64,000 bases of DNA, taken from the NCBI RefSeq assembly GCF_003790525.1, contig NZ_CP033635.1; one strand, 5' to 3'. How positions within the stretch are numbered: position 1 is the first letter of the stretch; each line of letters opens with the position of its first letter. This stretch comes from Escherichia coli. GTDB taxonomy: Bacteria > Pseudomonadota > Gammaproteobacteria > Enterobacterales > Enterobacteriaceae. The notes beneath the pieces were generated by a model. That model did no database searches, had not been told where the DNA came from, and saw only the letters and a list, made by a program, of their open reading frames with translations. Shown here one piece after another: positions 1 through 64,000 of this stretch. Made by a program: the position numbers and the translations under genes.

Positions 1-1
1 A

Positions 2-484
2 TTGATTGGTTCGCTCTCCGGCGCAGCACCGCCAGTGATCGGCTACTGTGCGGTAACCGGCGAGTTCGATAGCGGCGCAGCAATCCTGCTGGCTATCTTC
101 AGCCTGTGGCAGATGCCTCATTCTTATGCCATCGCCATTTTCCGCTTTAAGGATTATCAGGCCGCAAACATTCCGGTACTGCCGGTGGTGAAAGGCATTT
201 CGGTGGCGAAGAATCACATCACGCTGTATATCATCGCCTTTGCCGTTGCCACGCTGATGCTCTCTCTTGGCGGTTACGCTGGGTATAAATATCTGGTGGT
301 CGCCGCGGCGGTGAGCGTCTGGTGGTTAGGTATGGCCCTGCGCGGTTATAAAGTTGCTGATGATCGAATCTGGGCGCGCAAGCTGTTCGGCTTCTCTATC
401 ATCGCCATCACTGCCCTCTCGGTGATGATGTCCGTTGATTTTATGGTGCCGGACTCGCATACGCTGCTGGCTGCTGTGTGGTAA
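2..484 (+). CDS. cyoE: Protoheme IX farnesyltransferase (heme O synthase), C-terminal part; 5' end lies outside the window
   Basis: Translation is a polytopic membrane protein matching the CyoE C-terminus; stop TAA at 482-484 followed by a terminator hairpin. Confidence 0.9.
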
Positions 485-500
485 TACAACCTCTCTATAA

Positions 501-524
501 AAAAGGTGCTACGGCACCTTTTTT
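501..524 (+). terminator. Rho-independent terminator downstream of cyoE
   Basis: Seen in sequence: stem ggtgc (505-509) / gcacc (514-518), loop tacg, flanked by an A-run 5' and a T-run (519-524) 3'. Confidence 0.6.
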
Positions 525-537
525 ATTGTCTGAGATC

Positions 538-592
538 AGAGATACGGCTAATAACCGTATCTCTTGACAGAGTGAGCATATGCACATAAATT
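538..592 (+). promoter_or_regulatory. Putative sigma70 promoter with overlapping palindromic operator for the toxin-antitoxin operon
   Basis: Perfect 10-bp inverted repeat agagatacgg (538-547) / ccgtatctct (555-564) with 7-bp spacer, abutting a consensus TTGACA (564-569); 17-bp spacer; TAAATT (587-592). A second weaker acgg-N7-ccgt palindrome lies at 599-613. Confidence 0.4.
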
Positions 593-668
593 AATCACAC
601 GGTTGATAGCCGTATTATGCATGAGATCGACTCCCTACGATTTCATTCAGTTAATCAAAGAGGTCATA

Positions 669-980
669 ATGCCTGGAAAAACAGTCGCTCTACCCGATAT
701 CGATAAAACGCTGAAAAATGCGCGGGTTGAACTCAAAACCAGCCCCGACGCCAAAAACAAACTTCGTGAAGCTGCGCAAGCCGTTGGGGTAGATTTAAGC
801 GCTTTTATTTTGAGCGCAGCTATGGAACGCGCCGAAAGTGTGCTTGATAACCAACGTCGCCGTGAGCTTTCGAATCAAAGCTGGGAACTGATGAACCAAC
901 TCATCGCTGAACCTGCTCAACCGACGCTCGCCCTCAAGGCGTTAATGAAAAGGAAAAACAGCGATGGTCGACAAGCATGA
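669..980 (+). CDS. Type II antitoxin, ribbon-helix-helix DUF1778/TacA-like (partner of GNAT toxin)
   Basis: Small protein with the characteristic AFILSAAMERAE segment; ATG at 669 preceded by aagagg (658-663). The ORF track start at 603 is probably an over-extension. Overlaps the downstream toxin by 17 nt. Confidence 0.7.
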   Translation: MPGKTVALPDIDKTLKNARVELKTSPDAKNKLREAAQAVGVDLSAFILSAAMERAESVLDNQRRRELSNQSWELMNQLIAEPAQPTLALKALMKRKNSDGRQA

Positions 981-1506
981 AGAGATTACTCTGCCCATAG
1001 TCCTCTCCTGTAATTATCAGTCTGATATTACTTATCCTGGGCAAAAACAGTTTGATTGCGGTAACCCTGTTATCGATAAATTTGTACGCGCATCGCTAAA
1101 GAAAAGTGTGCGTAATAGCGACTGTGCTGCTAAAGCTCTTATTGACAGACAAAGTGGTGAACTGATTGGCATCTGTACTTTTACGGCATATTCGCTGGAA
1201 AAACAACGCGTTTCTGGCGTCCTTCAGGGTTCACAACCTTCAGAGATTGGTGTTGTCAGATTAGTCATGTTAGGGGTAGCGCGGAAATATCAAAAGCGGG
1301 GCTTTGGTCAGGACCTACTATGTGATTTTTTTGAACATGTAAAAATAATTCACCGGGCATTACCAATTAAAGGGGTTTATCTTGATGCTGACCCTGCCGC
1401 CATTAACTTTTATACTCGCCTCGGCTTTGTTCAGCTTTCAGCGAGGCCCAATGTTTTCGGTGCTGTACCGATGTTTTTAGCGATTCAGCATATTCTCGCG
1501 GCTTAG
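964..1506 (+). CDS. GNAT-family acetyltransferase toxin (TacT/AtaT/ItaT-like, tRNA-acetylating type)
   Basis: 180 aa with the QFDCG motif typical of GNAT toxins, an acetyl-CoA binding signature (QKRGFGQ) and C-terminal FYTRLGF; translationally coupled to the upstream antitoxin. Confidence 0.7.
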   Translation: MVDKHEEITLPIVLSCNYQSDITYPGQKQFDCGNPVIDKFVRASLKKSVRNSDCAAKALIDRQSGELIGICTFTAYSLEKQRVSGVLQGSQPSEIGVVRLVMLGVARKYQKRGFGQDLLCDFFEHVKIIHRALPIKGVYLDADPAAINFYTRLGFVQLSARPNVFGAVPMFLAIQHILAA

Positions 1507-1561
1507 ATTATTATCGCCTCCGGCCAGGGCTAGTTTTGCCTCAGCCGGGGACTGAGCAGCG

Positions 1562-2497
1562 TTACCACTTTTGTTCAATTGCCCCCGCTTTCAGCAACTC
1601 CACATCCTTGCCGTTAATGGTTGCCGTTGCGGCAACGATTGTGGTCCTTACAGTTGCACAAGATTTTCGCTCAAATTCCGGTTTATAAAGAATTAGAGAC
1701 GAATTACTGGTAAATGAATCAAATATGTAATCAGTAAAGCTAATATTCAGCCGGTTTAAACCGAAAGGCGCGAAGCCAACCGTTTGGTTAATCTCCTTAC
1801 CGGATGGGCTACGAATGCTGAATGTCACGCGAAGATTGGCCACTTCGCCTAATTTATTGGTGGTGGCGAAGAGGCTATCCATGCAGGAAAAACCTTTATC
1901 TAAAAAATTATCCCGCATCCCAGAACGGGTAACCGTGATCACGGGTAACGTATCGTCAACCGTTTTTCTGTCAATCATGTCTTTTCGACATGTAGCCAGA
2001 AAGTCTTCCGGACCACCATAAATGTGGACACCTTTATCAAGATATTCCTTCGCTTTCTTACAATCTACCTCAACATACTGACCATTGGCGTACATCATGC
2101 CCAACCTGGACCATGCTAAATTCACACCGTATTGCGCGGCCTGATTAAATAGTGCATACGCTTTGGCATAATCCACCCGCACCAGCTCACCGTCGTAGTA
2201 GATACTCCCCAGCGCTAACGGAGCTTCTCTATCACCGTGTTTAGCGGCTAACTCAAACCATTTAATCGCTTCCTGAACATCAGGTTTGGTATCAAAGCGA
2301 GGCTGATAATATTCCCAGCCTAACAGGCTCTGCGCGTCGACATCTCCCAATTCAGCCATTTTATGCAGTCTATTTATAACATCGGGCGCAGGTTGACCAC
2401 CGTATATGCTGTCATACAATTCATGCGCTTTCTCGCTTGCCACCACGCATGGTGAAACTATTAGCATTAAAGAAAATAATATTCTTTTAGTTAACAT
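1562..2497 (-). CDS. Secreted Sel1-repeat (TPR-like) protein with an uncharacterised C-terminal domain
   Basis: Start chosen at ATG 2497 (aaagg Shine-Dalgarno upstream), giving MLTKRILFSLMLIVSPCVVA as a signal peptide. Several Sel1-like repeats (LGW, LALGSIYYDG, LAWSRLGMMYANG) are followed by a ~140-aa region with no recognised motif. Confidence 0.65.
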   Translation of the reverse strand: MLTKRILFSLMLIVSPCVVASEKAHELYDSIYGGQPAPDVINRLHKMAELGDVDAQSLLGWEYYQPRFDTKPDVQEAIKWFELAAKHGDREAPLALGSIYYDGELVRVDYAKAYALFNQAAQYGVNLAWSRLGMMYANGQYVEVDCKKAKEYLDKGVHIYGGPEDFLATCRKDMIDRKTVDDTLPVITVTRSGMRDNFLDKGFSCMDSLFATTNKLGEVANLRVTFSIRSPSGKEINQTVGFAPFGLNRLNISFTDYIFDSFTSNSSLILYKPEFERKSCATVRTTIVAATATINGKDVELLKAGAIEQKW

Positions 2498-2903
2498 GTA
2501 TACCTTTATGTTCTCTCTGTCATATATTTCCATAATAATTAACCACCAAACATCCATTTAATGAATAAATACAGTACCATAAAGGCCCAAGTAATAAGCA
2601 CACATTTAACCTGAAACATTATCATCGATGTCACCAAATCGTTTATTTAGTGAGATAAAAATAGCATGTTCGCAAGATAAAAAATGCACATAGCAATCAA
2701 GAAATAATATTATTACTTTTGATGTAAAACTATTTAGCTTTAAGAATAATTTTTTCAACATATAGAGCATTCATTTTATGAATGCAAAATAAACATACCT
2801 GACACACAAACTATTCTCCTCTGTAATATTTTCTCATTAACACTCTGTTTACCCAACATGCGCTCCGCACTACACTATGTGGGCATTTTTTTAAGAGGTG
2901 GTA

Positions 2904-4268
2904 ATGAACGATTATAAAATGACGCCAGGTGAGCGGCGCGCGACCTGGGGTTTAGGCACCGTTTTCTCGTTGCGCATGCTGGGCATGTTCATGGTTCTGC
3001 CGGTTCTGACCACGTACGGCATGGCTCTGCAAGGTGCCAGCGAAGCATTAATCGGTATTGCCATTGGTATTTATGGTCTGACTCAGGCCGTTTTTCAGAT
3101 TCCGTTTGGCCTGCTTTCAGACCGCATTGGTCGCAAACCATTAATTGTCGGTGGGCTGGCGGTGTTTGCCGCCGGTAGCGTTATCGCTGCGCTCTCTGAC
3201 TCCATCTGGGGAATTATTCTGGGCCGGGCGCTACAAGGCTCCGGTGCGATTGCCGCTGCCGTTATGGCGCTGCTTTCCGATCTTACGCGCGAACAAAACC
3301 GCACCAAAGCGATGGCGTTTATCGGCGTGAGCTTTGGCATTACCTTTGCCATTGCGATGGTGCTTGGCCCGATCATCACTCACAAACTTGGGCTGCACGC
3401 GCTGTTCTGGATGATCGCTATTCTGGCAACAACCGGCATTGCGTTGACCATTTGGGTTGTGCCCAACAGTAGCACTCACGTACTTAATCGTGAGTCCGGA
3501 ATGGTGAAAGGCAGTTTCAGTAAAGTGCTGGCGGAACCGCGGTTGCTGAAACTCAACTTTGGCATTATGTGTCTACACATGCTTCTGATGTCTACGTTTG
3601 TTGCCCTGCCCGGACAGCTGGCTGATGCGGGGTTCCCGGCGGCTGAACACTGGAAGGTCTATCTGGCGACGATGCTAATCGCCTTTGGCTCGGTCGTGCC
3701 TTTCATTATCTACGCTGAAGTTAAGCGCAAAATGAAGCAAGTCTTTGTCTTCTGCGTCGGATTGATCGTGGTTGCGGAAATTGTGTTGTGGAACGCACAA
3801 ACGCAGTTCTGGCAACTGGTGGTCGGCGTGCAGCTTTTCTTTGTAGCGTTTAATTTGATGGAAGCCCTTCTGCCTTCACTTATCAGTAAAGAGTCGCCTG
3901 CAGGTTACAAAGGTACGGCGATGGGTGTTTACTCCACCAGCCAGTTTCTTGGCGTGGCGATTGGCGGTTCGCTGGGCGGCTGGATTGACGGCATGTTTGA
4001 CGGTCAGGGCGTATTTCTCGCTGGCGCAATGCTGGCCGCAGTGTGGCTGGCAGTCGCCAGTACCATGAAAGAACCGCCGTATGTCAGCAGCTTGCGCATT
4101 GAAATCCCGGCGGACATTGCCGCAAACGAAGCGTTAAAAGTACGTTTGCTGGAAACTGAAGGCGTCAAAGAAGTGTTGATTGCAGAAGAAGAACATTCAG
4201 CGTATGTGAAAATCGACAGCAAAGTGACGAATCGCTTTGAGGTTGAACAGGCAATTCGCCAGGCATAA
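2904..4268 (+). CDS. yajR: MFS-family inner membrane transporter YajR
   Basis: MNDYKMTPGERRATWGLG N-terminus, 12-TM MFS core plus C-terminal soluble domain; ATG at 2904 with aagagg upstream. Confidence 0.9.
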   Translation: MNDYKMTPGERRATWGLGTVFSLRMLGMFMVLPVLTTYGMALQGASEALIGIAIGIYGLTQAVFQIPFGLLSDRIGRKPLIVGGLAVFAAGSVIAALSDSIWGIILGRALQGSGAIAAAVMALLSDLTREQNRTKAMAFIGVSFGITFAIAMVLGPIITHKLGLHALFWMIAILATTGIALTIWVVPNSSTHVLNRESGMVKGSFSKVLAEPRLLKLNFGIMCLHMLLMSTFVALPGQLADAGFPAAEHWKVYLATMLIAFGSVVPFIIYAEVKRKMKQVFVFCVGLIVVAEIVLWNAQTQFWQLVVGVQLFFVAFNLMEALLPSLISKESPAGYKGTAMGVYSTSQFLGVAIGGSLGGWIDGMFDGQGVFLAGAMLAAVWLAVASTMKEPPYVSSLRIEIPADIAANEALKVRLLETEGVKEVLIAEEEHSAYVKIDSKVTNRFEVEQAIRQA

Positions 4269-4305
4269 AAGCGAGGCGAAATTGCCTGCTGCGCTACGCT
4301 TACCA

Positions 4306-4343
4306 GGCCTACAAAGTTCCTGAGTTATAAACCTTTGTAGGCC
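4306..4343. repeat. Inverted repeat between convergent yajR and yajQ (REP-like palindrome / bidirectional terminator)
   Basis: Seen in sequence: ggcctacaaag (4306-4316) and ctttgtaggcc (4333-4343) are perfect reverse complements. Confidence 0.45.
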
Positions 4344-4395
4344 AAATCAGGCGTTCATGCCGCATCTGACATGAACAAAGCGCAGGTTGTCGCGA

Positions 4396-4887
4396 TTAAT
4401 CGCGGAAGTTTTTGAACTGGAACGGCTGACCGAGATCGCCCCCACGTACCATCGCCATAACAGCCTGCAAATCATCACGAGATTTACCCGTTACACGGAT
4501 CTCATCGCCCTGAATTTGCGCCTGCACTTTCAGTTTGCTGTCTTTAATCATCTTGACGATTTTCTTCTGGGTCGCGCTCTCAATGCCCTGTTTCAGTTTC
4601 GCTTCCACAAACCAGGTTTTACCGCTATGAACGATATTTTCCGGTACATCCAGTGAACTGCCTTCAATGCCGCGCTTCAGCAGCTTGGCACGCAGAATAT
4701 CCAGCAACTGATTGACCTGGAAATCGGACTCGCTCAACACTTTGATGGTTTTGCTGGCGTCGTTCAGCTCAAATGAGGCTTCAACATTACGGAAGTCAAA
4801 ACGGGACTCCACTTCGCGGCTCGCGTTATCGACCGCGTTACGTGCTTCCTGAAGATCAACTTCAGAGACAATATCGAAAGATGGCAT
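4396..4887 (-). CDS. yajQ: Nucleotide-binding protein YajQ (UPF0234)
   Basis: [19 protein letters not shown]... matches YajQ; start at ATG 4887 rather than the track start at 5055. Confidence 0.9.
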
Positions 4888-5054
4888 CTTTTCCTCTCCC
4901 TTCATTTTTGATGCGAAGCATAATACCTGCAAAGTTAAATAACCAACAGTCCTGCACCAGGACGTATCCCTTAATTGTGCATAGTCGCAACAGCATGCAC
5001 AATTAAGAGATAGCCTTATTGAACACCCGGAGTGGTTGCGGGTGAGGAGGAACA

Positions 5055-6519
<1,465 letters not shown>

Positions 6520-6533
6520 TGTCGGATGCGGTA

Positions 6534-6561
6534 AACGTCGCATCTGACCAGATGCGACGTT
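6534..6561. repeat. Perfect 13-bp inverted repeat between convergent yajL and thiI (REP-like / bidirectional terminator)
   Basis: Seen in sequence: aacgtcgcatctg (6534-6546), 2-nt spacer, cagatgcgacgtt (6549-6561). Confidence 0.5.
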
Positions 6562-6572
6562 ACAACCACATA

Positions 6573-8021
6573 TTACGGGCGATACACCTTCACATTGTTA
6601 AAGCCCTGCTCGCGCAGATAGAGCGCCTGCAGGCGGCTCATCACCCCGCGCTCACACCACAACAGCCAGGTTTTGCTCTGGTCGAGATCGCCAAATTTGG
6701 TGCTCAGTTTATAGAACGGCAGAGAAACCACATCAATCCCTTCGACTTTCAGTGGCTTATCTTCCTGTTCATCGATAGAACGGATATCGAGGATCACGTC
6801 GTTCGGGCCGAAGCCATTGACGGTTTCCACTTCCACCACTTCCTGCTCGGTCTGCTGGGCGATTTCGCGGATATCAACGTTATTCGCTTCCTCAACCACT
6901 TTATCGAGAATGCTGAAGTCAAACTTCTCTTCTTCCGCTTCAATCTTCGATTTAACCGCTTTCACCGTCGGGCTTTTGGAAATCACGCCGCAATATTCCG
7001 GCATCGTGCGGGCAAAGTCTTCGGTGCCAATCTGGCGAGCCAGGTTGATGATGTGCTCTTTGTCGTAAGAGATCAGCGGACGCAGGATCAACGTATCGGA
7101 GACGTTATCAATCAGGCGCAGGTTGGTCAGCGTCTGGCTGGACACCTGGCCGAGCGCTTCACCGGTAACCAGCGCCTGAACGCCGTAACGTTCTGCCACT
7201 TTGGACGCGGCACGCACCATCATACGTTTGAGGATAACGCCCATCTGACCGTCGTCGATTTTCTCGAGAATTTCCCCGACGACCGGTTCGAAATTAATAG
7301 CGACAAAACGCACGCGGTGGGAGCTGCCAAAGCGGTTCCACAGATAATGCGCTACCTGACGCACGCCAATTTCATGCGCCGCGCCGCCAAGGTTAAAGAA
7401 GCAGTAATGCACACGACATCCGCGACGCATCAACATATAACTGGAAACGCCGGAGTCGAAACCACCAGAAATGAGCGACAGCACATCTTCCTGGGTACCA
7501 ATCGGGAAACCGCCAATACCTTCGTAGCGGCCTTTAATCAGCAGAAGACGATCGTCTTCCACTTCCAGATGGACAGTCACATCCGGATTGGTCAACTTCA
7601 CGCGCGCGGATTCAATATGCTGATTTAAACCGCCGCCGACGTAACGCTCCACATCAATCGAGCTAAAATCATGTTTGCCACGGCGCTTCACGCGCACGCA
7701 GAAGGTTTTGCCTTCCAACTGATCGCGATACTGAACCAACGCTTTCTCGAAAATATCGTGCATGTCGGTAAACGGCACGTCTTCGACTTCGAGAATATGG
7801 TGGATACCCGGAATACGGGTCAAGGCGTCGCGAATGGCCAGACGCTGGTTTTCATCTTTTGCGCGAACTTCGATGTTATCCCAGTGGCGGACGACAGCGA
7901 GCGTCTCATCATAGTGCTTTAAAACGTTACGAATGTTCCCGGTAAGGATTTTTATAAAGCGCAAGCGCACAGATTGGCTTTTGATGGTGATTTCCGGGAA
8001 CAATTTAATGATAAACTTCAT
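6573..8021 (-). CDS. thiI: tRNA 4-thiouridine synthase / thiazole sulfur transfer protein ThiI
   Basis: 482 aa with THUMP domain, PP-loop and C-terminal rhodanese domain; [20 protein letters not shown]-terminus. Confidence 0.93.
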
Positions 8022-8226
8022 GGCGGCAATGGTTCGTTGGCAAGCCTTAAGCGACTTGTATAGGGAAAAATACAGCAGCCCACACCTGCGGCTGCATCCA
8101 GGCGCGGAAGTATACCACTAACATCGCTTTGCTGCGCACATCACCTTACCATTGCGCGTTATTTGCTATTTGCCCTGAGTCCGTTACCATGACGGGGCGA
8201 AAAATATTGAGAGTCAGACATTCATT

Positions 8227-8469
8227 ATGCCGAAGAAAAATGAGGCGCCCGCCAGCTTTGAAAAGGCGCTGAGCGAGCTGGAACAGATTGTAACCCGTCT
8301 GGAAAGTGGCGACCTGCCGCTGGAAGAGGCGCTGAACGAGTTCGAACGCGGCGTGCAACTGGCACGTCAGGGGCAGGCCAAATTACAACAAGCCGAACAG
8401 CGCGTGCAAATTCTGCTGTCTGACAATGAAGACGCCTCTCTAACCCCTTTTACACCGGACAATGAGTAA
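8227..8469 (+). CDS. xseB: Exodeoxyribonuclease VII small subunit
   Basis: 80 aa, [22 protein letters not shown]... Confidence 0.92.
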
Positions 8470-9368
8470 TGGACTTTCCGCAGCAACTCGAAGCCTGCGT
8501 TAAGCAGGCCAACCAGGCGCTGAGCCGTTTTATCGCCCCACTGCCCTTTCAGAACACTCCCGTGGTCGAAACCATGCAGTATGGCGCATTATTAGGTGGT
8601 AAGCGCCTGCGACCTTTCCTGGTTTATGCCACTGGTCATATGTTCGGCGTTAGCACAAACACACTGGACGCACCCGCTGCCGCCGTAGAGTGTATCCACG
8701 CTTACTCATTAATTCATGATGATTTACCGGCGATGGATGATGACGATCTGCGTCGCGGTTTGCCGACCTGCCATGTGAAGTTTGGCGAAGCAAACGCGAT
8801 TCTCGCTGGTGACGCTTTACAAACGCTGGCGTTCTCGATTCTAAGCGATGCCGATATGCCGGAAGTGTCAGATCGCGACAGAATTTCGATGATTTCTGAG
8901 CTGGCGAGCGCCAGCGGTATTGCCGGAATGTGCGGTGGTCAGGCATTAGATTTAGACGCTGAAGGCAAACACGTACCTCTGGACGCGCTTGAGCGTATTC
9001 ATCGTCATAAAACCGGCGCATTGATTCGCGCCGCCGTTCGCCTTGGTGCATTAAGCGCCGGAGATAAAGGACGTCGTGCTCTGCCAGTACTCGACAAGTA
9101 CGCAGAGAGCATCGGCCTTGCCTTCCAGGTTCAGGATGACATCCTGGATGTGGTAGGAGATACTGCAACGTTGGGAAAACGCCAGGGTGCTGACCAGCAA
9201 CTTGGTAAAAGTACCTACCCTGCACTTCTGGGTCTTGAGCAAGCCCGGAAGAAAGCCCGGGATCTGATCGACGATGCCCGTCAGTCGCTGAAACAACTGG
9301 CTGAACAGTCACTCGATACCTCGGCACTGGAAGCGCTAGCGGACTACATCATCCAGCGTAATAAATAA
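8469..9368 (+). CDS. ispA: Farnesyl diphosphate synthase
   Basis: 299 aa with the two aspartate-rich motifs (IHDDLPAMDDDD and QVQDDILD); start overlaps the xseB stop. Confidence 0.93.
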   Translation: MDFPQQLEACVKQANQALSRFIAPLPFQNTPVVETMQYGALLGGKRLRPFLVYATGHMFGVSTNTLDAPAAAVECIHAYSLIHDDLPAMDDDDLRRGLPTCHVKFGEANAILAGDALQTLAFSILSDADMPEVSDRDRISMISELASASGIAGMCGGQALDLDAEGKHVPLDALERIHRHKTGALIRAAVRLGALSAGDKGRRALPVLDKYAESIGLAFQVQDDILDVVGDTATLGKRQGADQQLGKSTYPALLGLEQARKKARDLIDDARQSLKQLAEQSLDTSALEALADYIIQRNK

Positions 9369-9392
9369 ACAATAAGTATTAATAGGCCCCTG

Positions 9393-11255
<1,863 letters not shown>

Positions 11256-11309
11256 TCCCTACTCCACTCCTGCTATGCTTAAGAAATTATTCATGGCAGG
11301 AGTGGCAGC

Positions 11310-12284
11310 ATGCAATACAACCCCTTAGGAAAAACCGACCTTCGCGTTTCCCGACTTTGCCTCGGCTGTATGACCTTTGGCGAGCCAGATCGCGGTAATC
11401 ACGCATGGACACTGCCGGAAGAAAGCAGCCGTCCCATCATTAAACGCGCGCTGGAAGGCGGCATAAATTTCTTTGATACCGCCAATAGCTATTCCGATGG
11501 CAGCAGCGAAGAGATCGTCGGTCGCGCACTGCGGGATTTCGCCCGTCGTGAAGACGTGGTCGTTGCGACCAAAGTGTTCCATCGCGTTGGTGATTTACCG
11601 GAAGGATTATCCCGTGCACAAATTTTGCGCTCTATCGACGACAGCCTGCGCCGTCTCGGCATGGATTATGTCGATATCCTGCAAATTCATCGCTGGGATT
11701 ACAACACGCCGATCGAAGAGACGCTGGAAGCCCTCAACGACGTGGTAAAAGCCGGGAAAGCGCGTTATATCGGCGCGTCATCCATGCACGCTTCGCAGTT
11801 TGCTCAAGCACTGGAACTACAAAAACAGCACGGCTGGGCGCAGTTTGTCAGTATGCAGGATCACTACAATCTGATTTATCGTGAAGAAGAGCGCGAGATG
11901 CTGCCGCTGTGTTATCAGGAAGGCGTGGCGGTGATTCCATGGAGCCCGCTGGCGCGGGGCCGTCTGACGCGTCCTTGGGGAGAAACCACCGCACGGCTGG
12001 TGTCGGATGAAGTGGGGAAAAATCTCTACCAAGAAAGCGATGAAAATGACGCACAAATTGCAGAACGCTTAACGGGCGTCAGTGAAGAACTTGGTGCAAC
12101 ACGAGCACAAGTTGCGCTGGCCTGGTTGTTGAGTAAACCGGGCATTGCCGCACCGATTATCGGAACTTCGCGGGAAGAACAGCTTGATGAGCTGCTGAAC
12201 GCGGTGGATATCACTTTAAAGCCGGAACAGATTGCTGAACTGGAAACGCCGTATAAACCGCATCCGGTAGTAGGATTTAAATAG
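11310..12284 (+). CDS. yajO: Aldo-keto reductase YajO
   Basis: 324 aa aldo/keto reductase fold, MQYNPLGKTDLRVSRLCLGCMTFG. Confidence 0.9.
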   Translation: MQYNPLGKTDLRVSRLCLGCMTFGEPDRGNHAWTLPEESSRPIIKRALEGGINFFDTANSYSDGSSEEIVGRALRDFARREDVVVATKVFHRVGDLPEGLSRAQILRSIDDSLRRLGMDYVDILQIHRWDYNTPIEETLEALNDVVKAGKARYIGASSMHASQFAQALELQKQHGWAQFVSMQDHYNLIYREEEREMLPLCYQEGVAVIPWSPLARGRLTRPWGETTARLVSDEVGKNLYQESDENDAQIAERLTGVSEELGATRAQVALAWLLSKPGIAAPIIGTSREEQLDELLNAVDITLKPEQIAELETPYKPHPVVGFK

Positions 12285-12291
12285 GTATGCA

Positions 12292-12326
12292 GGCCTGATG
12301 AGACGTGACAAGCGTCACATCAGGCA
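12292..12326. repeat. REP-type palindromic element between yajO and pgpA
   Basis: gcctgatg...catcaggc inverted repeat (12293-12300 / 12318-12325) with an internal gacgtgac / gtcac palindrome. Confidence 0.5.
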
Positions 12327-12337
12327 TCGGTGCACAA

Positions 12338-12856
12338 CTACGACAGAATACCCAGCGGCCAGTGATGTCCAATAAAGTACAGGATGCCTGCGGAAATCAC
12401 CCCGGCGACAATATCGTCAATCATGATCCCCATGCCGCCATGTACATTGCGATCAAACCAACGGATCGGCCACGGCTTCCACATATCCAGAATACGGAAA
12501 ATCACAAACCCGGCGGCAACCCACTGCCAGTCATTGGTCGGCAGCGCCATGAGCGTGATCCACATACCGATAAATTCGTCCCAGACAATGCTGCCGTGAT
12601 CGTGCACACCCATGTCTTTCGCCGTTTGATGACAAAGATACACGCCGATACAGATCCCCAGCATCACCACCAGCGAATAGAGCTGCCAGGGCAAAAAAGT
12701 CATCAGATACCAGAACGGAATCGCTGCCAGCGATCCCATCGTGCCAGGAACGATTGGGCTTAATCCACTTCCGAATCCGACAGCAAGCAGATGCCACGGA
12801 TTACTCATCTTCAGGCGACTTTTCGCGACATCTTTATGGCGTGGCAAAATGGTCAT
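12338..12856 (-). CDS. pgpA: Phosphatidylglycerophosphatase A
   Basis: 172 aa membrane protein matching PgpA. Confidence 0.9.
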
Positions 12857-13811
12857 ATCCTTTCCAGTCTAACGTGACAGGTTCGCCGTCACGAATAAAA
12901 CAAAGCCCTTCGATATCGGCGGTCATTTGCCCGATACAGGTAAACGGTACGCCCAGGTGTCCGAGAGCCACATCCAGCGCGCCACGGTTCAGTTCCGGCA
13001 CAGTGAAACACAACTCGTAATCTTCACCGCCAGAGAGCGCCCAGCGCAACGCCTGTTCAGGTTCAACATGGCGAGAAAGCGCATCAGAAAACGGCAGCAA
13101 TGCCAGGTCAATACGTGCGCCGCAGTCGCTGGCTTTCACGATATGCCCGAGATCGGAAATCAGACCGTCAGAGAGATCGATAGCTGAATTTGCCAGATCG
13201 CGCAGTGCCTGCCCCTGTAAAATACGCGGCGATGGACGGAGATGACGTTTGATCAAGTAGTCCGCATCTTTAGCATCGGCAACCTGCAAACGGTTTTGCA
13301 AAATCGCCAGCCCGGCGGCGCTATCGCCCGGTGTACCGGTCACATAGATCCAGTCACCCGGTTTCGCCCCAGCGCGCGTTAAGGCTCGTCCCATCGGAAC
13401 AAAGCCGTGGATACCCAGCGTCATTGATAATGGCCCACGCGTGGTATCGCCGCCAATGAGTTGCATATCGTAATAATTGAGAAGATCAAACAAACTGTCG
13501 CTGAAGGACTCAAGCCACGCTTCGTCGACGTCCGGTAAGGTTAATGCCAGCGTCAGCCAGGCTGGATCGGCCCCCATCGCTGCCAGATCGCTTAGGTTCA
13601 CCGCCAGTGCTTTATACGCCAGATCAGCAGGATCGATATCAGGGAGGAAGTGGTTGCCCGCCACCAGCGTATCAGTGCTGATCGCCAGGGTCTGCTTCTC
13701 GGGGATATTGAGAAGTGCGCAATCGTCGCCGATGCCCAGTTCGACATCAAGACGAGAACTTCTTACACGGTCAAAATAACGGGCAATCAGGGAGAACTCG
13801 CCACATGCCAT
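12834..13811 (-). CDS. thiL: Thiamine-monophosphate kinase
   Basis: 325 aa, [15 protein letters not shown]..., AIR-synthase-like fold. Confidence 0.92.
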
Positions 13812-13888
13812 ACGTTATGCCTCAGCAGGTAAAAAAGAAAAGGCCGGCGATCGCGGAACGGTCTTCCGTGAATCTACCGGCCTGGATA

Positions 13889-14308
13889 TCACTTTTTGTT
13901 AGGGCGAATCACAGGTGCTGCTTTATCGAGTACGCCGTTGACGAACTTATGGCTGTCTTCTGCGCCGAACGATTTCGCCAGTTCGATCGCTTCGTTAATG
14001 GCCACTTTGTATGGCACATCGCTACGTTTAGACAGCTCGTACAGCGCAATGCGCAGTACTGCTTTTTCTACCTGGCCCAGTTCTTCCAGCAGGCGGGACA
14101 GGTATGGCTTCATCAGTCCGTCGAGGTATGCGGTGTTAGTCGCCACCCCGGCCAGCAGCTCACGGAAGTACAGGACGTCAACGTCTTTTACATCCTGTTC
14201 AGCCAGGAACTGGTATTCAACATCAGCGATGTCGTTCTGGGACAACTGCCAGGAGTAGAGCGCCTGGACGGCACACTCACGAGCGCGGCGACGAGCAGCA
14301 GGTTTCAC
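13889..14308 (-). CDS. nusB: Transcription antitermination factor NusB
   Basis: 139 aa, [23 protein letters not shown]... Confidence 0.95.
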
Positions 14309-14327
14309 GGATTTCCCCTTACTAATT

Positions 14328-14798
14328 TCAGGCCTTGATGGCTTTCAATACATTAATCATTTCAAGCGCAGTCAGTGCAGCTTCTGCACCTTTGTTGCCA
14401 GCTTTGGTGCCAGCACGTTCGATCGCTTGTTCAATGCTTTCAGTGGTCAGAACACCAAAAGCAACCGGAATTTCGCTGTCCTGGGCAACATGCGCCAGGC
14501 CGTTGCTTGCACCACCAGCGACATATTCAAAGTGGGCAGTGCCACCACGAATAACCGTACCCAGCGCAATCACCGCGTCGTATTTACCGGTTTTAGCCAG
14601 TGCACCCGCCGCCAGCGGCAGCTCATAGGCACCAGGCACCCAAACAACGGTAATGTTTTCATCTTTTACCTGACCGATACGTTTCAGTGCGTCAATTGCA
14701 CCTTCCAGCAGGCTGTCATTGATAAAGTTGTTGAAACGCGCGATGGTGATGGCGACGCGAGCGTCCGGGGTAGCAACGTTAGCTTCAATAATGTTCAT
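14328..14798 (-). CDS. ribE: 6,7-dimethyl-8-ribityllumazine synthase
   Basis: Conserved protein starts [23 protein letters not shown] at ATG 14798 (156 aa); the track ORF is over-extended to 14894. Confidence 0.93.
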
Positions 14799-14886
14799 TT
14801 TCTTCCTTCGGGTTCGAGTATGGCCCCGCAGGGGGGCGGATTTTAGCATAATATTTCGTGCTCTGCTTCCCTTTCGAGCCGGGAGA

Positions 14887-15990
14887 TCATGCACCCACTA
14901 AATGCAGGCAAACATCCGGGCCTACATGACGTATCTCTTTGAATTTAAATTGGGGGGCGTCGGCTAATTTCTCAAGCCCTGGCAGCGAGCATAATCCACG
15001 GGCGTCGCTGCCTAATAGTTTAGGTGCGATATAGACAATCAGCTCATCGACTAACCCCGCCTGTAGCAATGCGCCAGCGAGCGTTGGCCCCGCTTCCACC
15101 CAGATGCTGTTAATTTGCTGTTTACCCAGTTGCATCATCAGTACAACCAGATCCAGATGACCTTTATGCTCTGGAATCAGCAAGGTACGCACCGTTTCCG
15201 GCCACTCACGAGAATCATCCTGAGTACGCGCGAACCAAGTTTCGCCGGGCTGCTGCACAATGCGATGTTCCGGCGTCACGCGATTTTGGCTATCAATCAC
15301 AATACGTATCGGCTGACGGAGATTTTGTTGCGGATAGAGCGCCTGAGTTTGTTCATCCAGTTCAGACCAACGCACTGTTAAGGCTGGATCATCCGCCAGC
15401 ACCGTGGCGCTGCTGGTTAAAATGGCATGACTTTGTGCGCGCAGTCGTTGTACGTCGCGCCGCGCCTGAGGCGAAGTGATCCACTGGCTTTCGCCGCTCG
15501 CCATCGCCGTGCGGCCATCAAGCGATGCGCCAAGTTTTAACTGAATATAAGGAAAGCCGGTGCGCATCCGCTTGAGAAAGCCTTTATTCAATTGCTCGGC
15601 TTCACTCATCATCAACCCGTGGCTGACGTCAATACCAGCCTGTTGTAGACGGTAAAGTCCACGCCCAGCGACCTGCGGATTGGGGTCTTGCATTGCAGCA
15701 ACCACGCGCGCCACGCCCGCAGCAATTAATGCATCACAACACGGTGGCGTACGACCATGATGGCTACAGGGTTCGAGTGTGACATACGCCGTTGCGCCTT
15801 TGGCTTTTTCGCCGGCCATGCGCAACGCGTGTACCTCGGCATGCGGTTCACCCGCTCGTTGATGGTAACCTTCACCGACAGTTTCGCCATCTTTGACAAT
15901 GACGCACCCGACATTCGGGTTGGGATGCGTGGTAAAACGTCCTCGTTGCGCCAGCTTTAGCGCCCGCGCCATGTAATACTCGTCCTGCAC
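14887..15990 (-). CDS. ribD: Bifunctional riboflavin biosynthesis deaminase/reductase
   Basis: 367 aa with CMP/dCMP deaminase zinc motif (HAEVHAL ... [11 protein letters not shown]). Confidence 0.93.
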
Positions 15991-15993
15991 GGC

Positions 15994-16479
<486 letters not shown>

Positions 16480-16593
16480 TTACCCTGAACTGACGATACA
16501 ACAAAGGCGCAACGCTTTTGAGATAAAGGATCGATGCTTTCACTGCTTTTACCCTCTACCATTAGGCTAATTGCGACGAGAAAGGGACGACCT

Positions 16594-16722
16594 ATGAATA
16601 CTAACGTTTTTCGACTGCTCCTGCTGGGAAGCCTGTTCAGCCTTAGCGCCTGTGTGCAGCAAAGCGAAGTGCGGCAGATGAAACACAGCGTCAGCACACT
16701 GAACCAGGAGATGACGCAACTC
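16594..16722 (+). pseudogene. yajI: 5' fragment of lipoprotein gene yajI, interrupted by an IS200/IS605-family element
   Basis: MNTNVFRLLLLGSLFSLSAC lipoprotein signal; the frame continues into IS-derived sequence after codon 43 (MTQL, 16711-16722). Confidence 0.75.
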
Positions 16723-16733
16723 ATTGACATCCT

Positions 16734-16753
16734 CCACGCCCTGAAGGACGTGG
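16734..16753. repeat. Subterminal hairpin at the tnpB-proximal end of the IS element (right-end type)
   Basis: ccacg / cgtgg stem with loop ccctgaagga, about 11 nt inside the inferred end. Confidence 0.6.
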
Positions 16754-16766
16754 ATCCCTGCTACGT

Positions 16767-17975
16767 TCAGGCTGTCGCCTGAATCATTTCGGTGGGTTCC
16801 TGCTTCAACGGGCGGCCTGACTGCACCATCCCTCCACAGGCAAGAACGGCGTGCCCCGCCGCTAAAATGTTACGAGCGCCATTTACATCGGCGTTCGCTG
16901 TATATCCACATACCTGGCATCTGAATTGACTTTGTGACAGGCGATTTTCTTTCGCTGTATGACCACAGCACGTGCAACGCTGGCTTGTGTACGCTGGCGG
17001 AACAGCAAGCACCTGACCGCCACGCCAGAGCTGCTTGTACTCAAGCTGGCGGCGCATTTCATACCAGCCCTGATCCAGTACCGAACGGTTTAAACCTGAT
17101 TTTGCCCGGACATTGCGTCCCGGCTGGCTGACCGTACCCGCTGCTGACTTTGACATGTTGCTGACCTTCAAATCCTCAATGACTATCATTGCGTGGTTTT
17201 TGCTGACGGTCGTTGTGACTTTGTGAAGGTAGTCCCTGCGGATATTTGCGATACGGGAATGCAGTCGCTGTATTTTGCGTTTCTGCTTCTGCCAGTTATT
17301 GCTGAATTCGACCTTGCGGCTTAACTGTCGCTGAAGTCTCGCCAGCGTCTTCTGGTTTTTCTGAAAACTGTTTACAGGCTCAAAGACTGTGCCATCTGAC
17401 AGCGTGGCGAGTTTAGCCACGCCAGCATCCAGCCCGACCATTGATGCTGAAGGGTGAACCGGAGTGGATACTTCACTTTCTGTCTGAATACTGATGTACC
17501 ACTTACCGCAGGACTGGCTGACAGTGACATTTTTCACAACACCCGTGACCTGGCGGCTGTTCCGGTAGCGCATCCAGCCCAGTTTCGGCAGAAAAATACG
17601 GCTGTTTTCCTGATCGAGCTTAACGCCCTGCGGGTAGCGGAATGCATCATTCTGTCCCCGCTTTTTGAATCGGGGAAAAGCAGCCCGCTTCTGGAAGAAG
17701 TTTTTGTAAGCCCGCTCAAGGTCTTTCAGTGACTGTTGCAATGGCTGTGAGGGCGAATCTTTAAGCCATTGCGTTCCAGTGGCGTTTTTCCACTCAACCA
17801 GCCAGGAAGCCATTTTCCCGTAAGGGATGTATTTATTACCGGCCTCATGATTCTCATTCTGAAGCGCCAGAGCACGATTGAAAACGAAACGACATGCGCC
17901 TGCGAAGCGCCTCATTTCATGCTCCTGTTGACCACCGGGTCTTAACTGGAATTTAAATGCCTGTAGTCGTTTCAC
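16767..17975 (-). CDS. tnpB: TnpB (OrfB) RNA-guided endonuclease of an IS200/IS605-family element
   Basis: 402 aa; RuvC-like motifs ([23 protein letters not shown]) and a C-terminal CxxC...CxxC zinc finger; N-terminal KFQLRP...RFVFNRAL helix; GTG start at 17975. Confidence 0.88.
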
Positions 17976-18045
17976 AGGTCAAATTATATTTTGGTCTGTG
18001 AAAAAAGAAACCGATATCCGGCGTGGAAGGCATTGTGTTTTCCTG

Positions 18046-18420
18046 ATGCATGTTCACCTGGTCTTTGTCCCAAATACCGACGCCAGATTTTTGACCATGA
18101 CGCGACAGAAAAACTACGCACTTACTTTTCAAATGTATGTGCTGATTTTGAAGCTGAACGGGTTGAAATGGATGGCGAACCAGATCACGTCCATTTGTTA
18201 ATTAACTATCCTCCCAAACTGGCGATATCCAGTCTGGTAAACAGCCTCAAAGGTGTATCGGGTAGGTGACTGCGACGAGATCGACCAGATATTGCAGTCA
18301 GGTATTACTACAAAGGCGTTTTGTGGAGTCCTGGCTATTTTGCCAGTAGCTGCGGAGGTGCGCCAATATCCGTCATCCGCCAATACATTGAACAACAGCA
18401 AACACCTGGTCAGGTGGAAA
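18046..18420 (+). pseudogene. tnpA: IS200-type HUH (Y1) transposase tnpA, disrupted by at least two frameshifts
   Basis: Conserved segments are split across three frames: MHVHLVFVP (frame of 18046), PKYRRQIF...EPDHVHLLINYPPKL...SLKGVS (frame of 17991) and WSPGYFASSCGGAPISVIRQYIEQQ (frame of 18321). The first shift coincides with the aaa run at 18071-18073. Confidence 0.75.
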
Positions 18421-18434
18421 ACCGCGCCTTATAT

Positions 18435-18454
18435 CCCCGCCCTGAAGGACGGGG
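18435..18454. repeat. Subterminal hairpin at the tnpA-proximal end of the IS element (left-end type)
   Basis: ccccg / cgggg stem with the same ccctgaagga loop as at the other end, about 19 nt inside the inferred end. Confidence 0.6.
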
Positions 18455-18472
18455 TTTTACGGCGCACCGGAT

Positions 18473-18880
18473 AAAGAAACCGTCAAAATCACTCAGCAAA
18501 ACAGGCTGAATGCAAAATCCAGCAGTGGGGTTTACCTTCTGCCTGGAGCGAAAACACCGGCAAGACTGGAAAGCCAGATCGGTACTTTACGTATGTCGCT
18601 AGTGAATATTACGCATGATACAGATGGCACCACCCTGACGCTACGTATTCAGGGCGAGTCGAATGACCCCTTGCCCGCATTCAGCGGAACTGTTGAATAT
18701 GGGCAAATTCAGGGAACAATAGACAACTTTCAGGAAATCAATTTGCAGAATCAATTGATTAATGCCCCTGCCAGCGTCCTCGTCCCCAGCGATGTTGATA
18801 TTCCGTTACAGTTAAAGGGGATTTCTGTAGAACAGTTAGACTTTGTACGTATCCACGACATTCAACCTGTTATGCAGTAA
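18473..18880 (+). pseudogene. yajI: 3' fragment of yajI downstream of the IS insertion
   Basis: Frame reads ...ETVKITQQNRLNAKSSSGVYLLPGAKTPARLESQIGTLRMSLVNITHDTDG... to a stop at 18878-18880; out of frame with the 5' fragment because of the insertion. Confidence 0.7.
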
Positions 18881-19178
18881 ACGTATAGCGGGGCGATTTT
18901 GTGCGTCCCGCAACATCTTTTCCCGTCATTTTGTTACTCCGCTTACATCACCTGGATTGATAGTAAAAGTTTGCAACAAGGGTGAAAGTCAGTACAATCC
19001 CCGCCCGAATGTGTGTAAACGTGAACGCAATCGATTACGTAAATGATAGAACTGTGAAACGAAACATATTTTTGTGAGCAATGATTTTTATAATAGGCTC
19101 CTCTGTATACGAAATATTTAGAAACGCAATTTGCGCCTTTTTCACTCCCGCAAGGGATTTTCAAACAGTGGCATACAT

Positions 19179-20063
19179 ATGAAAAAAACATTACTGGCAG
19201 CCGGTGCGGTACTGGCGCTCTCTTCGTCTTTTACTGTCAACGCAGCTGAAAACGACAAACCGCAGTATCTTTCCGACTGGTGGCACCAGAGCGTTAACGT
19301 TGTCGGAAGCTATCACACCCGTTTCGGACCGCAGATCCGCAACGATACCTACCTTGAGTACGAAGCATTCGCTAAAAAAGACTGGTTCGACTTCTATGGT
19401 TATGCGGATGCGCCGGTATTCTTCGGCGGTAACTCCGATGCAAAAGGTATCTGGAACCACGGTTCTCCGCTGTTTATGGAAATCGAACCGCGTTTCTCCA
19501 TCGACAAACTGACCAATACTGACCTTAGCTTCGGTCCGTTCAAAGAGTGGTACTTCGCGAACAACTACATTTACGACATGGGTCGTAATAAAGATGGTCG
19601 CCAGAGCACCTGGTACATGGGTCTGGGTACCGACATCGATACTGGTCTGCCGATGAGCCTGTCCATGAACGTCTATGCGAAATACCAGTGGCAGAACTAT
19701 GGCGCAGCGAACGAAAACGAGTGGGACGGTTACCGTTTCAAAATTAAATACTTTGTGCCGATTACCGATCTGTGGGGCGGTCAGCTGAGCTACATCGGCT
19801 TCACCAACTTCGACTGGGGTTCCGATTTAGGGGATGACAGCGGTAACGCAATCAACGGTATTAAGACCCGTACTAATAACTCTATCGCTTCCAGCCATAT
19901 TCTGGCTCTGAACTACGATCATTGGCACTACTCTGTCGTAGCTCGTTACTGGCACGACGGTGGTCAGTGGAACGACGATGCAGAACTGAACTTCGGCAAC
20001 GGCAACTTCAACGTTCGCTCTACCGGCTGGGGTGGTTACCTGGTAGTAGGTTACAACTTCTAA
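19179..20063 (+). CDS. tsx: Nucleoside-specific outer membrane channel Tsx
   Basis: 294 aa with signal peptide [22 protein letters not shown] and beta-barrel ending ...[10 protein letters not shown]; the track ORF begins at an upstream TTG. Confidence 0.93.
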
Positions 20064-20073
20064 TTGTGAGAAT

Positions 20074-20099
20074 GCCGGATTTCATATCCGGCATTTTTT
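20074..20099 (+). terminator. Rho-independent terminator after tsx
   Basis: gccggat (20074-20080) / atccggc (20086-20092) stem, loop ttcat, followed by a T-run. Confidence 0.65.
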
Positions 20100-20100
20100 A

Positions 20101-20448
20101 TCACTTCTTCTTGTTCATCATCGCTTTCAGGTCAGCGAATGGGTTGTACTTCGCTTCACCGACATCTTTCTGCGCATCTTCCCCTGCGATAACGGTCGTA
20201 CCATACTGATCCGCTTCGGTATATTTCGAATGCTCATGATCGTGGCAATAGAGACAAAGCAATTCCCAGTTACTGCCATCTTCCGGGTTATTGGTATGGT
20301 CGTGATCAATGTGGTGAACGGTAAGTTCACGCAGGTTGGAATAAACAAACTCACGGGAACAGCGACCGCAGACCCACGGATAGATTTTTAATGCTTTTTC
20401 GCGATAGCCGCTTTCTAACCGCGCATAGTTTTTTGGGATGATAGCCAT
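20101..20448 (-). CDS. yajD: HNH-family nuclease-like protein YajD
   Basis: 115 aa with the HNH signature (VHHIDHDHTNN ... CLYCHDHEH). Confidence 0.9.
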   Translation of the reverse strand: MAIIPKNYARLESGYREKALKIYPWVCGRCSREFVYSNLRELTVHHIDHDHTNNPEDGSNWELLCLYCHDHEHSKYTEADQYGTTVIAGEDAQKDVGEAKYNPFADLKAMMNKKK

Positions 20449-20535
20449 GAAAAGTTACCTGGATGAAATGTAGGGTTACGCGCAGTTTCCCAAGATGCGG
20501 GGATTTTCGCAATCCTGAGTCAAGAAATTCTCACA

Positions 20536-20850
20536 TTACCAGTGACGGCGAGGTTCCATCAGCTGATGAAGAATGCGCGCAATGAGAATGTCATCGACTC
20601 TTATAACGTAATAAACAGTGTGAAACCTAAATGCGATCTTCTTTACCTCTGGAATCGCATCATAGTCTTGCCCTATCTCGGGCATTTGAGAGAGTGTATC
20701 CAGAAAAATGCCGAGAGAGTCGGTATAGCGATCCGCCTGCTCCTCACCAAACTTTCCCAGCGTGTAGTCATAGATCCCTCTGAAATCTTCAACAGCTTTT
20801 CCGCTAAGCTTATACACGATGTTTTTGCTTCCTTTCTGCTGCGATATCAC
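20536..20850 (-). CDS. ParE/RelE-superfamily type II toxin
   Basis: About 100 aa with a ParE-like profile (KNIVYKLSGKAVEDFRGIYDYT ... RFHTVYYVIRVDDILIARILHQ); only in-frame start is GTG at 20850, overlapping the antitoxin 3' end by 41 nt, so the start is uncertain. Confidence 0.65.
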   Translation of the reverse strand: MISQQKGSKNIVYKLSGKAVEDFRGIYDYTLGKFGEEQADRYTDSLGIFLDTLSQMPEIGQDYDAIPEVKKIAFRFHTVYYVIRVDDILIARILHQLMEPRRHW

Positions 20851-21052
20851 GAAGCGTCATCGAACTTTCACCGCTCTCAAGACCTTCAATAACAGCATTT
20901 CTGACAGCTTCATCCCTGGATTCTTGTTGTTCCAATAGACGAAGCGCTGAACGCATTACTTCACTGGCCGAGCCATAACGACCAGACTGGACCATCCGTG
21001 TAATAAAACTATCTAATTGTTCGCCAACGCTTACTGAGGTAATTTTGCGCAT
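20810..21052 (-). CDS. ParD/CopG-like ribbon-helix-helix antitoxin
   Basis: 80 aa, ...SFITRMVQSGRYGSASEVMRSALRLLEQQE... typical of the ParD antitoxin family; ATG at 21052 with ggagat Shine-Dalgarno; immediately upstream of the ParE-like toxin. Confidence 0.7.
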   Translation of the reverse strand: MRKITSVSVGEQLDSFITRMVQSGRYGSASEVMRSALRLLEQQESRDEAVRNAVIEGLESGESSMTLRDIAAERKQKHRV

Positions 21053-21202
21053 AAGCGATCTCCATGTATTAACTATTAATACAAAGTATATGTCAGAACT
21101 CTTTCTACAACCAAACCGTATTCAGTTGCATGTGAAACAGGCAAAAAAAACCGCAGCGCAAATACGCCACGGTTTTTTTAACAGAACGGATTTAAAACAC
21201 CC

Positions 21203-22174
21203 TTAAGGCAGAATTGACGGCTGATCCGCCCCTTCTTTTTCCACTTTCTGCTGCAGCATGTGTTCGCGCTTCATACCCAGTTTCAGAGCCAGCGCCGATG
21301 CTACGTAGATGGAAGATGCAGTACCGATGGAAACACCGATAAGCATGGTCAGCGAGAAGCCTTCCAGTACCGGACCACCGAAGAGGTACAGCATCAGGAT
21401 AACCATCAAGGTAGTACCGGATGTGATCAAGGTACGGTGCAGCGTCTGGGTCAAGGACACGTTAAAGATTTCGTAAGGCGTACCGCGACGGATCTTGCGG
21501 AAGTTTTCACGAATACGGTCCGATACCACGATACTGTCGTTAAGCGAGTAACCGATAACTGACATCAACGATGCCACAATGGTCAGGTCAATCTCGATAT
21601 GGAATAACGACAAAATACCCAGCGTAATGATAACGTCGTGCGCCAGCGCAATAACAACCCCTGCCGCCAGTCGCCACTCAAAGCGGAAACCTACGTACAC
21701 GAGGATAGACAGCAGCGCCGCCATCAACGCCATCGCACCGGTTTGCGCAAGGTCTGCCCCCACGCTCGGCCCGACGAACTCAATACGCTTCACTGCCGCA
21801 TTCTGATTGGTGGATTCGTTAATCACCTTCAGAACCTGGCTGCCCAGCACCTGACCGCCGGTTTCGCCTTCAGCAGGCGGCATACGGACCATGATGTCGT
21901 GGCTGCTACCAAAGTTTTGCAGCATCGGCTCTTCAAAACCGGCTTTTTGCAATGCATCACGCATTACGTCAATTTCAGCCGGTTTTTCGAGCGTAATTTC
22001 AATAACCGTACCACCGGTGAAATCCAGCCCCCAGTTAAAGCCGCGCACGCCCATAATAACGATAGCGGCGATTAACAGCAGACCAGAGATGCCGAAAGCC
22101 CAGTAGTCCCAGCGCATAAAGTCATAGACTTTACGGCCGTGGTTTAGTTGTTCAACAGTATATTCCTGTGCCAC
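21203..22174 (-). CDS. secF: Protein translocase subunit SecF
   Basis: Conserved protein begins (V/M)[21 protein letters not shown] at GTG 22174 (323 aa); the track ORF is over-extended. Confidence 0.92.
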
Positions 22175-22184
22175 ATCGCACTCC

Positions 22185-24032
22185 TCAGATTGACAGCTTC
22201 TTGACGCGCTTGCCGCCATATAGCAGGTTTACGATGGCACGCGTACCGACAATCGCGGTAAACATCGACGTCGCCACACCGATACCGGTAGTAATCGCGA
22301 ACCCTTTAATTGCCCCGGTACCCACTGCGTACAGGATGATGACTTTAATCAGCGTGGTGATGTTCGCATCGAAGATGGAACTGAATGCGCCACGATAACC
22401 TTCATCAATTGCCTGTTGAACAGTACGTCCGTTGCTCAACTCTTCTTTAATACGTTCGTTGATCAGTACGTTCGCGTCGACCGCTACCGCAAGGGTTAAG
22501 ACGATACCCGCGATACCTGGCATACTCAGCGTTGCGCCTGGCAACAGCGACATAATACCGACGATCAAGATCAAGTTGGCAATCAGAGCACTGGTCGCAA
22601 TCAGACCAAACTTCTTATAGAAGATGATCATGAACAGAATAGAAACCAGCAGACCGGCAAGGCAAGCCTCCAGCCCCTGCTCAATGTTCTGCATACCCAG
22701 GGTCGGGCCAATTGTACGTTCTTCAACAATCTGAATCGGCGCGATCAACGCACCGGCACGCAGCAGCAGTGACAGCTGACGGGCTTCGTTCGGGTTGTTG
22801 ATGCCGGTGATACGGAAGCTGTTACCCAGACGAGACTGGATGTTAGCGATGTTAATCACCTCTTCCTGTTTCACCAGAACCGCACGACCGTTAGCATCTT
22901 TCTTGCCGCTGTCTTTGTACTCCACAAACAGGGTCGCCATCGGTTTGCCGATGTTGTCCTTGGTGAAGTTAGACATAATGTTGCCACCTGCGCTGTCGAG
23001 CGAGATGTTAACCTGCGGCTGGTTGTATTCGTCCTGGCTGGAAGTGGAGTCGGTGATATGGTCACCGGTCAGAATTACGCGTTTGTACAGCACAACCGGC
23101 TGACCTTCGCGGGTCTGTTTCACTTCAGAGTCGCCCGGTACGCGGCCGGATGCCGCAGCGGCCTGATCAACGTTGGTGTTTACCAGACGGAATTCCAGCG
23201 TTGCCGTCGCACCCAGAATCTCTTTCGCACGCGCGGTGTCCTGAATACCTGGCAGTTCAACAACGATACGGTCAGCACCCTGACGCTGAACCACCGGCTC
23301 CGCCACGCCAAGTTGGTTTACACGGTTACGCAGGATATTAATGTTCTGCTGCACCGCATATTCACGCGCTTCACTCAGACGAGCATCGCTCATTACCGCA
23401 CGCAGCTGGTTGCTGCCCTGGCTGCTAATCACCAGGTCCGGATGGCGCTTGCTCAGATACGCAATGGCTTCATCACGAGCTTTAGCATCGCGGAAAGTGA
23501 TGCTCAGGCCGTAGTTGTTTTCTTTACGAACGGTGGTATACGGGATGCCCTTTTCACGCAGGTCGCTGCGCAGGCTATCGATATTTTGTTCCTGGAGTTT
23601 GCCAAGCGCGGTGTCCATATCCACTTCCATCAGGAAGTGAACGCCGCCACGCAGGTCAAGGCCGAGCTTCATCGGCTCAGCGTGAATAGCTGCCAGCCAG
23701 CGCGGCGTTGCCGGGGCAAGGTTAAGCGCCACGACGTATTTGTCACCCATAACGCCCATTAATGCTTCACGAGCGCGCAGCTGGGTGTCAGTGGAGTCGA
23801 AGCGCGCAAGAATAGCGCCCTCTTCCAGTGCCACAGACTTAGCAGTTATTTTTTCTTCTTGTAACGTTTTCTGGACCTGGATCAGCGTTTGCTCACTGGC
23901 GGCGACTCCGCGCGCACCAGTGATCTGAACAGCCGGATCCTCACCAAACAGGTTGGGAAGCGCATACAGCAGACCGATGACAATCACCACGATCAGCATG
24001 ACGTACTTCCACAAAGGATAACGGTTTAACAC
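22185..24032 (-). CDS. secD: Protein translocase subunit SecD
   Basis: 615 aa, [27 protein letters not shown]... Confidence 0.95.
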
Positions 24033-24059
24033 GGCAATTCCCTTAGGGAAAAATTTTAA

Positions 24060-24392
24060 TTACAGCGCCTTCATGGTGCCTTTCGGCAGGACGGCAGCTA
24101 CGAAGTCACGTTTAATAACTACTTCAGTGGTGTCATTCAGCGCGATAGCAATGTAGCCGTTTTCCGCTACTTTGGTTACGCGACCAACCAGGCCACCGTT
24201 CGTCAGAACTTCATCACCTTTGGCAATGGAGTCCATCAGCTTTTTGTGTTCTTTGGTGCGCTTCTGCTGTGGACGCAGGATCATGAAATAGAAAATCAGA
24301 CCGAATACCACCAGCATCAAAATCAAAGACATCGGGCTACCTTGCGCCGGTGCACCCGTTGCCGCTACCGCATCAGAAATAAAAAAGCTCAT
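24060..24392 (-). CDS. yajC: Sec translocon accessory subunit YajC
   Basis: 110 aa, MSFFISDAVAATGAPAQGSPMSLILMLVVFGLIFYFMILRPQQKR; ATG at 24392. Confidence 0.93.
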   Translation of the reverse strand: MSFFISDAVAATGAPAQGSPMSLILMLVVFGLIFYFMILRPQQKRTKEHKKLMDSIAKGDEVLTNGGLVGRVTKVAENGYIAIALNDTTEVVIKRDFVAAVLPKGTMKAL

Positions 24393-24414
24393 TAAATTTC
24401 CCTCATTATTAATA

Positions 24415-25557
<1,143 letters not shown>

Positions 25558-25596
25558 TCAGAAAAACAGTCCAACGTTTAAACCAGCGCCGCGGAA

Positions 25597-26667
25597 TTAC
25601 TCCCCAACGCGCTCATTAATTGCCTGCGGATTGTACGTGATAAACATCGCATCACCGTAACTAAAAAAGCGATATTTCTCTTCTACCGCTGCTTTATAGG
25701 CATTCATGGTGTGTTGGTAACCGGCAAAGGCCGAAACCAGCATAATCAACGTCGATTCCGGCAGGTGGAAGTTAGTCACCAGCGCATCGACCACTTTGTA
25801 CTGGAAGCCGGGATAGATAAAGATTTGGGTATCGTCAAAGAACGGTTCGATGAGATCGTTTTTCGCCGCCTGGGCCGCGCTTTCCAGCGAACGTACCGAG
25901 GTGGTGCCAACCGCAATCACCCGATTTCCACGCGCTTTCGCCGCCAGTACCGCGTCAACCACATCCTGCGGCACTTCTGCATATTCCGAGTGCATGATGT
26001 GGTCTTCAATGGTGTCGACGCGCACCGGCTGGAAGGTGCCCGCACCAACGTGCAGGGTGACAAACGCCATCTCCACGCCTTTGGCGCGTAATTTTTCCAG
26101 CAAAGGTTCGTCAAAATGCAGACCAGCGGTCGGGGCTGCAACCGCGCCCGGTTTTTCGCTATAAACGGTTTGATAAAGTTCGCGGTCAGCGTCTTCGTCC
26201 GGACGGTCGATATACGGCGGCAGCGGCATATGGCCGATGCTGTTGAGGATATCCAGTACCGAACGATCATCATTAAATTCGACTTCAAACAGTGCGCCGT
26301 GGCGCGCGGTCATTGTTGCGTTAATACTTTCGTCATCGCCCAGCAACAGTTCTGCGCCAGGTTTTGGCGCTTTCGAGGCGCGAATATGCGCAAGAATGCG
26401 TTTGTCGTCGAGCATCCGCTCAACCAGCACTTCAATCTTGCCGCCGCTGGCTTTACGCCCAAACAGACGCGCCGGGATCACGCGGGTATTATTAAAAACC
26501 AGAAGATCGCCGGGGTTGAGCTTATCGAGTAAATCGGTGAAAGTACCGTGCGTCAGCGCGCCCGTCGGCCCGTCCAGCGACAGTAAACGACAGCTACTGC
26601 GTTCAGGCATGGGATAGTGGGCAATCAGGGATTCGGGCAATTCAAAGGAGAAATCGGTAACGCGCAT
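25597..26667 (-). CDS. queA: S-adenosylmethionine:tRNA ribosyltransferase-isomerase
   Basis: 356 aa, [29 protein letters not shown]... Confidence 0.95.
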
Positions 26668-26759
26668 GACACTGACTCAGACTAAAATAAGAGGCGGGTA
26701 GTCTAGTGCCGGGGCGCTCTCCCTGCAACCTTTACCCCCCTTTGGATAGAATATAATCG

Positions 26760-27341
26760 ATGAATTTTTTAGCTCACCTGCATTTAGCCCATCTCGCGGA
26801 AAGCTCGCTTTCCGGCAATTTGCTGGCTGATTTCGTACGCGGAAATCCTGAAGAAAGTTTTCCGCCCGACGTCGTGGCTGGCATTCATATGCATCGGCGT
26901 ATCGACGTACTAACCGACAATCTGCCGGAAGTCCGCGAAGCACGGGAATGGTTTCGTAGTGAAACTCGCCGCGTTGCGCCTATTACGCTGGATGTCATGT
27001 GGGATCACTTTCTTTCCCGCCACTGGTCGCAGCTGTCGCCGGACTTTCCGCTACAGGAATTTGTCTGTTATGCCCGCGAGCAAGTGATGACGATTTTGCC
27101 GGACTCACCGCCACGTTTTATCAATCTGAACAATTACTTGTGGTCAGAGCAGTGGCTGGTGCGCTATCGCGATATGGATTTCATCCAGAACGTGTTAAAC
27201 GGCATGGCAAGCCGTCGCCCACGTCTGGATGCCCTGCGTGACTCCTGGTACGATTTAGACGCCCATTACGATGCTCTCGAAACCCGCTTCTGGCAGTTTT
27301 ATCCGCGGATGATGGCGCAGGCGTCACGCAAGGCGCTCTGA
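26760..27341 (+). CDS. acpH: Acyl carrier protein phosphodiesterase
   Basis: 193 aa, [28 protein letters not shown]... Confidence 0.92.
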
Positions 27342-27361
27342 AACTTCAAGCTCCGGCGTCA

Positions 27362-28807
27362 CTATTTTTTAGCATTCGCATCCAGCGGAGCGGCATAACA
27401 ACTGTAAGAAAAACATTCGCTGGAATGATTGGCGATATCTTTAAAGTTGCTTTCAGCAACCCCCTCGAACATGAGTACCGTTCTGGACAACTCTCCGTTG
27501 TCATTTATATGTGGAAAATCAAATTGTGTACTGAATCGCCATACATCTGTCTTTTCTGGCTCGCTGTTCACAGAGATACGTCGATGGAAGACTCCTCCTG
27601 AAAACGTGCGCCAGAACAATTGTTGATCAAAATCTTGTAATATCTCAGAGTTGGATGCTATTTGATGTAGTAAACCTGCATACCGTGGACTGCCATTACG
27701 AGCAACATTATGCAAACCCTGACTAAAAGCATCAAACAAACAATAGATGTGATCACTAGTGAAAAAAGGTCTTAATTTTTTTTGTTCTTCATCGCTGTAA
27801 TCCAGGAGCATCTCATTGATTTCTTCCGGTGAGAATTTTAAGACAAAATTATCCTCAGGATTTGTTTCTTTCTTGTTTTTTTCACTATTCTTCTCCTCAA
27901 TGGTCTTCGCATTTTGTTTCGCAATTTTTTCCTCAGTTTTTTTCGCAATTTTTTCCGCAATTTTTTCCCGAGTTTTTGATTTTAGACTAACACCATCGAT
28001 GTCAACCGATGTTGTTTTCAGATCTCTCTGCGCGTCTTTCAAATTTGTCTTATAGAGATCAGGCACTTTATCGGCAGATAAGTATCCGGATGAAGAAATC
28101 TGGTGTGTACGCATGGGGGGCTGTTCACAAAGCATCGAGGCTATATCGTCTTTAAACTCTTTTACATTAAAGTTATCGGCATTAACCTTCCCTGTTATAA
28201 ACCCCGCATCGGCAATTTTCTTCTCTAATTGTTTTGTACGTTTAGAATAATAAGCGTTGTTATCATAAAACTTTTCAAGAAGGGCCCACTCCTCAAGTTG
28301 CCTTATGTGATTTTTCAACTGTTGATGATCTATTTTATATTCATGTGTACTAGAATCATTTTGGTTGCAAGAGTTACAGATTTTTAAGCATAATTTTCCA
28401 TCAGATTTATCATCTATGGTATCAGTGAAAATATAGGACACTTCAATATTCTGCCCGTTCTTATCAGTCATCTCATATGACCATTGCCCCGTTCGTTTCG
28501 CATTCTTAATGAGTTCGATGGACTCTGCAGGACAACCATGAAGAATGGGCAGAATTTTATCAGGATGCTTAATGAGTAAAATTATTATATTTACAATGTT
28601 TGAAAAGAAATCTTTGCTATTTTTTATTTCATCGATTTTTTCCGCTGAAATGTTTACTAAGTTTTCATTTCCGGAAATGAAAAGCAATTTGCCATGGGGG
28701 CTTTTTTTAAATTGTTCTTCTGTTTTAGAAAAAACATCCTCTTTAAAAGGTGGCAACTCAGTACCAGGAATAAACGGTTTCAATAAATTCGAATTTGAAA
28801 TTGTCAT
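27362..28807 (-). CDS. Hypothetical 481-aa protein, no family recognised; AT-rich single-gene insertion between acpH and malZ
   Basis: Uninterrupted ORF with ATG at 28807 and ggag Shine-Dalgarno 7 nt upstream. Lys/Asn/Glu/Ser/Ile-rich, no signal peptide or TM helix, an internal (EKIA)n repeat, a CLKICNSC cysteine cluster and a more conserved-looking C-terminal third. Flanked by housekeeping genes; by eye clearly lower GC than the flanks. Confidence 0.6.
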   Translation of the reverse strand: MTISNSNLLKPFIPGTELPPFKEDVFSKTEEQFKKSPHGKLLFISGNENLVNISAEKIDEIKNSKDFFSNIVNIIILLIKHPDKILPILHGCPAESIELIKNAKRTGQWSYEMTDKNGQNIEVSYIFTDTIDDKSDGKLCLKICNSCNQNDSSTHEYKIDHQQLKNHIRQLEEWALLEKFYDNNAYYSKRTKQLEKKIADAGFITGKVNADNFNVKEFKDDIASMLCEQPPMRTHQISSSGYLSADKVPDLYKTNLKDAQRDLKTTSVDIDGVSLKSKTREKIAEKIAKKTEEKIAKQNAKTIEEKNSEKNKKETNPEDNFVLKFSPEEINEMLLDYSDEEQKKLRPFFTSDHIYCLFDAFSQGLHNVARNGSPRYAGLLHQIASNSEILQDFDQQLFWRTFSGGVFHRRISVNSEPEKTDVWRFSTQFDFPHINDNGELSRTVLMFEGVAESNFKDIANHSSECFSYSCYAAPLDANAKK

Positions 28808-28913
28808 ATCTTTGCTCCACTACAGGGTTATCCTGGAGCATGTTGTACATAACCTCATTGGCAAAGAATACCAAAAATCGCTCATATCGAACGGGACAAA
28901 TATTTAACAAACT

Positions 28914-28961
28914 CAGCCCTGACATTGAGCAGCTTTTTTGCGCTGCGTAGTGTCAGGGCTG
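28914..28961. repeat. Long inverted repeat in the malZ 3' region (possible terminator between malZ and the inserted gene)
   Basis: cagccctgaca (28914-28924) and tgtcagggctg (28951-28961) are perfect reverse complements around a 26-nt loop that itself contains a T-run. Confidence 0.4.
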
Positions 28962-28993
28962 GTGACTACGACGTAATAAATAAAACAGATGCT

Positions 28994-30808
28994 TTAGTTG
29001 ATCCACACCGTAGCCGAAATGGCAGGCAAAGCCAGAATCCCGTCTGTCAGTTGCCCATGGCCTTCTTTGCGTTGCCATTGCGCAACATTAAGCAACGGTG
29101 ACGCGGGTAGCACCACTTCACAGGCTTCTCCACGGTTGATTGCCACCAGTACACGCTGCTGATTCAGCACGCGGCCAAATACCACCACGTTATCTTCCGC
29201 ATACAGCACCTGACAGCCGCCACGACGCAGCGCCTGACTTTTCTTACGCAGCGCAATCATTCGCTGGTACAGCGCGAATAACGCCGTATCCTGCTTTTCC
29301 ACCTGCCAGGGGAACGGTTTACGGCAAAACGGATCGTTTTTACCATCCAGCCCCACTTCATCACCGTAATAAATGCACGGTACACCAGGCCAGGTGAACA
29401 ACCAGACCACCGCCAGCGGCAGGCGCGCAATATCCCGACCGAGCAGCGTTTTAAATCGCGCAGTATCGTGGCTATCGAGCTGATTAAACATACGCAGTTG
29501 CTGTTGATGAGAAAGTCCGGCGCGGTAATTATCCATCCAGGCCATACAGGTTTGGGCGTCAATTTGCTGCGGATCATAAGAGATGTCGGTATTGGCAAGA
29601 AATCCCCACAACGGGAATGTGAAGCCGCGATAGTTCATGGCGGCATCTTCCACATCGGCCTGTAACCATTGCCGTGCATCGCCAAAATGCTCTCCAACGA
29701 TATACGCTTCCGGCTGGGTTTCTTTCGCCGCTTCGGTGATCCCGGCAACGTGCTGCAAATTATTGCGCGCCCCACCCGCTTCCCCCAGCATATGCACCAC
29801 ATCCAGCCGCCAGCCGTCCATATTCCACGGCGCTTTCAGCCAGTGGCGGACAATACTGTCTTCCCCGCGATAAATTTCATTCACCAGACTTTCCGACTGA
29901 TAATCCAGTTTCGGCAAGCTGGCATAGCCCAGCCAGTCGAGCGCCGTGCCATCGTCACTAAACGAGTACCAGTCGCGCCAGGGCGATTCGGGGTTGTGAC
30001 AAGCACCACCCGTGCCACGATTGTGCCTGTCAAACCAGGCATGGGAATCGCCACTGTGGTTAAACACGCCATCCAGCACCAGCCGCATTCCCAGCTGCTG
30101 CGTATGGTGTCGCAAACGCAGCAACGCTCCGTCGCCGCCAAACTGCGGATCGACGTGGCGATAATCCTCTGTATCGTATTTATGTACGCTGGGGGCTTTA
30201 AACACCGGGTTAAGATACAGCGCCGTCACGCCGAGCTTTTTCAGATACGGCAGTTTTTCGCTGATACCGTCCAGATCGCCGCCATAGAACGTTGATCCGC
30301 CCGCCTGCGCCGTGACCGGTTCATCCCAGTCACGCAATATGATCTCTTGTCCGGCTGCGTGATGGTAATAAACATGATCCTGTTCAGCTTCACGAGGAAG
30401 ACTACGGGCGAAACGATCAGGGAAGATCTGATAAAAAATCTGATCCGCAGCCCATTGTGGGCCGATATCCGGGACATCGACAGCAAACTGCTCCAGTCGT
30501 GCTGGCGGCATTCGGCTGAAGCCCTGCGGTGTAAACCAACGCTGGCGATCGTGCCACAGTAATTTGAAACTATAACGCCGCCGAGGTTGCCCGCTGGAGA
30601 GATCGATCGCCGCCCGCCATGCGGTAACGCCAGGCTGCGGCTGACTGCGCTGCTTATGCATCGCTACTGACGTTTCTTCGTTGTCGTGTTCTGTACGCAG
30701 CATAATGCGCTGCGGTGGGTCTTCGCCCGTCAGCCACAGTGTAATAAGCAGTTGATCTTTGCTTTGTTTAACAAATGGGGGCACCGGCAGGTGCCATGCA
30801 TTTAACAT
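28994..30808 (-). CDS. malZ: Maltodextrin glucosidase
   Basis: About 604 aa GH13 enzyme, [45 protein letters not shown]... Confidence 0.93.
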
Positions 30809-30966
30809 CATAATTCCCCTGTGATGAAAATCTGATCACCTTGCCATAGCCTAATGCAGGATCACTCATCATCTGAAGGATATTTGGGGGAGGAGGACGG
30901 GGGCGGATAACTTTCGGAATAGCCGGATCAGGATTTCCTCCTGAACCGGCTTACAGAACGCAAGGA

Positions 30967-32340
30967 TTACTGGTTTTCAGCCAGCTGACGATCGTGGCGG
31001 CGTTTAAACATCCAGCCAATCAACAGCACAACAATCCACGCGAAACCAACGTACAGCGAGATACGCGTATCCGGGTGATAACCAATCAACCCGATAATAA
31101 AGAGCAGGAAAATCAAACCGCCGATGGTCGTTGCTACCCCACCCGGCACTTTAAATTTCAGCGCCTTAACTTCTTCTGGAGGCAAACGGCGACGGAAGGC
31201 GATTTGCGACAGCAGGATCATAATCCACACCCACACCGTGGCGAAGGTTGCCAGCGAAGCGATCACCAGGAAGACGTTTTCCGGCATGATGTAGTTCAGA
31301 TACACCGCAAATAGCAGCGCGGTAGTCATCACCAGCACCGTAACCCACGGAATACCGCGACGCGAGGTTTTGCTGAAAATTTTTGGCGCGCTGCCCTGCT
31401 CTGCCATACCGTGGAGCATACGGCCTACGCCAAATACGTCACTGTTAATTGCCGACAGCGAAGCGGTCAGCACAACAAAGTTAAGAATGCTGGCGGCAAA
31501 GGTAATGCCCATATGCTGGAACGTCAGCACGAACGGGCTACCGGCAGTGCCAACCTGATTCCACGGGTAGATAGACATTATGACGAACAGCGTACCGACG
31601 TAGAACACCAGAATACGCATCGGCACGGAGTTAATCGCACGCGGAATCGATTTCTCAGGATCTTTCGCTTCACCGGCGGTAATCCCGATAATTTCGATCC
31701 CACCGTAAGCAAACATCACCATTTGCAACGACATCACCATACCAAGCCAGCCGTTACTGAAGAAGCCGCCGTTGCTCCACAGGTTATGAATACCGGTCGG
31801 TTGCCCGCCGTTGCCAATTCCCCAGATGATGATGCCGAAACCGGCGACAATCATGATGATGATAGTGGCGACTTTAAAGAACGAGAACCAGAACTCCAGC
31901 TCACCGAATACCTTCACGCTCATCAGGTTTACGGCGCAAATGATCAGCACCACGCTCAGTACCCAAATCCAGTGCGGCACCGTCGGGAACCAGACCCCCA
32001 TATAGATACCAAAAGCGGTCACATCGGCGATGGCGACAATTAGGATTTCAAAGCAGTAGGTCCAGCCGGTAATGTAACCTGCCAGCGGTCCGAGGTTTTC
32101 CTGCGCATAACGCGAGAAAGAGCTGGCGGCCGGGTTATGTACCGACATTTCCCCCAGCGCGCGCATAATGATATACGCCGCGATACCACCGATAATATAG
32201 GCCAACAACACGCTTGGACCGGCCATTTTGATGGCATCTGCCGAACCGTAAAACAGCCCGGTGCCAATTGCTGAACCCAGTGCCATAAAGCGTATGTGTC
32301 GGGTACTTAGCCCACGCTTTAGCTTGTTCTTACTTTCCAT
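30967..32340 (-). CDS. proY: Proline-specific permease (APC family)
   Basis: 457 aa amino acid permease, [30 protein letters not shown]. Confidence 0.92.
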
Positions 32341-32415
32341 CAATTCCTAACCCATCAACACAATAAAAAACCACGGGGCATCGCAGCCCCGTGGTTAAAA
32401 CAAATGTTCAGTGAT

Positions 32416-33735
32416 TTAGTGAGCGCTGGAGGTCACCTGACGACCTGCCGCACGATCCCAGATAATGGCCAGAACCACCATCACCACTGTTGGCATTAAC
32501 CACGCCAGACCTTGTTCGGCCAGCGGTAAACGCTGCGCCCAGGACGGTAAGATATCGCTGAATGCAGATGCCTTGATCCCGTCGAGAATACCAAAAAGCA
32601 GGCTGATAAACATCGGCGGAGCAATCACGCGGGACGAATTATGCCACCATGAGCGTGTAAAACTTAATACAACCAGTGCGATACACGGCGGATAAATGGC
32701 GGTCAACACCGGTACAGAGATCTGAATCAGCTGGCTCAAGCCGAGGTTAGACACCACCATCGAGAAGCCGCCGAGGATAAACACCAGCGTACGATAAGAG
32801 AGCGGTACGTACTGGGCGAAGAATTCTGCACAAGCACAGGTCAGGCCAACCGCCGTGACCAGGCAGGCGATGAAGATTAACGCCGCCAGCAGGAAGCTAC
32901 CGCCGCCGCCAAAGGTATGCTGAACGTAAGCATGCAGGATCGCCGCACCGTTTGCAGACTGATCGACCAGCGACGCGCTGTCTGAACCCAGACGGAACAG
33001 CGCCAGATACAGCAGAGTCAGACCAACACCCGCCATCAGGCCAGCCCAGACGGTATAACGGGTCAGCAGACGCGCTTCGGTAACGCCACGAGAACGCGCC
33101 GCGTTAACAATAACGATACCAAACACCATTGCGCCCAGCGTATCCATGGTCAGATAGCCGTTGACGAAGCCGTTAGAAAACGCAGCGTTTTGATAAGCCT
33201 CAGTCGCCGTGCTGATAGAACCCGCCGGCCAGATAATTGCGGCAACAGACAGGATGACCAGCGCGATAATTTTCAGCGGCGCAAGGAAGTTGCCCACGGT
33301 ATCCAGCAGCTTGCCCGGATAGAGCGAAACCAGAATAACGATAGCGAAATAAACCAGGCTGTAGATAAACAGCGGCAACGCGGAATCACCCGTCAGCGGC
33401 GCAATGCCCACTTCAAAAGAAACGGTAGCTGTACGCGGCGTAGCGAAAAGCGGCCCCACCGCCAGGTAACACACCGTTGCCAGCAGTACGCCAGCGACTT
33501 TACCGATTGGCGTGCTGAGGCTGTCAACACCGCCGCCAACTTTCGCCAGCGCCACCACCGTTAACACCGGTAGGCCAACGGCAGTAATGAGGAAACCGAA
33601 TGCCGCAGTCCAGACGTGTTCGCCTGCCTGCAAGCCGACCATTGGAGGGAAAATAATGTTACCTGCGCCGACGAACAACGCAAATGTCATAAAGCCCAGA
33701 GCGATGATATCGCGCGATCTTAATTGATGGGTCAT
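32416..33735 (-). CDS. brnQ: Branched-chain amino acid transport system II carrier
   Basis: 439 aa LIVCS-family membrane protein, [31 protein letters not shown]. Confidence 0.93.
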
Positions 33736-34141
33736 AAATCATACTGCCTGTGGATGTGGTGTTGTAACGTTAAATTTTTGTGCCAATCCCTGGGGATGAT
33801 ACAGCGGTATATTTAAACAATTTTAGCGGGAAATACTCCCAACCAGGCGCGGCGAAGAATAGTTTTTCGATTTACCGCGTAAATGCAGTCAGTATGACAG
33901 CACCTGAAGCGCAATTTAAACGCTTATAACGTTTTAAAGCAAGAAGGGATCTAAAAACCAGAGGTATATAGCGATAAGAAATCACCAACCAGTATAAAAC
34001 ACTATTTCAATGAAAAAGACATGGCTAATCATGCGAACAAAAAATCACCAACCATTGTAAAATCTAACGCCCGTATTTCGACTGCAAAGAAAATAAGCCA
34101 GCATCGGCTGGCTTATGGCAATAAAAGATGACAAAGGCGAA

Positions 34142-35437
34142 TTAATCGCTGTTTTTGGCAATTAAACGTTCCGGGATAACAAAACTGAAACGTGTACCTT
34201 TTCCTACTGTACTCTCAATATTCAGGCGACTTTCGTGATGATTCACCGCATGTTTCACGATCGCTAACCCTAATCCGCTACCACCGGTTTGCCGGGAACG
34301 CGCTTTATCAACGCGATAAAAACGCTCGGTCAGGCGCGGAATATGCTCCGGTGCAATGCCCGGTCCGTTATCTTCAACGCTAAATTCGGCACCATGCGGC
34401 ACTCGCTGCCAGCGTACGGTGATATGCGTGCCTTCCGGCGTATGATTCACGGCGTTATAGACCAGGTTCGAAATCGCACTGCGTAGCTGATCTTCGCTGC
34501 CTGACACCTTGAGGCCGTTATCTATCTCAAAGGTAAATGTCTGTTTTTTCTGACTCAGAGTCTGAGCCTCGCGCTCAACAACGCGCAGCATCATCGGCAC
34601 ATCAACCTTTTCATTGAGCAACTGCGTCGGTGCGGCTTCTATTTTCGACAGCGTCAGCAATTGCTTCACCAGCCCTTCCATCCGCTGTGTCTGCTCGCGC
34701 ATGGTGTGCAACGCTTTTTCACGTACCGCGCCTTCCAGCGGTTGCTCATCCATCATCTCCAGGTAACCCTGTAACACGGTCAATGGCGTACGTAACTCAT
34801 GGCTCACGTTGGCAAAAAAGTTACGCCGCGCCCCTTCCAGTTGATGCATTTGCGTCACATCACGCGCCACCATCAGCAACTGTTTGTGGGTATAAGGCAT
34901 GACGCGAATTTCCAGATGCCGCCCGGTATTGAGCACCAGATTGAGCGGGCGAGAAAAATCACGCGTTTTCAGATATTGCGTAAACTCCGGATAACGAAGC
35001 AGATTAAGGATGTTCTGCCCGTTATCTTCCGGCCAGCGCAAACCAAGAATTTGTTGCGCCAGACCATTACACCAGAAAATACCGCCCTCTTCCGTGGTCA
35101 GCACCACCGCATCAGGCAGCGACTCCGCGCCGCTACGAAAGCGTTTAATCAGATTGCCCAGTTCGCGGCGGCGTTTTTTATTTCGCAACTGCATCTGGTG
35201 TAATCCGTATAGCAGCGGTTCCCAGCTACCACGCCCCGGTGGCGGGGTCATACTACGATCCACCCACAGCCACCATGAAAGGCGCAATAAATTCCAGAAA
35301 TGCCAGATAAGCAGTCCCGTTACCGATGCCAGCAAAAACCAGGGCAGGTAACCAAAAAATGCACCCAGGATGAAAGCCGGGAGGCAGCAAAGTAGCAGCT
35401 CCAGCACCAGCCTTTTCCACGACAGCCGTTCCAGCAC
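34142..35437 (-). CDS. phoR: Phosphate regulon sensor histidine kinase
   Basis: 431 aa with N-terminal TM segment, PAS region, H-box ([11 protein letters not shown]) and ATPase G-boxes. Confidence 0.95.
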
Positions 35438-35494
35438 GTAAGATACTCCAGTTAAGAATTCATAAGCCCTGCTCTGCGTCCGATGAGCAAGGCG

Positions 35495-36184
35495 TTAAAA
35501 GCGGGTTGAAAAACGATATCCTGTACCGCGCACGGTCTGCACCATGCGGTCATGCCCGCCGGGCTCCAGTGCTTTACGCAGGCGACGAATGTGGACATCG
35601 ACCGTACGATCTTCCACATACACGTTGGTTCCCCAGACGTGGTTTAACAGCTGCTCGCGGCTGTACACGCGCTCAGGATGCGTCATAAAAAAGTGCAGCA
35701 GTTTAAATTCTGTCGGCCCCATCTCCAGCGGTTCTTCGCCCGCCATCACCCGGTGAGATGTCGGGTCGAGACTGAGCCCCTGCATCTCAATCACCTCTTC
35801 CACCGCCATTGGCGAAATACGGCGCATTACCGCTTTGATTCGCGCCACCAGCTCCTTCGGCGAAAACGGCTTGGTGATATAGTCATCCGCACCGGTTTCA
35901 AGGCCGCGCACGCGATCTTCTTCTTCCCCTCTGGCGGTCAACATCACCACTGGAATATCCCGGGTCATCGACTCGCGCTTGAGGTGTTTGATGAACTGGA
36001 TACCGGAGCCGCCAGGTAACATCCAGTCAAGGAGAATTAAATCCGGCCAGGGTTCATTCAGTTGATTCACAGCACTGTCATAATCTTCCGCTTCGACCGG
36101 CTGAAAGCCATTTTGTTCGAGCACGAAGCAGACCATTTCGCGAATTGGTGCTTCATCTTCTACGACCAGAATACGTCTCGCCAT
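35495..36184 (-). CDS. phoB: Phosphate regulon response regulator
   Basis: 229 aa, [42 protein letters not shown]..., OmpR-type winged helix. Confidence 0.96.
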
Positions 36185-36227
36185 GATTTGCCCTGTTGTA
36201 ATAAATAGGTTGCGATCATTAATGCGA

Positions 36228-36266
36228 CGTCATTATGCGTCAGATTTATGACAGATTTATGAAAAG
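36228..36266 (-). promoter_or_regulatory. Pho box(es) in the phoB promoter
   Basis: Minus-strand reading gives TTTTCATAAATCTGTCATAAATCTGACGCATAATGACG, i.e. tandem CTGTCAT-type direct repeats 45-80 nt upstream of the phoB ATG. Confidence 0.7.
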
Positions 36267-36373
36267 CTCGTCGCACATATCTTCAGGTTATTGATTTCCG
36301 TGGCGCAGAAAAAAGCAAATGGCACATCTGTTTGGGTATAATCGCGCCCATGCTTTTTCGCCAGGGAACCGTT

Positions 36374-37576
36374 ATGCGCATCCTTCACACCTCAGACTGG
36401 CATCTCGGCCAGAACTTCTACAGTAAAAGCCGCGAAGCTGAACATCAGGCTTTTCTTGACTGGCTGCTGGAGACAGCACAAACCCATCAGGTGGATGCGA
36501 TTATTGTTGCTGGTGATGTTTTCGATACCGGCTCACCGCCCAGTTACGCCCGCACGTTATACAACCGTTTTGTTGTCAATTTACAGCAAACTGGCTGTCA
36601 TCTGGTGGTACTGGCAGGAAACCATGACTCGGTCGCCACGCTGAATGAATCGCGCGATATCATGGCGTTCCTCAATACTACCGTGGTCGCCAGCGCCGGA
36701 CATGCGCCGCAAATCTTGCCTCGTCGCGACGGGACGCCAGGCGCAGTGCTGTGCCCCATACCTTTTTTACGCCCGCGTGACATTATTACCAGCCAGGCGG
36801 GGCTTAACGGTATTGAAAAACAGCAGCATTTGCTGGCGGCTATTACTGATTATTATCAACAACATTATGCCGATGCCTGCAAACTGCGCGGCGATCAGCC
36901 TCTGCCCATCATCGCCACGGGACATTTAACGACCGTGGGTGCCAGTAAAAGTGACGCCGTGCGTGACATTTATATTGGCACGCTGGACGCGTTTCCGGCA
37001 CAAAACTTTCCACCAGCCGACTACATCGCGCTCGGGCATATTCACCGCGCGCAGATTATTGGCGGCATGGAACATGTTCGCTATTGCGGTTCCCCCATAC
37101 CACTGAGTTTTGATGAATGCGGTAAGAGTAAATATGTCCATCTGGTGACATTTTCAAACGGCAAATTAGAGAGCGTGGAAAACCTGAACGTACCGGTAAC
37201 GCAACCCATGGCGGTGCTGAAAGGCGATCTGGCGTCGATTACCGAACAGCTGGAACAGTGGCGCGATGTATCACAGGAGCCACCTGTCTGGCTGGATATC
37301 GAAATCACTACTGATGAGTATCTGCATGATATTCAGCGCAAAATCCAGGCATTAACCGAATCATTGCCCGTTGAAGTATTGCTGGTACGCCGGAGTCGTG
37401 AACAGCGCGAGCGTGTGTTAGCCAGCCAACAGCGTGAAACCCTCAGCGAACTCAGCGTCGAAGAGGTGTTCAATCGCCGTCTGGCACTGGAAGAACTGGA
37501 TGAATCACAGCAGCAACGTCTGCAGCATCTTTTCGCCACGACATTGCATAGCCTCGCCGGAGAACACGAAGCATGA
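36374..37576 (+). CDS. sbcD: Nuclease SbcCD subunit D
   Basis: 400 aa Mre11-like phosphoesterase, [30 protein letters not shown]; the track ORF starts at an upstream codon. Confidence 0.93.
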
Positions 37577-40500
37577 AAATTCTCAGCCTGCGCCTGAAAA
37601 ACCTGAACTCATTAAAAGGCGAATGGAAGATTGATTTCACCCGCGAGCCGTTCGCCAGCAACGGGCTGTTTGCTATTACCGGCCCAACCGGTGCGGGGAA
37701 AACCACCCTGCTGGACGCCATTTGTCTGGCGCTGTATCACGAAACCCCGCGCCTCTCTAACGTTTCACAATCGCAAAATGATCTCATGACTCGCGATACC
37801 GCCGAATGTCTGGCGGAAGTGGAGTTTGAAGTCAAAGGTGAAGCGTATCGCGCGTTCTGGAGCCAGAATCGGGCGCGTAACCAGCCGGACGGTAATTTGC
37901 AGGTGCCACGCGTAGAGCTGGCGCGCTGCGCAGACGGCAAAATTCTCGCCGACAAAGTGAAAGATAAGCTGGAACTGACGGCGACGTTAACCGGACTGGA
38001 TTACGGGCGCTTCACCCGTTCGATGCTGCTTTCGCAGGGGCAATTTGCTGCCTTCCTGAATGCCAAACCCAAAGAACGCGCGGAATTGCTCGAGGAGTTA
38101 ACCGGCACTGAAATCTACGGGAAAATCTCTGCGATGGTTTTTGAGCAGCACAAATCGGCCCGCACAGAGCTGGAGAAGCTGCAAGCGCAGGCCAGCGGCG
38201 TCGCGTTGCTCACGCCAGAACAAGTGCAATCGCTGACAGCGAGTTTGCAGGTACTTACTGACGAAGAAAAACAGTTAATTACCGCGCAGCAGCAAGAACA
38301 ACAATCGCTAAACTGGTTAACGCGTCTGGACGAATTGCAGCAAGAAGGCAGCCGCCGTCAACAGGCCTTGCAACAGGCATTAGCCGAAGAAGAAAAAGCG
38401 CAACCTCAACTGGCGGCGCTCAGTCTGGCACAACCGGCACGAAATCTTCGTCCACACTGGGAACGCATCGCAGAACACAGCGCGGCGCTGGCGCATACTC
38501 GCCAGCAGATTGAAGAAGTAAATACTCGCTTACAGAGCACAATGGCGCTTCGGGCGAGCATTCGCCACCACGCGGCGAAGCAGTCAGCAGAATTACAGCA
38601 GCAGCAACAAAGTCTGAATGCCTGGTTACAGGAACACGACCGCTTCCGTCAGTGGAACAACGAACTGGCGGGTTGGCGTGCGCAGTTCTCCCAACAAACC
38701 AGCGATCGCGAGCATCTGCGGCAATGGCAGCAACAGTTAACCCATGCAGAGCAAAAACTTAATGCGCTTGCGGCGATTACGTTGACGTTAACCGCCGATG
38801 AAGTTGCTAGCGCCCTGGCGCAACATGCCGAGCAACGCCCACTGCGTCAGCGCCTGGTCGCGCTGCATGGACAGATTGTTCCCCAACAAAAACGTCTGGC
38901 GCAGTTACAGGTCGCTATCCAGAATGTCACTCTGGAACAGACGCAACGTAACGCCGCACTTAACGAAATGCGCCAGCGTTATAAAGAAAAGATGCAGCAA
39001 CTTGCCGATGTCAAAACCATTTGCGAGCAGGAAGCACGCATCAAAACGCTGGAAGCCCAGCGCGCGCAGTTACAGGCGGGTCAGCCTTGTCCACTTTGTG
39101 GTTCCACCAGCCACCCGGCGGTCGAGGCGTATCAGGCGCTGGAGCCTGGCGTTAATCAGGCCCGGCTATTAACGCTGGAAAAAGAAGTGAAAAAGCTCGG
39201 CGAAGAAGGTGCGGCGCTACGTGGGCAACTGGATGCATTAACGAAGCAGCTTCAGCGCGATGAAAACGAAGCGCAAAGCCTCCGACAAGATGAGCAAGCA
39301 CTTACTCAACAATGGCAAGCCGTCACGGCCAGCCTCAATATCACCCTGCAGCCACAGGACGATATTCAACCGTGGCTAGATGCACAAGATGAGCACGAAC
39401 GCCAGCTGCGGTTACTCAGCCAACGGCATGAATTACAAGGGCAGATTGCCGCGCATAATCAGCAAATTATCCAGTATCAACAGCAAATTGAACAACGCCA
39501 GCAGCAACTCTTAACGGCATTGGCGGGTTATGCGCTGACATTGCCACAGGAAGATGAAGAAGAGAGCTGGTTGGCGGCGCGTCAGCAAGAAGCGCAGCGC
39601 TGGCAGCAACGCCAGAACGAATTAACCGCGCTGCAAAACCGTATTCAGCAACTGACGCCGATTCTGGAAACGTTGCCGCAAAGTGATGAACTCCCGCACT
39701 GCGAAGAAACTGTGGTACTGGAAAACTGGCGGCAGGTACATGAACAATGTCTCGCACTACACAGCCAGCAACAGACGTTACAGCAACAGGACGTTCTGGC
39801 GGCGCAAAGTCTGCAAAAAGCCCAGGCGCAGTTTGACACCGCGCTACAGGCGAGCGTCTTTGACGATCAACAGGCGTTCCTTGCGGCGCTAATGGATGAA
39901 CAAACACTAACGCAGCTGGAACAGCTCAAGCAGAATCTGGAAAACCAGCGCCGTCAGGCGCAAACGCTGGTCACTCAGACAGCAGAAGCGCTGGCACAGC
40001 ATCAGCAACACCGACCTGACGGCCTGGATCTCAGTGTGACGGTGGAGCAGATTCAGCAAGAGTTAGCGCAAACTCAGCAAAAGTTGCGTGAAAATACCAC
40101 CAGTCAGGGCGAGATTCGCCAGCAGCTGAAGCAGGATGCAGACAACCGTCAGCAACAACAAACCTTAATGCAGCAAATTGCTCAAATGACGCAGCAGGTT
40201 GAGGACTGGGGATATCTGAATTCGCTAATAGGTTCCAAAGAGGGCGATAAATTCCGCAAGTTTGCCCAGGGGCTGACGCTGGATAATTTAGTCCATCTCG
40301 CTAATCAGCAACTTACCCGGCTGCACGGGCGCTATCTGTTACAGCGCAAAGCCAGCGAGGCGCTGGAAGTCGAGGTTGTTGATACCTGGCAGGCAGATGC
40401 GGTACGCGATACCCGTACCCTTTCCGGCGGCGAAAGTTTCCTCGTCAGTCTGGCGCTGGCGCTGGCGCTTTCGGATCTGGTCAGCCATAAAACGCGTATT

Positions 40501-40716
40501 GACTCGCTGTTCCTTGATGAAGGTTTTGGCACGCTGGATAGCGAAACGCTGGATACCGCCCTTGATGCGCTGGATGCCCTGAATGCCAGTGGCAAAACCA
40601 TCGGTGTGATTAGCCACGTTGAAGCGATGAAAGAGCGTATTCCGGTGCAGATCAAAGTGAAAAAGATCAACGGCCTGGGCTACAGCAAACTGGAAAGTGC
40701 GTTTGCAGTGAAATAA
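37573..40716 (+). CDS. sbcC: Nuclease SbcCD subunit C (SMC-like ATPase)
   Basis: 1047 aa with N-terminal Walker A (GPTGAGKTT), long Q-rich coiled coil, central CPLCGS hook and C-terminal signature/Walker B ([17 protein letters not shown]...[11 protein letters not shown]). Confidence 0.95.
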
Positions 40717-40841
40717 CTATTCAGCAGGATAATGAATACAGAGGGGCGAATTATCTCTTGGCCTCGCTGGTCGTTATCCTGCAAGCTATCACTTTATTGG
40801 CTACGGTGATTAGTAGCCGTTCTGGTGGTTGTGATGGTGGT

Positions 40842-42026
40842 ATGAAAAAAGTCATTTTATCTTTGGCTCTGGGCACGTTTGGTTTGGGGATGGCCGAATT
40901 TGGCATTATGGGCGTGCTCACGGAGCTGGCGCATAACGTAGGAATTTCGATTCCTGCTGCCGGGCATATGATCTCGTATTATGCGCTGGGGGTGGTGGTC
41001 GGTGCGCCAATCATCGCACTCTTTTCCAGCCGCTACTCACTCAAACATATCTTATTGTTTCTGGTGGCGTTGTGCGTCATTGGCAACGCCATGTTCACGC
41101 TCTCTTCGTCTTACCTGATGCTCGCCATTGGTCGGCTGGTATCCGGCTTTCCGCATGGCGCATTTTTTGGCGTCGGCGCGATCGTGTTATCAAAAATTAT
41201 CAAACCCGGAAAAGTCACCGCCGCCGTGGCGGGGATGGTTTCCGGGATGACAGTCGCCAATTTGCTGGGCATTCCGCTGGGAACGTATTTAAGTCAGGAA
41301 TTTAGCTGGCGTTACACCTTTTTATTGATCGCTGTTTTTAATATTGTGGTGATGGCATCGGTCTATTTTTGGGTGCCGGATATTCGCGACGAAGCGAAAG
41401 GAAAGCTGCGCGAACAATTTCACTTTTTACGCAGCCCGGCCCCGTGGTTAATTTTCGCCGCCACCATGTTTGGCAACGCAGGTGTATTTGCCTGGTTCAG
41501 CTACGTAAAGCCATACATGATGTTTATTTCCGGTTTTTCGGAAACGGCGATGACCTTTATTATGATGTTAGTGGGGCTAGGGATGGTGCTGGGGAATGTG
41601 CTAAGTGGCCGAATTTCAGGACGTTATTCACCACTGCGCATTGCAGCAGTGACTGACTTTATCATTGTACTGGCACTGCTGATGCTCTTTTTCTGCGGCG
41701 GCATGAAAATAACGTCGCTTATTTTTGCTTTTATTTGTTGCGCGGGATTATTTGCCCTTTCAGCACCTCTGCAAATATTGTTACTGCAAAACGCCAAAGG
41801 CGGAGAGTTATTAGGTGCCGCAGGTGGGCAAATAGCGTTTAACCTCGGTAGCGCCGTCGGCGCATATTGCGGTGGTATGATGCTGACGCTGGGGCTGGCA
41901 TATAATTACGTGGCGCTGCCTGCCGCCCTGCTTTCGTTTGCTGCGATGTCGTCGTTGCTGCTGTATGGTCGCTATAAGCGCCAGCAAGCGGCGGATAGTC
42001 CGGTGCTGGCGAAACCACTGGGGTAG
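40842..42026 (+). CDS. araJ: MFS transporter AraJ
   Basis: 394 aa from ATG 40842 (MKKVILSLALGTFGLGMAEFGIMGVL); the track ORF is over-extended upstream. Confidence 0.88.
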   Translation: MKKVILSLALGTFGLGMAEFGIMGVLTELAHNVGISIPAAGHMISYYALGVVVGAPIIALFSSRYSLKHILLFLVALCVIGNAMFTLSSSYLMLAIGRLVSGFPHGAFFGVGAIVLSKIIKPGKVTAAVAGMVSGMTVANLLGIPLGTYLSQEFSWRYTFLLIAVFNIVVMASVYFWVPDIRDEAKGKLREQFHFLRSPAPWLIFAATMFGNAGVFAWFSYVKPYMMFISGFSETAMTFIMMLVGLGMVLGNVLSGRISGRYSPLRIAAVTDFIIVLALLMLFFCGGMKITSLIFAFICCAGLFALSAPLQILLLQNAKGGELLGAAGGQIAFNLGSAVGAYCGGMMLTLGLAYNYVALPAALLSFAAMSSLLLYGRYKRQQAADSPVLAKPLG

Positions 42027-42053
42027 ATTACTGTCACGTTGCGCGTTGCTTAT

Positions 42054-42150
42054 TGCCGGATGCGGCATGAACGCGTTATCGGCCTGCGTTTCCGGCACAT
42101 TTTGCAGGCCTGATAAGACGCGGCAAGCGTCGCATCAGGCATGATGCGCC
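42054..42150. repeat. REP/BIME-type palindromic repeat cluster between araJ and mak
   Basis: Two REP-like units (gccggatgcggcatgaacgcgttatcggcctg and aggcctgataagacgcggcaagcgtcgcatcaggc) in inverted orientation. Confidence 0.6.
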
Positions 42151-42165
42151 AATTGCCTGGGTTTT

Positions 42166-43074
42166 TTACTCTTGTGGCCATAACCACGCAGCGCCGCGTA
42201 CGCCGCTGGAATCACCGTGCTTCGCCTTACGCACCGGCGTTTCACATTCGCCGCCGAAGACAAATTGTTTAATCAACTGCGGAACCGTTTGATATAAACG
42301 GTCTACATTGCTCATCCCGCCCCCCAGGACAATCACATCCGGATCGAGAATATTCACGACATGTGCCAGCGATTTTGCCAGCCGCAGCTCGTAGCGACGC
42401 AATGCCAGTTCCGCTACCGGATCGCTTTCTTCAACCAGGCGGATAATTTCACTGCCTTTCAGCGCATGTCCGCTCAAACGATGATAATCCGTCGCGAATC
42501 CCGTGCCCGAAATAAAGGTTTCAATACAACCTTGTTTACCGCAATAACAAGGGACTTCCTCGCGATAACGCAGTTCGTCTTCGTCCATCCACGGTAGCGG
42601 ATTGTGCCCCCACTCGCCTGCCGTGCCATTGCCGCCGATATGCGCCCGCCCATTGAATGCCACGCCCGCGCCGCATCCCGTGCCGATAATCACGGCAAAT
42701 ACCGTCTGTGCTCCCGCTGCCGCGCCATCTACTGCTTCTGAAACCGCCAGACAGTTGGCGTCATTTGCCAGCCGCACTTCCCGCTGCAACCGCGCGCTTA
42801 AGTCTTTATCGAATGGCTGACCGTTAAGCCAGGTTGAATTGGCATTCTTCACCACACCGGTGTAGGGCGAAATCGAACCAGGAATGCCCATACCTACCGT
42901 TCCGCGCTGCCCTGTCGCCTGCTCCGCCATATCAACCAACGTGGCGATCGTTTCAATAGTCTGCCGGTAATCATCACGCGGCGTGGGCAGACGATGGCGG
43001 TACAACTGCTCCCCTGCATCGCCCAGTGCAATCACTTCAGTTTTGGTGCCGCCTAAATCGATACCTATACGCAC
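42166..43074 (-). CDS. mak: Fructokinase / mannokinase (ROK family)
   Basis: 302 aa from GTG 43074, (M)[13 protein letters not shown]...; ROK family with cysteine-rich zinc motif. Confidence 0.88.
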
Positions 43075-43198
43075 GGTACTCTCCTTATTTTTTTCAATAT
43101 CAATAGCGTAGAGACGGACAACCGGATTGGCAATGCAAGGCCGCCGACAATTCGTTATCATGCCCGCTAAATTTAACGACAAGGCCGTGGAAATTATC

Positions 43199-44110
43199 AT
43201 GCTGTGGTTCAAAAATTTAATGGTTTACCGTCTTAGCCGCGAGATTTCGTTGCGTGCAGAAGAGATGGAAAAACAGCTAGCCTCAATGGCATTTACCCCA
43301 TGCGGCAGCCAGGACATGGCGAAGATGGGCTGGGTTCCTCCGATGGGATCGCACAGCGATGCGTTAACGCACGTTGCCAATGGTCAAATTGTTATCTGCG
43401 CGCGCAAAGAAGAAAAAATCCTCCCGTCTCCGGTGATTAAACAGGCGCTGGAAGCGAAAATCGCCAAACTGGAAGCGGAACAGGCGCGTAAGCTGAAGAA
43501 AACCGAAAAAGATTCGCTGAAAGACGAAGTGCTGCACTCTCTGCTGCCGCGTGCTTTCAGCCGTTTTAGCCAGACAATGATGTGGATCGACACGGTTAAC
43601 GGTTTGATTATGGTGGACTGCGCCAGCGCCAAAAAAGCGGAAGATACGCTGGCACTGTTGCGTAAAAGCCTGGGGTCGTTACCGGTTGTACCATTGAGCA
43701 TGGAAAACCCGATTGAACTGACGCTGACCGAATGGGTACGTTCCGGCAGCACGGCACAGGGTTTCCAGCTGCTTGATGAAGCCGAGCTGAAATCGTTGCT
43801 GGAAGATGGCGGCGTGATCCGCGCGAAGAAACAAGATCTGACCAGCGAAGAGATCACCAACCACATTGAAGCCGGAAAAGTGGTGACTAAACTGGCGCTT
43901 GACTGGCAGCAGCGCATTCAGTTTGTGATGTGCGACGATGGTTCGCTCAAGCGTCTGAAGTTTTGCGACGAGCTGCGCGATCAAAACGAAGATATCGACC
44001 GTGAAGATTTCGCCCAGCGCTTTGATGCCGATTTCATCCTGATGACTGGTGAACTGGCAGCGTTAATTCAAAACCTGATTGAAGGATTAGGTGGCGAAGC
44101 ACAACGTTAA
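43199..44110 (+). CDS. rdgC: Recombination-associated protein RdgC
   Basis: 303 aa from ATG 43199, [28 protein letters not shown]... Confidence 0.93.
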
Positions 44111-44129
44111 TTGCTGATTTGCCTTTAAT

Positions 44130-44166
44130 GCCGGATGCGACGCCTGCGGCGTCTTATCCGGCGTAC
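44130..44166. repeat. REP element downstream of rdgC
   Basis: gccggatgcgacgcctgcggcgtcttatccggc REP-like palindrome. Confidence 0.6.
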
Positions 44167-44267
44167 GAATCCACACCAGGCATATAATCATTCGCTACGG
44201 CGGGCAATAATTTTTAGCGCAGCAATATTATGCGTTTTACGCTGTAACTTGCTCCAGGGGCGTTGTT

Positions 44268-44546
44268 TCATTGTTTTTCCTCAAGCCGGTGACGCGCTTC
44301 ACTGCGAATTTTCCGCGTTGCCCCGATTTTCACTAAATCCCGTAACTGCGAAAGAGCGGGTTGATCGACAAATAAAAGTAATGATGGCTCCTCTTTTAGC
44401 CACGCCGTTTTCACATCGGCAGCCAGCTGTGGATTATTAATAGCCAGCGACCGATCCTGAGACTCAGTCAATGTCGTTAACAACACCGGGGTATGTGCGT
44501 TGCGCAATGCCGTTTGGCGCAAATGAACATTGCGACTTTGCAGCAA
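44268..44546 (-). CDS. Small hypothetical protein (possibly ykiA-like); may be non-coding
   Basis: 92-aa ORF in the rdgC-ppnP intergenic region; no recognisable motif. Position matches where I recall a small hypothetical gene (ykiA) in K-12. Confidence 0.25.
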   Translation of the reverse strand: MLQSRNVHLRQTALRNAHTPVLLTTLTESQDRSLAINNPQLAADVKTAWLKEEPSLLLFVDQPALSQLRDLVKIGATRKIRSEARHRLEEKQ

Positions 44547-44753
44547 TGCACGCCACCATTCATCATCTGATTTATCTTTTATCGTCGCCAGTTCCGCAAC
44601 AATATCTGGAGATCTTCGCTGATATTTATATCAACCTTGATGAATTATGAATATATCGGAAATCGAAAAAATCCCAGCAAAGGAAATATTATTATGGGTT
44701 AAAGAGAGGACATTTCAGAAAAATGCCCTCCCGTTCAAGGGGAAGGCGAGGAA

Positions 44754-45038
44754 TTACAGATAGCGGCACAGATAAGAGGTGGGTTCGGCAACTTGCAGAT
44801 GAAACTCGCTGTGACCGGGAACATTAAACACCGAACCGGCTTCATACACTTGCCAGTCGGTCGCGTCAGGCAGTAACACATTCAGCGCGCCACTGATTAC
44901 CGTCATCTCTTCAGGCTCAGCGGTGCTGAAGGTGTATTCACCTTCAACCATAACACCCACGCTGGCGCGACCAGTGCTGCTGCTGGAAAAGCCGATCGAT
45001 TTCACTTTGCCGGAAAAGTACTCATTACTTTGAAGCAT
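44754..45038 (-). CDS. ppnP: Pyrimidine/purine nucleoside phosphorylase PpnP (YaiE)
   Basis: 94 aa, [17 protein letters not shown]...; small cupin-like DUF1255 family. Confidence 0.9.
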
Positions 45039-45109
45039 AAACTGGCCCTGTCTGGTAGTTGAACATCTACTTCACTATAGGGGCCAGAGGCGCTGGCTGT
45101 CACGCAAAA

Positions 45110-45787
45110 TTACACCAGTAATTCCGCAGCCAGCCGTGCAATCAATACGTTAGAGAGCAAGACAGGAACATCGAGCTGTTTTTGCAGTAAATCGCGATGA
45201 CGCTGGTTAAATCCCAAACAATCCAGCATGATGACATCTGCACCTTTTGCCAGTAATTCTTTCCCGGCATCAATGATTTTTTGTTCCGAATCATGAATGG
45301 GGTTACCCAATGAAAATACTGGCGGTTTCTGCAAAATTTGCCATTTTTGCGCCTGAACGGTCAGCAACTCCTCAACCGGTACGATAACCCCCACCTGATG
45401 ATCTTCAACAATAGAGGAAACTAGCGGAGGCAATATTCGCGACGGCTCAAGAAAGATCGTATTACGCGCAGTCATACTACTAATGTTTGCTGTACTCATT
45501 AATAAAATGACGTCATAACCCTGATTATCGAGCACTTCAACCACACCTTGCAGGTCTCGTTCCACTTTGCGACGCGAAACATGGGCCAGCTGGTTGTCAT
45601 TTAATAATGTGAGAATTGTGTCTTCACCTGCTTCTGGCGCGTACTCCGCCATCACTTCTTCGCGGCTTAACTTCCCCAGCAGGCTATGATGGGAAATATT
45701 ATCTTCGTCAATGTATTCTGTCAGGAGCGGCAAAACTTCCTGCATAGGTACAATGCCGATGGTCAGGATCGCCAACGACGCACTCAT
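45110..45787 (-). CDS. aroM: AroM protein
   Basis: 225 aa, [45 protein letters not shown]... Confidence 0.9.
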
Positions 45788-46044
45788 TGTTCTTCCACCT
45801 TACTTTTATTTCGTCGTTAATTACCGGGCAAGCGCTAAGCACCACTGCTGACACTTACCTGTGCTACAAATGACAAAAAGCGTAGCAGCAGACCTGCACG
45901 GCATAATGTAAAGATTCCAAATGATTCCAGTAATGGATTGTTATTGTTTAATATTCTAATTATTTGAAAAACATGAATTGTGAAAAATGTGACGCAGATC
46001 CCTTGTGGTGGCACTCAGAATCCCTTCCGAGCAGTCTGATGCGG

Positions 46045-46245
<201 letters not shown>

Positions 46246-46285
46246 TTATTTCACGGGATGAACGTTAAGTATAGGCGCTCGAAAA

Positions 46286-46810
46286 TCAACAATTGATCGT
46301 CTGTGCCAGGGCGCTGCGAATTTCAGAAATCACCTGGCTGGGTTCGTTTGTTGCGTCGATGATAATATGCGCAACTTCGCGATATAGCGCATCGCGTTCT
46401 TCCAGCACTTCCTGAACTTCTTCGCTCAGCGGTTTCCCCGTTAAGGTTGGCCGTAAATCTTCTTCCGGTGCAGCTTGCAGTCGGTTAACCAGGACTGATA
46501 CTGGCGCACACAAATAAACCACGATCCCGTTATTTTGCATAAAGTGACGATTAAATTCCGTCAGGATAATGCCGCCGCCCGTGGCGATAACGGTGGATGG
46601 CGCAGTTACCGCTTCCAACGCCGCCGTTTCTCTGGCGCGGAATCCCGCCCACTCTTCCCTTTCGACGATCTCCGCGACCGTCATATTGAGCTGTGATTGC
46701 AACCACTGGTCGGTATCGACAAATCGACGGTTAAGCGAATCGGCAAGGGCCATTCCGACCGTTGTTTTACCACAGCCCCGAGGCCCGATCAGAAAAAGAG
46801 GTTGTGTCAT
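46286..46810 (-). CDS. aroL: Shikimate kinase II
   Basis: 174 aa, [26 protein letters not shown]... with P-loop. Confidence 0.95.
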
Positions 46811-46992
46811 CGTGGGTTTTCCCCAATAGGTCGCAATGCGGCGAAAGCCGGTGTCATGAGAATAGCGATCATACCATCAAACTAGTACAATTTCGATTGT
46901 AAAGAAAAAATTCCACTTAAAGTGAAAATTTTAATACATCCCTTACTATACCAATAAATTTTCAAGAATGAAGTGTAAATAATAAATTACAT

Positions 46993-47451
46993 TTAGCCAC
47001 GACTACGTTGCACTTCCAGCCACCACTTCTCCAGCTCCGCGGCAAAGGCCTGGCGGTCACGTTGTGAAAGGCTATCTGGTCCCCCGGTCTGGATCCCACT
47101 GGCGCGTAAGGTATCCATAAAATCGCGCATCGTCAGGCGCTCACGAATGGTCGCTGGTGTGTAACGTTCGCCGCGAGGATTAAGCGCCGCCGCGCCTTTC
47201 TCGATGGCTTCAGCAGCCAAAGGTATATCTGCGGTGATCACCAAATCGCCCGCTTCACACTGCCGGACAATTTCGTTATCGGCAACGTCGAAACCTGCCG
47301 CGACGCGCAGCGTACGAATAAATCGCGATGGCGGCACGCGTAAACTCTGGTTTGCTACCAGTACCAGCGGCATCTGCATACGTTCCGCCGCGCGATACAA
47401 AATCTCTTTAATTACATTGGGACACGCGTCGGCATCCACCCAAATTGTCAT
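46993..47451 (-). CDS. yaiI: UPF0178 protein YaiI
   Basis: 152 aa from ATG 47451, [26 protein letters not shown]...; the track ORF is over-extended. Confidence 0.88.
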
Positions 47452-47570
47452 AAAGTCATCCTTTGTTGGGTAATCCTCTATTGTGTCGCGCTTTTGCCTT
47501 CCGGCATAGTTCTGTTTATGCTTCTGCCAGCGATTATCAAAACAATGAATTTCACGGCAGGAGTGAGGCA

Positions 47571-48380
47571 ATGGAAAAGAAAATCGGTTTTATTGGCTGC
47601 GGCAATATGGGAAAAGCCATTCTCGGCGGTCTGATTGCCAGCGGTCAGGTGCTTCCAGGGCAAATCTGGGTATATACCCCCTCCCCGGATAAAGTCGCCG
47701 CCCTGCATGACCAGTTCGGCATCAACGCCGCAGAATCGGCGCAAGAAGTAGCGCAAATCGCCGACATCATTTTTGCCGCCGTTAAACCTGGCATCATGAT
47801 TAAAGTGCTTAGCGAAATCACCTCCAGCCTGAATAAAGACTCTCTGGTCGTTTCTATTGCTGCAGGTATCACACTCGACCAGCTTGCCCGCGCGCTGGGC
47901 CATGACCGGAAAATTATCCGCGCCATGCCGAACACTCCCGCGCTGGTTAATGCCGGGATGACCTCCGTAACGCCAAACGCGCTGGTAACCCCAGAAGATA
48001 CCGCTGATGTGCTGAATATTTTCCGCTGCTTTGGCGAAGCGGAAGTAATTGCCGAGCCGATGATCCACCCGGTGGTCGGTGTGAGCGGTTCTTCGCCAGC
48101 CTACGTCTTTATGTTTATCGAAGCGATGGCCGACGCCGCCGTGCTGGGCGGGATGCCACGCGCCCAGGCGTATAAATTTGCCGCTCAGGCGGTAATGGGT
48201 TCCGCAAAAATGGTGCTGGAAACGGGAGAACATCCAGGGGCACTGAAAGATATGGTCTGCTCACCGGGAGGCACCACCATTGAGGCGGTACGCGTACTGG
48301 AAGAGAAAGGCTTCCGTGCCGCAGTGATCGAAGCGATGACGAAGTGTATGGAAAAATCAGAAAAACTCAGTAAATCCTGA
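47571..48380 (+). CDS. proC: Pyrroline-5-carboxylate reductase
   Basis: 269 aa from ATG 47571, [25 protein letters not shown]... Confidence 0.95.
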
Positions 48381-48396
48381 TGACTTTTGCCGGACG

Positions 48397-49512
48397 TCAG
48401 GCCGCCACTTCGGTGCGGTTACGTCCGGCTTTCTTTGCTTTGTAAAGCGCCAAATCTGCCGATTTCAACCACTCACGATAGTGACTCATTTGTGGGTTCA
48501 GCGGCGCAACCCCCACACTAATCCGTAAAGTTACCTGTGGCGTATTCGGCAGACGTAATGTATTTAGCCCTTCATGCACTCGTAACATGGCGGTAATGGC
48601 GCTCTCAGCTGGCGTACCGGACATGATTACCGCAAACTCATCGCCGCCAAACCGACCAATCACATCGCTACCGCGCAGGGTTATTTGTAACTGTCGGGTA
48701 AGCGCCACAATCGCTTCATCGCCCACATCATGGCCCCAGGTATCGTTGATGCTCTTGAAATGGTCGATATCGATAATCAGTAATGTCGCATCGCGGTTAT
48801 GCCGCCGACAGTTATCAAATTCATTGCGTAACATAGTTTCCCAATGACGTCGGTTATACACGCCCGTCATACCGTCGCGGGTACTCATGACCTGCAACCT
48901 GCGTTTGTGTTCCGCCAGTTTAGTCGCCGTCTGGTAGCTGACCCAGCCAAACAGCAGAGGATAAATGACGATAATGGGAAGGGAGAGCCACCATTCCAGC
49001 GGCGCACTATTGAACGACACGGTGATGCCCGTCAGTTCGAGGGTGACAAGGCAGGAAACCACCATCAACACCAGACCCGCGACAAACAGACGGGGGCCGC
49101 CTGCCCCCATCAAATTCAGACACATAATCATCAACATCGCGGTGGAAGGCAGCACGTTTACGCCCATTACGCCTACCCACATTCCCGCTAATACTGCATC
49201 GGTTTTTAAGTTGTAAATTTCCCGGCTAAGCGGATCGACGGCCCTGCTCGCTATCTGCCAGGCTAAATGCGGCCAGACGAACGCCCAGCCGACCAACACC
49301 AGCCACCACCAGCCCGGCGGCGGGTGCGAAACCAGCGTTGAAGCAATCGGTAAGAACATGCCAGCCAGGCCAACCGCGCGGGGTAGTCTGACGCGACGAG
49401 CGAAGCGCAGCCCGGATCGCTGATGTTCGTTTTGAGGAGTTAAAGGAGGTTCCTCCCCATGCGCCGCCGCTTTTTTGAAAAAGTTTTCATCATTCATTAT
49501 TTTTGGGAACAT
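48397..49512 (-). CDS. adrA: Diguanylate cyclase AdrA/DgcC (GGDEF, membrane-anchored)
   Basis: 371 aa with N-terminal MASE2-type TM region and GGDEF active site (RFGGDEF). Confidence 0.92.
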   Translation of the reverse strand: MFPKIMNDENFFKKAAAHGEEPPLTPQNEHQRSGLRFARRVRLPRAVGLAGMFLPIASTLVSHPPPGWWWLVLVGWAFVWPHLAWQIASRAVDPLSREIYNLKTDAVLAGMWVGVMGVNVLPSTAMLMIMCLNLMGAGGPRLFVAGLVLMVVSCLVTLELTGITVSFNSAPLEWWLSLPIIVIYPLLFGWVSYQTATKLAEHKRRLQVMSTRDGMTGVYNRRHWETMLRNEFDNCRRHNRDATLLIIDIDHFKSINDTWGHDVGDEAIVALTRQLQITLRGSDVIGRFGGDEFAVIMSGTPAESAITAMLRVHEGLNTLRLPNTPQVTLRISVGVAPLNPQMSHYREWLKSADLALYKAKKAGRNRTEVAA

Positions 49513-49613
49513 TCAGAAACAATTTTCCCAAATTATAGAGACGGGGCTAAAGGCAGAAGTATGAAATTTCGGGTGAGCCATTTTCGTAGCTCACCCGTTA
49601 GCACTATCAGGTA

Positions 49614-49934
49614 TCAGGCGGCTTTCTTGAGGCAGGCGCTCATAAACTTATTACGATCATCACCTTTCAGAGATTGTTGCGTTGCTTGATTATTACATTC
49701 GCGCATCTTTTGCTGCTGTGGCGTCAAACTTTTTTCACCAGGCGCAGACTTGCTGTTCTTCAGGCAATCACTCATGTAGGTCTTACGAGCATCCCCTTTC
49801 AACGCCTGCGCCGTCGCCTGCTGATTACAGGAGGTCATACGCTGTTGTTGCGGGGTTAAGGTTCTCTCGGCAGCGCCGACGGTGGTTAAAAAAACCAGTC
49901 CGAAAAGCAAGGTAACCAGTAATGTTATTTTCAT
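49614..49934 (-). CDS. psiF: Phosphate starvation-inducible protein PsiF
   Basis: 106 aa from ATG 49934, MKITLLVTLLFGLVFLTTVGAAER...; two internal LTPQQQ(R/K)M repeats. Confidence 0.9.
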   Translation of the reverse strand: MKITLLVTLLFGLVFLTTVGAAERTLTPQQQRMTSCNQQATAQALKGDARKTYMSDCLKNSKSAPGEKSLTPQQQKMRECNNQATQQSLKGDDRNKFMSACLKKAA

Positions 49935-50052
49935 AGCACCATCCCTCTTCATGTTTTAACCATGAGCGTTTGCGCCCGTGATCTGCCATTAAGTCTGGTT
50001 GCTAACAGCAAAAAAACCACCCGACAGCGAAAATTCACCGCCGGGCGCGGTT

Positions 50053-51468
50053 TTATTTCAGCCCCAGGGCGGCTTTCATGGTGTAGAAGAGATCGGTCTG
50101 GTCGGTCAGTCCAACGACATTGGCGGCATGTGGGCCATACGCTGCAATACGCAACTGACTGCCGGTATGTTCTTGTGAATCCTCTTCGGAGTTCCCGTAA
50201 CTCATCACCATCACTGCGCCATCTTTGGTATTTAGCGCCTGGGTGAGGCCCGGCGCTTTGGTGTCCGGCGCGACAATCTGGCTGGCGTGGGCGTGATCAG
50301 CGGTGACTATGACCAGCGTGTTGCCATCCTTTTTAGCGAATTCCAGCGCACGTTGTACGGCTTCATCGAGATCGACCGTCTCGCCAATTTGCCCACAAGG
50401 ATTCGCAGCGTGATCCTGTTTATCGATTGATGCACCTTCAACTTGCAGGAAAAAGCCTTTCTCATTTTTACTCAACAATTCAATGGCTTTGTCGGTCATC
50501 TGCGCCAGGGTCGGTACGCTGTCATTACGTTGCGGATTAGGCGTACAGGTAACTGCGGGCTTGTCGATATTGCCGTGGTACGTTGCTTTCGGTCCTAGCC
50601 AGCGCACTGGCATATTGCCGTCAGCAAACAGTCCTAATAGGGGTTTTTGCTGATTCGCTTCCGTCACCGAATTCAGTGAGGCAGCATCACTCACCAACTG
50701 ATAACCACGCGCCTGTGCCTGTTCACGCAGCGTTTTTCCCTGCCATTCACCGGCGGTTGCCGTTTCAGCAAAGGTTTTTGCGCCGCCGCCAAGCGTAACA
50801 TCGGCACGGGCGTTAAGCAGCTGTTCGGTAATCGATCCTTTTCCGCCTTTTTCCAGAGCGTTACCCGGACATTTTTCACTGGTCGCGCTCGGACCGTAGC
50901 ATTTGCGCGAGGTCACATGCGCCACCAGCGCAGCGGGCGTGGCATCCTGCAACTCTGCGGTAGAAACGTTACCGGTCGCCAGACCTGCGGCTTTTGCCAT
51001 TTCCAGAATCGTTGGGTGATCTTTTTCGTGAATATCGATGCCCAGCGCGCCGTTATAGGTTTTGACACCAGTTGACCAGGCGGTTGCTGATGCAGCCGAG
51101 TCGGTGACGTAGTCCGGTTTGCCGGTTTTTTTATTCAGCGCATAGTGAGTGTATTGCCCGGTAAGCGGTAAGGCATCGATACCTTTAAAAAAGCCGCCCG
51201 CACCTTCGGCATAATTGCGTGCGGCAGTAATTTCCGAGTCCCCCATCCCATCGCCAATCAGCAAAATAATATTTTTTGCAGGTTTATCGCTAAGAGAATC
51301 ACGCAGAGCGGCGGTCTGATCACCCGTTAAGCGGCGAGCACCGCCGGGCGCAGTAATATCGCCCTGAGCAGCCCGGTTTTCCAGAACAGGCATTTCTGGT
51401 GTCCGGGCTTTTGTCACAGGGGAAAACAGTAACGGTAAGAGTGCCAGTGCAATAGTGCTTTGTTTCAC
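50053..51468 (-). CDS. phoA: Alkaline phosphatase
   Basis: 471-aa precursor, (M)[46 protein letters not shown]..., with active-site DSAASATAW. Confidence 0.97.
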
Positions 51469-51528
51469 TTTATTTTCTCCATGTACAAATACATTAAAAA
51501 TAAAAACAAAGCGACTATAAGTCTCGGC

Positions 51529-51547
51529 CGTGACAGCTTTATGACAG
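51529..51547 (-). promoter_or_regulatory. Pho box in the phoA promoter
   Basis: Minus-strand CTGTCATAAAGCTGTCA (two CTGTCA-type half sites) about 60-80 nt upstream of the phoA start. Confidence 0.7.
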
Positions 51548-51567
51548 CTGTTGAAAAGATTAACTTT

Positions 51568-51828
51568 TTACTGACGAGGATGCTTCAATAACTTCTTTAC
51601 ATAATTGCGCAGCAGCTCCGTATCGTCGTCAGGAATGCTGGCATCGGGCTTTACCTCGTACAGCGCCCCCTCTACCTGATCAATCAACCTCTGTTGGTCA
51701 TTTTGCGCCATATTGCGAAGCATTGCAGTGACGATAATCTCCAAAGCTTCTACCTGCGCACACAGTTCTTTCGACTCTTCTTCTTTTTGGGCAAGCTTAA
51801 ATAACAACTCAGCAATGAGATTTTTCAT
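51568..51828 (-). CDS. iraP: Anti-adapter protein IraP
   Basis: 86 aa, [59 protein letters not shown]... Confidence 0.92.
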
Positions 51829-52290
51829 GTCTGTATTTCCTTATCCAAAGTATGGAGAAGTTAACATTATGTTTCACAACTTCATAGTGTCTGGAAGTAT
51901 TATTTTTATGACAAAGGAAATACTTTGCGCAAATATTTTTTGTTTGATTACCAGCGAAACGTTTCTCTTATTTTAATAATTACCCACACAAAATATAGGC
52001 TTTTAATTATCAACCTTTATTATAAATAAAAGTTATGAAATATATTCTCTTCGTTAACTTATAATTAAGAGAAAAAAACTCACTGCATGGCCATACAAGC
52101 CAGGAATAAATTAGCTTCCCGTTCATCATTTTTGTGATCTTGCGCACATCATTGAGATAACGCACTTTCTTCACCAGTACGTTGCACGCTTTGTCAGCAG
52201 AAGATTGCAACATTCTGTCAGAAGGCCGCGAATCCCCCGTTTTGTCGTGGTAATGTATGCACTTTGTGTTAGACGGGATAGGTTTTTAAG

Positions 52291-53385
52291 ATGGAAAAAC
52301 TGCGGGTAGGAATCGTTTTTGGTGGTAAATCAGCGGAACATGAAGTGTCTCTGCAATCGGCAAAAAACATTGTCGATGCCATTGATAAAAGTCGCTTCGA
52401 CGTTGTGCTGCTGGGCATTGATAAACAAGGGCAATGGCACGTCAGCGATGCCAGCAATTATCTGCTAAATGCAGACGATCCTGCCCATATTGCGTTGCGC
52501 CCTTCGGCGACCAGCCTTGCGCAGGTGCCTGGTAAACATGAACATCAGCTTATCGACGCGCAAAACGGTCAGCCGTTGCCGACGGTGGATGTCATTTTCC
52601 CGATTGTCCACGGTACGCTGGGCGAAGATGGTTCCTTGCAGGGAATGCTGCGGGTCGCCAATTTACCGTTTGTAGGTTCTGATGTTCTGGCTTCAGCGGC
52701 CTGTATGGATAAAGATGTCACCAAACGTCTGCTGCGCGATGCCGGGCTGAACATTGCGCCATTTATTACCCTGACGCGCGCTAATCGTCACAACATCAGT
52801 TTTGCCGAAGTGGAGTCTAAACTGGGGTTACCGCTGTTTGTAAAACCGGCTAATCAGGGCTCTTCTGTTGGTGTCAGCAAAGTAACCAGTGAAGAACAGT
52901 ACGCAATTGCCGTCGATCTGGCGTTCGAGTTCGACCATAAAGTGATCGTTGAGCAAGGGATCAAAGGTCGTGAGATCGAATGCGCAGTTCTGGGCAACGA
53001 CAATCCGCAAGCCAGCACCTGTGGCGAGATCGTACTCACCAGCGATTTCTATGCCTACGACACCAAGTACATTGACGAAGATGGCGCGAAAGTGGTTGTT
53101 CCGGCAGCCATTGCGCCAGAAATCAACGATAAGATCCGGGCGATTGCCGTTCAGGCCTATCAAACGTTGGGATGCGCAGGCATGGCGCGTGTAGACGTGT
53201 TTTTAACCCCAGAGAACGAAGTGGTGATCAACGAGATCAACACCCTGCCTGGCTTCACCAACATCAGTATGTATCCGAAGTTGTGGCAAGCCAGCGGTCT
53301 GGGTTACACCGACCTGATCACGCGTTTGATTGAGCTGGCGCTGGAGCGTCACGCTGCAGATAACGCACTGAAAACCACAATGTAA
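52291..53385 (+). CDS. ddlA: D-alanine--D-alanine ligase A
   Basis: 364 aa, [50 protein letters not shown]... Confidence 0.95.
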
Positions 53386-53408
53386 TATTCAAACGCCCGG
53401 TAATATTC

Positions 53409-53621
53409 TTATTGGGCGTTTTCAGTTTCTTCATCGCGACGACGAATAATCAGCCCCGCCAGCCAGAAACTAATCACCCACGTCACCAGACCGACGGCAT
53501 AGGTCTGCCAACCTTTTGCTTCAAATCCCAATAAACCCACCACGCCATTAAGAATGAATATAAGGCCAATGGCGAACGCATAGTAGTGCCAGTCACGGCG
53601 GATTTTTACAGGCAAGTTCAT
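53409..53621 (-). CDS. yaiZ: Small inner membrane protein YaiZ
   Basis: 70 aa from ATG 53621, MNLPVKIRRDWHYYAFAIGLIFILNGVVGLLGFEAKGWQTYAVGLVTWVISFWLAGLIIRRRDEETENAQ. Confidence 0.8.
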   Translation of the reverse strand: MNLPVKIRRDWHYYAFAIGLIFILNGVVGLLGFEAKGWQTYAVGLVTWVISFWLAGLIIRRRDEETENAQ

Positions 53622-53880
53622 GGCAGCTCCGTTAACGAAAAACAACATCCTTGCATATTCTGCAACATCCGTCTGTGGCGTAGACAACATTTCCGTAATT
53701 GTTAATAAATTTAACTTAAGGTTGTCATTTTGTGACTCACGACGAAGATTCACGCTTCGGGAATATTCCCAACATCAATTTACCATGATTCTGATATTGA
53801 CAATCTTAATGACCTGTCAGACTTGCCATAAGCCGCTGGTATCACACCAGAAGAGAAGCAGATGACTTCCGGAGGTTTTT

Positions 53881-54189
53881 ATGGCTGATTTCACCCTGTC
53901 AAAATCGCTGTTTAGCGGAAAATATCGCAATGCCTCTTCAACGCCTGGCAATATTGCCTATGCGTTGTTTGTGCTGTTTTGCTTTTGGGCTGGGGCGCAA
54001 TTGCTGAACCTGCTAGTGCATGCGCCCGGCGTCTATGAGCGTTTAATGCAGGTCCAGGAAACAGGTCGCCCACGGGTGGAAATTGGTTTAGGTGTCGGCA
54101 CCATTTTCGGGCTGATCCCGTTTTTAGTAGGCTGCCTCATTTTTGCAGTAGTGGCGTTATGGCTGCACTGGCGACATCGCCGCCAGTAA
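53881..54189 (+). CDS. yaiY: Inner membrane protein YaiY
   Basis: 102 aa, [50 protein letters not shown]..., two predicted TM helices. Confidence 0.85.
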
Positions 54190-54246
54190 GATTTACTTGC
54201 CAGATAGGACCTAAAACGCTTTATCTGGCATGACATTCCTGTTTGA

Positions 54247-55341
54247 TCACTGTTTCATACAACGCGCCCGCCGTTCGTCTACGCGCTTCGCAAACCAGGC
54301 CGTAGTCAGGTTGCGGGTGATTTTCGGGCTTTCCAGTTGAATGCCAGGCAACATTTCGCGGGGTAGTGATTTACCCGTTTTCGCTTCGGCAAGTTGATAA
54401 ACTTTCTTGTACAGCGCCGTCTCCTCAAAAGAGAAGCTGTCCCCTTTCTCTAACTGGCGGCGAATTTCACTGTCGCTCATCCCCAGTTTTCCCGCCAGTT
54501 TGCGCGTTGCCAGTTCGGTTTTCCCGGGCTCTTTACTGTCGTAACGAATTAAATCACCGTCCAGTGCCAGCTTCACGCCGCTGACCTTACTGACCGCGTT
54601 CTGAAACGCGGCATTACGGCTGGCGTACCAGCCAGCGTTAAAATCAGCAAAACGGTATATCGGCGCGCTATAGCTGGCGGGATAATTCAGTAAATGGTAA
54701 GTACCAAACCACAACCCGCCGCGACGACTGAAGACTTCCTGACGGACTGTACCGTCCATTTTCCACGGATACCCTTTGGTATGCTGTTCGGCAAAGGCAA
54801 TGCTGACCTGCATCGGCCCACCGGTGCGCACCGGATTAAGCGAACCAAACAACGTCTGCCCCATTGGCACCATGCTGATCAGATCGTCAAAAATCGCGCT
54901 CAATTGCTTTTCAGTACGCACCGAATCTAACCGTTCGCTATAGCTTTTGCCGTTTGGCGATTTGATTTTTAGCGCGGTATGCACCAGAAAAGCAGGAATG
55001 TGCATCCGTTCAGCACGACGGTCAATCTCTTGCCAGGCGATCTTGCTTAAGCCCGGAACGGCCGGATCTGCCTGATAATTTGACTCCTGCTGCGCCACCG
55101 CCAGCACCGAGCAGACGTTTTCCAGCGTCGGTGCCAGCCCCTGACTTTCAAACGTGGTGGCGAGATCTTTCGCCCAGGCATCGCGGTCTTTCACGCTCGC
55201 AGGCATCTTCTGCCGCACGACGCTCGCCACATCTATCGCTTTTTCGCCCTTTTTCAACGGTTGCGGAGCCTGACTACTACACCCCGCTAAAACCAGAACC
55301 GCCAACAATGACAGCGAAGATAGATGATTGACGCGCGACAT
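54247..55341 (-). CDS. yaiW: Surface-exposed outer membrane lipoprotein YaiW
   Basis: 364 aa with lipoprotein signal MSRVNHLSSLSLLAVLVLAGCSS. Confidence 0.88.
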   Translation of the reverse strand: MSRVNHLSSLSLLAVLVLAGCSSQAPQPLKKGEKAIDVASVVRQKMPASVKDRDAWAKDLATTFESQGLAPTLENVCSVLAVAQQESNYQADPAVPGLSKIAWQEIDRRAERMHIPAFLVHTALKIKSPNGKSYSERLDSVRTEKQLSAIFDDLISMVPMGQTLFGSLNPVRTGGPMQVSIAFAEQHTKGYPWKMDGTVRQEVFSRRGGLWFGTYHLLNYPASYSAPIYRFADFNAGWYASRNAAFQNAVSKVSGVKLALDGDLIRYDSKEPGKTELATRKLAGKLGMSDSEIRRQLEKGDSFSFEETALYKKVYQLAEAKTGKSLPREMLPGIQLESPKITRNLTTAWFAKRVDERRARCMKQ

Positions 55342-55353
55342 TACTTCTCCTTT

Positions 55354-56574
55354 TTAGCTCAAGGTATGGGTTACTTCCTGAATTTTGTCACCATCCAGCT
55401 CATGTTCAAAGCTGCGCAGACGTTTGTAGATAGACATCAACTCAACCAGTGTGGTCCATGAGTTAATCAGGTACTGGAAAGCTCCGCGAACCTGACCAAA
55501 AACGTTGGTAATCTGCGTCATCAGGCCGAGCGTAATCGTACCGGCAACAATTGACGGAAACAGCAAGAACAAACCGAAAACGTTATCGACCTGCAAATAG
55601 AGAATGCGGGCGATGTTGAAATACATATAGTGAAAATAGAGGCGGAAATAGTTTTTCCGTACGGCGCTAAACAGCTCGCGTACCGTAGGCGGCGTCGCGC
55701 GCGTGGCATCGTCTTCACCATAAACCAGCTCTTTACGGTAGGCAGCCTCTACACGCTGGTTTTTAAACTCCAGCCCCGGCAGTTTGATCCCTACCACTGC
55801 CAGTAATCCGGTCCCCATCAGCGACCAGACGATAGCGGCAATCACCAGACCATACGGAATGTGCCCGACAATCGGCAGCTCCGGCACATGCGCGGAGAGC
55901 GTTACCAGCACCGGCAGGAAGGCGATCAACGTCATGATAGCGTTGATAAAGCTGACGCCCATATTCTCCAGCGTTGAAGCAAAACGCATGGTGTCTTCCT
56001 GCACACGCTGTGCGGCACCTTCGATATGACGCAGTTGTTGCCAGTTCGCCATGTAATATTCGTTCATCGCCGTACGCCAGCGGAACACGTAGTGACTGAC
56101 AAAGAAGTTGTTCAGCACACTGATCACCACCGCGATCAGCGCAATCCCCAGAAAGACGCCAACTTCGCGGTAAAATTGTTCGATGGTGACTTTATGCGGC
56201 GAACTTAGCGCGGTTTGAATCAGATCATAGAACGGCGCATACCAGGCGTTGACGGCGACCCCGACTTCCACCAAAAACCAGGTGACGAAGATGATCAGTG
56301 CAGTACCGAGTATTGACCAGTATTGCCAACGATGCGGGCTGTAGATAAACCAGAACAATGCAAAAAGTCCTACGCAAACAATGTAGTAAGCGTAAAAAAT
56401 CAAGAAATCCAACGACCAGAAACGCGCGGCGCTAATCGGGATCTGCCCGGAAGCTCCGGTGATACGCGCCACCCAATCCCCCCCACCGGCTTGCCAGAAG
56501 ATAACGGCAATCAATGCCCAAACAAAGGCCGAGAGAAAAAACGGTCCCGGCTTTGGGAAAAAAGACTTAAACAT
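55354..56574 (-). CDS. sbmA: Peptide antibiotic / antimicrobial peptide transporter SbmA
   Basis: 406 aa from ATG 56574, [34 protein letters not shown]..., polytopic membrane protein. Confidence 0.92.
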
Positions 56575-56925
56575 ATGCACTCCTGCTAACTTCTTATCGT
56601 TTTAACAACTGCTGTGTATTAACCGCATGACCGCTACAAAGCGTCAGCCAAATGAAACCGCCCATTGTGACCCATAGCAAGGCGCTTAGTTCGCCAGCCT
56701 GAGCATAAGAATTGTTTCGACGGATTTCACAAACCAAAGATTGTTTACATAAGCGGATTAACACGCGCAGGATCACAAATGCAGGCATTGGTGAGCAGGA
56801 AAAAGATCGTGTTTACGCGCCGTTACGTTTTTAACACTATTATTGCACTAATTCGCCCTTTGCAATCCATCAATGAGTAGTATAAATACGCTCAGTTACC
56901 TTCATTCAATTTATGGACACCACCG

Positions 56926-58083
56926 TTGAAACGTAGTCTGCTTTTTTCTGCCGTGCTGTGTGCGGCGTCATTGACCTCCGTCCATGCGGCGCAGCCGATC
57001 ACTGAACCGGAGTTCGCCTCTGATATTGTCGATCGTTATGCCGATCATATTTTTTACGGCAGCGGTGCCACGGGGATGGCGCTGGTTGTTATCGACGGTA
57101 ACCAGCGCGTCTTTCGCAGTTATGGCGAAACGCGACCTGGTAATAACGTTCGCCCGCAGCTGGATTCGGTAGTGCGTATTGCTTCCCTCACCAAGCTAAT
57201 GACCAGTGAAATGCTGGTGAAATTGCTCGACCAGGGGACCGTGAAGTTAAACGATCCGCTAAGTAAATATGCTCCGCCAGGCGCACGCGTGCCAACCTAC
57301 AATGGGACGCCCATTACGCTGGTGAATCTGGCAACCCATACCAGCGCCCTGCCCCGTGAACAGCCCGGTGGCGCGGCACATCGTCCGGTATTTGTCTGGC
57401 CAACGCGCGAGCAACGCTGGAAATACCTTTCCACTGCCAAACTAAAAGCCGCGCCGGGCAGCCAGGCCGCGTACTCCAACCTCGCATTCGATCTGCTGGC
57501 AGATGCACTGGCGAATGCGTCCGGCAAGCCTTATACCCAGTTGTTTGAAGAGCAGATTACCCGTCCATTGGGGATGAAAGACACCACCTACACCCCCTCG
57601 CCGGATCAGTGCCGCCGTTTAATGGTGGCAGAGCGCGGTGCCAGTCCATGCAATAACACGCTGGCGGCAATTGGCAGCGGCGGCGTCTATTCCACGCCTG
57701 GCGATATGATGCGCTGGATGCAGCAGTATTTGTCATCTGATTTTTATCAGCGCAGTAATCAGGCAGATCGCATGCAGACGTTGATTTATCAGCGCGCGCA
57801 GTTTACGAAAGTGATTGGCATGGATGTCCCCGGCAAAGCGGATGCGCTTGGTTTAGGCTGGGTATATATGGCCCCGAAAGAGGGTCGTCCGGGGATTATT
57901 CAGAAGACAGGCGGTGGTGGCGGTTTCATTACCTATATGGCGATGATCCCGCAGAAGAATATTGGCGCATTTGTGGTGGTCACTCGTTCTCCATTGACGC
58001 GCTTTAAAAATATGAGCGATGGCATCAATGACCTGGTGACCGAACTGAGCGGGAATAAACCGTTGGTCATCCCCGCGTCCTGA
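56926..58083 (+). CDS. ampH: Class C beta-lactamase-like DD-peptidase AmpH
   Basis: 385 aa with signal peptide and SxxK active-site motif (SLTK); apparent TTG start at 56926. Confidence 0.9.
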   Translation: MKRSLLFSAVLCAASLTSVHAAQPITEPEFASDIVDRYADHIFYGSGATGMALVVIDGNQRVFRSYGETRPGNNVRPQLDSVVRIASLTKLMTSEMLVKLLDQGTVKLNDPLSKYAPPGARVPTYNGTPITLVNLATHTSALPREQPGGAAHRPVFVWPTREQRWKYLSTAKLKAAPGSQAAYSNLAFDLLADALANASGKPYTQLFEEQITRPLGMKDTTYTPSPDQCRRLMVAERGASPCNNTLAAIGSGGVYSTPGDMMRWMQQYLSSDFYQRSNQADRMQTLIYQRAQFTKVIGMDVPGKADALGLGWVYMAPKEGRPGIIQKTGGGGGFITYMAMIPQKNIGAFVVVTRSPLTRFKNMSDGINDLVTELSGNKPLVIPAS

Positions 58084-58766
<683 letters not shown>

Positions 58767-58780
58767 AACCTATTTCTTCA

Positions 58781-61702
<2,922 letters not shown>

Positions 61703-62227
61703 TTGTCATCCCTCCTCAGGGACGTAATAAGTTGATCCATCAATTATCAATGCATAGAAAACATATTATGTTTCGCGCTAACGATTATGCGGCGTTATTG
61801 AGGAATGGTTCAATTATTCTTTCCCCGAAGTCCGGTTACGGACATATATAAAGCACGGAGGAACACACAAAGAAAAAATTGATAAAAGCTTAATGTTTCA
61901 ACAAGTTAACAGGAGTTCCATTTTTAAAGCATATGCATTTAAAATATCAAACACACAAACCAGACAAATAATCTATCAATAACCAATGAACTTTAAATCA
62001 TTCCGTTTTTGAAAACGTCACCAAATCCCCAAAAACAATAATCTATAGCTATAAATAAAAATTAAAAATATTTTCAATGAATATAAATTTATTGCTATTT
62101 CTATTACAAAGATGTCCTGACCTCTCATTCATTCTCTTCTTGTCAACATCGCGACAACTTTCGTAAAACATCCCCACCCTGCTTCAGGTATACTATGCCC
62201 CTCGATTCCACAAACATCAGGCAGACC

Positions 62228-63202
62228 ATGACCGACTTAATCCAACGCCCTCGTCGCCTGCGCAAATCTCCTGCGCTGCGCGCTATGTTTGAAGAGACAA
62301 CACTTAGCCTTAACGACCTGGTGTTGCCGATCTTTGTTGAAGAAGAAATTGACGACTACAAAGCCGTTGAAGCCATGCCAGGCGTGATGCGCATTCCAGA
62401 GAAACATCTGGCACGCGAAATTGAACGTATCGCCAACGCAGGTATTCGTTCCGTGATGACTTTCGGCATCTCTCACCATACCGATGAAACCGGCAGCGAT
62501 GCCTGGCGGGAAGATGGTCTGGTGGCGCGTATGTCGCGCATCTGCAAGCAGACCGTGCCAGAAATGATCGTCATGTCAGACACCTGTTTCTGTGAATACA
62601 CTTCTCACGGTCACTGCGGTGTGCTGTGCGAGCATGGCGTCGACAACGACGCGACCCTGGAAAATTTAGGCAAGCAGGCCGTGGTTGCAGCTGCTGCAGG
62701 TGCAGACTTCATCGCCCCTTCCGCCGCAATGGATGGCCAGGTACAAGCGATTCGCCAGGCGCTGGACGCTGCGGGCTTTAAAGATACGGCGATTATGTCG
62801 TATTCGACCAAGTTTGCCTCTTCCTTTTATGGCCCGTTCCGTGAAGCTGCCGGAAGCGCATTAAAAGGCGACCGCAAAAGCTATCAGATGAACCCAATGA
62901 ACCGTCGTGAGGCGATTCATGAGTCACTGCTGGATGAAGCCCAGGGCGCAGACTGCCTGATGGTTAAACCTGCTGGAGCGTACCTCGACATCGTGCGTGA
63001 GCTGCGTGAACGTACTGAATTGCCGATTGGCGCGTATCAGGTGAGCGGTGAGTATGCGATGATTAAGTTCGCCGCGCTGGCGGGTGCTATAGATGAAGAG
63101 AAAGTTGTGCTCGAAAGCTTAGGTTCGATTAAGCGTGCGGGTGCGGATCTGATTTTCAGCTACTTTGCGCTGGATTTGGCTGAGAAGAAGATTCTGCGTT
63201 AA
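62228..63202 (+). CDS. hemB: Porphobilinogen synthase (delta-aminolevulinic acid dehydratase)
   Basis: 324 aa from ATG 62228, [39 protein letters not shown]... Confidence 0.95.
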
Positions 63203-63241
63203 TGATCATTATGCCGGGTTATCCAACCCGGCATTTCCCCC

Positions 63242-64000
63242 TTACCCCGCCCGATAAAACGGTTTATCCCCAAGGATCGTCGCCCGATGCATAATCCGCC
63301 GCTGTGGCAGGTAATCCGCATTGGCATAGTGCTGAGTCACGCGGTTATCCCAAATCGCGATATCATTTGGCTGCCAACGCCAACGCACCTGAAACTCCGG
63401 TTTGGTGATATGGGCAAACAAAAAACTTAACAAGGCTTCGCTCTCTTTCTCGCTCACATCAACAATTCGCGTAGTAAAGCCTTCATTCACAAACAGCGCC
63501 TGTTTACCGCTCACCGGATGCGTTCGCACCACCGGATGTAGCAACGGCGGATTTTTCGCGACCGCCTCGCGCCAGCGTTGATGCTCCTCCTCGGTTTTGC
63601 GGTATTTGTATTCCGGGAACGATTTACGGAAATCATGCTCCGCACGCAGCCCGCTCAGCAGCTGGCGGAAGGGAACAGAGAGCGCCTCATAGGCCGCAAT
63701 ACCGCTGGTCCAGAGCGTATCGCCGCCGGTCGAGGGTAACTCTTTTGCCGCCAGAATCGCCCCTGCGGGTGGCGTTTCAATAAATGTCACATCGGTATGC
63801 CAGTTGTCGTTATCTGGCGGATTATCGTTATGGGTATCCAGGACGATGATCTCGTCAACCCCTTCGGCATGAGGGTAAACAGGGTGAATATGCAGTTCGC
63901 CAAAACGCTGGGCCAGCGCGCGTTGCTGCTGCGGCGTAATAGCTTGATCGCGCAGAAACACCACCTGATGGCGTAGCACCGCATGGTAAAGCTGTTCAAA
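63242..64000 (-). CDS. tauD: Taurine dioxygenase (alpha-ketoglutarate dependent), C-terminal part; 5' end lies outside the window
   Basis: ...[36 protein letters not shown]...WHTDVTF... matches TauD; the reading frame continues to the window edge. Confidence 0.88.

Follow-up and report, generated by a model that had tools for sequence, protein, structure and literature searches.

The window, as we term the whole 64-kb stretch of Escherichia coli DNA analyzed here, carries between cyoE and yajR two genes that lie on the same strand with the antitoxin gene first and with a 17-nt overlap of their reading frames. Both coding sequences correspond to the RefSeq annotation in strain 2D, with which they are 100% identical. 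The features of this region, together with the analyses on which each is based, are as follows.

497–526, plus strand: intrinsic terminator of cyoE (ATAAAAAAGGTGC / GCACCTTTTTTAT), a 13-nt perfect inverted repeat with a 4-nt loop.
525–2807, no strand assigned: accessory island of ~2.28 kb carrying itaR, itaT and a Sel1-repeat gene, delimited by the break in the alignment with K-12.
542–560, no strand assigned: predicted operator O1, ATACGG-CTAATAA-CCGTAT (repeat finder, pattern scan and orthologues).
564–569, plus strand: −35 hexamer TTGACA (promoter scan).
587–592, plus strand: −10 hexamer TAAATT after a 17-nt spacer (promoter scan, 10 of 12 matches over 564–592).
597–615, no strand assigned: predicted operator O2, ACACGG-TTGATAG-CCGTAT (repeat finder and pattern scan).
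657–663, plus strand: ribosome binding site AAAGAGG of itaR (sequence inspection).
669–980, plus strand: itaR, encoding a ribbon-helix-helix (RHH) antitoxin of the DUF1778/TacA family, the DNA-binding subunit, 103 aa (Pfam and structure matches).
964–1506, plus strand: itaT, encoding a GNAT aminoacyl-tRNA N-acetyltransferase toxin, 180 aa (match to 7BYY and near-identity to the protein of E. coli HS).
1562–2497, minus strand: gene for a Sel1-repeat protein of 311 aa, convergent with itaT (PF08238, three repeats, residues 54–155).

Residues 19–96 of ItaR matched the TacA1/DUF1778 family PF08681 (E 1.3e-17), and comparison with solved structures returned KacA (5ZGN, E 3.5e-11) and AtaR (6AJM, E 8.6e-9). 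ItaT matched the GNAT families PF13508, PF13673 and PF00583, contains the QFDCG motif at residues 29–33 and has both the acetyl-CoA loop Q110-K-R-G113-F-G115 and Y150. These Pfam and structure matches bear out the assignment made in a preliminary description of this DNA, where the pair had been placed in the TacAT/AtaRT/ItaRT class on account of a DUF1778-type antitoxin and a GNAT toxin with QFDCG motif and acetyl-CoA loop. The best solved-structure match of ItaT was chain A of 7BYY (E 1.3e-115), which extended over the full 180 residues. This entry is E. coli ItaT(G115D), in which D115 is an engineered inactivating mutation (PMC7367177); the window ItaT has the native G115. No match above the curated cut-off was obtained in NCBIfam for ItaR, ItaT or the Sel1-repeat protein, with only sub-threshold MobA-, MshD- and MerG-like matches. 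Neither ItaR nor ItaT matched a PADLOC defence model and the Sel1-repeat protein gave one negligible match, so that these models lent no support to classing the island among known anti-phage systems.

The gene order in E. coli HS is identical (cyoE, itaR, itaT, an opposite-strand TPR/Sel1 gene and yajR), and the DNA of the island shares 96.4% identity between the two strains. At the protein level, the window ItaT is identical to HS ItaT at 176 of 180 residues (97.8%), differing by R131, T151, R161 and V164, and ItaR is identical at 100 of 103 residues, differing by V6, A7 and I11, all three of which lie N-terminal to the predicted RHH β-strand R19-V-E-L-K23. The promoter, the operator layout and the gene overlap are the same in HS; the differences between the two loci are allelic only. 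What the window carries here is the chromosomal ItaR-ItaT type II toxin-antitoxin operon itself, present as a minority allele, and its recognition here is a rediscovery of an E. coli system that is already known and characterized. The window allele (at least 99% identity) was found in 86 of ~1370 carriers of the island and is carried at 100% by strain 2D, a blood isolate.

The function of the HS allele has been described in some detail (Wilcox et al. 2018, PMC6125619; Zhang et al. 2020, PMC7367177). Growth of strain MG1655 stops when HS ItaT is expressed alone, and the arrest is relieved when ItaR is expressed with it (PMC6125619), so that toxicity and rescue assays of the kind proposed in the preliminary description are published for this allele. 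The two HS proteins form a tight complex that elutes in apparently stoichiometric amounts (PMC6125619). ItaT acetylates Ile-tRNAIle (PMC6125619) and, both in vivo and in vitro, also Val-tRNAVal and Met-tRNAMet (PMC7367177), and it blocks translation through this acetylation of charged tRNAs (PMC6125619, PMC7367177). The tRNA target had earlier been called unknown from sequence; that statement was wrong, since the pair is ItaRT proper, found at the same locus and with ~97–98% protein identity. The second study has attributed the preference for Ile-, Val- and Met-tRNA to an aminoacyl pocket formed by V36, I37, F40 and M102, acetyl-CoA binding to G115, the role of general acid to Y150, the dimer interface to L133 and the tRNA-binding surface to K46, K47 and K80 (PMC7367177). 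The window ItaT retains all four residues of the hydrophobic pocket, as judged at the level of sequence, as well as G115, Y150, L133, K46, K47 and K80. With 97.8% identity and every functionally tested residue retained, it is predicted to be a tRNA-acetylating toxin like its HS counterpart.

Regulation has also been studied for the HS allele: a 172-bp upstream fragment (−183 to −11) acts as a promoter, which ItaR and ItaT together repress (PMC6125619). ItaR alone did not repress this fragment, and either active or inactive ItaT sufficed in combination with ItaR (PMC6125619). If the numbering is counted from the itaR ATG, in our reading the fragment would correspond to 486–658 of the window and would cover both of the sites described below. 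The ItaRT operator was not defined in PMC6125619 or PMC7367177, the strings “operator” and “palindrom” being absent from the text of PMC6125619, and a literature search combining ItaR with operator returned no published ItaR operator.

In the window, the arms of O1 extend to a perfect 10-bp inverted repeat, AGAGATACGG (538–547) and CCGTATCTCT (555–564), and the last T of the right-hand arm is also the first base of TTGACA at 564–569, while the core of O1 ends 3 nt before this −35 hexamer. The perfect 10-bp repeat fused to a consensus TTGACA that had been noticed at the outset is present. Perfect inverted repeats with arms of 10 bp or longer and a loop no longer than 10 nt occurred in 7 of 5000 shuffles of the segment 527–668. 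A repeat finder further showed that ACGGCTAATAACCGTAT (544–560) and ACGGTTGATAGCCGTAT (599–615) constitute a direct repeat 55 bp apart. When the entire 64-kb window was scanned for ATACGG-N7-CCGTAT with up to one mismatch, only 542–560 and 597–615 were returned, against 0.04 expected from shuffled sequence. O1 and O2, whose centers are 55 bp apart, bracket the promoter TTGACA-17-TAAATT, from which transcription is predicted to start at ~599–600, within O2. A second, weaker palindrome had been reported at 599–613; it is real and lies over the predicted start, but it is the second copy of O1 rather than an independent weaker element.

The comparative evidence came from a search for ItaT orthologues limited to one genome per species. 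Orthologues sharing 68–89% identity with ItaT, each encoded after an ItaR orthologue, were found in six genera (Pseudocitrobacter, Serratia, Rahnella, Superficieibacter, Buttiauxella and Edaphovirga), and a further copy of itaRT is carried by a 99-kb plasmid of Citrobacter freundii. Matches to E. coli entries of PLSDB that are labelled as plasmids but exceed 1 Mb were disregarded as evidently mislabelled chromosomal sequence. In seven out of seven of these other lineages TACGG-N7-CCGTA was present upstream of itaR with zero mismatches, although the surrounding upstream DNA was unalignable, and essentially no other occurrence of the motif was found elsewhere in these ~8.5-kb loci. Six of the seven lineages have two sites 55–60 bp apart, Superficieibacter having one. 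Alignment of the loci on O1 revealed a common order consisting of O1, 3 nt, TTGAC(N), 17–18 nt, TAnATT or TACTAT, 5–8 nt and O2; TTGAC at 3 nt after O1 was kept in all two-site lineages, whereas the DNA between the elements was not kept. On the protein side, RVELK, the predicted DNA-reading strand, was invariant in all ItaR orthologues.

The closest parallel for these sites is the KacAT system of Klebsiella pneumoniae (5ZGN, 5XUN), which likewise pairs a GNAT toxin with a DUF1778 RHH antitoxin and relies on the toxin as co-repressor. The DNA crystallized with KacAT, AAATGTACGGTTATTAACCGTACATGA, is bound by one KacT-KacA2-KacA2-KacT hexamer, whose two RHH dimers read one arm each, with KacA R8, D10 and R12 contacting bases (PMC6698736). 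The KacAT palindrome (GTACGG-TTATTAA-CCGTAC) and ItaRT O1 (ATACGG-CTAATAA-CCGTAT) share the core TACGG-N7-CCGTA with an AT-rich 7-bp spacer, and the former extends across the kacAT transcription start (PMC6698736), as O2 lies over the predicted start of the ItaRT operon. ItaR R19, E21 and K23 align to KacA R8, D10 and R12. The two systems are nevertheless distant in sequence, with E 1.7e-6 for ItaT against KacT and the value of 3.5e-11 given above for the antitoxins, and their base-reading strands differ (R-I-D-L-R in KacA, R-V-E-L-K in ItaR). Furthermore, operator binding is seen with KacA on its own, in contrast to the lack of repression by ItaR alone, and one palindrome is described for KacAT, in the text consulted, compared with the two sites bracketing the promoter in ItaRT. 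The outer base of the operator is G in KacAT and mostly A in ItaRT. No clean covariation of this base with KacA R12 and ItaR K23 was seen, as either A or G occurs in ItaR-type sites despite the invariant K23.

AtaRT of E. coli O157:H7 (6AJM, 6GTS) and TacAT of Salmonella (5FVJ, 7AK8) belong to the same toxin-antitoxin class, with N-acetylation of aminoacyl-tRNA by a dimeric GNAT enzyme that a DUF1778 antitoxin neutralizes, and in AtaRT the repressing complex is also heterohexameric. Both differ from ItaRT in genomic location and show only remote similarity to ItaT (E 1e-5 to 8e-4). Their tRNA targets differ as well, being initiator Met-tRNA for AtaT and several elongator aminoacyl-tRNAs for TacT, according to PMC6125619. 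In both KacAT and AtaRT it is the toxin that arranges the antitoxin dimers so that they bind with high affinity, and the complex comes off when toxin is in excess; this is consistent with the published lack of repression by ItaR alone. The proposal of antitoxin-mediated autorepression made in the preliminary description holds as far as the operator and promoter architecture is concerned, but in HS it is only the ItaR-ItaT complex, and not ItaR alone, that represses (PMC6125619).

With respect to genomic context, the cyoE stop codon is at 482–484 and the cyoE terminator, which is also present in K-12, forms the left-hand boundary of the island. Homology to K-12 MG1655 ends at 524 and resumes at ~2808, initially at ~65% identity (significant against shuffles) and then at ~98% from 2894. 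cyoE and yajR had been described as nearly adjacent in K-12, and in MG1655 they are indeed separated by a gap of 148 bp, in which 11 bp replace the island. The expected strain-specific insertion of ~2.3 kb with a Sel1 gene is likewise confirmed as the segment 525–2807, which has a GC content of 0.427 compared with 0.506 for the window. Across 5426 complete E. coli genomes, which are dimorphic at this locus, ~1372 carry the island, among them E. coli HS, BL21, NEBExpress and ATCC 11303. The comparison of the cyoE-yajR junction across genomes that had been proposed showed the module to be absent from K-12 MG1655 and from the other K-12-type junctions, 4051 of the 5426 genomes in total. The possibility that the empty site of K-12 is a deletion scar of the island was rejected in favor of a distinct haplotype, because the junction has 11 unrelated bp and ~90 bp at ~65% identity and is common to 4051 genomes. 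A deletion scar was seen in one genome only, that of O157:H7 strain TR01, where a clean 2274-bp deletion (562–2835) has left an orphan O1.

The Sel1-repeat protein has an N-terminal segment resembling a signal peptide and is named tetratricopeptide repeat protein in RefSeq. In E. coli its gene is always co-present with itaRT, 1367 of 1373 matches covering at least 80% of a 2.4-kb query. Pseudocitrobacter has cyoE and itaRT followed by two Sel1 paralogues, and in other genera itaRT is found in unrelated contexts without Sel1 genes. The Sel1 gene is cargo of the itaRT island.

Taken together, these data suggest the following model. itaR and itaT would be co-transcribed from the σ70 promoter formed by TTGACA (564–569) and TAAATT (587–592), and their 17-nt overlap suggests that translation of the two genes is coupled. 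ItaT would act as a dimeric GNAT enzyme that is bound tightly and neutralized by ItaR, as shown for HS. By analogy with the KacAT-DNA crystal structure, each ATACGG-N7-CCGTAT site would accommodate one ItaT-ItaR2-ItaR2-ItaT heterohexamer, whose two RHH dimers would read the two TACGG arms. With O1 beside the −35 hexamer and O2 covering the start site, the two operators would then jointly exclude RNA polymerase, and an excess of free ItaT would probably loosen the complex from DNA, a conditional cooperativity modelled on KacAT and AtaRT. The proposed stoichiometry, operator binding and conditional cooperativity all follow the pattern of KacAT and AtaRT, systems with antitoxins that show only distant alignments to ItaR, and are to be read as predictions. 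The operon lies with the Sel1 gene on a single 2.28-kb low-GC island flanked by the cyoE terminator and the yajR promoter. We hold this explanation of the operon, its operators, promoter and island, taken as a whole, to be very probably correct.

Two other readings of the locus need to be weighed against it, one concerning the toxin and one concerning the palindromes. Compared with HS, the window ItaT carries Q131R, close to L133 of the dimer interface, A151T, which adjoins the catalytic Y150, T161R and A164V. These substitutions, A151T and Q131R in particular, could have reduced or abolished toxicity, in which case the pair would be the remnant of a decayed or attenuated allele. The confinement of all four differences to the last 50 residues would fit such a decay, as would the mostly derived state of the substitutions relative to orthologues, R131, R161 and V164 having been found in no orthologue examined, and the minority status of the allele among the island carriers. 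However, T151 is also present in the Buttiauxella orthologue and all of the residues tested by mutagenesis are retained. Both reading frames are moreover intact, the codon differences between the itaT alleles (13 synonymous against 4 non-synonymous) fit purifying selection, and the antitoxin and both operator sites have been kept. We regard a loss of toxicity on these grounds as improbable, and still less credence is given to the second reading, in which the palindromes are not ItaR operators but a terminator or other RNA hairpin, or else the site of an unrelated host regulator.

For this second reading, it can be said that a terminator scan returned a weak terminator-like hairpin on the minus strand at 615–597 and that the literature search found no report of ItaR binding to these sites. 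Against it, the actual cyoE terminator is a separate element at 497–526, and a scan of positions 1–5000 at Rfam gathering thresholds gave no match. A hairpin or a host regulator would also have to account for a site that accompanies itaR orthologues in seven or more other genomic contexts, one of them a plasmid, that stays in constant register with the −35 and −10 hexamers and that is absent from the rest of these loci and of the 64-kb window. The core is in addition the same as that of the operator bound by the homologous KacA in the crystal structure. This second reading is considered highly improbable, and the sites are treated in what follows as predicted operators of the ItaR-ItaT complex.

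The two alleles differ at five bases within 530–668, and some of these changes fall in the operators. In O2, the window has C598, a single mismatch to the core (at the T of TACGG), whereas HS O2 is a perfect ATACGG; T at this position is invariant in the 15 other sites examined, comprising 13 in the seven lineages and two in HS. In O1, C561 perfects the extended arms in the window, where HS has one mismatch (G561). The window O2 may, given C598, be weaker in binding, and C598 in O2 together with the perfected arms of O1 would shift the set-point of repression. Two heterohexamers on sites 55–60 bp apart could also loop or bridge the DNA, for which KacAT and AtaRT offer no described precedent. 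Since the core TACGG-N7-CCGTA is common to ItaR and the distantly related KacA, cross-regulation among co-resident DUF1778 antitoxins is possible. Cross-regulation, looping or bridging by two hexamers and a set-point shifted by C598 are put forward jointly as a speculative prediction for experiment, one that we think unlikely to hold in its entirety.

As a result of this analysis, a pair annotated in RefSeq and carried by roughly one in four E. coli genomes, including the laboratory B strains BL21 and NEBExpress, can be named ItaR and ItaT, with known targets. The finding of ItaRT at this locus opens no long-standing question, and the operator map holds no surprise. The new element is this comparative map for ItaRT, in which two TACGG-N7-CCGTA sites are predicted from sequence conservation to bracket the promoter. 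The map provides a testable prediction and, through the same core, would link ItaRT regulation to the existing KacAT-DNA structure.

The yajR promoter region (window 2808–2903) showed ~65% identity between island-bearing and K-12-type genomes, as against ~98% for the yajR coding sequence beside it. The sequences at the junction look like two old haplotypes rather than what would be left by DNA newly inserted at a K-12-like site. Clean deletion of the island was seen in a single case among 5426 complete E. coli genomes, that of O157:H7 strain TR01, whose loss of 2274 bp shows that the island can be removed by simple deletion.

L012 (TR01 locus) 3456–3600, island deletion, equivalent to removal of window 562–2835

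At the TR01 junction, CCGTATC (window 561) is fused to ATTAACAC (window 2836). The deletion takes out the -35 hexamer together with all three island genes, and the predicted operator O1 remains as an orphan adjoining the yajR promoter.

In E. coli, the third island gene, encoding a Sel1-repeat protein, always accompanies itaRT; in Pseudocitrobacter two copies of it lie beside itaRT (L004 4595–6319).

Window 1562–2497, - strand, Sel1-repeat protein of 311 aa

The protein has a signal-peptide-like N-terminus and three Sel1 repeats at residues 54–155, and its C-terminal half (~150 aa) gave no family match. The 310 bp upstream of the gene (window 2498–2807) contain no ORF of note and have a GC content of 27.7%, which would fit with silencing as horizontally acquired DNA; this segment may be a promoter or regulatory region of the Sel1-repeat gene.

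In the allele carried by the window, position 598 is C, a position occupied by the T of TACGG in 15/15 other operator sites examined (13 from seven other lineages and two from E. coli HS). This allele also has C561, with which the extended arms of O1 become a perfect 10 bp. C598 and C561 together may alter the repression set-point. The region between the second operator, O2, and the itaR start codon is longer by ~115–155 nt in Rahnella, Edaphovirga, Serratia and the Citrobacter plasmid; E. coli itaR has no such long leader.

L006 3476–3681, long itaR leader, Rahnella
L009 3473–3681, long itaR leader, Edaphovirga
L005 3519–3690, long itaR leader, Serratia
L013 2800–2967, long itaR leader, Citrobacter plasmid

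In the Rahnella and Edaphovirga leaders a hairpin, GGCGT-AAGAAAC-ACGCC, is conserved, and they also contain a very short ORF (10–12 codons).

The plasmid-borne itaRT copy, from Citrobacter freundii, is 72% identical and retains both operators.

L013 2164–3808, itaRT copy on the 99-kb plasmid pRHBSTW-00697_3

Since a gene annotated as “baseplate protein” lies directly upstream of this copy, its surroundings hint that the setting of some ItaRT family members is a phage-plasmid. The HS-type itaRT island is also present in E. coli B derivatives used for protein expression, and K-12 strains are without it.

H46, BL21 TaKaRa
H86, NEBExpress
H27, ATCC 11303

For work that expresses ItaT or ItaR from constructs in BL21, carriage of itaRT by this strain is relevant.

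Follow-up and report, generated by a model that had tools for sequence, protein, structure and literature searches.

The window, by which we mean the whole 64,000-nt stretch of the Escherichia coli chromosomal contig NZ_CP033635.1 that was analysed, contains an intact 311-codon Sel1-repeat gene on the minus strand, which runs towards the characterised ItaR/ItaT pair, the GNAT module at its side. The features of the locus are as follows.

525-2893, no strand assigned: variable block comprising itaR, itaT, the Sel1 gene and an AT-rich region, its junctions with a K-12-type locus being placed by blastn at 524 and 2894
669-1506, plus strand: toxin-antitoxin genes itaR (669-980) and itaT (964-1506); ItaT corresponds to PDB 7byy (E 1.3e-115 over 180 aa; PMC6125619)
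1518-1550, no strand assigned: GC-rich hairpin in the convergent spacer (fold -29.2 kcal/mol; z -2.0 on the plus and -1.6 on the minus strand; no U tract)
1562-2497, minus strand: coding sequence of the predicted exported Sel1-repeat/IrmA-like protein (open reading frame and RefSeq CDS WP_012311701; 311 aa with the signal peptide counted; stop at 1562-1564)
1565-1948, minus strand: IrmA-like beta-sandwich of FNIII/Ig-like type at the C-terminus (residues 184-311), containing the motif TNKLGEVANLRV and the invariant cysteines Cys205 and Cys280
1964-2002, minus strand: linker helix, residues 166-178, with invariant Cys170 (model secondary structure; invariant cysteines)
2033-2434, minus strand: Sel1-like repeat solenoid, residues 22-155 (PF08238 matches, model helices, match to EsiB/c5321)
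2438-2497, minus strand: predicted signal peptide, residues 1-20, MLTKRILFSLMLIVSPCVVA followed by SEK (n/h/c-region pattern, hydropathy, invariant Ala20, low pLDDT)
2503-2506, minus strand: putative Shine-Dalgarno sequence AAGG, read from the sequence
2498-2893, minus strand: AT-rich upstream region (28-32% GC; 85.5% conserved with Escherichia sp. MOD1-EC7003)

The longest frame listed for the gene extends from 1562 to 2557 on the minus strand and would encode 331 aa. The true start is nevertheless the ATG at 2497 and not 2557, since AAGG lies 5 nt upstream of this ATG, homologues from other genera begin at the equivalent position and the signal peptide then becomes N-terminal. RefSeq names the resulting 311-residue product 'tetratricopeptide repeat protein', and we found no publication on it in the literature. 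A dN/dS (omega) of 0.25-0.32, measured against two other alleles, indicates purifying selection and a working gene. Its product evolves faster than those of the neighbouring genes (omega 0.25-0.42 compared with 0-0.08).

Between the end of itaT (1506) and the stop codon of the Sel1 gene lies a measured spacer of 55 bp, in agreement with the original prediction of convergent 3' ends about that distance apart, and the hairpin within this spacer could possibly be a shared terminator of the two genes. The AT-richness recognized upstream of the Sel1 gene is likewise borne out by composition (GC of 0.28-0.32 versus about 0.5 in the flanks). This region must hold the promoter of the gene; scanning it returned a single weak sigma-70-like match (2758-2729), not above shuffles. 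The notion that a long paralogue was deleted here and left this region behind was rejected, as neither tblastn nor blastn found any trace of one. Within E. coli, the Sel1 gene and itaRT constitute one 2.3-kb block that is either present or absent, K-12-type strains having a 98-bp segment in place of positions 525-2893. The borders of the block carry no direct or terminal repeats, tRNA, integrase or other mobility genes, and positions 1-5000 have no Rfam family matches. Among 5426 complete E. coli genomes the Sel1 gene was found in 1369 and itaRT in 1368 (about 25%); HS and BL21 possess the Sel1 gene, while the O157:H7, Nissle 1917 and K-12 genomes listed lack it. Divergent alleles occur in 19 genomes. 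The Escherichia sp. allele was not found at high identity in the E. coli complete genomes, and the one E. coli locus inspected shows the standard arrangement.

The encoded protein is likely exported via a Sec-type signal peptide, as judged by inspection of its N-terminus, where an n-region (MLTKR), an h-region (ILFSLMLIVSPCVV, with Kyte-Doolittle values up to 2.6) and a cleavage site between VVA and SE can be distinguished; Ala20 is invariant in 11 homologues, and residues 1-19 have pLDDT below 50 in the full-length model. The cleavable signal peptide of the original prediction is thereby upheld, and its estimate of about four Sel1 repeats is a fair one, because the model contains eight helices forming four hairpins in residues 22-155 (pLDDT mostly >90), of which Pfam PF08238 detects three repeats at residues 54-89, 95-122 and 131-155 (i-E 2.4e-6, 2.1e-3 and 4.2e-3). 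Both hallmarks of Sel1-like repeat proteins, namely several HMM-matching repeats of 36-44 residues and an alpha/alpha-hairpin solenoid, are therefore present, and the PDB sequences matched by this part include 4bwr (E 3.9e-39) and 6ok3 (E 3.6e-35). In the mature protein, the only cysteines are those at positions 146, 170, 205 and 280, and Cys170 of the linker helix probably forms a disulfide with Cys146 of the last repeat. Signal peptide and C-terminal domain alike are found in all full-length homologues, so that the loss of either, one of the grounds for refutation named at the outset, is not observed; nor did the other, an enzymatic family for the C-terminus, emerge.

The C-terminal portion, some 140 residues of which had been described as unassignable, is indeed refractory to sequence comparison: residues ~160-311 have no match in Pfam, NCBIfam or PDB sequences, and a PADLOC scan yielded only a weak, irrelevant match to PtuA (E 5e-4). 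Profile matches in the PDB to protein A and haemocyanin were discarded as spurious, being summed over repeats with per-domain E values in the hundreds. Structure comparison, which had been proposed as a check, now makes the region assignable as an FNIII/Ig-like sandwich of about 130 residues, predicted to be disulfide-bonded. E. coli IrmA (PDB 5EK5) is its best structural match and, among solved structures, its closest relative. The domain has the FNIII-like seven-strand beta-sandwich of IrmA at an identity of about 15-22%. True IrmA homologues all carry the Pfam model PF18673, which finds no match in this protein even at E <= 10, and hhalign comparison of the domain family with IrmA gives E 0.0019-0.0032 at a probability of only 10-14%; for these two reasons homology to IrmA, as a remote relative, is probable but not proven. 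The hhalign score of 25.6 was reached by none of 300 shuffles (mean 12.7, sd 2.7, maximum 23.4). In the same alignment, the two conserved cysteines of the domain, Cys205 and Cys280, fall opposite Cys46 and Cys105 of the IrmA precursor. IrmA contains an intradomain disulfide, Cys21-Cys80 in mature numbering, which is atypical for FNIII domains (PMC4807369), and a bond between Cys205 and Cys280 would be its counterpart. The C-terminal arm through which IrmA forms a swapped dimer is absent, the alignment stopping at about residue 128 of the 151 in IrmA and the protein ending some nine residues later with no counterpart of LPLSVFDPQ..PL.V.V.G. We also considered that the domain and IrmA might be related by circular permutation, the conserved LPVITVT strand standing in for the swapped C-terminal strand PLLITVSG of IrmA; this was rejected, as the permuted alignment scored 22.4 versus 24.9 for the unpermuted one and placed LPVITVT on IrmA strand A. 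A link through the SEL1-like protein of the CFT073 irmA island was similarly discarded, that protein being a pure Sel1 protein devoid of an IrmA-like domain.

IrmA (C1275/Aec69), the E. coli interleukin-receptor mimic, is a 151-aa single-domain protein encoded in agn43-yeeR-irmA islands, whereas in the present protein Sel1 repeats precede the domain and the gene occupies the cyoE-yajR slot. EsiB/c5321 (PDB 4BWR), a secretory-IgA-binding protein, is likewise an exported E. coli Sel1-repeat protein found only in some strains, and its match covers residues ~42-155; it is, however, a long pure Sel1 solenoid (a 467-residue chain) with no beta-sandwich, in contrast to four hairpins followed by an IrmA-like domain. 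The likeness is at the level of the repeats and does not point to a common ligand. The Helicobacter proteins HcpB and HcpC (PDB 1KLX and 1OUV; E 3.7e-3 and 7e-13, respectively) are also exported, disulfide-stabilised Sel1 proteins, but each of their repeats has a cysteine pair bridging its helices and they lack a C-terminal sandwich, whereas the Sel1 part described here contains Cys146 only. By description rather than by sequence, the protein resembles Pseudomonas aeruginosa PA3978, which is small and periplasmic, has three sequence-level Sel1 repeats and a C-terminal extension, and acts purely through binding a periplasmic enzyme (PMC10746161); the C-terminal region of PA3978 is helical, however, and not a beta-sandwich. 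Finally, the T6SS immunity proteins Sel1E of Klebsiella and PA5086-PA5088 of P. aeruginosa are toxin-binding Sel1 proteins whose paralogues are arranged in tandem, and Sel1E extends at its C-terminus into an unassigned region (PMC7108748), but their genes adjoin vgrG or effector genes, which the Sel1 gene and the homologues examined do not.

The family extends well beyond E. coli. Homologues in Salmonella, Pseudocitrobacter and other Escherichia adjoin cyoE, accompanied by itaRT, by a decayed itaT or by neither. The slot is occupied in the absence of itaRT in Salmonella, in Escherichia sp. MOD1-EC7003 and at loci L004 and L009; itaRT is likewise absent beside the homologue at L011, at L006 the homologue lies beside a truncated itaT, and in Pseudocitrobacter the convergent arrangement of E. 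coli is repeated. At related loci long and short paralogues stand in tandem, in some Escherichia an M20-peptidase-like ORF adjoins the gene, and distant homologues reside in unrelated genomic contexts. Members also occur in the plant-associated and environmental bacteria Pectobacterium, Affinibrenneria, Stenotrophomonas and Achromobacter. Our contig profile scan, built from five sequences with narrow peptide patterns, found only four loci and therefore understates this distribution; AFDB50 shows more genera, and a profile search of a 5.8-billion-protein set gave mostly fragments. The homologue loci examined share no conserved neighbouring partner gene and lie near no secretion system or virulence island, and neither in the window nor at nine homologue loci (L003, L004, L006, L009, L012, L014, L015, L018 and L019) does a vgrG, PAAR or T6SS effector gene lie within 5-7 kb. 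This context survey, which had been suggested at the outset, bears on the original view that the Sel1 gene and the GNAT module belong to the same insertion: that holds within E. coli, where co-occurrence is strict, but not across genera, where ItaRT is not always alongside.

On balance, we favour with moderate confidence a stand-alone, non-enzymatic, two-domain binding protein, exported by the Sec pathway and most likely serving as a periplasmic or envelope adaptor or inhibitor, and not as a component of ItaRT. Cleavage between Ala20 and Ser21 would yield a mature protein of roughly 32.6 kDa that folds in the oxidising periplasm. The concave face of the four-hairpin solenoid would offer the docking site that such solenoids usually provide for proteins or peptides; the linker helix, probably stapled to the last repeat by Cys146-Cys170, would hold the solenoid rigidly against the sandwich, which would retain the IrmA-type Cys205-Cys280 disulfide and supply a second surface for binding or oligomerisation. 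The partner would be a protein bound in the periplasm or cell envelope, in an adaptor or inhibitor role like that of PA3978. In such a scheme, the slot downstream of cyoE would represent the long-standing home of the family in Enterobacteriaceae, itaRT being separate cargo situated between cyoE and the Sel1 gene in some lineages. IrmA, equipped with a signal peptide only, occurs in the culture supernatant (PMC4807369), and by this analogy release of the Sel1 protein from the cell is conceivable.

Release of that kind, whether by leakage, in vesicles or through an unlinked secretion pathway, underlies a different and unlikely reading, in which the protein is a host-interaction factor combining an EsiB-like SIgA-binding module with an IrmA-like cytokine-binding one. 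The best PDB sequence match of its Sel1 part is indeed EsiB, and the best structural match of its C-terminus is a protein of the supernatant that binds IL-2, IL-4 and IL-10 in vitro (PMC4807369); its comparatively fast evolution would also fit, as would the inclusion in a virulence-gene list of STM0438, the probable Salmonella orthologue, whose identity was deduced from locus-tag numbering. The resemblance to EsiB is nevertheless that of Sel1 repeats in general and extends over only four hairpins, and the swapped-dimer arm of IrmA is missing. Moreover, the gene is found in a commensal and a laboratory strain (HS and BL21) and is absent from the O157:H7 and Nissle 1917 genomes listed as well as from K-12, the family includes plant-associated and environmental genera, and the loci examined have neither a secretion system nor a virulence island in their vicinity. 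The host interaction suggested in the original prediction is not borne out and amounts to an analogy, although binding of host proteins is conceivable.

A specific version of the envelope-binding role, to which we assign a distinctly smaller likelihood still, is that of an orphan immunity protein, which from the periplasm would neutralise an incoming, envelope-targeting toxin of competitors such as a T6SS effector, in the way of the Sel1-type proteins PA5087 and Sel1E. The predicted periplasmic signal peptide, the strain-variable presence in a chromosomal hotspot, the relatively fast evolution and the tandem long and short paralogues at related loci, which recall immunity arrays, are all consistent with it. 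Against it stand the absence of vgrG, PAAR, Hcp and effector genes near all loci examined, the absence of PA5087 (5jkp) from the PDB sequence matches at E <= 0.01, and the irrelevance of the sole PADLOC match.

Functional coupling to ItaRT, either as a third component or through modulation of the module by convergent transcription, is very improbable, the survey of genomic contexts having largely refuted it. Cloned by themselves, the two genes of ItaRT make up a working module (PMC6125619), and ItaT is a cytoplasmic tRNA acetyltransferase, whereas the Sel1 product is predicted to be exported. The near-perfect co-occurrence in E. coli, the recurrence of the convergent arrangement in Pseudocitrobacter and the short spacer with a hairpin common to both genes would be expected of coupled genes, but homologues occupy the same slot with no itaRT or beside a truncated itaT, and distant ones occur in unrelated contexts. 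The tie is thus positional, and functional dependence is unlikely because cyoE-adjacent homologues elsewhere lack itaRT or retain a decayed copy. Hardly credible, finally, is an enzyme, be it the 'zinc-dependent hydrolase' of several UniProt entries for the protein (a name which, we speculate, derives from the M20-peptidase-like ORF next to the gene in some Escherichia) or a penicillin-binding/beta-lactamase-like protein of the Hcp type, of which the Helicobacter members reportedly have weak beta-lactamase activity, since searches of Pfam, NCBIfam and PDB sequences gave no hydrolase or metallo-enzyme family and no enzymatic assignment of the C-terminus, the only four histidines (25, 45, 87 and 158) form no HxH-type cluster, both folds are binding scaffolds, and just one cysteine is found in the Sel1 part, where Hcp proteins have a pair in every repeat.

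A broader, and doubtful, conjecture concerns IrmA. Were the C-terminal domain a true ancient homologue, IrmA could have branched off as a stand-alone protein from a larger, as yet undescribed FNIII family of enterobacteria that was ancestrally the ligand-binding head of cyoE-adjacent exported Sel1 proteins. If so, the IrmA-like domain would natively bind a protein of the bacterial envelope or of a competitor and not a mammalian cytokine, 'interleukin receptor mimicry' by IrmA would be incidental to a generic binding fold of bacteria, and the definition of a new family, of inhibitors or immunity proteins acting in the periplasm, would follow.

The fusion described here is new as a domain architecture but of a kind already known, and unsurprising to the specialist, since joining Sel1 repeats to an Ig-like domain is plausible and no novelty at the level of mechanism has been shown. 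Its relevance lies rather in its distribution and in what it makes accessible to experiment. About one quarter of complete E. coli genomes, those of the commensal HS and of the laboratory B strains (BL21) among them, encode this predicted exported protein, and in Salmonella and further Enterobacteriaceae the same slot of the chromosome is taken by a related family. The assignment of the IrmA-like FNIII domain provides a testable structural model and suggests concrete binding assays, and IrmA, a vaccine candidate, is for the first time joined by structural relatives from a wider circle. In studies of ItaRT, the adjacent Sel1 gene is best viewed as a co-inherited passenger of a variable block and not as a component of the module.

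The window is chromosomal E. coli sequence. Its nucleotides 400-3000 match strain 2D at 100% identity and have counterparts, partial or full, in 5424 of the 5426 complete E. coli genomes. Locally, the genes are arranged as follows.

cyoE, ending at 484, first in the local order
669-980, + strand, itaR (antitoxin)
964-1506, + strand, itaT (toxin)
1562-2497, - strand, Sel1 gene, between itaT and the AT-rich gap
AT-rich gap between the Sel1 gene and yajR, GC 0.28-0.32
from 2898, + strand, yajR, followed by yajQ and panE

The GNAT toxin is ItaT, a characterised protein, and matches PDB 7byy across all 180 residues (E 1.3e-115); the ItaRT pair has been located in E. coli HS and BL21(DE3) (PMC6125619). 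The Sel1-gene ORF, called mechanically, spans 1562-2557 (331 aa), while RefSeq annotates 1562-2497 (311 aa, WP_012311701, "tetratricopeptide repeat protein"). We prefer the start at 2497 because a Shine-Dalgarno AAGG lies 5 nt upstream of this ATG, homologues of other genera begin at the equivalent position, and the resulting N-terminus is a predicted Sec signal peptide. The ORF of the original prediction (1562-2560) is thereby confirmed with its start codon moved; the anticipated spacing of about 55 bp between convergent 3' ends (a 55-bp spacer separates the two stop codons) and the AT-richness upstream of the gene were both borne out. A GC-rich hairpin in this spacer (1518-1550, -29 kcal/mol, z ~ -2, without a U tract) may represent a shared terminator or RNA-stability element. 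Upstream of itaR, an inverted repeat at 542-615 (ATACGGCTAATAACCGT / ACGGTTGATAGCCGTAT, 88% complementary) flanks on both sides the hexamer TTGACA at 564, the -35 of the best promoter-like site, and is likely an ItaR operator for autoregulation.

The N-terminus of the encoded protein (MLTKR and a hydrophobic core ahead of VVA|SE, where Ala20 is invariant in homologues) shows the textbook pattern of a type I signal peptide, in keeping with the cleavable signal first proposed and likewise a prediction. Pfam detects three Sel1 repeats (residues 54-155) and no other family, and nothing outside this part is assigned by NCBIfam, PADLOC or sequence searches of the PDB, leaving the C-terminal region as unassignable by family as had been stated. 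A full-length AlphaFold model, built from an alignment of 11 homologues, is confident (pLDDT 85, pTM 0.82) and contains these elements.

N-terminus, signal peptide, disordered
residues 22-155, eight Sel1 helices forming four hairpins
residues 166-178, linker helix
residues 187-310, beta-sandwich

The four hairpins agree with the repeat number of about four estimated at the outset. Cysteines 146, 170, 205 and 280 are invariant in the 11-sequence full-length alignment (identity down to 37%), a pattern that fits folding within an oxidising compartment; from their positions, disulfides are predicted between Cys146 and Cys170, joining the last Sel1 helix to the linker helix, and between Cys205 and Cys280 inside the sandwich. 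The mature protein has a computed mass of ~32.6 kDa and pI of 5.5.

The C-terminal domain is rare in sequence space, with 23 phmmer matches among 1.84 billion cluster representatives, and in all full-length matches it lies C-terminal to Sel1 repeats. Structure prediction followed by Foldseek had been suggested as a check; the domain modelled alone from a 22-sequence alignment (pLDDT 82, pTM 0.77) finds as its top match 5ek5, the structure of IrmA, a secreted FNIII-like protein of E. coli (E 1.8e-5, TM 0.69; second-best E 1.9e-3). Profile-profile comparison with a 20-sequence IrmA alignment gave E 0.002-0.003 at a probability of 10-14%; the true score, 25.6, was reached by 0 of 300 column-shuffled IrmA controls (mean 12.7, sd 2.7, maximum 23.4). 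In the profile alignment Cys205 and Cys280 occupy the exact columns of IrmA Cys46 and Cys105, which become Cys21 and Cys80 upon removal of the 25-residue signal peptide, and the Cys21-Cys80 disulfide is noted in the IrmA structure paper as a departure from other FNIII domains (PMC4807369). IrmA dimerises by domain swapping through a C-terminal arm that the present domain lacks; circular permutation as the reason was tested and rejected. PF18673, the Pfam model present in all true IrmA homologues, does not match the domain, which is outside the IrmA family as currently defined. We read it as an IrmA-like FNIII sandwich and probably a remote homologue of IrmA, the homology being suggestive rather than proven. 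In the agn43-yeeR-irmA island of CFT073 (PAI-serX), a 378-aa pure Sel1-repeat protein without the IrmA-like domain, followed by a 180-aa hypothetical protein, is encoded ~10 kb upstream of irmA (L020 24724-26438).

Within E. coli the Sel1 gene (1369 of 5426 complete genomes) and itaRT (1368 of 5426) form one block, 525-2893, in place of which K-12-type strains have 98 bp of unrelated sequence immediately following the cyoE terminator. Repeats, tRNA and mobility genes were sought at its borders and none was found. Carriers include HS, BL21, SMS-3-5, O104:H4 and O111:H11; the listed genomes of K-12, O157:H7 and Nissle 1917 lack it. Between two carrier lineages the dS of the block (0.06-0.12) is close to that of flanking core genes (0.09-0.18), so the block is old in those lineages. 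In 19 complete genomes the Sel1 allele is just 80-90% identical to that of the window, while in none of the 1368 carriers does itaRT fall below 95% identity, which hints at allelic replacement or faster Sel1-gene divergence inside the block. Sequence just upstream of yajR also differs between carriers and non-carriers (window 2835-2897 vs 426-523 of the K-12-type locus L017), and blastn homology returns no earlier than 4 nt ahead of the start codon of yajR; this region is probably the yajR promoter, and yajR regulation may differ accordingly between the two groups.

Outside E. coli, the family stays convergent with cyoE while the status of itaRT varies, as seen in a survey of about a dozen loci, which is not a census.

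L004, enterobacterial metagenome contig: the long form alone (484 aa), without itaRT
L009, enterobacterial contig: at 2501-5927, the long form and then the short form, with two small ORFs in between (157 and 144 aa, neither matched by Pfam), without itaRT
L015 and L016 (1-325), Salmonella: homologue directly convergent with the adjoining cyoE, mostly fragments at contig ends, without itaRT
L011, Escherichia sp. MOD1-EC7003: 315-aa M20-peptidase/amidohydrolase-like ORF (4812-5759) between cyoE and the Sel1 gene, at the place of itaRT
L006, enterobacterial metagenome contig: at 5972-6544, intact itaR with itaT cut to 80 codons, an orphan antitoxin beside long and short paralogues (3494-5927)
L012, Pseudocitrobacter: intact itaRT with long and short paralogues (4045-6477)

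In the tandem arrangements a long form (478-494 aa), with additional N-terminal Sel1 repeats bearing cysteines, precedes a short form (308 aa). Distant homologues occupy unrelated neighbourhoods, and between genera the Sel1 gene is 67-69% identical in nucleotides, vs 80-88% for the toxin-antitoxin genes. Given that itaRT is missing or decayed beside several homologues, that distant contexts are unrelated and that the Sel1 gene is the more diverged, the linkage is positional: the "same insertion" originally described holds within E. coli and fails across genera, where the two do not always co-occur. The M20-peptidase-like ORF indicates that the slot accepts different cargo. We conclude that a cargo hotspot lies downstream of cyoE, with the Sel1 family its most persistent occupant and itaRT separate cargo.

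The Sel1 gene is under purifying selection (dN/dS 0.32 vs another E. coli allele, 0.25 vs an Escherichia sp. allele), relaxed as is typical for exported accessory proteins; comparison values are 0.08 for itaT and about 0 for partial cyoE and yajR. It is also often a pseudogene, especially in Shigella: numerous shortened copies of 193, 130 and 106 aa occur in Shigella sonnei, where they are common, and E. coli clusters (P0014, P0038, P0074), the S. sonnei fragment having 377 member sequences. Foldseek against AFDB50 recovered Sel1 repeats followed by the same sandwich, with identities of 24-34%, in Salmonella enterica (represented by many, often fragmentary entries), Pectobacterium, Achromobacter, E. 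fergusonii, Proteus, Morganella and Affinibrenneria, and Pseudocitrobacter and Stenotrophomonas emerged in addition from a pattern scan of species-representative genomes; from these genera, the family extends past animal-associated bacteria. Salmonella homologues in AFDB range from 98 to 617 aa; together with the fragments at contig ends, this suggests that the gene is repetitive and interrupts short-read assemblies. STM0438, listed among virulence genes in one study, is the probable Salmonella orthologue, given locus-tag numbering (cyoA is STM0443) and the position of the Salmonella homologues next to cyoE.

We lean modestly towards the protein being an adaptor or inhibitor that resides in the envelope and binds other proteins. 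The two folds both serve as scaffolds for interaction, and Pfam, NCBIfam and PDB sequence searches together with sequence inspection revealed no catalytic family or motif, which points to a binder and not an enzyme; the periplasm is the default destination because the predicted signal peptide is of type I and no secretion system is associated. The proposed role follows, by analogy, small periplasmic Sel1 proteins of known role, which work by attaching to other proteins of the envelope: PA3978 inhibits the lytic transglycosylase MltF through binding (PMC10746161) and Sel1E neutralises the T6SS effector VgrG4 (PMC7108748). A released host-binding factor, by analogy with IrmA and the secretory-IgA-binding EsiB, seems unlikely, since commensals and laboratory strains carry the gene too and the family also occurs in plant-associated and environmental bacteria. 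An orphan T6SS immunity protein, a special case of envelope binder, would fit both the location in a hotspot and the presence of paralogues in tandem, but effector genes are absent from the vicinity and we consider this improbable. Functional coupling to ItaRT, largely refuted by the context survey, is very doubtful, and an enzyme, for which we found no supporting evidence, is scarcely credible. The UniProt name "zinc-dependent hydrolase" has no support, no such family or motif being found; the M20-peptidase-like ORF of Escherichia sp. MOD1-EC7003 may be the origin of this misnomer.

As an adaptor or inhibitor, the protein would be exported to the periplasm or envelope by its signal peptide, its Sel1 groove would serve as a docking surface for a protein partner, and the IrmA-like sandwich would offer a second binding or oligomerisation surface. 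Within the literature library searched, no paper dealt with this protein or with any Sel1-IrmA fusion; it is a Sel1-repeat protein, predicted to be exported, that carries a previously unassigned IrmA-like domain.

Follow-up and report, generated by a model that had tools for sequence, protein, structure and literature searches.

What becomes of an insertion sequence whose transposase gene has decayed in place beside an open gene for an RNA-guided nuclease, and on what could such a nuclease still act? These questions are raised by yajI, a lipoprotein gene lying between nrdR and tsx that is split by foreign sequence in the 64-kb stretch of Escherichia coli DNA considered here (the window). The interrupting element is an annotated IS609 that combines a TnpB/omega-RNA module with a decayed tnpA; the insertion is already known and is an ordinary member of a well-studied kind. 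IS609, TnpB and omega-RNAs are established, as is the frequency with which tnpB genes lack a working tnpA. Our literature search on IS609 together with TnpB found only a screen that included purification of an IS609 TnpB, and no functional work on the E. coli element. Here we define the ends of the element to the base, trace the decay of its transposase gene and describe a conserved RNA structure superimposed on the 3′ end of tnpB. This is an old, inherited IS609 insertion in yajI in which tnpA has decayed; from homology with the systems of ISDra2 and ISGst, we propose with moderate confidence that its TnpB/omega-RNA module is functional. The locus would then hold a non-autonomous IS609 whose nuclease module is apparently in working order, and we describe the yajI alleles that such a module might be able to cut.

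The IS609 insertion in yajI

The 2287-bp region containing both parts of yajI is 100% identical to that of E. coli SMS-3-5 (NC_010498.1) and is equally identical in more than 20 other complete genomes. For SMS-3-5, the RefSeq annotation (PGAP) records yajI (DUF3251) as a pseudogene in two pieces; between them it calls an ‘RNA-guided endonuclease InsQ/TnpB family protein’ as intact and tnpA as ‘frameshifted; internal stop’. More widely, the yajI::IS609 insertion turns up in 340 of the 5426 complete E. coli genomes searched.

On the plus strand, the 5′ fragment of yajI (16594–16723) carries the signal peptide and lipobox and reaches 1 nt beyond codon 43, aligning collinearly with K-12 yajI as far as 16723. 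The frame opening at 16594 then passes into foreign sequence, as a first-pass annotation of the locus had recognized, and reads 19 foreign codons before a stop at 16782. The 3′ fragment (18471–18880, plus strand), assigned by comparison with K-12 and strain 88-3493, comprises codons 44–179 plus the stop codon. The first-pass annotation had it resuming at about 18473 in a different frame; the change of frame stands, because the insert is 1747 bp long (3n + 1), and the exact point of resumption is 18471. Both fragments correspond to the pseudogene pieces called by PGAP.

Joining 16594–16723 to 18471–18880 yields an uninterrupted yajI of 540 nt and 179 codons, and the 44-nt junction of this rebuilt gene matches the uninterrupted yajI of strain 88-3493 at every base (100% identity). 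Comparison with the uninterrupted genes of K-12 and 88-3493 fixes the junctions at 16723/16724 and 18470/18471. The 44-nt junction has matches in 1894 of the 5426 genomes, exact in 88-3493 and with one to two mismatches in a further 1892. As the exact empty-site junction exists in an uninterrupted yajI, the insertion has left neither a target duplication nor a scar. Inactivation of yajI, previously rated very probable, is borne out by the truncation after codon 43 and by the RefSeq pseudogene pieces, and the YajI lipoprotein is almost certainly lost.

The insert occupies 16724–18470 with the minus strand as its top strand, such that its right end lies at 16724 and its left end at 18470. These boundaries were set using the empty sites of K-12 and 88-3493 together with eight other E. 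coli copies at five other loci. Earlier reading of the sequence had placed the insert in the IS200/IS605 family; its identity of 97–98.5% over around 1746 bp to copies whose tnpA is labelled by PGAP as ‘IS200/IS605-like element IS609 family transposase’ refines this assignment to IS609, of which a near-full-length copy is found in 4858 of the 5426 complete E. coli genomes, K-12 insQ among them. Along the minus strand, the TAM comes first and is followed by the left end, tnpA (which points away), tnpB and the right end; tnpA and tnpB are divergent, with their start codons 7 bp apart.

The left end is immediately preceded, on its 5′ side, by TTTAT at five of six independent insertion sites and by CTTAT at the sixth, indicating that IS609 inserts 3′ of TTAT. 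The TAM in the window is 5′-TTTAT-3′ (18471–18475, minus strand). Two empty yajI alleles that were fetched for checking, those of 88-3493 and Ecol_316, both read ATAAA at the site, which is TTTAT on the minus strand, and K-12 yajI reads TTGAT at this position (Gln45, not Lys45). Given that IS609 inserts 3′ of TTAT and that the K-12 allele is TTGAT, the insertion must have entered an allele of the TTTAT type.

Insertion of this kind, scarless, 3′ of a fixed motif and without target-site duplication, is that of the IS200/IS605 family, as are the subterminal hairpins found at both ends on the same (minus) strand in the absence of terminal inverted repeats. The right-end hairpin, CCACGTCC-TTCA-GGGCGTGG (16733–16754, minus strand), coincides with helix 8 of the RNA model described below, in which four of its nine pairs covary, and is probably also the single-stranded DNA hairpin recognized by TnpA. 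Its left-end counterpart, CCCCGTCC-TTCA-GGGCGGGG (18435–18454, minus strand), was identified from the sequence and is matched, weakly and in part, by the right-end hairpin segment of our covariance model.

Transposase decay and the state of TnpB

The tnpA pseudogene, which derives from a Y1 HUH transposase gene (17983–18470, plus strand; delimited by comparison of copies and the PGAP note), bears four lesions: ATT in place of the ATG start (17983–17985), a 1-bp deletion between 18069 and 18070, an in-frame TGA (18267–18269) and CAG in place of the ancestral TAG stop (18411–18413). Once the frame is corrected, its translation contains the HUH motif (HVHLL) and YIEQQ tyrosine region of intact copies, as befits a Y1 HUH enzyme. 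Intact TnpA, as present in Serratia, Morganella, Yersinia, Klebsiella indica, Pantoea and E. coli H15 (WP_000604932.1 in H15), is a protein of 143 aa ending in YIEQQQTPG followed by the stop. The first-pass annotation had described a decayed tnpA broken into three frames; decay is evident, but the gene lies in two frames, separated by the 1-bp deletion, with a nonsense codon in addition. With tnpA decayed, the element is non-autonomous.

Other carriers of the yajI insertion show that this decay did not follow a single route. Strain 98222 has the same tnpA lesions as the window copy, whereas fS10a lacks them and has a different nonsense codon instead; insertion was therefore followed by at least two separate losses of the transposase gene. 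The TGA of the window copy recurs in the K-12 copy at another locus and is absent from the yajI copy of fS10a, a distribution for which parallel mutation or gene conversion has to be invoked. In the SMS-3-5 chromosome, three places were reported for IS609 by sequence search, and of two common IS609 sites examined in that strain neither holds the element, the ydcO–ydcL site being empty and the TetR gene beside ytfB intact. The ydcO gene of SMS-3-5 carries an IS4.

The insertion itself is old. Among its carriers, the flanks differ by 1.9–4.2% and the IS by 1.55%, divergence that makes it as old as the split of the major E. coli lineages.

Across the same element, tnpB (insQ-type; 16767–17975, minus strand) remains an open reading frame of 402 aa with a GTG start. 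Its product contains the Pfam domains HTH_OrfB_IS605 (PF12323), OrfB_IS605 (PF01385) and Cas12f1-like_TNB (PF07282), with E values of 6e-14 to 5e-34, and aligns end to end with ISDra2 TnpB (8exa; E = 1e-53). In this alignment, D183, E267 and D363 correspond to the catalytic D191, E278 and D361 of ISDra2, and the zinc-finger CxxC pairs are present as C334/C337 and C353/C356. The RuvC motifs and zinc finger that had been read from the sequence alone thus hold up residue by residue, and a search of the alignment for substitutions of the RuvC residues found the catalytic D-E-D triad kept. In passing, we considered C336Y of K-12 InsQ as a zinc-finger lesion and rejected it, since the neighbouring ligands are C334 and C337, and residue 336 differs from one relative to another.

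Four positions of the window TnpB are private to it among 38 relatives (E67G, K223E, I299V and H19). Position 67 is glutamate in 33 of the 38 and aligns with ISDra2 E67, and position 223 is lysine in 34 of the 38 and aligns with ISDra2 K234; neither ISDra2 residue is mentioned in the cryo-EM paper or in the mutational-scanning preprint. To judge from this conservation, E67G and K223E could reduce or abolish TnpB activity. ‘Intact’ is thus apt for the motifs of this TnpB, and the active nuclease of the first-pass annotation is a prediction.

These substitutions raise the question of whether the element is simply a relic, with all of it, tnpB included, drifting neutrally, the reading frame open for lack of time and no functional ribonucleoprotein formed. 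We regard this as possible, if doubtful. It would accommodate the four lesions in tnpA as well as E67G and K223E, which fall at near-invariant positions, and a 1.2-kb frame would, by our estimate rather than by computation, stay open by chance fairly often at around 1% divergence per lineage. The private tnpB changes on the window branch, counted by hand from variable alignment columns and protein differences, comprise four non-synonymous and two synonymous, which is compatible with relaxed constraint on tnpB. Furthermore, one other yajI carrier has a tnpB truncated at residue 385 (S386*). Against neutral drift, the pooled pN/pS over nine E. coli copies, although drawn from few and non-independent pairs, is 0.27 for tnpB and 0.92 for tnpA, a pattern consistent with purifying selection still acting on the nuclease gene while the transposase gene is free of it, as far as such comparisons can suggest. 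The catalytic and zinc residues are all kept, every one of the 44 pairs of the RNA model is standard in the window copy, and S386* falls in the C-terminal tail, a region that in ISDra2 TnpB is dispensable and overlaps the functional RNA (PMC10097598).

Selection on tnpB could also act for the benefit of the host, with TnpB and its RNA co-opted for regulation or defence in the manner of TldR-type derivatives. The persistence of TnpB beyond the loss of tnpA would suit such domestication, as would the presence of IS609 at conserved chromosomal loci in most E. coli (the 4858 genomes with a near-full-length copy). Exapted TldR-type proteins are nuclease-dead, however, and here the D-E-D triad is kept, tnpB still sits within an element that has both ends and both hairpins, the predicted guide is plain flanking yajI sequence and the insertion is confined to the 340 carrier genomes; we therefore judge co-option to be very improbable.

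The predicted omega-RNA and its guide

The predicted omega-RNA scaffold is 147 nt long (16724–16870, minus strand), overlapping the last 104 nt of tnpB and reaching the right end. We fetched 57 related loci from other genera, 27 of which have a complete 3′ end. In all 27, conservation extends up to GAGGATGTCAA after tnpB and the sequences are unrelated beyond, fixing the right end at 16724.

Comparison of 21 aligned sequences yields a scaffold structure of 49 pairs in 8 helices, with 98.1% of cells paired and changes on both sides at 9 of the 49 pairs. None of 500 shuffles reaches the observed values, and sliding the partners by one to three columns leaves 39–49% paired. Two of the helices, 3 and 5, fall entirely within the tnpB reading frame, and helix 7 lies across its stop codon; as all three covary, an RNA structure is superimposed on the coding sequence. 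A long-range helix joins GGAUGU (16727–16732), the last bases of the scaffold, to ACAUUU (16865–16870).

A covariance model (R1) made from 17 non-Escherichia sequences, and hence from other genera only, was used to search the 64-kb window and returned one strong match, at 16870–16724 on the minus strand (164.4 bits, E = 4.7e-41), with all 44 model pairs standard. A guide-RNA scaffold had been anticipated at about 16723–16900 on this strand, in good agreement with the conserved, covarying structure at 16724–16870.

One pair links the RNA to the protein that it overlaps. Positions 16831/16811 form G-C in the window copy and in fS10a, A-U in six E. coli copies and an A-C mismatch in K-12, states that correspond to G382/P389 as opposed to E382/S389 in the TnpB tail (G382E, P389S). 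A compensatory change has preserved this RNA base pair at the price of altering two residues of the TnpB tail.

In a search of 16000–19500 against Rfam, no match reaches its gathering threshold. Sub-threshold matches to HgcC (23.8 bits against a threshold of 50), RAGATH-18 (28.1 against 44.9) and sot0042 (17.0 against 88) all fall on the minus strand within 16711–16894, and all three are TnpB-associated RNA families, RAGATH-18 having been described as a TnpB guide RNA (PMC11061315). The scaffold resembles these families in position and partial structure only and is not assigned to them. Single-sequence folding of the scaffold gives z = −2.5 with a minimum-energy fold partly unlike the comparative structure, which we prefer. 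A sigma-70 promoter scan returned no convincing site for tnpB or for the RNA.

We give hardly any credence to the proposal that the right-end pairing is solely a single-stranded DNA hairpin for TnpA and not RNA, for although helix 8 (16733–16754) is a canonical right-end hairpin with a similar one at the left end, helices 3, 5 and 7 covary, with five pairs changed on both sides, and lie far from the cleavage site without a known role for TnpA, many pairs are G-U on the minus strand and would be C-A on the other, and the closest Rfam models are TnpB-associated RNAs.

Directly 3′ of the right end, the predicted guide is 5′-TGAGTTGCGTCATCTC-3′ (16708–16723, minus strand), antisense to yajI; its length of 16 nt is taken from ISDra2 (PMC10097598). 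The first-pass annotation had proposed that yajI sequence just outside 16723 specifies the guide, and the predicted guide (16723–16708) indeed adjoins the boundary drawn from the 27 relatives. Within the 64-kb window, TGAGTTGCGTCATCTC has an exact copy only at 16708–16723, where, in the occupied locus, it is preceded by GTCAA.

Three described systems come closest to this element. The K-12 IS609 (insQ, between ydcO and ydcL) is 97.8% identical in nucleotide sequence over 1746 bp and matches the window copy in its ends, its divergent tnpA and tnpB with start codons 7 bp apart, its 402-aa TnpB and the TGA nonsense codon in tnpA. The window copy differs in occupying another insertion site, yajI, in the added ATT start and 1-bp deletion of tnpA, in 14 TnpB amino acids (including the private E67G and K223E) and in the pair 16831/16811, which is G-C where K-12 has an A-C mismatch.

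ISDra2 TnpB of Deinococcus radiodurans (PDB 8exa, 8h1j) is homologous over its full length and has the same D-E-D and zinc residues. Its guide RNA shares sequence with the 3′ end of tnpB and with the right end, as predicted for the window element; the pseudoknot closing its scaffold resembles helix 2 of our model, in which the last bases pair with a distant upstream segment, and its TnpB C-terminal tail overlaps functional RNA, likewise as in the window (PMC10097598). The window element differs from ISDra2 in its TAM (TTTAT/TTAT rather than TTGAT), in the length of its scaffold (a predicted 147 nt rather than 116 nt) and in having tnpA divergent from tnpB. ISGst elements of Geobacillus stearothermophilus resemble the window element in carrying tnpB with no functional tnpA, in their conserved ends and in a guide aimed at the scarless donor joint (PMC10055086), and only around 25% of tnpB genes are reported to have a tnpA nearby (Meers et al., PMC10055086). 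Host and TAM differ between the two; in the window, tnpA has been pseudogenized in place, so its decay is directly readable.

Proposed action on yajI alleles

The sequence comparisons show the course of events at the locus. An IS609 of the ‘peel-and-paste’ type, with divergent tnpA and tnpB, entered yajI 3′ of the minus-strand TTTAT without target duplication. Its transposase gene subsequently decayed, and the tnpB reading frame, both subterminal hairpins and the RNA scaffold are preserved. For the function, we propose a reading by homology. By the TnpB/omega-RNA mechanism as published (PMC8612924, PMC10055086, PMC10097598), TnpB would bind an omega-RNA composed of the 16870–16724 scaffold and the 16723–16708 guide from the yajI flank, and the complex would cut DNA in which TTTAT is followed by TGAGTTGCGTCATCTC, that is, the empty yajI site.

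The occupied locus would be immune, as the element stands between TAM and target and the guide match is preceded there by GTCAA. As tnpA is dead, this copy yields no empty site of its own. The nuclease would therefore act only on excision of the element by TnpA from another IS609, or on arrival in the cell of an intact yajI allele of the TTTAT type. Both times, cleavage would favour retention or copying of the insertion. Such a target exists in nature, with intact TTTAT-type yajI found, by junction match, in 1894 of 5426 genomes.

A bolder extension is that the transposase-dead IS609 TnpB/omega-RNA module is a working, allele-specific drive or exclusion device against TTTAT (Lys45) yajI, which we consider unlikely. 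Under this extension, incoming TTTAT yajI arriving by conjugation or transduction would be cut, such that reversion of the insertion would be blocked or the incoming allele converted, and TTGAT (Gln45) alleles such as that of K-12 would escape because of their changed TAM. If true, it would account for the persistence of the insertion on yajI backgrounds that are 2–4% apart.

The value of the locus is modest and lies in its being a clean natural example, in which one insertion is shared by 340 complete genomes and the decay of tnpA has taken at least two independent routes. As E. coli holds both a cleavable (TTTAT) and a TAM-variant (TTGAT) empty allele of yajI, it offers a simple test of whether a transposase-less TnpB biases inheritance. 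The main use of the yajI insertion may therefore be as a natural test case for the function of TnpB once the transposase has been lost.

Omega-RNA helix and flanking sequence

The predicted omega-RNA scaffold of the window IS609 overlaps the 3′ end of tnpB, and one of its helices varies among E. coli copies of the element at the pair 16831/16811 (minus strand). The window and the yajI copy of strain fS10a carry G-C here, six other copies carry A-U, and the K-12 IS609 has a mismatched A-C. The two positions fall in tnpB codons 382 and 389, corresponding to G382E and P389S in the C-terminal tail of TnpB, so that every state of the pair alters a tail residue. The variation at this pair among E. 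coli IS609 elements is a compensatory polymorphism.

Beyond the right end of the element (16724), the minus strand has a terminator-like hairpin followed by a T-rich tail at 16686–16701, 23–38 nt past the boundary and antisense to yajI; the match is weak, and eight such sites were found in the region versus 2.6 expected. The guide transcript might end at this hairpin. Elsewhere in the window, the omega-RNA covariance model, built from 17 non-Escherichia sequences, gave a very weak full-length match at 29066–29228 (minus strand; 10.8 bits, E = 0.35), which is probably due to chance.

IS609 sites in SMS-3-5 and insect symbionts

In SMS-3-5, a strain identical to the window over the yajI/IS609 region, the ydcO–ydcL site that IS609 occupies in K-12 is empty (L071 20118–22801; NC_010498.1 1745117–1747800), and ydcO is itself interrupted by IS4. 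The same genome carries a ParD/ParE-type toxin–antitoxin pair between yajD and secF (L001 6443–6959, about 20536–21052 in the window). Our K-12 comparison stretch begins only ~100 bp upstream of yajD and stops short of this interval; yajD and secF are adjacent in K-12, and the pair is accordingly probably absent there.

Outside Escherichia, the entire contigs L013 (Candidatus Erwinia dacicola; 1,752 bp) and L024 (Plautia stali symbiont; 1,753 bp) each comprise exactly one IS609-like element and terminate at its right-end boundary, which suggests that numerous copies were collapsed when these insect symbionts were assembled.

Decay of tnpA and apparent constraint on tnpB

Most of the E. coli IS609 copies (window and L003–L010), the window included, have CAG (window 18411–18413) in place of the TAG stop of tnpA, and the frame consequently continues past the left end into flanking DNA; PGAP labels CAG-type copies ‘incomplete; missing C-terminus’. 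The TAG stop of the 143-aa TnpA is kept in the H15 copy and in relatives from other genera. A TTA>TGA nonsense codon (window 18267–18269) is common to the window yajI copy and the K-12 ydcO–ydcL copy, which sits at another locus, and is missing from the fS10a yajI copy. Accounting for this distribution would require either parallel mutation or gene conversion from copy to copy.

Pooled pairwise pN/pS was 0.27 for tnpB and 0.92 for tnpA, in a small sample of nine E. coli copies (window and L003–L010) with non-independent pairs. On these sequence comparisons, the nuclease gene appears to be under constraint across E. coli, and the transposase gene to evolve almost neutrally.

Follow-up and report, generated by a model that had tools for sequence, protein, structure and literature searches.

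Two conserved hairpins in yajI of Escherichia coli, probable subterminal palindromes of an IS609 copy with an inactivated tnpA

The lipoprotein gene yajI of Escherichia coli is interrupted in the window, the stretch of 64,000 nt analysed here, by a segment that carries a short hairpin close to each border. The locus raises the question whether these hairpins are the ends of a transposable element, whether they are kept for their structure, and whether they could still be mobilised. On the plus strand they read ccacg-ccctgaagga-cgtgg (16734-16753) and ccccg-ccctgaagga-cgggg (18435-18454); a re-reading of the window found sequences and coordinates exactly as an earlier note on this DNA had given them. 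Both stems are perfectly paired and differ in a single base pair, A:T versus C:G, so that the exchange with retained pairing described in that note was confirmed. In the 64-kb window a degenerate 20-mer matched at the two hairpins and nowhere else, and it had no match in 100 shuffles. For the central 10-mer by itself there is one more match, at 1220-1229 on the minus strand, which was rejected as a third hairpin and regarded as a chance match because no stems flank it.

The 10-mer had been read as a 10-nt loop, which is a mis-parse. Folded as single strands, the minus strands of both hairpins (-7.7 and -11.6 kcal/mol) form a continuous stem of 8-9 bp that closes on a 4-nt loop, TTCA, whereas the plus strands (-6.9 and -9.5 kcal/mol) are bulged and contain a C.A mismatch. 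The T.G wobble of the hairpins pairs on the minus strand only and is C:G or T:A in relatives. Thus the minus strand, not the plus strand on which the hairpins were first written, is the structured, active strand of both. Taken singly, the hairpins have modest fold z-scores (-2.2 to -2.9). The palindrome IP_R next to tnpB, in the end termed RE, comprises CCACGTCC TTCA GGGCGTGG (16734..16753, minus strand), with 9 bp if 16733:16754 is counted. IP_L, next to tnpA in the end termed LE, comprises CCCCGTCC TTCA GGGCGGGG (18435..18454, minus strand), with an 8-bp stem including one T.G wobble, and is surrounded by an outer LE stem (18423..18466, minus strand; arms 18459-18466 and 18423-18430). Both imperfect palindromes are subterminal and direct copies on one strand, as in the IS200/IS605 family, which is without terminal inverted repeats.

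The limits of the element were obtained from the empty yajI site of E. coli 042 (...gcaactca|ataaagaaac...), whose flank differs from that of the window by one SNP, 11 nt from the junction. It fixes a complete copy of 1,747 bp at 16724..18470 (minus strand), with no target duplication; the flanks, when joined, match the intact yajI of 5,083 genomes. The insertion separates a 5' fragment of yajI (16594..16723, plus strand), identified by the PGAP annotation of SMS-3-5 and the intact yajI matches, from a 3' fragment (18471..18880, plus strand), identified by the PGAP annotation and the empty site. On the minus strand, the top and active one, the order is LE, inverted tnpA, tnpB and RE. Between the element end and the foot of IP_L lies the 16-nt LE tip CCGGTGCGCCGTAAAA (18455..18470, minus strand); its last four nucleotides, AAAA, directly 5' of the foot, form the left guide G_L (18455-18458, minus strand). 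The target or left cleavage site C_L, TTAT (18471..18474, minus strand), lies outside the element, reads TTTAT together with 18475 and would double as TAM for TnpB. In all independent insertions examined, the top strand has TTAT directly before CCGGTGCG, on its 5' side. At the other end, the guide G_R, GGAT (16754-16757, minus strand), adjoins IP_R, and the 10-nt RE tip AGGATGTCAA (16724..16733, minus strand) finishes inside the element with the right cleavage site C_R, TCAA (16724-16727, minus strand). Conservation in 30 sequences ends exactly after GTCAA. Identical termini, TTAT|CCGG... and ...GTCAA|, were present in 10 copies at 9 loci, and two contigs collapsed from repeats, 1,752 and 1,753 nt long, start with TTAT/TTAC and finish with GTCAA. 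Insertion 3' of a specific tetra- or pentanucleotide without duplication is typical for the family; the 46-nt derivative described below likewise lies 3' of TTAT. The hairpins are separated from the ends by 10 nt on the tnpB/RE side and 16 nt on the tnpA/LE side. The asymmetry claimed earlier, with the short distance at tnpB, therefore stood, while the distances of about 11 and 19 nt had to be revised, the ends having been placed 1 and 3 nt off relative to the empty site. Junction mapping, named in the earlier note as a possible refutation, gave ends consistent with the hairpins.

In E. coli, IS609 is represented by the K-12 insQ/ydcM locus and the O157:H7 copies. The two hairpins are very probably IP_L and IP_R of an IS609 copy in yajI, a member of the IS200/IS605 family with the divergent tnpA/tnpB of the IS605 type; this assignment is based on a copy named by PGAP and on a published table, not on the ISfinder reference sequence. 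The window copy is 100 % identical to SMS-3-5 NC_010498.1 457131-458877. The O157:H7 copy, whose tnpA is named IS609 family by PGAP, is 97.5 % identical over 1,747 bp, and copies at ydcO, yedK, yeaQ and ytfB/TetR share 97.5-98.5 % identity with it along their whole length of 1,747 bp. IS609 is tabulated with the LE site TTAT and the RE site TCAA (PMC9956272 Table S1), and both are present in the window copy as in the other copies. It differs from these by the yajI site and three inactivating tnpA lesions, and from some of them, which have a T:T allele of the RE hairpin, by the paired A:T allele. The yajI insertion was found at 99 % identity or more in about 86 records, and all 30 among the matches listed were located in yajI. 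TTAT, TCAA, the missing duplication, the remnant of a Y1/HUH tnpA and an OrfB/TnpB gene bear out the IS200/IS605-type ends proposed earlier. In the literature on insQ/TnpB and IS609, no functional study of IS609 ends or RNA was found.

The tnpA gene (17983..18413, plus strand) is a pseudogene of a Y1/HUH transposase, annotated by PGAP as frameshifted with an internal stop. Within 17998-18509, two reading frames gave matches to the Pfam family Y1_Tnp (E=1e-20 and 3e-6). Compared to the intact, 143-aa tnpA of the O157:H7 IS609 copy, three lesions are present: G>T at 17985 removes the annotated ATG, a 1-nt deletion before 18070 shifts the frame, and T>G at 18268 turns a Leu codon into TGA (18267-18269). 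In contrast, tnpB (insQ; 16767..17975, minus strand) is an intact ORF of 402 aa, assigned by Pfam and a structure match to the RNA-guided endonuclease family. It contains the domains OrfB_IS605 (E=5e-34), Cas12f1-like_TNB and HTH_OrfB_IS605 and can be aligned over its whole length with ISDra2 TnpB (structures 8bf8/8exa, E=1.3e-53), with catalytic motifs aligned, their residues present and two CxxC pairs. As frameshift and stop leave no own TnpA and all cis sites and tnpB are intact, the yajI copy is non-autonomous for transposition and, judged from its sequence, would depend for any movement on a TnpA provided in trans. SMS-3-5, the same genome, contains a sister copy between yfeD and gltX with the same three tnpA lesions, and the 1-nt deletion, common to both, is absent in five other copies. 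Thus at least two loci are occupied by a lineage with dead tnpA. This would be consistent with past mobilisation in trans; the shared lesions could also come from gene conversion. Mobilisation of the ends in trans, suggested by the earlier note, gains plausibility from the intact cis elements and from the spread of the dead lineage to at least two loci. A search of the genome for an intact IS609 tnpA showed it to be dead in both full-length copies, yajI and yfeD-gltX. A third IS609 place in SMS-3-5 lacks the RE-proximal 120 nt and is for this reason probably a partial copy. A helper TnpA would therefore have to come from outside or from this third, apparently partial copy.

For the question of selection on structure, 30 relatives were gathered via TnpB and not via the hairpin. 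In their RE hairpins 98.1 % of the cells were paired, with double changes at 3 of 9 pairs. The pair flagged earlier was U.G in 13 relatives, A-U in 6, C-G in 6 and U-A in one; U.G pairs are common in this hairpin (13/30 and 15/30). With 98 % pairing in the 30 relatives and compensatory changes at the very pair it had singled out, the earlier proposal of selection on structure held. The LE hairpin was nearly invariant among 19 LEs, with 96.7 % of the cells paired and T.G replaced by G:C once, and the outer LE stem was paired in 98.5 % of the cells with changes on both sides at 3 of 7 pairs across relatives (variants GTGCGCC/GGCGC, GTGTGCC/GGCAC and TTAGTC/GACTAA). The whole structures were paired to 97-98 % versus 36-55 % with slid partners, and the observed covariation was reached in none of 500 shuffles. 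The hairpin motif occupies the same positions in elements of more than ten genera. Among the relatives sampled, those with a TnpB identity of 75 % or more in which this end is retained carried an RE hairpin 3' of the tnpB stop, with compensatory variants; 3' of tnpB the motif was absent in relatives at 61-63 % and 30-35 % TnpB identity (Photorhabdus, K. pneumoniae ATCC 13883, Cetobacterium and others). Sequence comparison thus indicates that both hairpins are maintained by compensatory substitution across relatives. Several natural copies have mismatched hairpins: the covarying pair is T:T in those at yedK, yeaQ and yfeD, while the O157 copy with intact tnpA has C:T and the K-12-type LE has A:C; therefore pairing is not strictly required for persistence.

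The sense-overlapping transcripts (sotRNAs) at tnpB 3' ends are now understood as omega RNAs of TnpB. In the window copy, a structured region over the tnpB 3' end through RE (16733..16944, minus strand) ends in the RE hairpin and is a putative omega RNA scaffold on the basis of sub-threshold Rfam matches and covariation. The consensus has 8 helices with 97.0 % of the cells paired versus 36-52 % when slid, 32 double-change cells versus 11.4 in shuffles, and 7 double-change pairs; the covariation score was reached in 0 of 500 shuffles. Helices upstream of the RE hairpin covary as well, as expected of an omega RNA. No Rfam family reached its gathering score (HgcC 23.8 versus 50, RAGATH-18 28.1 versus 44.9, sot0042 17 versus 88 bits), and the matches at permissive thresholds serve as a lead, not as membership. 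On the minus strand all three placed their terminal stem-loop on the RE hairpin, and in the HgcC and sot0042 models the terminal hairpin and the following GGAGGA..GUCA align to 16724-16754 (minus strand). The HgcC and sotRNA families were built from archaeal sequences, and the IS609 region scores below their gathering thresholds. A published "RE-like tetraloop" has an 8-bp stem and a UUCA loop, and RNA-seq data of E. coli K-12 are reported to contain sotRNAs (PMC4615843). Like this tetraloop, HgcC (RF00062) and the sotRNAs (Gomes-Filho et al. 2015), RE combines an 8-bp stem, a UUCA loop and a location at the tnpB 3' end. The RE hairpin thus lies in a putative structured RNA at the tnpB 3' end with a likeness to omega RNAs.

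A second role of the RE hairpin, as the final stem-loop in this tnpB-3' transcript, is probable. TnpB is guided by the RE-flanking sequence to a TAM-adjacent target (10.1101/2023.03.14.532601). By analogy, the yajI sequence flanking RE, TGAGTTGCGTCATCTCCTGG (16704..16723, minus strand; top-strand reading), would be the guide portion and direct TnpB to the TTTAT-flanked empty site, the target being TTTAT followed by TGAGTTGCGTCATCTC; TTTAT plus this flank would equal the donor joint after excision. TnpB2 of Geobacillus ISGst2 has the same TTTAT TAM, and the donor-joint logic would carry over; ISDra2 uses TTGAT versus TTAT/TTTAT in IS609. One short hairpin would thus be readable twice, as single-stranded DNA for TnpA and as RNA in the putative guide transcript of TnpB.

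An alternative is that the RE hairpin is selected only as RNA, as omega RNA scaffold, and owes its likeness to the LE hairpin to history rather than to TnpA. The terminal position in the HgcC and sot0042 alignments and the frequent U.G pairs would agree with this, as would the tnpA-less plasmid derivatives that retain tnpB and the RE hairpin, and the window copy itself with tnpB intact and tnpA dead. However, the LE hairpin, outside of any tnpB transcript, is near-identical in sequence and even more conserved, the tnpA-less derivatives retain also the LE hairpin and the TTAT flank, and the 10-nt spacing to TCAA at RE equals the substrate of IS608 TnpA. The DNA and RNA roles can coexist; a pure RNA function is regarded as unlikely.

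Still less probable is that the hairpins are conserved as intrinsic terminators of tnpA (LE, plus strand, followed by TTTTA) and tnpB. A TTTTAC does follow the LE hairpin on the plus strand, and Xenorhabdus and Salmonella LEs form a long perfect palindrome and then a T-run on the same strand, but a terminator scan reported neither hairpin. Only four T follow the LE hairpin on the plus strand and none the RE hairpin (AGGATGTCAA), unlike the G+C-rich stem-loop with an adjoining U-run of an intrinsic terminator. The wobble pairs on the minus strand and turns into a C.A mismatch on the tnpA-sense strand. Termination would moreover leave the shared hairpin, the fixed distances to the cleavage sites and the guide/target covariation unexplained. 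As the scan reported neither hairpin, a terminator at LE on the tnpA-sense strand is at best a weakly supported additional function.

REP or BIME extragenic palindromes, scattered over the genome and flanking the IS by accident, are a highly improbable explanation. REPs are known to be similar to IS200/IS605 end hairpins (PMC3333891), and short single-hairpin derivatives do occur outside of full-length elements. Against this, 5,426 genomes contained the LE 46-mer at 5,909 and the RE 47-mer at 5,862 places, with a median of 1 and at most 5 in a genome, whereas the IS body had 11,016 places; REPs would be expected in hundreds per genome, and membership was rejected on these counts. The abundance of REP-like copies that the earlier note had named as a refutation did thus not appear. 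The hairpins stand at fixed distances from mapped termini and accompany tnpB in other genera, and the single-hairpin derivatives, which carry IS609 tips, were detected in only 481 of the 5,426 genomes with 1-3 copies each, using a 40-mer query unable to seed on normal LE or RE ends. REP elements with RAYT/TnpA_REP share the general hairpin type; here, unlike in REP/RAYT and PATEs, they go together with the termini of IS609, at 1-5 copies per genome, and a RAYT is not involved. A functionless chance repeat, for which the short 5-bp stems as first written and the modest z-scores might speak, can practically be dismissed in view of the shuffles without a 20-mer match and the recurrence of the motif with covariation at the same positions in more than ten genera.

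The solo-hairpin derivatives are 46-nt elements of a 16-nt LE tip, one hybrid hairpin and a 10-nt RE tip. They were located 3' of TTAT at several unrelated sites, in prophage Sp5, an nleD island, phage-plasmids, Col plasmids and a Pantoea plasmid, and form a precise 46-nt presence/absence polymorphism with exact empty sites. A tentative and rather doubtful reading is that the LE and RE hairpins, which are 20-nt direct repeats, collapse into this element and that it may be a minimal substrate movable in trans by IS609 TnpA. If mobile, the 46-nt element would stand, as an intermediate occurring in nature, between a pair of IS200/IS605 ends and a single palindrome of REP type; it resembles a minimal form of PATEs, the ORF-less IS200/IS605 derivatives, or a REP-like unit.

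For IS609 itself, the hairpins are real and under structural selection, and belong to the already described biology of a catalogued element. Subterminal hairpins, TTAT/TCAA of IS609, the guide/target rule and the UUCA "RE-like tetraloop" have been published, and the family biology gains nothing fundamentally new. For the annotation, the exact limits of yajI::IS609 are set at 16724-18470, a copy with all cis sites and an intact tnpB. Its transposition is inferred from IS608 and ISDra2. By analogy to IS608, a TnpA dimer would bind both folded hairpins on single-stranded top-strand DNA, and the guides AAAA at LE and GGAT at RE would pair with TTAT and TCAA and place these sites for the HUH/Tyr active sites. 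The element would leave as a single-stranded circle with the RE-LE junction ...GGATGTCAA|CCGGTGCG..., and the donor yajI would be resealed precisely to ...GCAACTCA|ATAAAGAAAC.... The precise presence/absence polymorphisms of yajI and the 46-nt derivative appear consistent with strand-specific excision and a resealed donor.

IS608 of Helicobacter pylori, the mechanistic model of the family, shares with IS609 the subterminal imperfect palindromes on one strand and the lack of a target duplication. Its RE is cleaved at TCAA, 10 nt from the hairpin, the LE distance is 19 nt (PMC3201880), and its G_L/C_L are AAAG/TTAC (PMC5934647). IS609 has the same C_R, TCAA, 10 nt 3' of IP_R, guide tetranucleotides directly 5' of each hairpin foot and AT directly 3' of IP_L; the asymmetric geometry recognised in the earlier note thus has its short side in common with the IS608 RE, with 16 nt on the long side. 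AAAG/TTAC recurs in five IS609 relatives, while the window copy has AAAA/TTAT. Guide base 4 and target base 4 co-varied: 14 sequences had A and T, five, which may represent one evolutionary event, had G and C, and in none were the two bases unpaired. G_R is GAAT in IS608 and GGAT or GAAT, with C_R TCAA, in the IS609 group. The compensatory changes in both hairpins and the contrast of AAAA/TTAT with AAAG/TTAC are, at the level of sequence, a clean natural confirmation that the IS608 rules apply to the enterobacterial IS609 group. The two elements differ in the sequence of their hairpins, in the distance from C_L to IP_L (16 nt in IS609, 19 nt in IS608), in gene order, with tnpA divergent from tnpB in IS609, the arrangement of IS605/IS606, and co-directional in IS608, and in the LE, where an outer stem encloses IP_L in IS609 and a small second hairpin lies downstream of IP_L in IS608.

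The element splits the lipoprotein gene yajI, which lies between nrdR and tsx, so that each flank is one half of this gene; RefSeq annotates the locus as an IS200/IS605 tnpA pseudogene and a TnpB gene. The minus-strand tnpB is intact (402 aa; Pfam OrfB_IS605, Cas12f1-like TNB and HTH_OrfB_IS605), while the tnpA remnant on the plus strand, coding for a Y1/HUH transposase, is split across two frames. Full-length copies with 97.5-98.5 % identity adjoin ydcO (the insQ locus of K-12/DH1), yedK, yeaQ and ytfB/TetR, and an O157:H7 copy with intact transposase bears the PGAP name "IS200/IS605-like element IS609 family transposase". On the basis of these near-identical copies and this name, the interrupting element is assigned to IS609. 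A 2023 survey recorded 2,046 E. coli genomes carrying IS609, with TTAT as left-end and TCAA as right-end site, and subterminal palindromes are reported for all IS605-type ends (PMC9956272). E. coli SMS-3-5 is 100 % identical over the stretch, and of the 5,426 complete genomes of E. coli, 5,015 contain some portion of it. Just past yajD, SMS-3-5 has an annotated RelE/ParE-ParD type II toxin-antitoxin pair (window about 20536-20970).

The joined flanks aligned without gaps, over 233 nt, to the intact yajI of 5,083 genomes. Comparison of the empty site in E. coli 042 (...gcaactca/ataaagaaac...) with the occupied site (...gcaactca/TTGACATCCT...GCGCACCGG/ataaagaaac...) delimited the IS609 copy to 16724-18470 (1,747 bp) and revealed no target duplication at the yajI insertion. 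In minus-strand reading, cTTTAT/CCGGTGCGCCGTAAAA precedes the left hairpin CCCCGTCCTTCAGGGCGGGG, and GGAT precedes the right hairpin CCACGTCCTTCAGGGCGTGG, which is followed by AGGATGTCAA/tgag. All 10 copies compared, at 9 loci, had TTAT before one end and terminated with GTCAA at the other; among them were relatives with 78 % identity from Xenorhabdus and Klebsiella, and plasmid-borne 1.3-kb derivatives from Salmonella and Klebsiella that lack tnpA. When 30 right ends were aligned, the conservation stopped precisely after GTCAA. The hairpin feet are 16 nt away from the left end (LE, tnpA side) and 10 nt from the right end (RE, tnpB side). The earlier note had placed them at about 19 and about 11 nt, because its inferred ends were off by 3 and 1 nt. 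The derivatives lacking tnpA are IS1341-like in form: over 1,322-1,336 bp they retain the two ends with the TTAT flank and a tnpB that is intact. They are very common on Klebsiella plasmids, with 1,244 Klebsiella records among the plasmid matches.

The plus-strand hairpin sequences ccacg-ccctgaagga-cgtgg (16734-16753) and ccccg-ccctgaagga-cgggg (18435-18454) were read back exactly as first noted. A degenerate 20-mer spanning both, with up to 3 mismatches, had just 2 sites in the 64-kb window and none in 100 dinucleotide-preserving shuffles. A third match to the 10-mer ccctgaagga, at 1220-1229 on the minus strand, has no stems and was attributed to chance. The central 10 nt, initially taken as a loop, are none: on the minus strand positions 6-8 pair with 13-15 (T.G, C:G, C:G), resulting in an 8-bp stem (9 bp at RE) with a TTCA tetraloop, whereas on the plus strand the T.G position is a C.A mismatch. 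Single-stranded DNA folds amounted to -7.7 (RE) and -11.6 (LE) kcal/mol for the minus strand versus -6.9 and -9.5 kcal/mol for the plus strand. Relatives have C:G or T:A at the wobble position, states that fit a pairing on the minus strand only. The same shape, with 8 bp in the stem and UUCA in the loop, has been described as "RE-like tetraloop" for tnpB transcript 3' ends and the HgcC family (PMC4615843). With IS609 catalogued and this motif published, the hairpins were read correctly, as biology that was already known. An outer stem surrounds the LE hairpin (18423-18466, minus strand), in which most of the 16-nt LE tip pairs with the post-hairpin sequence. Covariation of this stem extends across genera, and in a Xenorhabdus relative it forms a perfect palindrome of 21 bp; the guide-adjacent part (TTTTAC to ATATAA) is unpaired in E. 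coli IS609.

Relatives were gathered via the TnpB protein, ignoring the hairpin, and comprised 57 loci from 100k species genomes with TnpB identities from 94 % to 30 %. In sampled relatives with at least 75 % TnpB identity and a retained end, the hairpin lies about 15-35 nt past the tnpB stop and is always followed by the RE tip AGGATGTCAA. The motif was absent within 160 nt downstream of tnpB in relatives with 61-63 % and 30-35 % TnpB identity, among them Photorhabdus and K. pneumoniae ATCC 13883, thus their ends must differ. The stems observed were CCACG/CGTGG, CCCCG/CGGGG, CCTCG/CGGGG, CCTCG/CGAGG and CCATG/CATGG, with inner-pair variants T.G, C:G, T:A and G:C, and a change from C:G to G:C. 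In the 30-sequence alignment the RE hairpin was 98.1 % paired, three of nine pairs had changed on both sides, and the covarying pair spotted from the window sequence was U.G 13, A-U 6, C-G 6 and U-A 1 times. For the LE (19 sequences), 97.9 % were paired versus 37-55 % with slid partners, and 14 double-change cells compared to 3.5 in shuffles (0 of 500 reached the observed value). The compensatory change is thus real across relatives, but mismatched copies persist too. The paired RE allele CCACG/CGTGG occurs in the window, K-12 type, Citrobacter and Salmonella copies, while the yedK, yeaQ and yfeD copies of E. coli IS609 carry CCTCG/CGTGG with a T:T mismatch. Taken with the T.G and C:G seen in relatives, these two alleles suggest the path C:G, T.G, T:T, A:T.

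The RE hairpin probably has a second role in RNA. Rfam yielded three sub-threshold matches on the minus strand at 16711-16894, HgcC (E=0.009), sot0042 and RAGATH-18; in the HgcC and sot0042 alignments the terminal stem-loop, followed by GGAGGA..GUCA, falls on the RE hairpin and tip. A conserved, covarying multi-helix structure extends over 16733-16944 (minus strand), covering the final ~210 nt of tnpB and the RE, and is presumably the scaffold of the omega RNA, the guide transcript of IS609 TnpB. Upstream helices covary (182:206, GC 17 and AU 12; 138:158, GC 19 and AU 9). Of the cells in the whole structure 97.0 % were paired versus 36-52 % with partners slid by 1-3 columns, and 32 double-change cells contrasted with 11.4 in shuffles, none of 500 reaching the observed value. 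Full-length alignment of the TnpB to structures of ISDra2 TnpB had E=1.3e-53; GLDAG, IEDL and a 10-letter motif align to the RuvC motifs of homologues, and both CxxC pairs are present. In the published TnpB logic, the TAM, the site read by TnpB, is identical with the target of TnpA, and TAM and RE flank together make up the donor joint; Geobacillus TnpB2 uses TTTAT. Following this logic, a transcript through RE would carry TGAGTTGCGTCATCTC... as guide, and TnpB with this yajI-flank guide would target the empty yajI site TTTAT/TGAGTTGCG....

Selection of the RE hairpin at the RNA level only cannot explain the LE hairpin, which is equally conserved. A function as transcription terminators is not supported by a terminator scan, and the strand asymmetry of the hairpin pairing speaks against it. 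REP-like amplified palindromes, named in the earlier note as a possible refutation, are excluded by the counts of the LE 46-mer (5,909 places) and the RE 47-mer (5,862 places), which have a median of 1 and a maximum of 5 per genome and are both rarer than the IS body (11,016 places).

Compared to the intact O157:H7 gene, the window tnpA is damaged at three places: one nucleotide is deleted before 18070, a T>G at 18268 creates TGA, and by a G>T at 17985 the annotated ATG is lost. SMS-3-5 contains a second full-length IS609 between yfeD and gltX (NC_010498.1, 2608585-2610333), located 3' of TTTAT, a junction seen in 535 genomes. This copy has all three tnpA lesions in common with the window copy, while five other copies lack the deletion. 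Between the yfeD-gltX copy and the window copy there are 23 differing positions; in the former, tnpB is frameshifted (+CC) and the RE hairpin has a T:T mismatch. The earlier note had proposed a search for an intact tnpA elsewhere in the genome; both full-length IS609 copies of SMS-3-5 are without TnpA, and a third place is apparently partial. The suggested mobilisation in trans predicts just such a tnpA-dead lineage at two loci; gene conversion, however, is an alternative source of the shared lesions. In O157:H7 Z1836, which has the intact IS609 tnpA, the RE stem is broken (CCACG/CTTGG, C:T mismatch), hence this enzyme-encoding copy may itself be a poor substrate.

Short BLAST matches to the LE only proved to be whole elements of 46 nt, in which a single hairpin is framed by the 16-nt LE tip and the 10-nt RE tip, with TTAT or TTAC directly 5'. 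They occupy several sites unrelated to one another and were present in the Pantoea plasmid pPATHpab, twice in the E. coli Col plasmid pMTY9803_Col2, and in E. coli chromosomes and plasmids, including the Sakai prophage Sp5 (NC_002695.2, 1304826-1304865). With a 40-mer query unable to seed on normal ends, 524 places were counted in 481 of 5,426 E. coli genomes, 1-3 per genome. In the E. coli form the stem is a hybrid: its left arm, CCCCG, is that of the LE and its right arm, CGTGG, that of the RE, which leaves a C:T mismatch at the covarying pair. Such a stem would be expected from a deletion running from one of the directly repeated hairpins to the other. One phage-plasmid site exists as an occupied and an empty allele, and the difference between them is precisely these 46 nt, directly after TTAT and without duplication. 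The 46-mer may move by itself or stem from in-situ collapse of full-length insertions. Unlike in full-length copies, the 3' flank begins with AT at the four distinct E. coli sites. A variant solo element on ~60-kb plasmids (p14EC047a) has a left part, GCGCCTTATAT, that is the reverse complement of the normal post-LE-hairpin sequence, which suggests a hairpin-centred inversion or rearrangement.

In IS608 of Helicobacter pylori, TnpA binds subterminal palindromes on the top strand, and the left cleavage site TTAC lies outside the element, 19 nt 5' of the left hairpin (PMC3201880). The cleavage sites are recognised via pairing with guide tetranucleotides directly 5' of the hairpin feet, AAAG on the left and GAAT on the right (PMC3201880; PMC5934647). 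IS609 fits this model with the right cleavage site TCAA at 10 nt, the left guide AAAA and the left cleavage site TTAT; binding, cleavage and single-strand circle steps would proceed by analogy. Among relatives, guides ending in G (GTAAAG) go with the flank TTAC and guides ending in A (GTAAAA) with TTAT, with 14 U-A, 5 C-G and no unpaired guide/target combinations. AAAG/TTAC was carried by Yersinia ruckeri, Buttiauxella, a Plautia symbiont and a MAG, AAAA/TTAT elsewhere in the IS609 group, a case of natural retargeting. As all five AAAG elements may belong to one clade, the shift was possibly a single event; judged from the sequences, it is the change that the IS608 rule predicts. The distance from left cleavage site to left hairpin is 16 nt in IS609 and 19 nt in IS608, and the right guide is GGAT in IS609, whereas IS608 and many IS609 relatives have GAAT. 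Both elements share AT as the two bases 3' of the left hairpin, and the AAAG/TTAC pair of some IS609 relatives is the pair of IS608.

Follow-up and report, generated by a model that had tools for sequence, protein, structure and literature searches.

A transposase gene with several lesions in the IS609 element that splits yajI of Escherichia coli

In the window, which is the whole stretch of 64,000 nucleotides of E. coli DNA analysed here, a mobile element lies between nrdR and tsx, and its transposase gene, tnpA, cannot be read in a single frame. The locus therefore raises the question of which changes broke tnpA, whether they are real, and whether the element can still move. An earlier note on this DNA had taken tnpA for an inactivated transposase gene whose decay began with the loss of one A from a run of A's, had placed a second frame change further on, and had allowed for a sequencing or assembly error. 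The identity of the gene, here assigned to the Y1/HUH class, its inactivation and the single-nucleotide deletion stand. We are highly confident of a different account of the rest: tnpA carries three independent disabling lesions, which are real inherited alleles, most likely shared by conversion or recombination, and the element would be immobile without TnpA from outside.

Window positions 16700-18600 match the Escherichia coli SMS-3-5 chromosome (NC_010498.1, 457001-458901, reverse strand) at 100% identity. The element splits the lipoprotein gene yajI, and its exact junctions were obtained by aligning both of them to the unbroken yajI of strain ZJ3920 (Table 1). That comparison shows the empty site parted between CTCA and ATAAAG with no target-site duplication. 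Copies labelled in RefSeq as "IS200/IS605-like element IS609 family transposase" are 97-98% identical to the window element, and by these labels it is assigned to IS609; it is the only such copy in the window. The yajI insertion junction was found in 340 of 5,426 complete E. coli genomes, indicating that yajI is inactivated in a sizeable lineage. Elsewhere in the window, at 20536-21052 on the minus strand beside yajD, two small overlapping ORFs of 104 aa and 80 aa look, by eye from the ORF list, like a putative toxin-antitoxin pair, a ParE/RelE-type toxin with a ribbon-helix-helix antitoxin.

Table 1. Coordinates of the element, its genes and lesions, and the flanking yajI fragments (window positions).
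Feature	Position	Strand	Basis or remark
yajI 5' fragment (DUF3251/SadB-YajI lipoprotein), truncated by IS609	16594..16723	+	RefSeq SMS-3-5 annotation; ZJ3920 yajI comparison
IS609 copy (IS200/IS605 family), 1,747 bp	16724..18470	.	junctions from empty-site alignment
Subterminal hairpin, right end (RE), beside tnpB 3' end	16733..16754	-	single-strand DNA fold: 9-bp stem, TTCA loop, z = -3.2
tnpB (insQ), intact, 402 aa, RNA-guided endonuclease family	16767..17975	-	ORF list; Pfam/NCBIfam; RefSeq WP_000826423.1
tnpA pseudogene (Y1/HUH transposase), 143 codons in intact copies	17983..18413	+	codon-by-codon comparison with strain S56; RefSeq note
Lesion 1, start codon ATG to ATT	17983..17985	+	comparison with intact copies
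Lesion 2, 1-nt deletion	between 18069 and 18070	+	GTC ACC AAA to GTC CCA AAT; A of Thr30 gone
Lesion 3, nonsense codon TGA; TTA (Leu96) in intact copies	18267..18269	+	between HUH motif and Tyr135
Stop-codon change: CAG; TAG in intact S56 and FG31	18411..18413	+	frame continues to TGA 18507-18509
Subterminal hairpin, left end (LE), beside tnpA	18435..18454	-	single-strand DNA fold: 8-bp G+C stem, TTCA loop, z = -3.0
Flanking ATAA (TTAT on tnpB-sense strand)	18471..18474	-	flank table; empty site
yajI 3' fragment	18471..18880	+	RefSeq annotation; empty-site alignment

Every IS200/IS605 family feature that we tested is present: a Y1 transposase (here a pseudogene) with HUH and tyrosine codons, tnpB, hairpins, and no duplication of the target. 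With one base restored, the tnpA translation matches Pfam Y1_Tnp over 121 of 121 positions (E = 7.7e-41) and NCBIfam transpos_IS200 with E = 2.1e-42, values that place the similarity far beyond chance. The tnpB product matches the Pfam profiles OrfB_IS605, Cas12f1-like_TNB and HTH_OrfB_IS605, as well as NCBIfam guided_TnpB (E = 1.6e-115). The two genes are divergent, tnpA on the plus and tnpB on the minus strand, and their start codons are 7 bp apart. In the RE and LE hairpins the stems are nearly the same and the loop is TTCA, and terminal inverted repeats are absent. At 16724 the terminus reads ...GATGTCAA, this end closing with ...GTCAA. At the other end, ATAA/TTAT adjoins the tnpA side of the element at all seven insertion loci compared (7/7), and TTAT is presumed to be the target or cleavage site. 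A further hairpin, predicted by folding at 16766-16783, overlaps the tnpB stop codon. An Rfam scan of 16400-18800 returned sub-threshold matches only, none of them in tnpA (HgcC, 23.8 bits against 50; RAGATH-18, 28.1 against 44.9; sot0042, 17 against 88). These matches sit at 16711-16894 on the minus strand, at the tnpB 3' end and the right end, where the guide (omega) RNA of TnpB would be expected.

To define the lesions, the intact tnpA of S56 (143 aa, WP_000604942.1) was used as the reference and compared codon by codon. The true start of tnpA is 17983, and the ATG at 18046 is Met22; the loss of the start codon had escaped the earlier note. Reading from the ATG at 18046 gives MHVHLVFVP followed by nonsense, and a move to the -1 frame is needed to read KYRRQIF (18072-18092), so the proposed split of HVHLVFVP and KYRRQIF between frames holds, and the deletion falls within about 3 nt of the place that had been given. 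The break near 18070 is thus confirmed, although its triplets lie 1-2 nt from the stated positions, cca at 18070-18072 and aaa at 18072-18074. The second frame change, suggested at about 18270-18320, is absent. One frame contains both ORF 17991-18269 and ORF 18321-18509, and the segments ...SLKGVSGR and LRRDRPDIAVRYYYKGVLWSPGYF... are parted solely by the in-frame TGA at 18267-18269; translated continuously, the region reads ...SLKGVSGR, a stop, and then LRRDRPDIAVRYYYKGVLWSPGYFASSCGG....

The change of the terminal stop codon has a separate consequence, as the last ORF passes the end of the element into yajI, as far as 18509. This position is polymorphic among IS609 copies, being TAG in S56 and FG31 and CAG in most others. 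In the CAG copies the ORF crosses the end hairpin into flanking DNA, and RefSeq labels them "missing C-terminus"; some are otherwise undamaged, as in O157 at yfeD and in PRO_A at ytfB.

The three lesions were then set against the catalytic residues. The HUH histidines H69/H71 (in DHVHLL) and the catalytic Tyr135 (in RQYIEQ) were mapped by alignment to IS608 TnpA (PDB 2a6m), and their codons are readable in the window. The frameshift precedes both, and the TGA falls between the two. Among the surviving ORFs none contains both the HUH motif and Tyr135, and active TnpA therefore cannot be made from the window copy. A functional transposase gene would have a start codon and a single uninterrupted ORF over the HUH motif and the tyrosine; the window copy has neither. 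RefSeq labels tnpA "frameshifted; internal stop" in SMS-3-5 and in independent assemblies, and the decayed gene, already known as an annotated pseudogene, is an ordinary example of its kind.

The identity of the base lost at codon 30 bears directly on how the deletion arose. According to the earlier note, a run of four A's lost one A by replication slippage, and this was the first step of inactivation. Adding an A to AAA does restore the frame and yields VPKYRR, which fits the family consensus (P-K-Y/H-R-R in IS608 and in Sulfolobus proteins), and the deletion is the sole lesion in one copy elsewhere, GF4-3. Yet neither AAAA nor CCA AAA stands at the site in any IS609 copy examined. Undeleted copies instead read GTCACCA(A/G)ATAC (V-T-K/R-Y) in 12 of 12 alignments, and in the 5,426 complete genomes the two undeleted forms, searched as exact 33-mers, are found at 4,696 and 1,277 places (5,973 together). 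The exact window sequence results when ACC loses its A but not when the intact AAA loses one, and the lost A has C's on both sides, outside any homopolymer. Because the ancestral sequence is GTC ACC A(A/G)A, homopolymer slippage is not supported, and we hold it to be very unlikely. A templated origin of the deletion from a quasi-palindrome was also considered and set aside, as no improved palindrome follows from the deletion (GGTCTTTGTCACCAAATA, inspected by eye). That inactivation begins with the deletion is likewise not supported: the lost start codon comes first in reading order, the TGA allele is about ten times as widespread, and yajI copies with a stop codon and no deletion exist. In intact copies, TTA stands in place of the TGA. 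For a frameshift near a short run of one base, comparison with an undeleted copy should thus come before slippage is invoked.

The deletion creates C_CCA_AAT at 18069-18075, a heptamer that fits the X_XXZ_ZZN pattern in the zero-frame register, though only formally. Ribosomal frameshifting by -1 at this heptamer, together with read-through of the UGA, might still yield TnpA at a low level: the zero-frame codons GTC CCA AAT put the heptamer in register, a -1 shift would enter the KYRR frame, and five loci carry the deletion allele. Against this, the window copy has no ATG start and meets the TGA 66 codons downstream, and recoding would not rescue it. Further disabling lesions are carried by eight of the nine sampled deletion copies, which means that the downstream frame is not preserved. 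The ratio pN/pS over 21 sampled copies is 1.65 for tnpA and 0.33 for tnpB, rough values, as the base-by-base reading covered 22 tnpA copies of about 10,400 and many of the 22 were picked for the deletion; it suggests relaxed constraint on tnpA and some constraint on tnpB. The efficient -1 motifs of E. coli are X_XXA_AAG, and the C_CCA_AAT class is not among them (PMC4066793). We sought a measured frameshift value for C_CCA_AAU in Sharma et al. 2014 (PMC4066793) and found general rules only. The site thus has neither an open, conserved downstream frame nor a heptamer of an efficient class, and expression of TnpA by this route is even more improbable than slippage. Copies in which the deletion is the sole lesion, such as GF4-3 at arsR-dinQ, could in principle hold an attenuated tnpA from which -1 frameshifting gives full-length TnpA (T30P, with K31 or N31), an idea to which we attach just as little weight. 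If true, the IS200/IS605 family would gain its first transposase under frameshift control, which might partly account for the presence of the allele at five loci.

That the lesions are errors of sequencing or assembly, with the gene intact in the organism, has next to no chance of being right: single-base indels are a common assembly error, which is only a general possibility, and against it stand no fewer than 60 complete genomes, assembled independently in many laboratories, that are 100% identical over 585 bp with every lesion, a deleted base outside the homopolymers where such errors concentrate, and the same three tnpA lesions in a second IS609 copy of SMS-3-5, at yfeD-gltX. The 585-bp query spans all of tnpA and the yajI junction; 60 of the 60 listed assemblies match it at 100% identity, IAI39 and CE10 included, and identity is 99% or more in 179 records. 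A 32-mer spanning the deletion was found at 298 places in 213 genomes, distributed over five loci. The TGA allele, which the ydcO copy of K-12 also has, was found in 2,599 genomes at a total of 3,142 places. The lesions are genuine alleles in hundreds of genomes, and the pseudogene annotation should stay.

While each lesion is real, the order in which they arose does not read as a simple series. IS609 tnpA occurs at about 10,400 places in 4,993 genomes, and with the sample described above the frequencies of alleles by locus are rough. The five loci of the deletion are yajI, yfeD-gltX, arsR-dinQ, ytfB-TetR and ydcO, where it sits on differing haplotype backgrounds, as would fit concerted evolution or gene conversion among the copies. 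There it occurs with an ATG or an ATT start, and with TGA, with TAA at codon 76, or with no nonsense codon, the last in one copy, GF4-3. All four combinations of deletion or no deletion with TGA or TTA were seen, and a simple parsimony order of the lesions was dropped for that reason. Eight yajI copies were sampled in which one base of the junction flank is different from that of SMS-3-5; all have a stop codon (8/8) and none has the deletion (0/8). Five of these eight have TAA at codon 76 and two have TGA at codon 96, as aligned; the eighth is known from its annotation alone ("internal stop", not frameshifted). Three other yajI copies do have the deletion, E09, AF39 and PER13, of which PER13 came from the search for the deletion allele. 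The deletion is linked to A at 18073 and G at 17998 in nine of nine copies, and AF39 differs from the common yajI type in a contiguous patch, 17921-18073.

A similar pattern appears within one genome. Between the yajI and yfeD copies of SMS-3-5 there are 21 differences over the tnpB part and 2 over the 716 bp of the tnpA part (Fisher p about 0.001), while yfeD-locus copies from different lineages have about 26 differences in the tnpA part. Across all copies synonymous diversity is lower in tnpA than in tnpB, and the Fisher contrast is weaker evidence of conversion for that reason. Since the lesion combinations vary by locus and the SMS-3-5 copies share one tnpA haplotype, conversion or recombination is the most likely explanation. 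Ectopic gene conversion would have carried dead tnpA alleles from one IS609 copy to another, and ordinary recombination from one strain to another, instead of their being acquired serially at yajI. It is less probable that the identical deletion arose recurrently. As GF4-3 has the deletion as its sole disabling lesion, the deletion may have been the first hit in a donor lineage.

Can the element still move? The SMS-3-5 chromosome has two IS609 tnpA copies, at yajI and at yfeD-gltX, and both are dead. Taken together, these would make yajI::IS609 immobile unless TnpA is supplied from elsewhere, a statement that covers the chromosome. The exact intact TnpA protein is present on at least 1,000 contigs elsewhere, so live IS609 copies exist. 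We had considered ydcO-ydcL as the place of the second SMS-3-5 copy and discarded it, the copy being located at yfeD-gltX. In SMS-3-5, ydcO is split by IS4 (NC_010498.1, 1745117-1747765), and the adjoining ydcO-ydcL site, which holds IS609 in K-12, is without it. The gene order of this region suggests an inversion relative to the K-12 map.

Decay is not confined to tnpA. The tnpB gene is intact in 17 of the 21 sampled IS609 copies, and in some lineages it decays too. A premature stop near its C-terminus (codon 386; 385 aa annotated) is present in some yajI copies, namely E09, AR_0372 and ECOCN22, and at yfeD, in STLEFF_29 and SMS-3-5, tnpB is interrupted by two stops or by a 2-nt insertion. 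At 17976-17990, two substitutions, G to T at 17985 and C to T at 17989, abolish the tnpA start and at the same time give rise to TATAAT a short way upstream of the GTG of tnpB, on the strand of that gene. A sigma-70 promoter scan of 17800-18520 returned no sites and lent no support to the idea, since dropped, that a tnpB promoter has been adjusted through the deletion or the altered tnpA start codon.

The literature on IS609 that we found consists of routine mobile-element listings and two papers on K-12 (PMC2891674, PMC5009759), and a search for insQ/TnpB returned nothing relevant. The K-12 element, at ydcO-ydcL, comprises insQ/tnpB and a tnpA pseudogene (yncK in PMC2891674). It has been reported not to transpose owing to its stop codon (PMC2891674, PMC5009759), and mutation-accumulation lines gave no new IS609 insertions (PMC5009759). 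The significance of the present copy is small, IS609 being well known and largely inactive in E. coli. At the nucleotide level the K-12 and window elements are about 98% identical over 1,747 bp. They share the divergent tnpA and tnpB, the ends, the TGA at Leu96 and the CAG at the stop position. Unlike the K-12 element, the window copy lies in yajI and has, in addition, the 1-nt deletion at codon 30 and the ATT start.

The structural and mechanistic model of the family is IS608 (ISHp608) of Helicobacter pylori (PDB 2a6m, 2vhg), to whose TnpA the IS609 protein aligns over residues 16-141 with E = 2e-19. In this alignment H69/H71 of IS609 correspond to H64/H66 of IS608 and Tyr135 to Tyr127. Like IS608, IS609 has subterminal hairpins, no inverted repeats, no target duplication, a fixed tetranucleotide flank, and TCAA at its other end. 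In IS608 the flanking tetranucleotide is TTAC and the other end TCAA; the IS609 flank is TTAT, and tnpA is dead in the window copy. The two genes are divergent in IS605, as they are in IS609, and in tandem in IS608. Clusters of proteins at 90% identity hold 21,309 TnpB members against 1,024 TnpA members. Dead tnpA alleles appear to have been spread by conversion while tnpB stays intact, which fits tnpB outliving tnpA. The same pairing of an intact tnpB with a decayed tnpA is found in the tnpB-only and tnpA-defective elements of the IS200/IS605 family, among which the window copy is typical, with nothing distinctive.

Follow-up and report, generated by a model that had tools for sequence, protein, structure and literature searches.

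Poisoning of DNA gyrase is established for RK2 ParE, Vibrio cholerae ParE2 and Mycobacterium tuberculosis ParE1 and ParE2. This activity, and its neutralization by ParD, have been described (PMC10899793; bioRxiv 10.1101/2025.07.24.666505; PMC11925232). In the V. cholerae ParD2-ParE2 system (PDB 7B22 and 7R5A), the ribbon-helix-helix (RHH) N terminus of ParD2 binds DNA, its C terminus wraps ParE and ParE2 poisons gyrase, and a W25F substitution lowered the toxicity of VcParE2 (bioRxiv 10.1101/2025.07.24.666505). For M. tuberculosis (Mtb) ParDE1 (8C24), both gyrase poisoning and negative autoregulation have been shown experimentally (PMC10899793). In PrpA-PrpT of Pseudoalteromonas rubra (7YCS and 7YCU), too, the toxin belongs to the ParE family and the antitoxin is an RHH protein of ParD type (PMC9731233). 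Some ParE proteins are weak or otherwise active, including an mRNA-cleaving subcluster and the non-toxic ParE1 of Pseudomonas aeruginosa (bioRxiv 10.1101/2025.07.24.666505).

Integration of toxin-antitoxin (TA) modules between chromosomal genes is a known pattern (PMC7167474). Both ccdO157, in the folA-apaH spacer of Escherichia coli O157:H7, and mazEF or parDE in relA-mazG are plasmid-type type II modules lodged between core genes, present in some lineages only and prone to decay (PMC7167474). Here we analysed a window of 64,000 nucleotides of E. coli DNA (NZ_CP033635.1), identical (100%) to the sequence of strain SMS-3-5, in which a ParD-ParE pair lies between secF and yajD. The pair is very probably a canonical type II addiction module of the kind found on enterobacterial plasmids, fixed in some E. 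coli chromosomes by replacement of a spacer.

Its closest described relatives are plasmid parDE modules, exemplified by that of the E. coli IncX5 plasmid pKPC-bca9 (NZ_CP026204.1) and by those of a Klebsiella michiganensis IncFII plasmid (NZ_CP056138.1), a Serratia plasmid (NZ_OX461106.1) and Salmonella pLG25p2 (NZ_CP045058.1). They share with it a 243-nt parD, an 8-nt GTGTATAA overlap, a GTG toxin start, a parE of ~285 nt and a corresponding palindrome that follows the -10 element and precedes the ribosome-binding site of parD; identity is ~70% at the DNA level, and their toxins are 57-63% and their antitoxins 75-78% identical to those encoded here. The plasmid modules adjoin repA or parA/parG and have promoters near consensus (TTGACA-17-TATCAT), whereas this copy is chromosomal, sits between housekeeping genes and has a weak promoter. 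Because the nearest relatives adjoin plasmid replication or partition genes, an origin in plasmid addiction is indicated.

The systems of known structure are more distant. Both proteins are homologous over their full length to those of Mtb ParDE1 and Caulobacter crescentus ParDE1 (3KXE), which share the V/I-L-H-Q-x-M C-terminal motif and a chromosomal location with this pair but differ in host, in genomic context, in toxin sequence (~31-32% identity) and in having Trp, rather than Phe, at the loop of the alpha-hairpin. V. cholerae ParD2 is the best solved match for the antitoxin, and ParE2 resembles the toxin in fold (TM 0.83) but only weakly in sequence (E = 5e-4, 28% identity); parDE2 lies in the chromosome II superintegron (PMC7167474), whereas this pair lies between core genes. 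Among solved structures, PrpT matches the toxin best (E = 8e-8, TM 0.87, r.m.s.d. 1.6 Å, 28% identity), but PrpAT is plasmid-borne, PrpA also controls plasmid replication and its recognition motif, (G/A)TTTG(T/A)AAT(A/G), is unlike the palindrome described below (PMC9731233). PaaR2-PaaA2-ParE2 (5CW7 and 5CZF), from the O157:H7 prophage CP-933P, has a ParE fold (TM 0.76, 19-20% identity) but comprises three components, with a non-RHH PaaA2 and a separate regulator (PMC7167474), as opposed to the classical two-gene ParD-ParE arrangement here. The likeness to ccdO157, which encodes a toxin of the CcdB family at another site, is one of pattern only.

The ParD and ParE proteins and the toxin start

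A preliminary description of this DNA proposed an 80-amino-acid RHH antitoxin followed, in antitoxin-first order, by a toxin of the ParE/RelE fold, and each of these points was borne out. The first gene, parD (20810-21052, minus strand), encodes WP_001226938.1, which matched PF03693 (E = 1.7e-22, 80 bits, cut-off 21) and TIGR02606 (95.7 bits, cut-off 46.2) far beyond chance; a match to RHH_1 was weak. A search of PDB sequences aligned residues 1-69 with V. cholerae ParD2 (7b22, E = 2.9e-19) and also returned C. crescentus (Cc) ParD1 (E = 1.9e-13) and Mtb ParD1 (E = 3.3e-10). By homology to these solved proteins, ParD is predicted to carry an RHH domain at its N terminus and the part that binds the toxin at its C terminus.

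The toxin reading frame follows on the same strand and ends at 20536. Its product matched PF05016 over profile positions 1-88 of 89 (E = 6.9e-14, 52.6 bits, cut-off 23), again far beyond chance. The 104-amino-acid form had no NCBIfam match at E ≤ 0.01, which leaves membership of the ParE family unweakened because NCBIfam does not define that family. Full-length sequence matches in the PDB were PrpT (7ycs), Mtb ParE1 (8c24, E = 9e-8) and Caulobacter ParE1 (3kxe, E = 3e-7). An AlphaFold model built from a 44-sequence alignment had a pLDDT of 91.7 and a pTM of 0.83 (an earlier model from 15 sequences, with a pLDDT of 54.9, was discarded) and contained two helices (residues 6-23 and 25-44) and three strands (58-63, 66-72 and 77-84). 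In a Foldseek search of the PDB with this model, the best 23 matches were all ParE toxins (TM 0.76-0.87). Thus, the toxin is predicted to adopt the ParE-type fold, an alpha-hairpin on a three-stranded antiparallel sheet, nearer to ParE than to RelE-type ribonucleases.

All family-invariant residues are kept, including R81-x-L83-H84-Q85-x-M87. The five named positions are invariant across the 44 sequences, PrpT, Mtb ParE1 and Cc ParE1 among them, and belong to a conserved C-terminal motif, R-[IV]-L-H-Q-x-M, common to the solved ParE toxins. The equivalent of Trp25, a key residue of VcParE2, is Phe23. This residue, together with the fact that not every ParE poisons gyrase strongly, speaks against assigning the protein as a strong gyrase poison.

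The start of parE had been misplaced. The preliminary description named a GTG giving a 41-nt overlap with parD as the only in-frame start, a reading that arose because the longest possible open reading frame was taken; a second in-frame GTG lies at 20817. Initiation there yields a 93-amino-acid ParE (20536-20817, minus strand; WP_000277485.1) and an 8-nt overlap with parD, GTGTATAA, at 20810-20817 (minus strand), within the last parD codons and stop. RefSeq places the start of this 282-nt gene at the same GTG, and the Pfam alignment begins at residue 13 of the long frame, corresponding to residue 2 of the 93-amino-acid form. In all four plasmid homologues inspected, the conserved ATC-GTG-TAT-AA is preceded by TAG or TGA stops in the frame of the toxin. 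The 104-amino-acid toxin starting at GTG 20850 was therefore rejected as an over-extension, the homologue stops, the RefSeq start and the Pfam alignment all being against it. The 8-nt overlap is kept in four plasmid relatives and at 9 of 9 species-representative loci that had a full-length parE match; the true overlap is 8 nt, typical of the family, and probably couples translation of the two genes.

A replaced spacer and its regulatory signals

The flanks of the module are conserved. On one side lies yajD (20101-20448, minus strand), identified by PF01844 and its RefSeq annotation as an HNH nuclease, and on the other secF (21203-22174, minus strand; RefSeq annotation), whose product, WP_000046637.1, is annotated as the identical protein in SMS-3-5, O157 strain 4276 and K-12. 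With tsx and secDF, these are housekeeping genes, and no defence genes adjoin the module. The gap between yajD and secF is oversized as first described, at 754 bp compared with 128 bp in K-12, and both the sequence and the population data support extra DNA relative to that strain. It is not, however, a clean insertion. Alignment with the O157 allele and with K-12, whose site is empty, delimited a strain-variable segment of 688 bp (20515-21202, unstranded); the secF-yajD spacer of K-12 has 62 bp of unrelated sequence at this point, so that the secF terminator was exchanged as well. The left junction is common to the SMS-3-5 and O157 alleles. The GC content of the segment is low, at 43.5% compared with 53.3% in secDF, in keeping with a foreign origin. 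Besides parD and parE, it contains nothing but regulatory signals, namely a terminator for secF that is new to the site, a putative weak promoter and a palindrome of 19 bp. No repeats, integrase or transposase were found at its ends (20515 and 21202), giving no indication of a mobile element.

The secF terminator within the segment is a predicted intrinsic one (21143-21179, minus strand), recognized by RNA folding and as an inverted repeat: a hairpin followed by U8 (ΔG -25.1 kcal/mol, z = -4.18), 23 nt past the secF stop. The K-12 spacer has its own, different hairpin and U-run. Downstream of it we read a putative weak sigma-70 promoter (21085-21114, minus strand), TTGGTT (21109-21114) and TATACT (21085-21090) separated by 18 nt. 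It has 8 of 12 consensus matches, below the 9/12 threshold of the promoter and terminator consensus scan that called nothing in 20400-21300; plasmid homologues have TTGACA-17-TAT(C/T)AT at the same position. The parD promoter is inferred only. A Shine-Dalgarno sequence, GGAG (21060-21063, minus strand), precedes the parD ATG by 7 nt.

Between the promoter region and this ribosome-binding site sits a conserved dyad-symmetric sequence. An inverted-repeat search identified it as a perfect 8-3-8 palindrome, TGTATTAA-tag-TTAATACA on the parD strand (21065-21083, unstranded), 12 nt from the parD ATG. A related palindrome was found upstream of parD in 18 of 18 pairs, at a distance from the ATG of 9-13 nt in 16 and 17-19 nt in 2, and the changes among them are symmetric in the two arms, as in TGTGTTAA-tag-TTAACACA. 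This pattern makes the palindrome a strong candidate for the ParD operator.

By analogy with characterized systems, a ParD dimer would bind the palindrome through its N-terminal RHH domain and repress parDE transcription, while the C-terminal half of ParD would wrap and neutralize ParE. Translation of parE would proceed at a lower level through coupling at the GTGTATAA overlap. Were labile ParD not replenished, free ParE would be expected to poison DNA gyrase. It is by analogy that this pair is credited with a toxic, gyrase-targeting ParE and with a labile ParD that binds its operator.

The 87-nt spacer between parE and yajD (20449-20535, minus strand) has no terminator-like structure by folding (z = -0.29), no hairpin with a U-run and no terminator call in the consensus scan; parDE transcripts may therefore read through into yajD. 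Searches of Rfam gave sub-threshold chance matches only, at the tsx terminator, and no RNA element in the module.

Distribution, decay and possible roles

RefSeq already annotates the two products, correctly, as ParD antitoxin and 'RelE/ParE family toxin', and does so across hundreds of genomes. The Sakai strain of O157:H7 has the genes as ECs0461 and ECs0462, named 'plasmid stabilization system protein', and a published list of O157 pangenome markers includes the toxin under the name 'ParE4' (PMC12472240). Apart from this marker list, searches of the literature by locus tag and protein accession found no experimental study of ECs0461/ECs0462 or of the SMS-3-5 pair, which is apparently uncharacterized experimentally.

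Universal presence at this position, which would have placed the module in the conserved backbone, was not what we found: 426 of 5,426 complete E. coli genomes (~8%), O157:H7 included, carried the pair, always on the chromosome. Every copy inspected lay at the yajD-secF position, and the yajD-parDE-secF stretch was unbroken in 424 of the 426 carriers. A ParD-motif scan, which demands an exact 18-residue motif and would miss divergent copies, found no copy in the representatives of other Escherichia species; across species representatives it returned 14 loci, not one of which lies close to secF, yajD or tsx. Relatives were present on 105 plasmids, 11 of them from Escherichia, and no plasmid toxin exceeded 63% identity. 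The phage collection contained no relatives of the pair, and a prophage origin was ruled out on that ground. Outside E. coli, the best identities reached 66% for ParE and 84% for ParD, with no ParE relative between 66% and 97%.

Today the module is most likely a mere passenger of the chromosome, selfish or neutral, that is undergoing slow decay in some strains and may still cross-react with its parDE relatives on plasmids. A clearly less favoured alternative is that it is a functionally decayed remnant whose ParE is non-toxic or weak, with ParD alone mattering as a repressor, as an anti-addiction antitoxin against plasmid ParE, or both. In the anti-addiction form, ParD would neutralize the ParE of plasmids such as IncX5 and IncFII and so free the host from plasmid addiction. 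Chromosomal TA modules are known both to decay and to play anti-addiction roles, with ccd and ataRT as documented examples (PMC7167474). At this locus, frameshifted or truncated toxin variants exist in some strains, and an IS3 element separates parD from parE in strain E105; the toxin is nonetheless annotated as intact in all other carrier genomes listed, and a full-length 93-amino-acid toxin with all family-invariant residues is encoded by both diverged E. coli alleles. The lower conservation of ParE than of ParD outside E. coli fits decay of the toxin, as do the differences between the SMS-3-5 and O157 alleles (three synonymous and no non-synonymous in parD, one and two in parE), although counts from two alleles are far too small for statistics. 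The C-terminal, toxin-binding halves of plasmid ParDs are 72-75% identical to that of this ParD and the related plasmids circulate in E. coli, as the 11 Escherichia plasmids attest, both of which favour anti-addiction. Against it, ParD/ParE pairs with ~60% toxin identity often fail to cross-neutralize.

Other activities are considerably less probable. The idea that the toxin, instead of poisoning gyrase, cuts mRNA as a ribosome-dependent endonuclease in the manner of RelE draws on the superfamily fold that ParE and RelE share, on the RefSeq product name and on the mRNA-cleaving ParE subcluster in a phylogeny cited by bioRxiv 10.1101/2025.07.24.666505. We consider this highly improbable, as all 23 best structural matches were ParE, with RelE, YoeB and YafQ at TM ≤ 0.67 (0.47-0.67 when HigB is included, E ≥ 3.7e-3), the sole Pfam match was ParE_toxin, the partner is of ParD type and gyrase is the target of Mtb ParE1 and VcParE2, the nearest relatives for which a target has been established. 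The preliminary description had suggested a part in stress response or phage defence, and abortive infection or a stress-response function seems scarcely more plausible than RNase activity. Some type II TA systems do restrict phages (PMC7167474), and the module, like defence genes, varies in its presence from strain to strain. Yet PADLOC-DB v2 gave no family for ParD or ParE at E ≤ 0.01, the phage collection held no relatives, the neighbours are secDF, yajD and tsx instead of defence genes, and the relatives are found not in defence islands but beside genes for plasmid replication and partition; nothing in the sequence bears on stress response. The suggested role thus found no support. Among the neighbours, YajD alone gave weak HNH (ZorE) matches in PADLOC-DB v2.

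The passenger reading is preferred, and it is unlikely that the module does more, with ParD acting as an anti-addiction factor or YajD placed under TA-style control. The latter arises because there is no terminator between parE and yajD. The anti-addiction reading has its basis in a ParD up to 84% identical to those of other genera and 75-78% identical to sampled plasmid ParDs, and in a near-identical operator. If true, a ParD-regulated promoter would give the HNH nuclease YajD conditional control in these lineages only, and ParD anti-addiction would shape which IncX- and IncF-type parDE plasmids are lost or kept by O157:H7- and SMS-3-5-like lineages. Also within this unlikely reading, the toxin, isolated and fast-diverged as it is, could have changed its target or its potency.

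The pair is of slight importance beyond housekeeping: what has been gained are corrections, namely an ordinary toxin start and overlap, and a spacer replacement that also exchanged the secF terminator. The toxin may serve as an extra ParE for comparative studies of gyrase poisons and the module as a convenient lineage marker. For E. coli, the locus adds one more case of plasmid-type TA pairs lodged between core genes and decaying there.

A parDE pair between secF and yajD

On the minus strand the gene order is secD, secF (ending at 21203), an 80-aa open reading frame (20810-21052), a second open reading frame ending at 20536, and yajD (20101-20448); tsx lies on the plus strand, convergent with the yajD side of the locus. 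The secF-yajD spacer measures 754 bp here versus 128 bp in K-12 MG1655. This difference and the layout of the reading frames show that the preliminary description was correct in its basic observation of extra DNA at this site relative to K-12. The SMS-3-5 chromosome is 100% identical to the window over the 1.1 kb queried (20300-21400).

The 80-aa product had been called a ParD-like antitoxin, and its scores against Pfam ParD_antitoxin (80 bits, cut-off 21) and TIGR02606 (95.7 bits, cut-off 46.2) bear this out. Its residues 1-69 align with the solved V. cholerae ParD2 (E=2.9e-19), and it also aligns with the solved structures of Caulobacter ParD1, M. tuberculosis ParD1 and P. rubra PrpA. The assignment of the downstream product to the ParE-fold toxins likewise holds, given its match to Pfam ParE_toxin (52.6 bits, cut-off 23), end-to-end alignments with PrpT, M. 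tuberculosis ParE1 and Caulobacter ParE1 (E about 1e-7), and its structural model. A first AlphaFold model from a 15-sequence alignment was poor (pLDDT 55); a 44-sequence alignment from the homologue search gave a pLDDT of 91.7 and a pTM of 0.83. In a Foldseek search of the PDB with this model, places 1-23 were all ParE toxins (TM 0.76-0.87), and the ribonucleases RelE, YoeB, YafQ and HigB scored 0.47-0.67. Every position that does not vary in the 44-sequence alignment is retained in the protein, R81-x-L83-H84-Q85-x-M87 among them.

RefSeq already labels the two proteins ParD antitoxin and RelE/ParE toxin (ECs0461/ECs0462 in Sakai), and the toxin has been listed as an O157 marker, 'ParE4' (PMC12472240). 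A literature search, from which many subscription papers were absent, turned up no experiments on the pair. The feature is real, ordinary and already recognised.

Toxin start and the replaced segment

The preliminary description gave the toxin a single in-frame start, a GTG with a 41-nt overlap into parD. This was wrong: the GTG at 20850 (104 aa) opens the longest reading frame and does nothing more, and a second in-frame GTG at 20817 yields a 93-aa ParE with an 8-nt overlap, in which ATC-GTG-TAT-AAG at the toxin start overlaps CGT-GTA-TAA at the end of parD. GTG 20817 is the RefSeq start in SMS-3-5, O157:H7 and Sakai, and the Pfam ParE_toxin alignment begins at residue 13 of the 104-aa form. 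Four plasmid homologues carry TAG or TGA in the toxin frame between the two GTG positions, making the long form impossible there, and conserve the ATC-GTG-TAT-AA junction; every one of the nine species-representative loci whose parE matches over its full length has the 8-nt overlap as well. An AAGGAAG motif lies ~10 nt 5' of GTG 20817, but no Shine-Dalgarno sequence was found at good spacing, so parE is likely to be translated through coupling to parD.

In an alignment with the K-12 and O157 alleles, homology to the empty K-12 site ends after 20514 on the yajD side and picks up again with the stop codon of secF. In between, the window has a segment of 688 bp (20515-21202; GC content 43.5%, versus 53.3% for secDF) where K-12 has 62 unrelated bp. 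The 62 bp of K-12 include its own secF terminator; the window has a different one, a minus-strand hairpin followed by U8 (21143-21179; RNA fold dG -25.1 kcal/mol, z -4.2). Reading of the sequence also gave a weak minus-strand promoter candidate, TTGGTT-18-TATACT (21085-21114), an inverted-repeat search gave a perfect palindrome, TGTATTAA-tag-TTAATACA (21065-21083), and a minus-strand GGAG precedes parD within the segment. Open-reading-frame and repeat searches of the window found neither repeats nor recombinase genes at the segment ends (20515 and 21202).

In a comparison of 18 pairs, made up of the window, O157 and 16 further relatives, a related palindrome always precedes the parD ATG: by 9-13 nt in 16 pairs, where it comes straight after the -10 element, and by 17-19 nt in the other two. 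Its arms vary symmetrically (TGTATTAA...TTAATACA, TGTGTTAA...TTAACACA, TGTGTTGA...TTAACACA), as would be expected of a dyad to which a ribbon-helix-helix repressor binds as a dimer. This candidate operator agrees with published autoregulation of ParDE1 (PMC10899793) and PrpAT (PMC9731233).

No terminator-like structure was found in the 87-nt gap between parE and yajD (20449-20535; fold z -0.29), so transcription may continue into yajD, and in strains carrying parDE this HNH nuclease gene may share a transcript that starts at the promoter ParD is predicted to control. The segment also alters the sequence just 5' of the conserved yajD leader (TTGACT here versus TTGATG in K-12). The yajD product gave a weak PADLOC match to ZorE, the HNH nuclease of Zorya type II (E=4e-7, HNH region only), most likely reflecting the common HNH domain and nothing beyond it.

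Two further differences lie nearby. The tsx-yajD spacer is 37 bp in the window (20064-20100), with nothing but the shared hairpin terminator, and 176 bp in K-12 and O157 (L003, a comparison locus, 1126-1301); the ~139 bp extra resemble REP-type palindromic units (GCCGGATGCGGCG..., GGCCTGATAAGCG...GCATCAGGC). The DUF3251 lipoprotein gene yajI (16594-18880 with its insertion; coordinates here converted from the SMS-3-5 record), intact in O157 Sakai, is split by an IS200/IS605-family element into fragments at about 16594-16722 and 18470-18880. The element carries an intact minus-strand tnpB (about 16767-17975) for a 402-aa TnpB/InsQ RNA-guided endonuclease and a frameshifted tnpA pseudogene (about 17983-18407); in strain AR_0013 a tnpA pseudogene adjoins a 5'-truncated yajI at the same place.

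Distribution, decay and predicted activity

The module is present in 426 of 5426 complete E. coli genomes, in every case on the chromosome, and the remainder have the short K-12-type spacer; its presence at the yajD-secF junction is thus variable. A single alignment spans yajD, parDE and secF in 424 of the 426, and every inspected copy was at this site. By allele, the genomes divide into about 78 of the SMS-3-5 type (at least 99% identity) and about 348 of a type that is 95-99% identical, 98.6% in all listed O157:H7 genomes. The two alleles have a common left junction and differ by three synonymous changes in parD and by one synonymous and two non-synonymous changes in parE.

Most copies are intact. 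Four toxin variants (P0008, P0024, P0032 and P0039) are frameshifted or truncated to 54-78 aa and are 97-100% identical to the toxin over the common part, indicating that the toxin is inactivated in a minority of strains. In E. coli E105 (NZ_CP071375.1; L009:1398-3228), an IS3-family element lies between parD and parE, leaving a 76-aa ParD and cutting the toxin gene off from the parD promoter; the strain tolerates this natural uncoupling.

Family, fold, architecture and the conserved dyad are established here. By analogy with the family, ParD dimers would repress their own promoter through the palindrome, the ParD C-terminus would wrap and neutralise ParE, and translational coupling would lower ParE output; on depletion of ParD, ParE would trap gyrase cleavage complexes. 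Published experiments have shown such trapping with M. tuberculosis ParE1/ParE2 (PMC10899793) and with V. cholerae ParE2 (bioRxiv 10.1101/2025.07.24.666505), and the mechanism is summarised in PMC11925232. Some ParE-family members are reported to cleave mRNA, and P. aeruginosa ParE1 is described as non-toxic (bioRxiv 10.1101/2025.07.24.666505). The key Trp25 of VcParE2, where a Trp-to-Phe change lowered toxicity (same preprint), corresponds to Phe23 in the window ParE.

It is plausible that the module is decayed or acts in anti-addiction, as ParD is conserved more than ParE, related plasmids are present in E. coli and decay alleles are known. A RelE-like ribonuclease is unlikely, because both fold and Pfam profile point to ParE. 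The stress-response or phage-defence role suggested in the preliminary description has no support: neither protein has a PADLOC match, housekeeping genes lie on both flanks, and the relatives occur in plasmid maintenance contexts. What stands of that description is the pair itself, not the detail of its overlap or the functional speculation.

Plasmid relatives and origin

A degenerate-DNA search for the ParD motif GRYGSASEVMRSALRLLE, with one genome per species, returned 14 loci, including Shimwellia, Pectobacterium, Erwinia, Pantoea, Serratia, Yersinia, Xenorhabdus, Enterobacter cancerogenus and a Pseudomonas plasmid; none was in another Escherichia species, and none was near secF, yajD or tsx. 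Relatives with ~70% DNA identity reside on conjugative IncX5, IncFII and other plasmids, adjoining repA or parA/parG. Protein-level relatives were found on 105 plasmids (maximum 63% identity), and a protein-level search of a phage collection found none. On the Serratia proteamaculans plasmid NZ_OX461106.1 (L006:1093-2320), parDE adjoins genes for a helix-turn-helix regulator and a protein of the reverse transcriptase family; mazEF lies close by and repA on the opposite side, and together they form a cluster of genes for maintenance or possibly defence.

Among 5.8 billion database proteins, nothing outside the E. coli toxin's own cluster (97-100%) exceeds 66% identity to it; for the antitoxin, relatives from other genera are up to 84% identical. 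Divergence is thus uneven (20536-21052 against loci L011-L023 and toxin homologues P0003-P0046): at most 84% for ParD across genera and at most 66% for ParE outside its own cluster, with Gly21, Arg64 and Leu86 of ParE differing from nearly all other relatives. This asymmetry may reflect a separate sub-lineage, or selection that has been relaxed or has shifted. The ParD proteins of Pantoea sp. alder81 (L016:1854-2093) and a Pseudomonas sp. T1-3-2 plasmid (L017:7724-8166) are 82-84% identical to that of the window; downstream there is no ParE match in the former and one limited to residues 28-70 in the latter, and the toxin may have been lost or replaced in both.

Integration of plasmid-type toxin-antitoxin pairs between chromosomal genes is a described pattern (PMC7167474). 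The most economical account of this locus is that a plasmid-type parDE cassette was acquired once, long ago, and then spread by vertical descent or by recombination between lineages.
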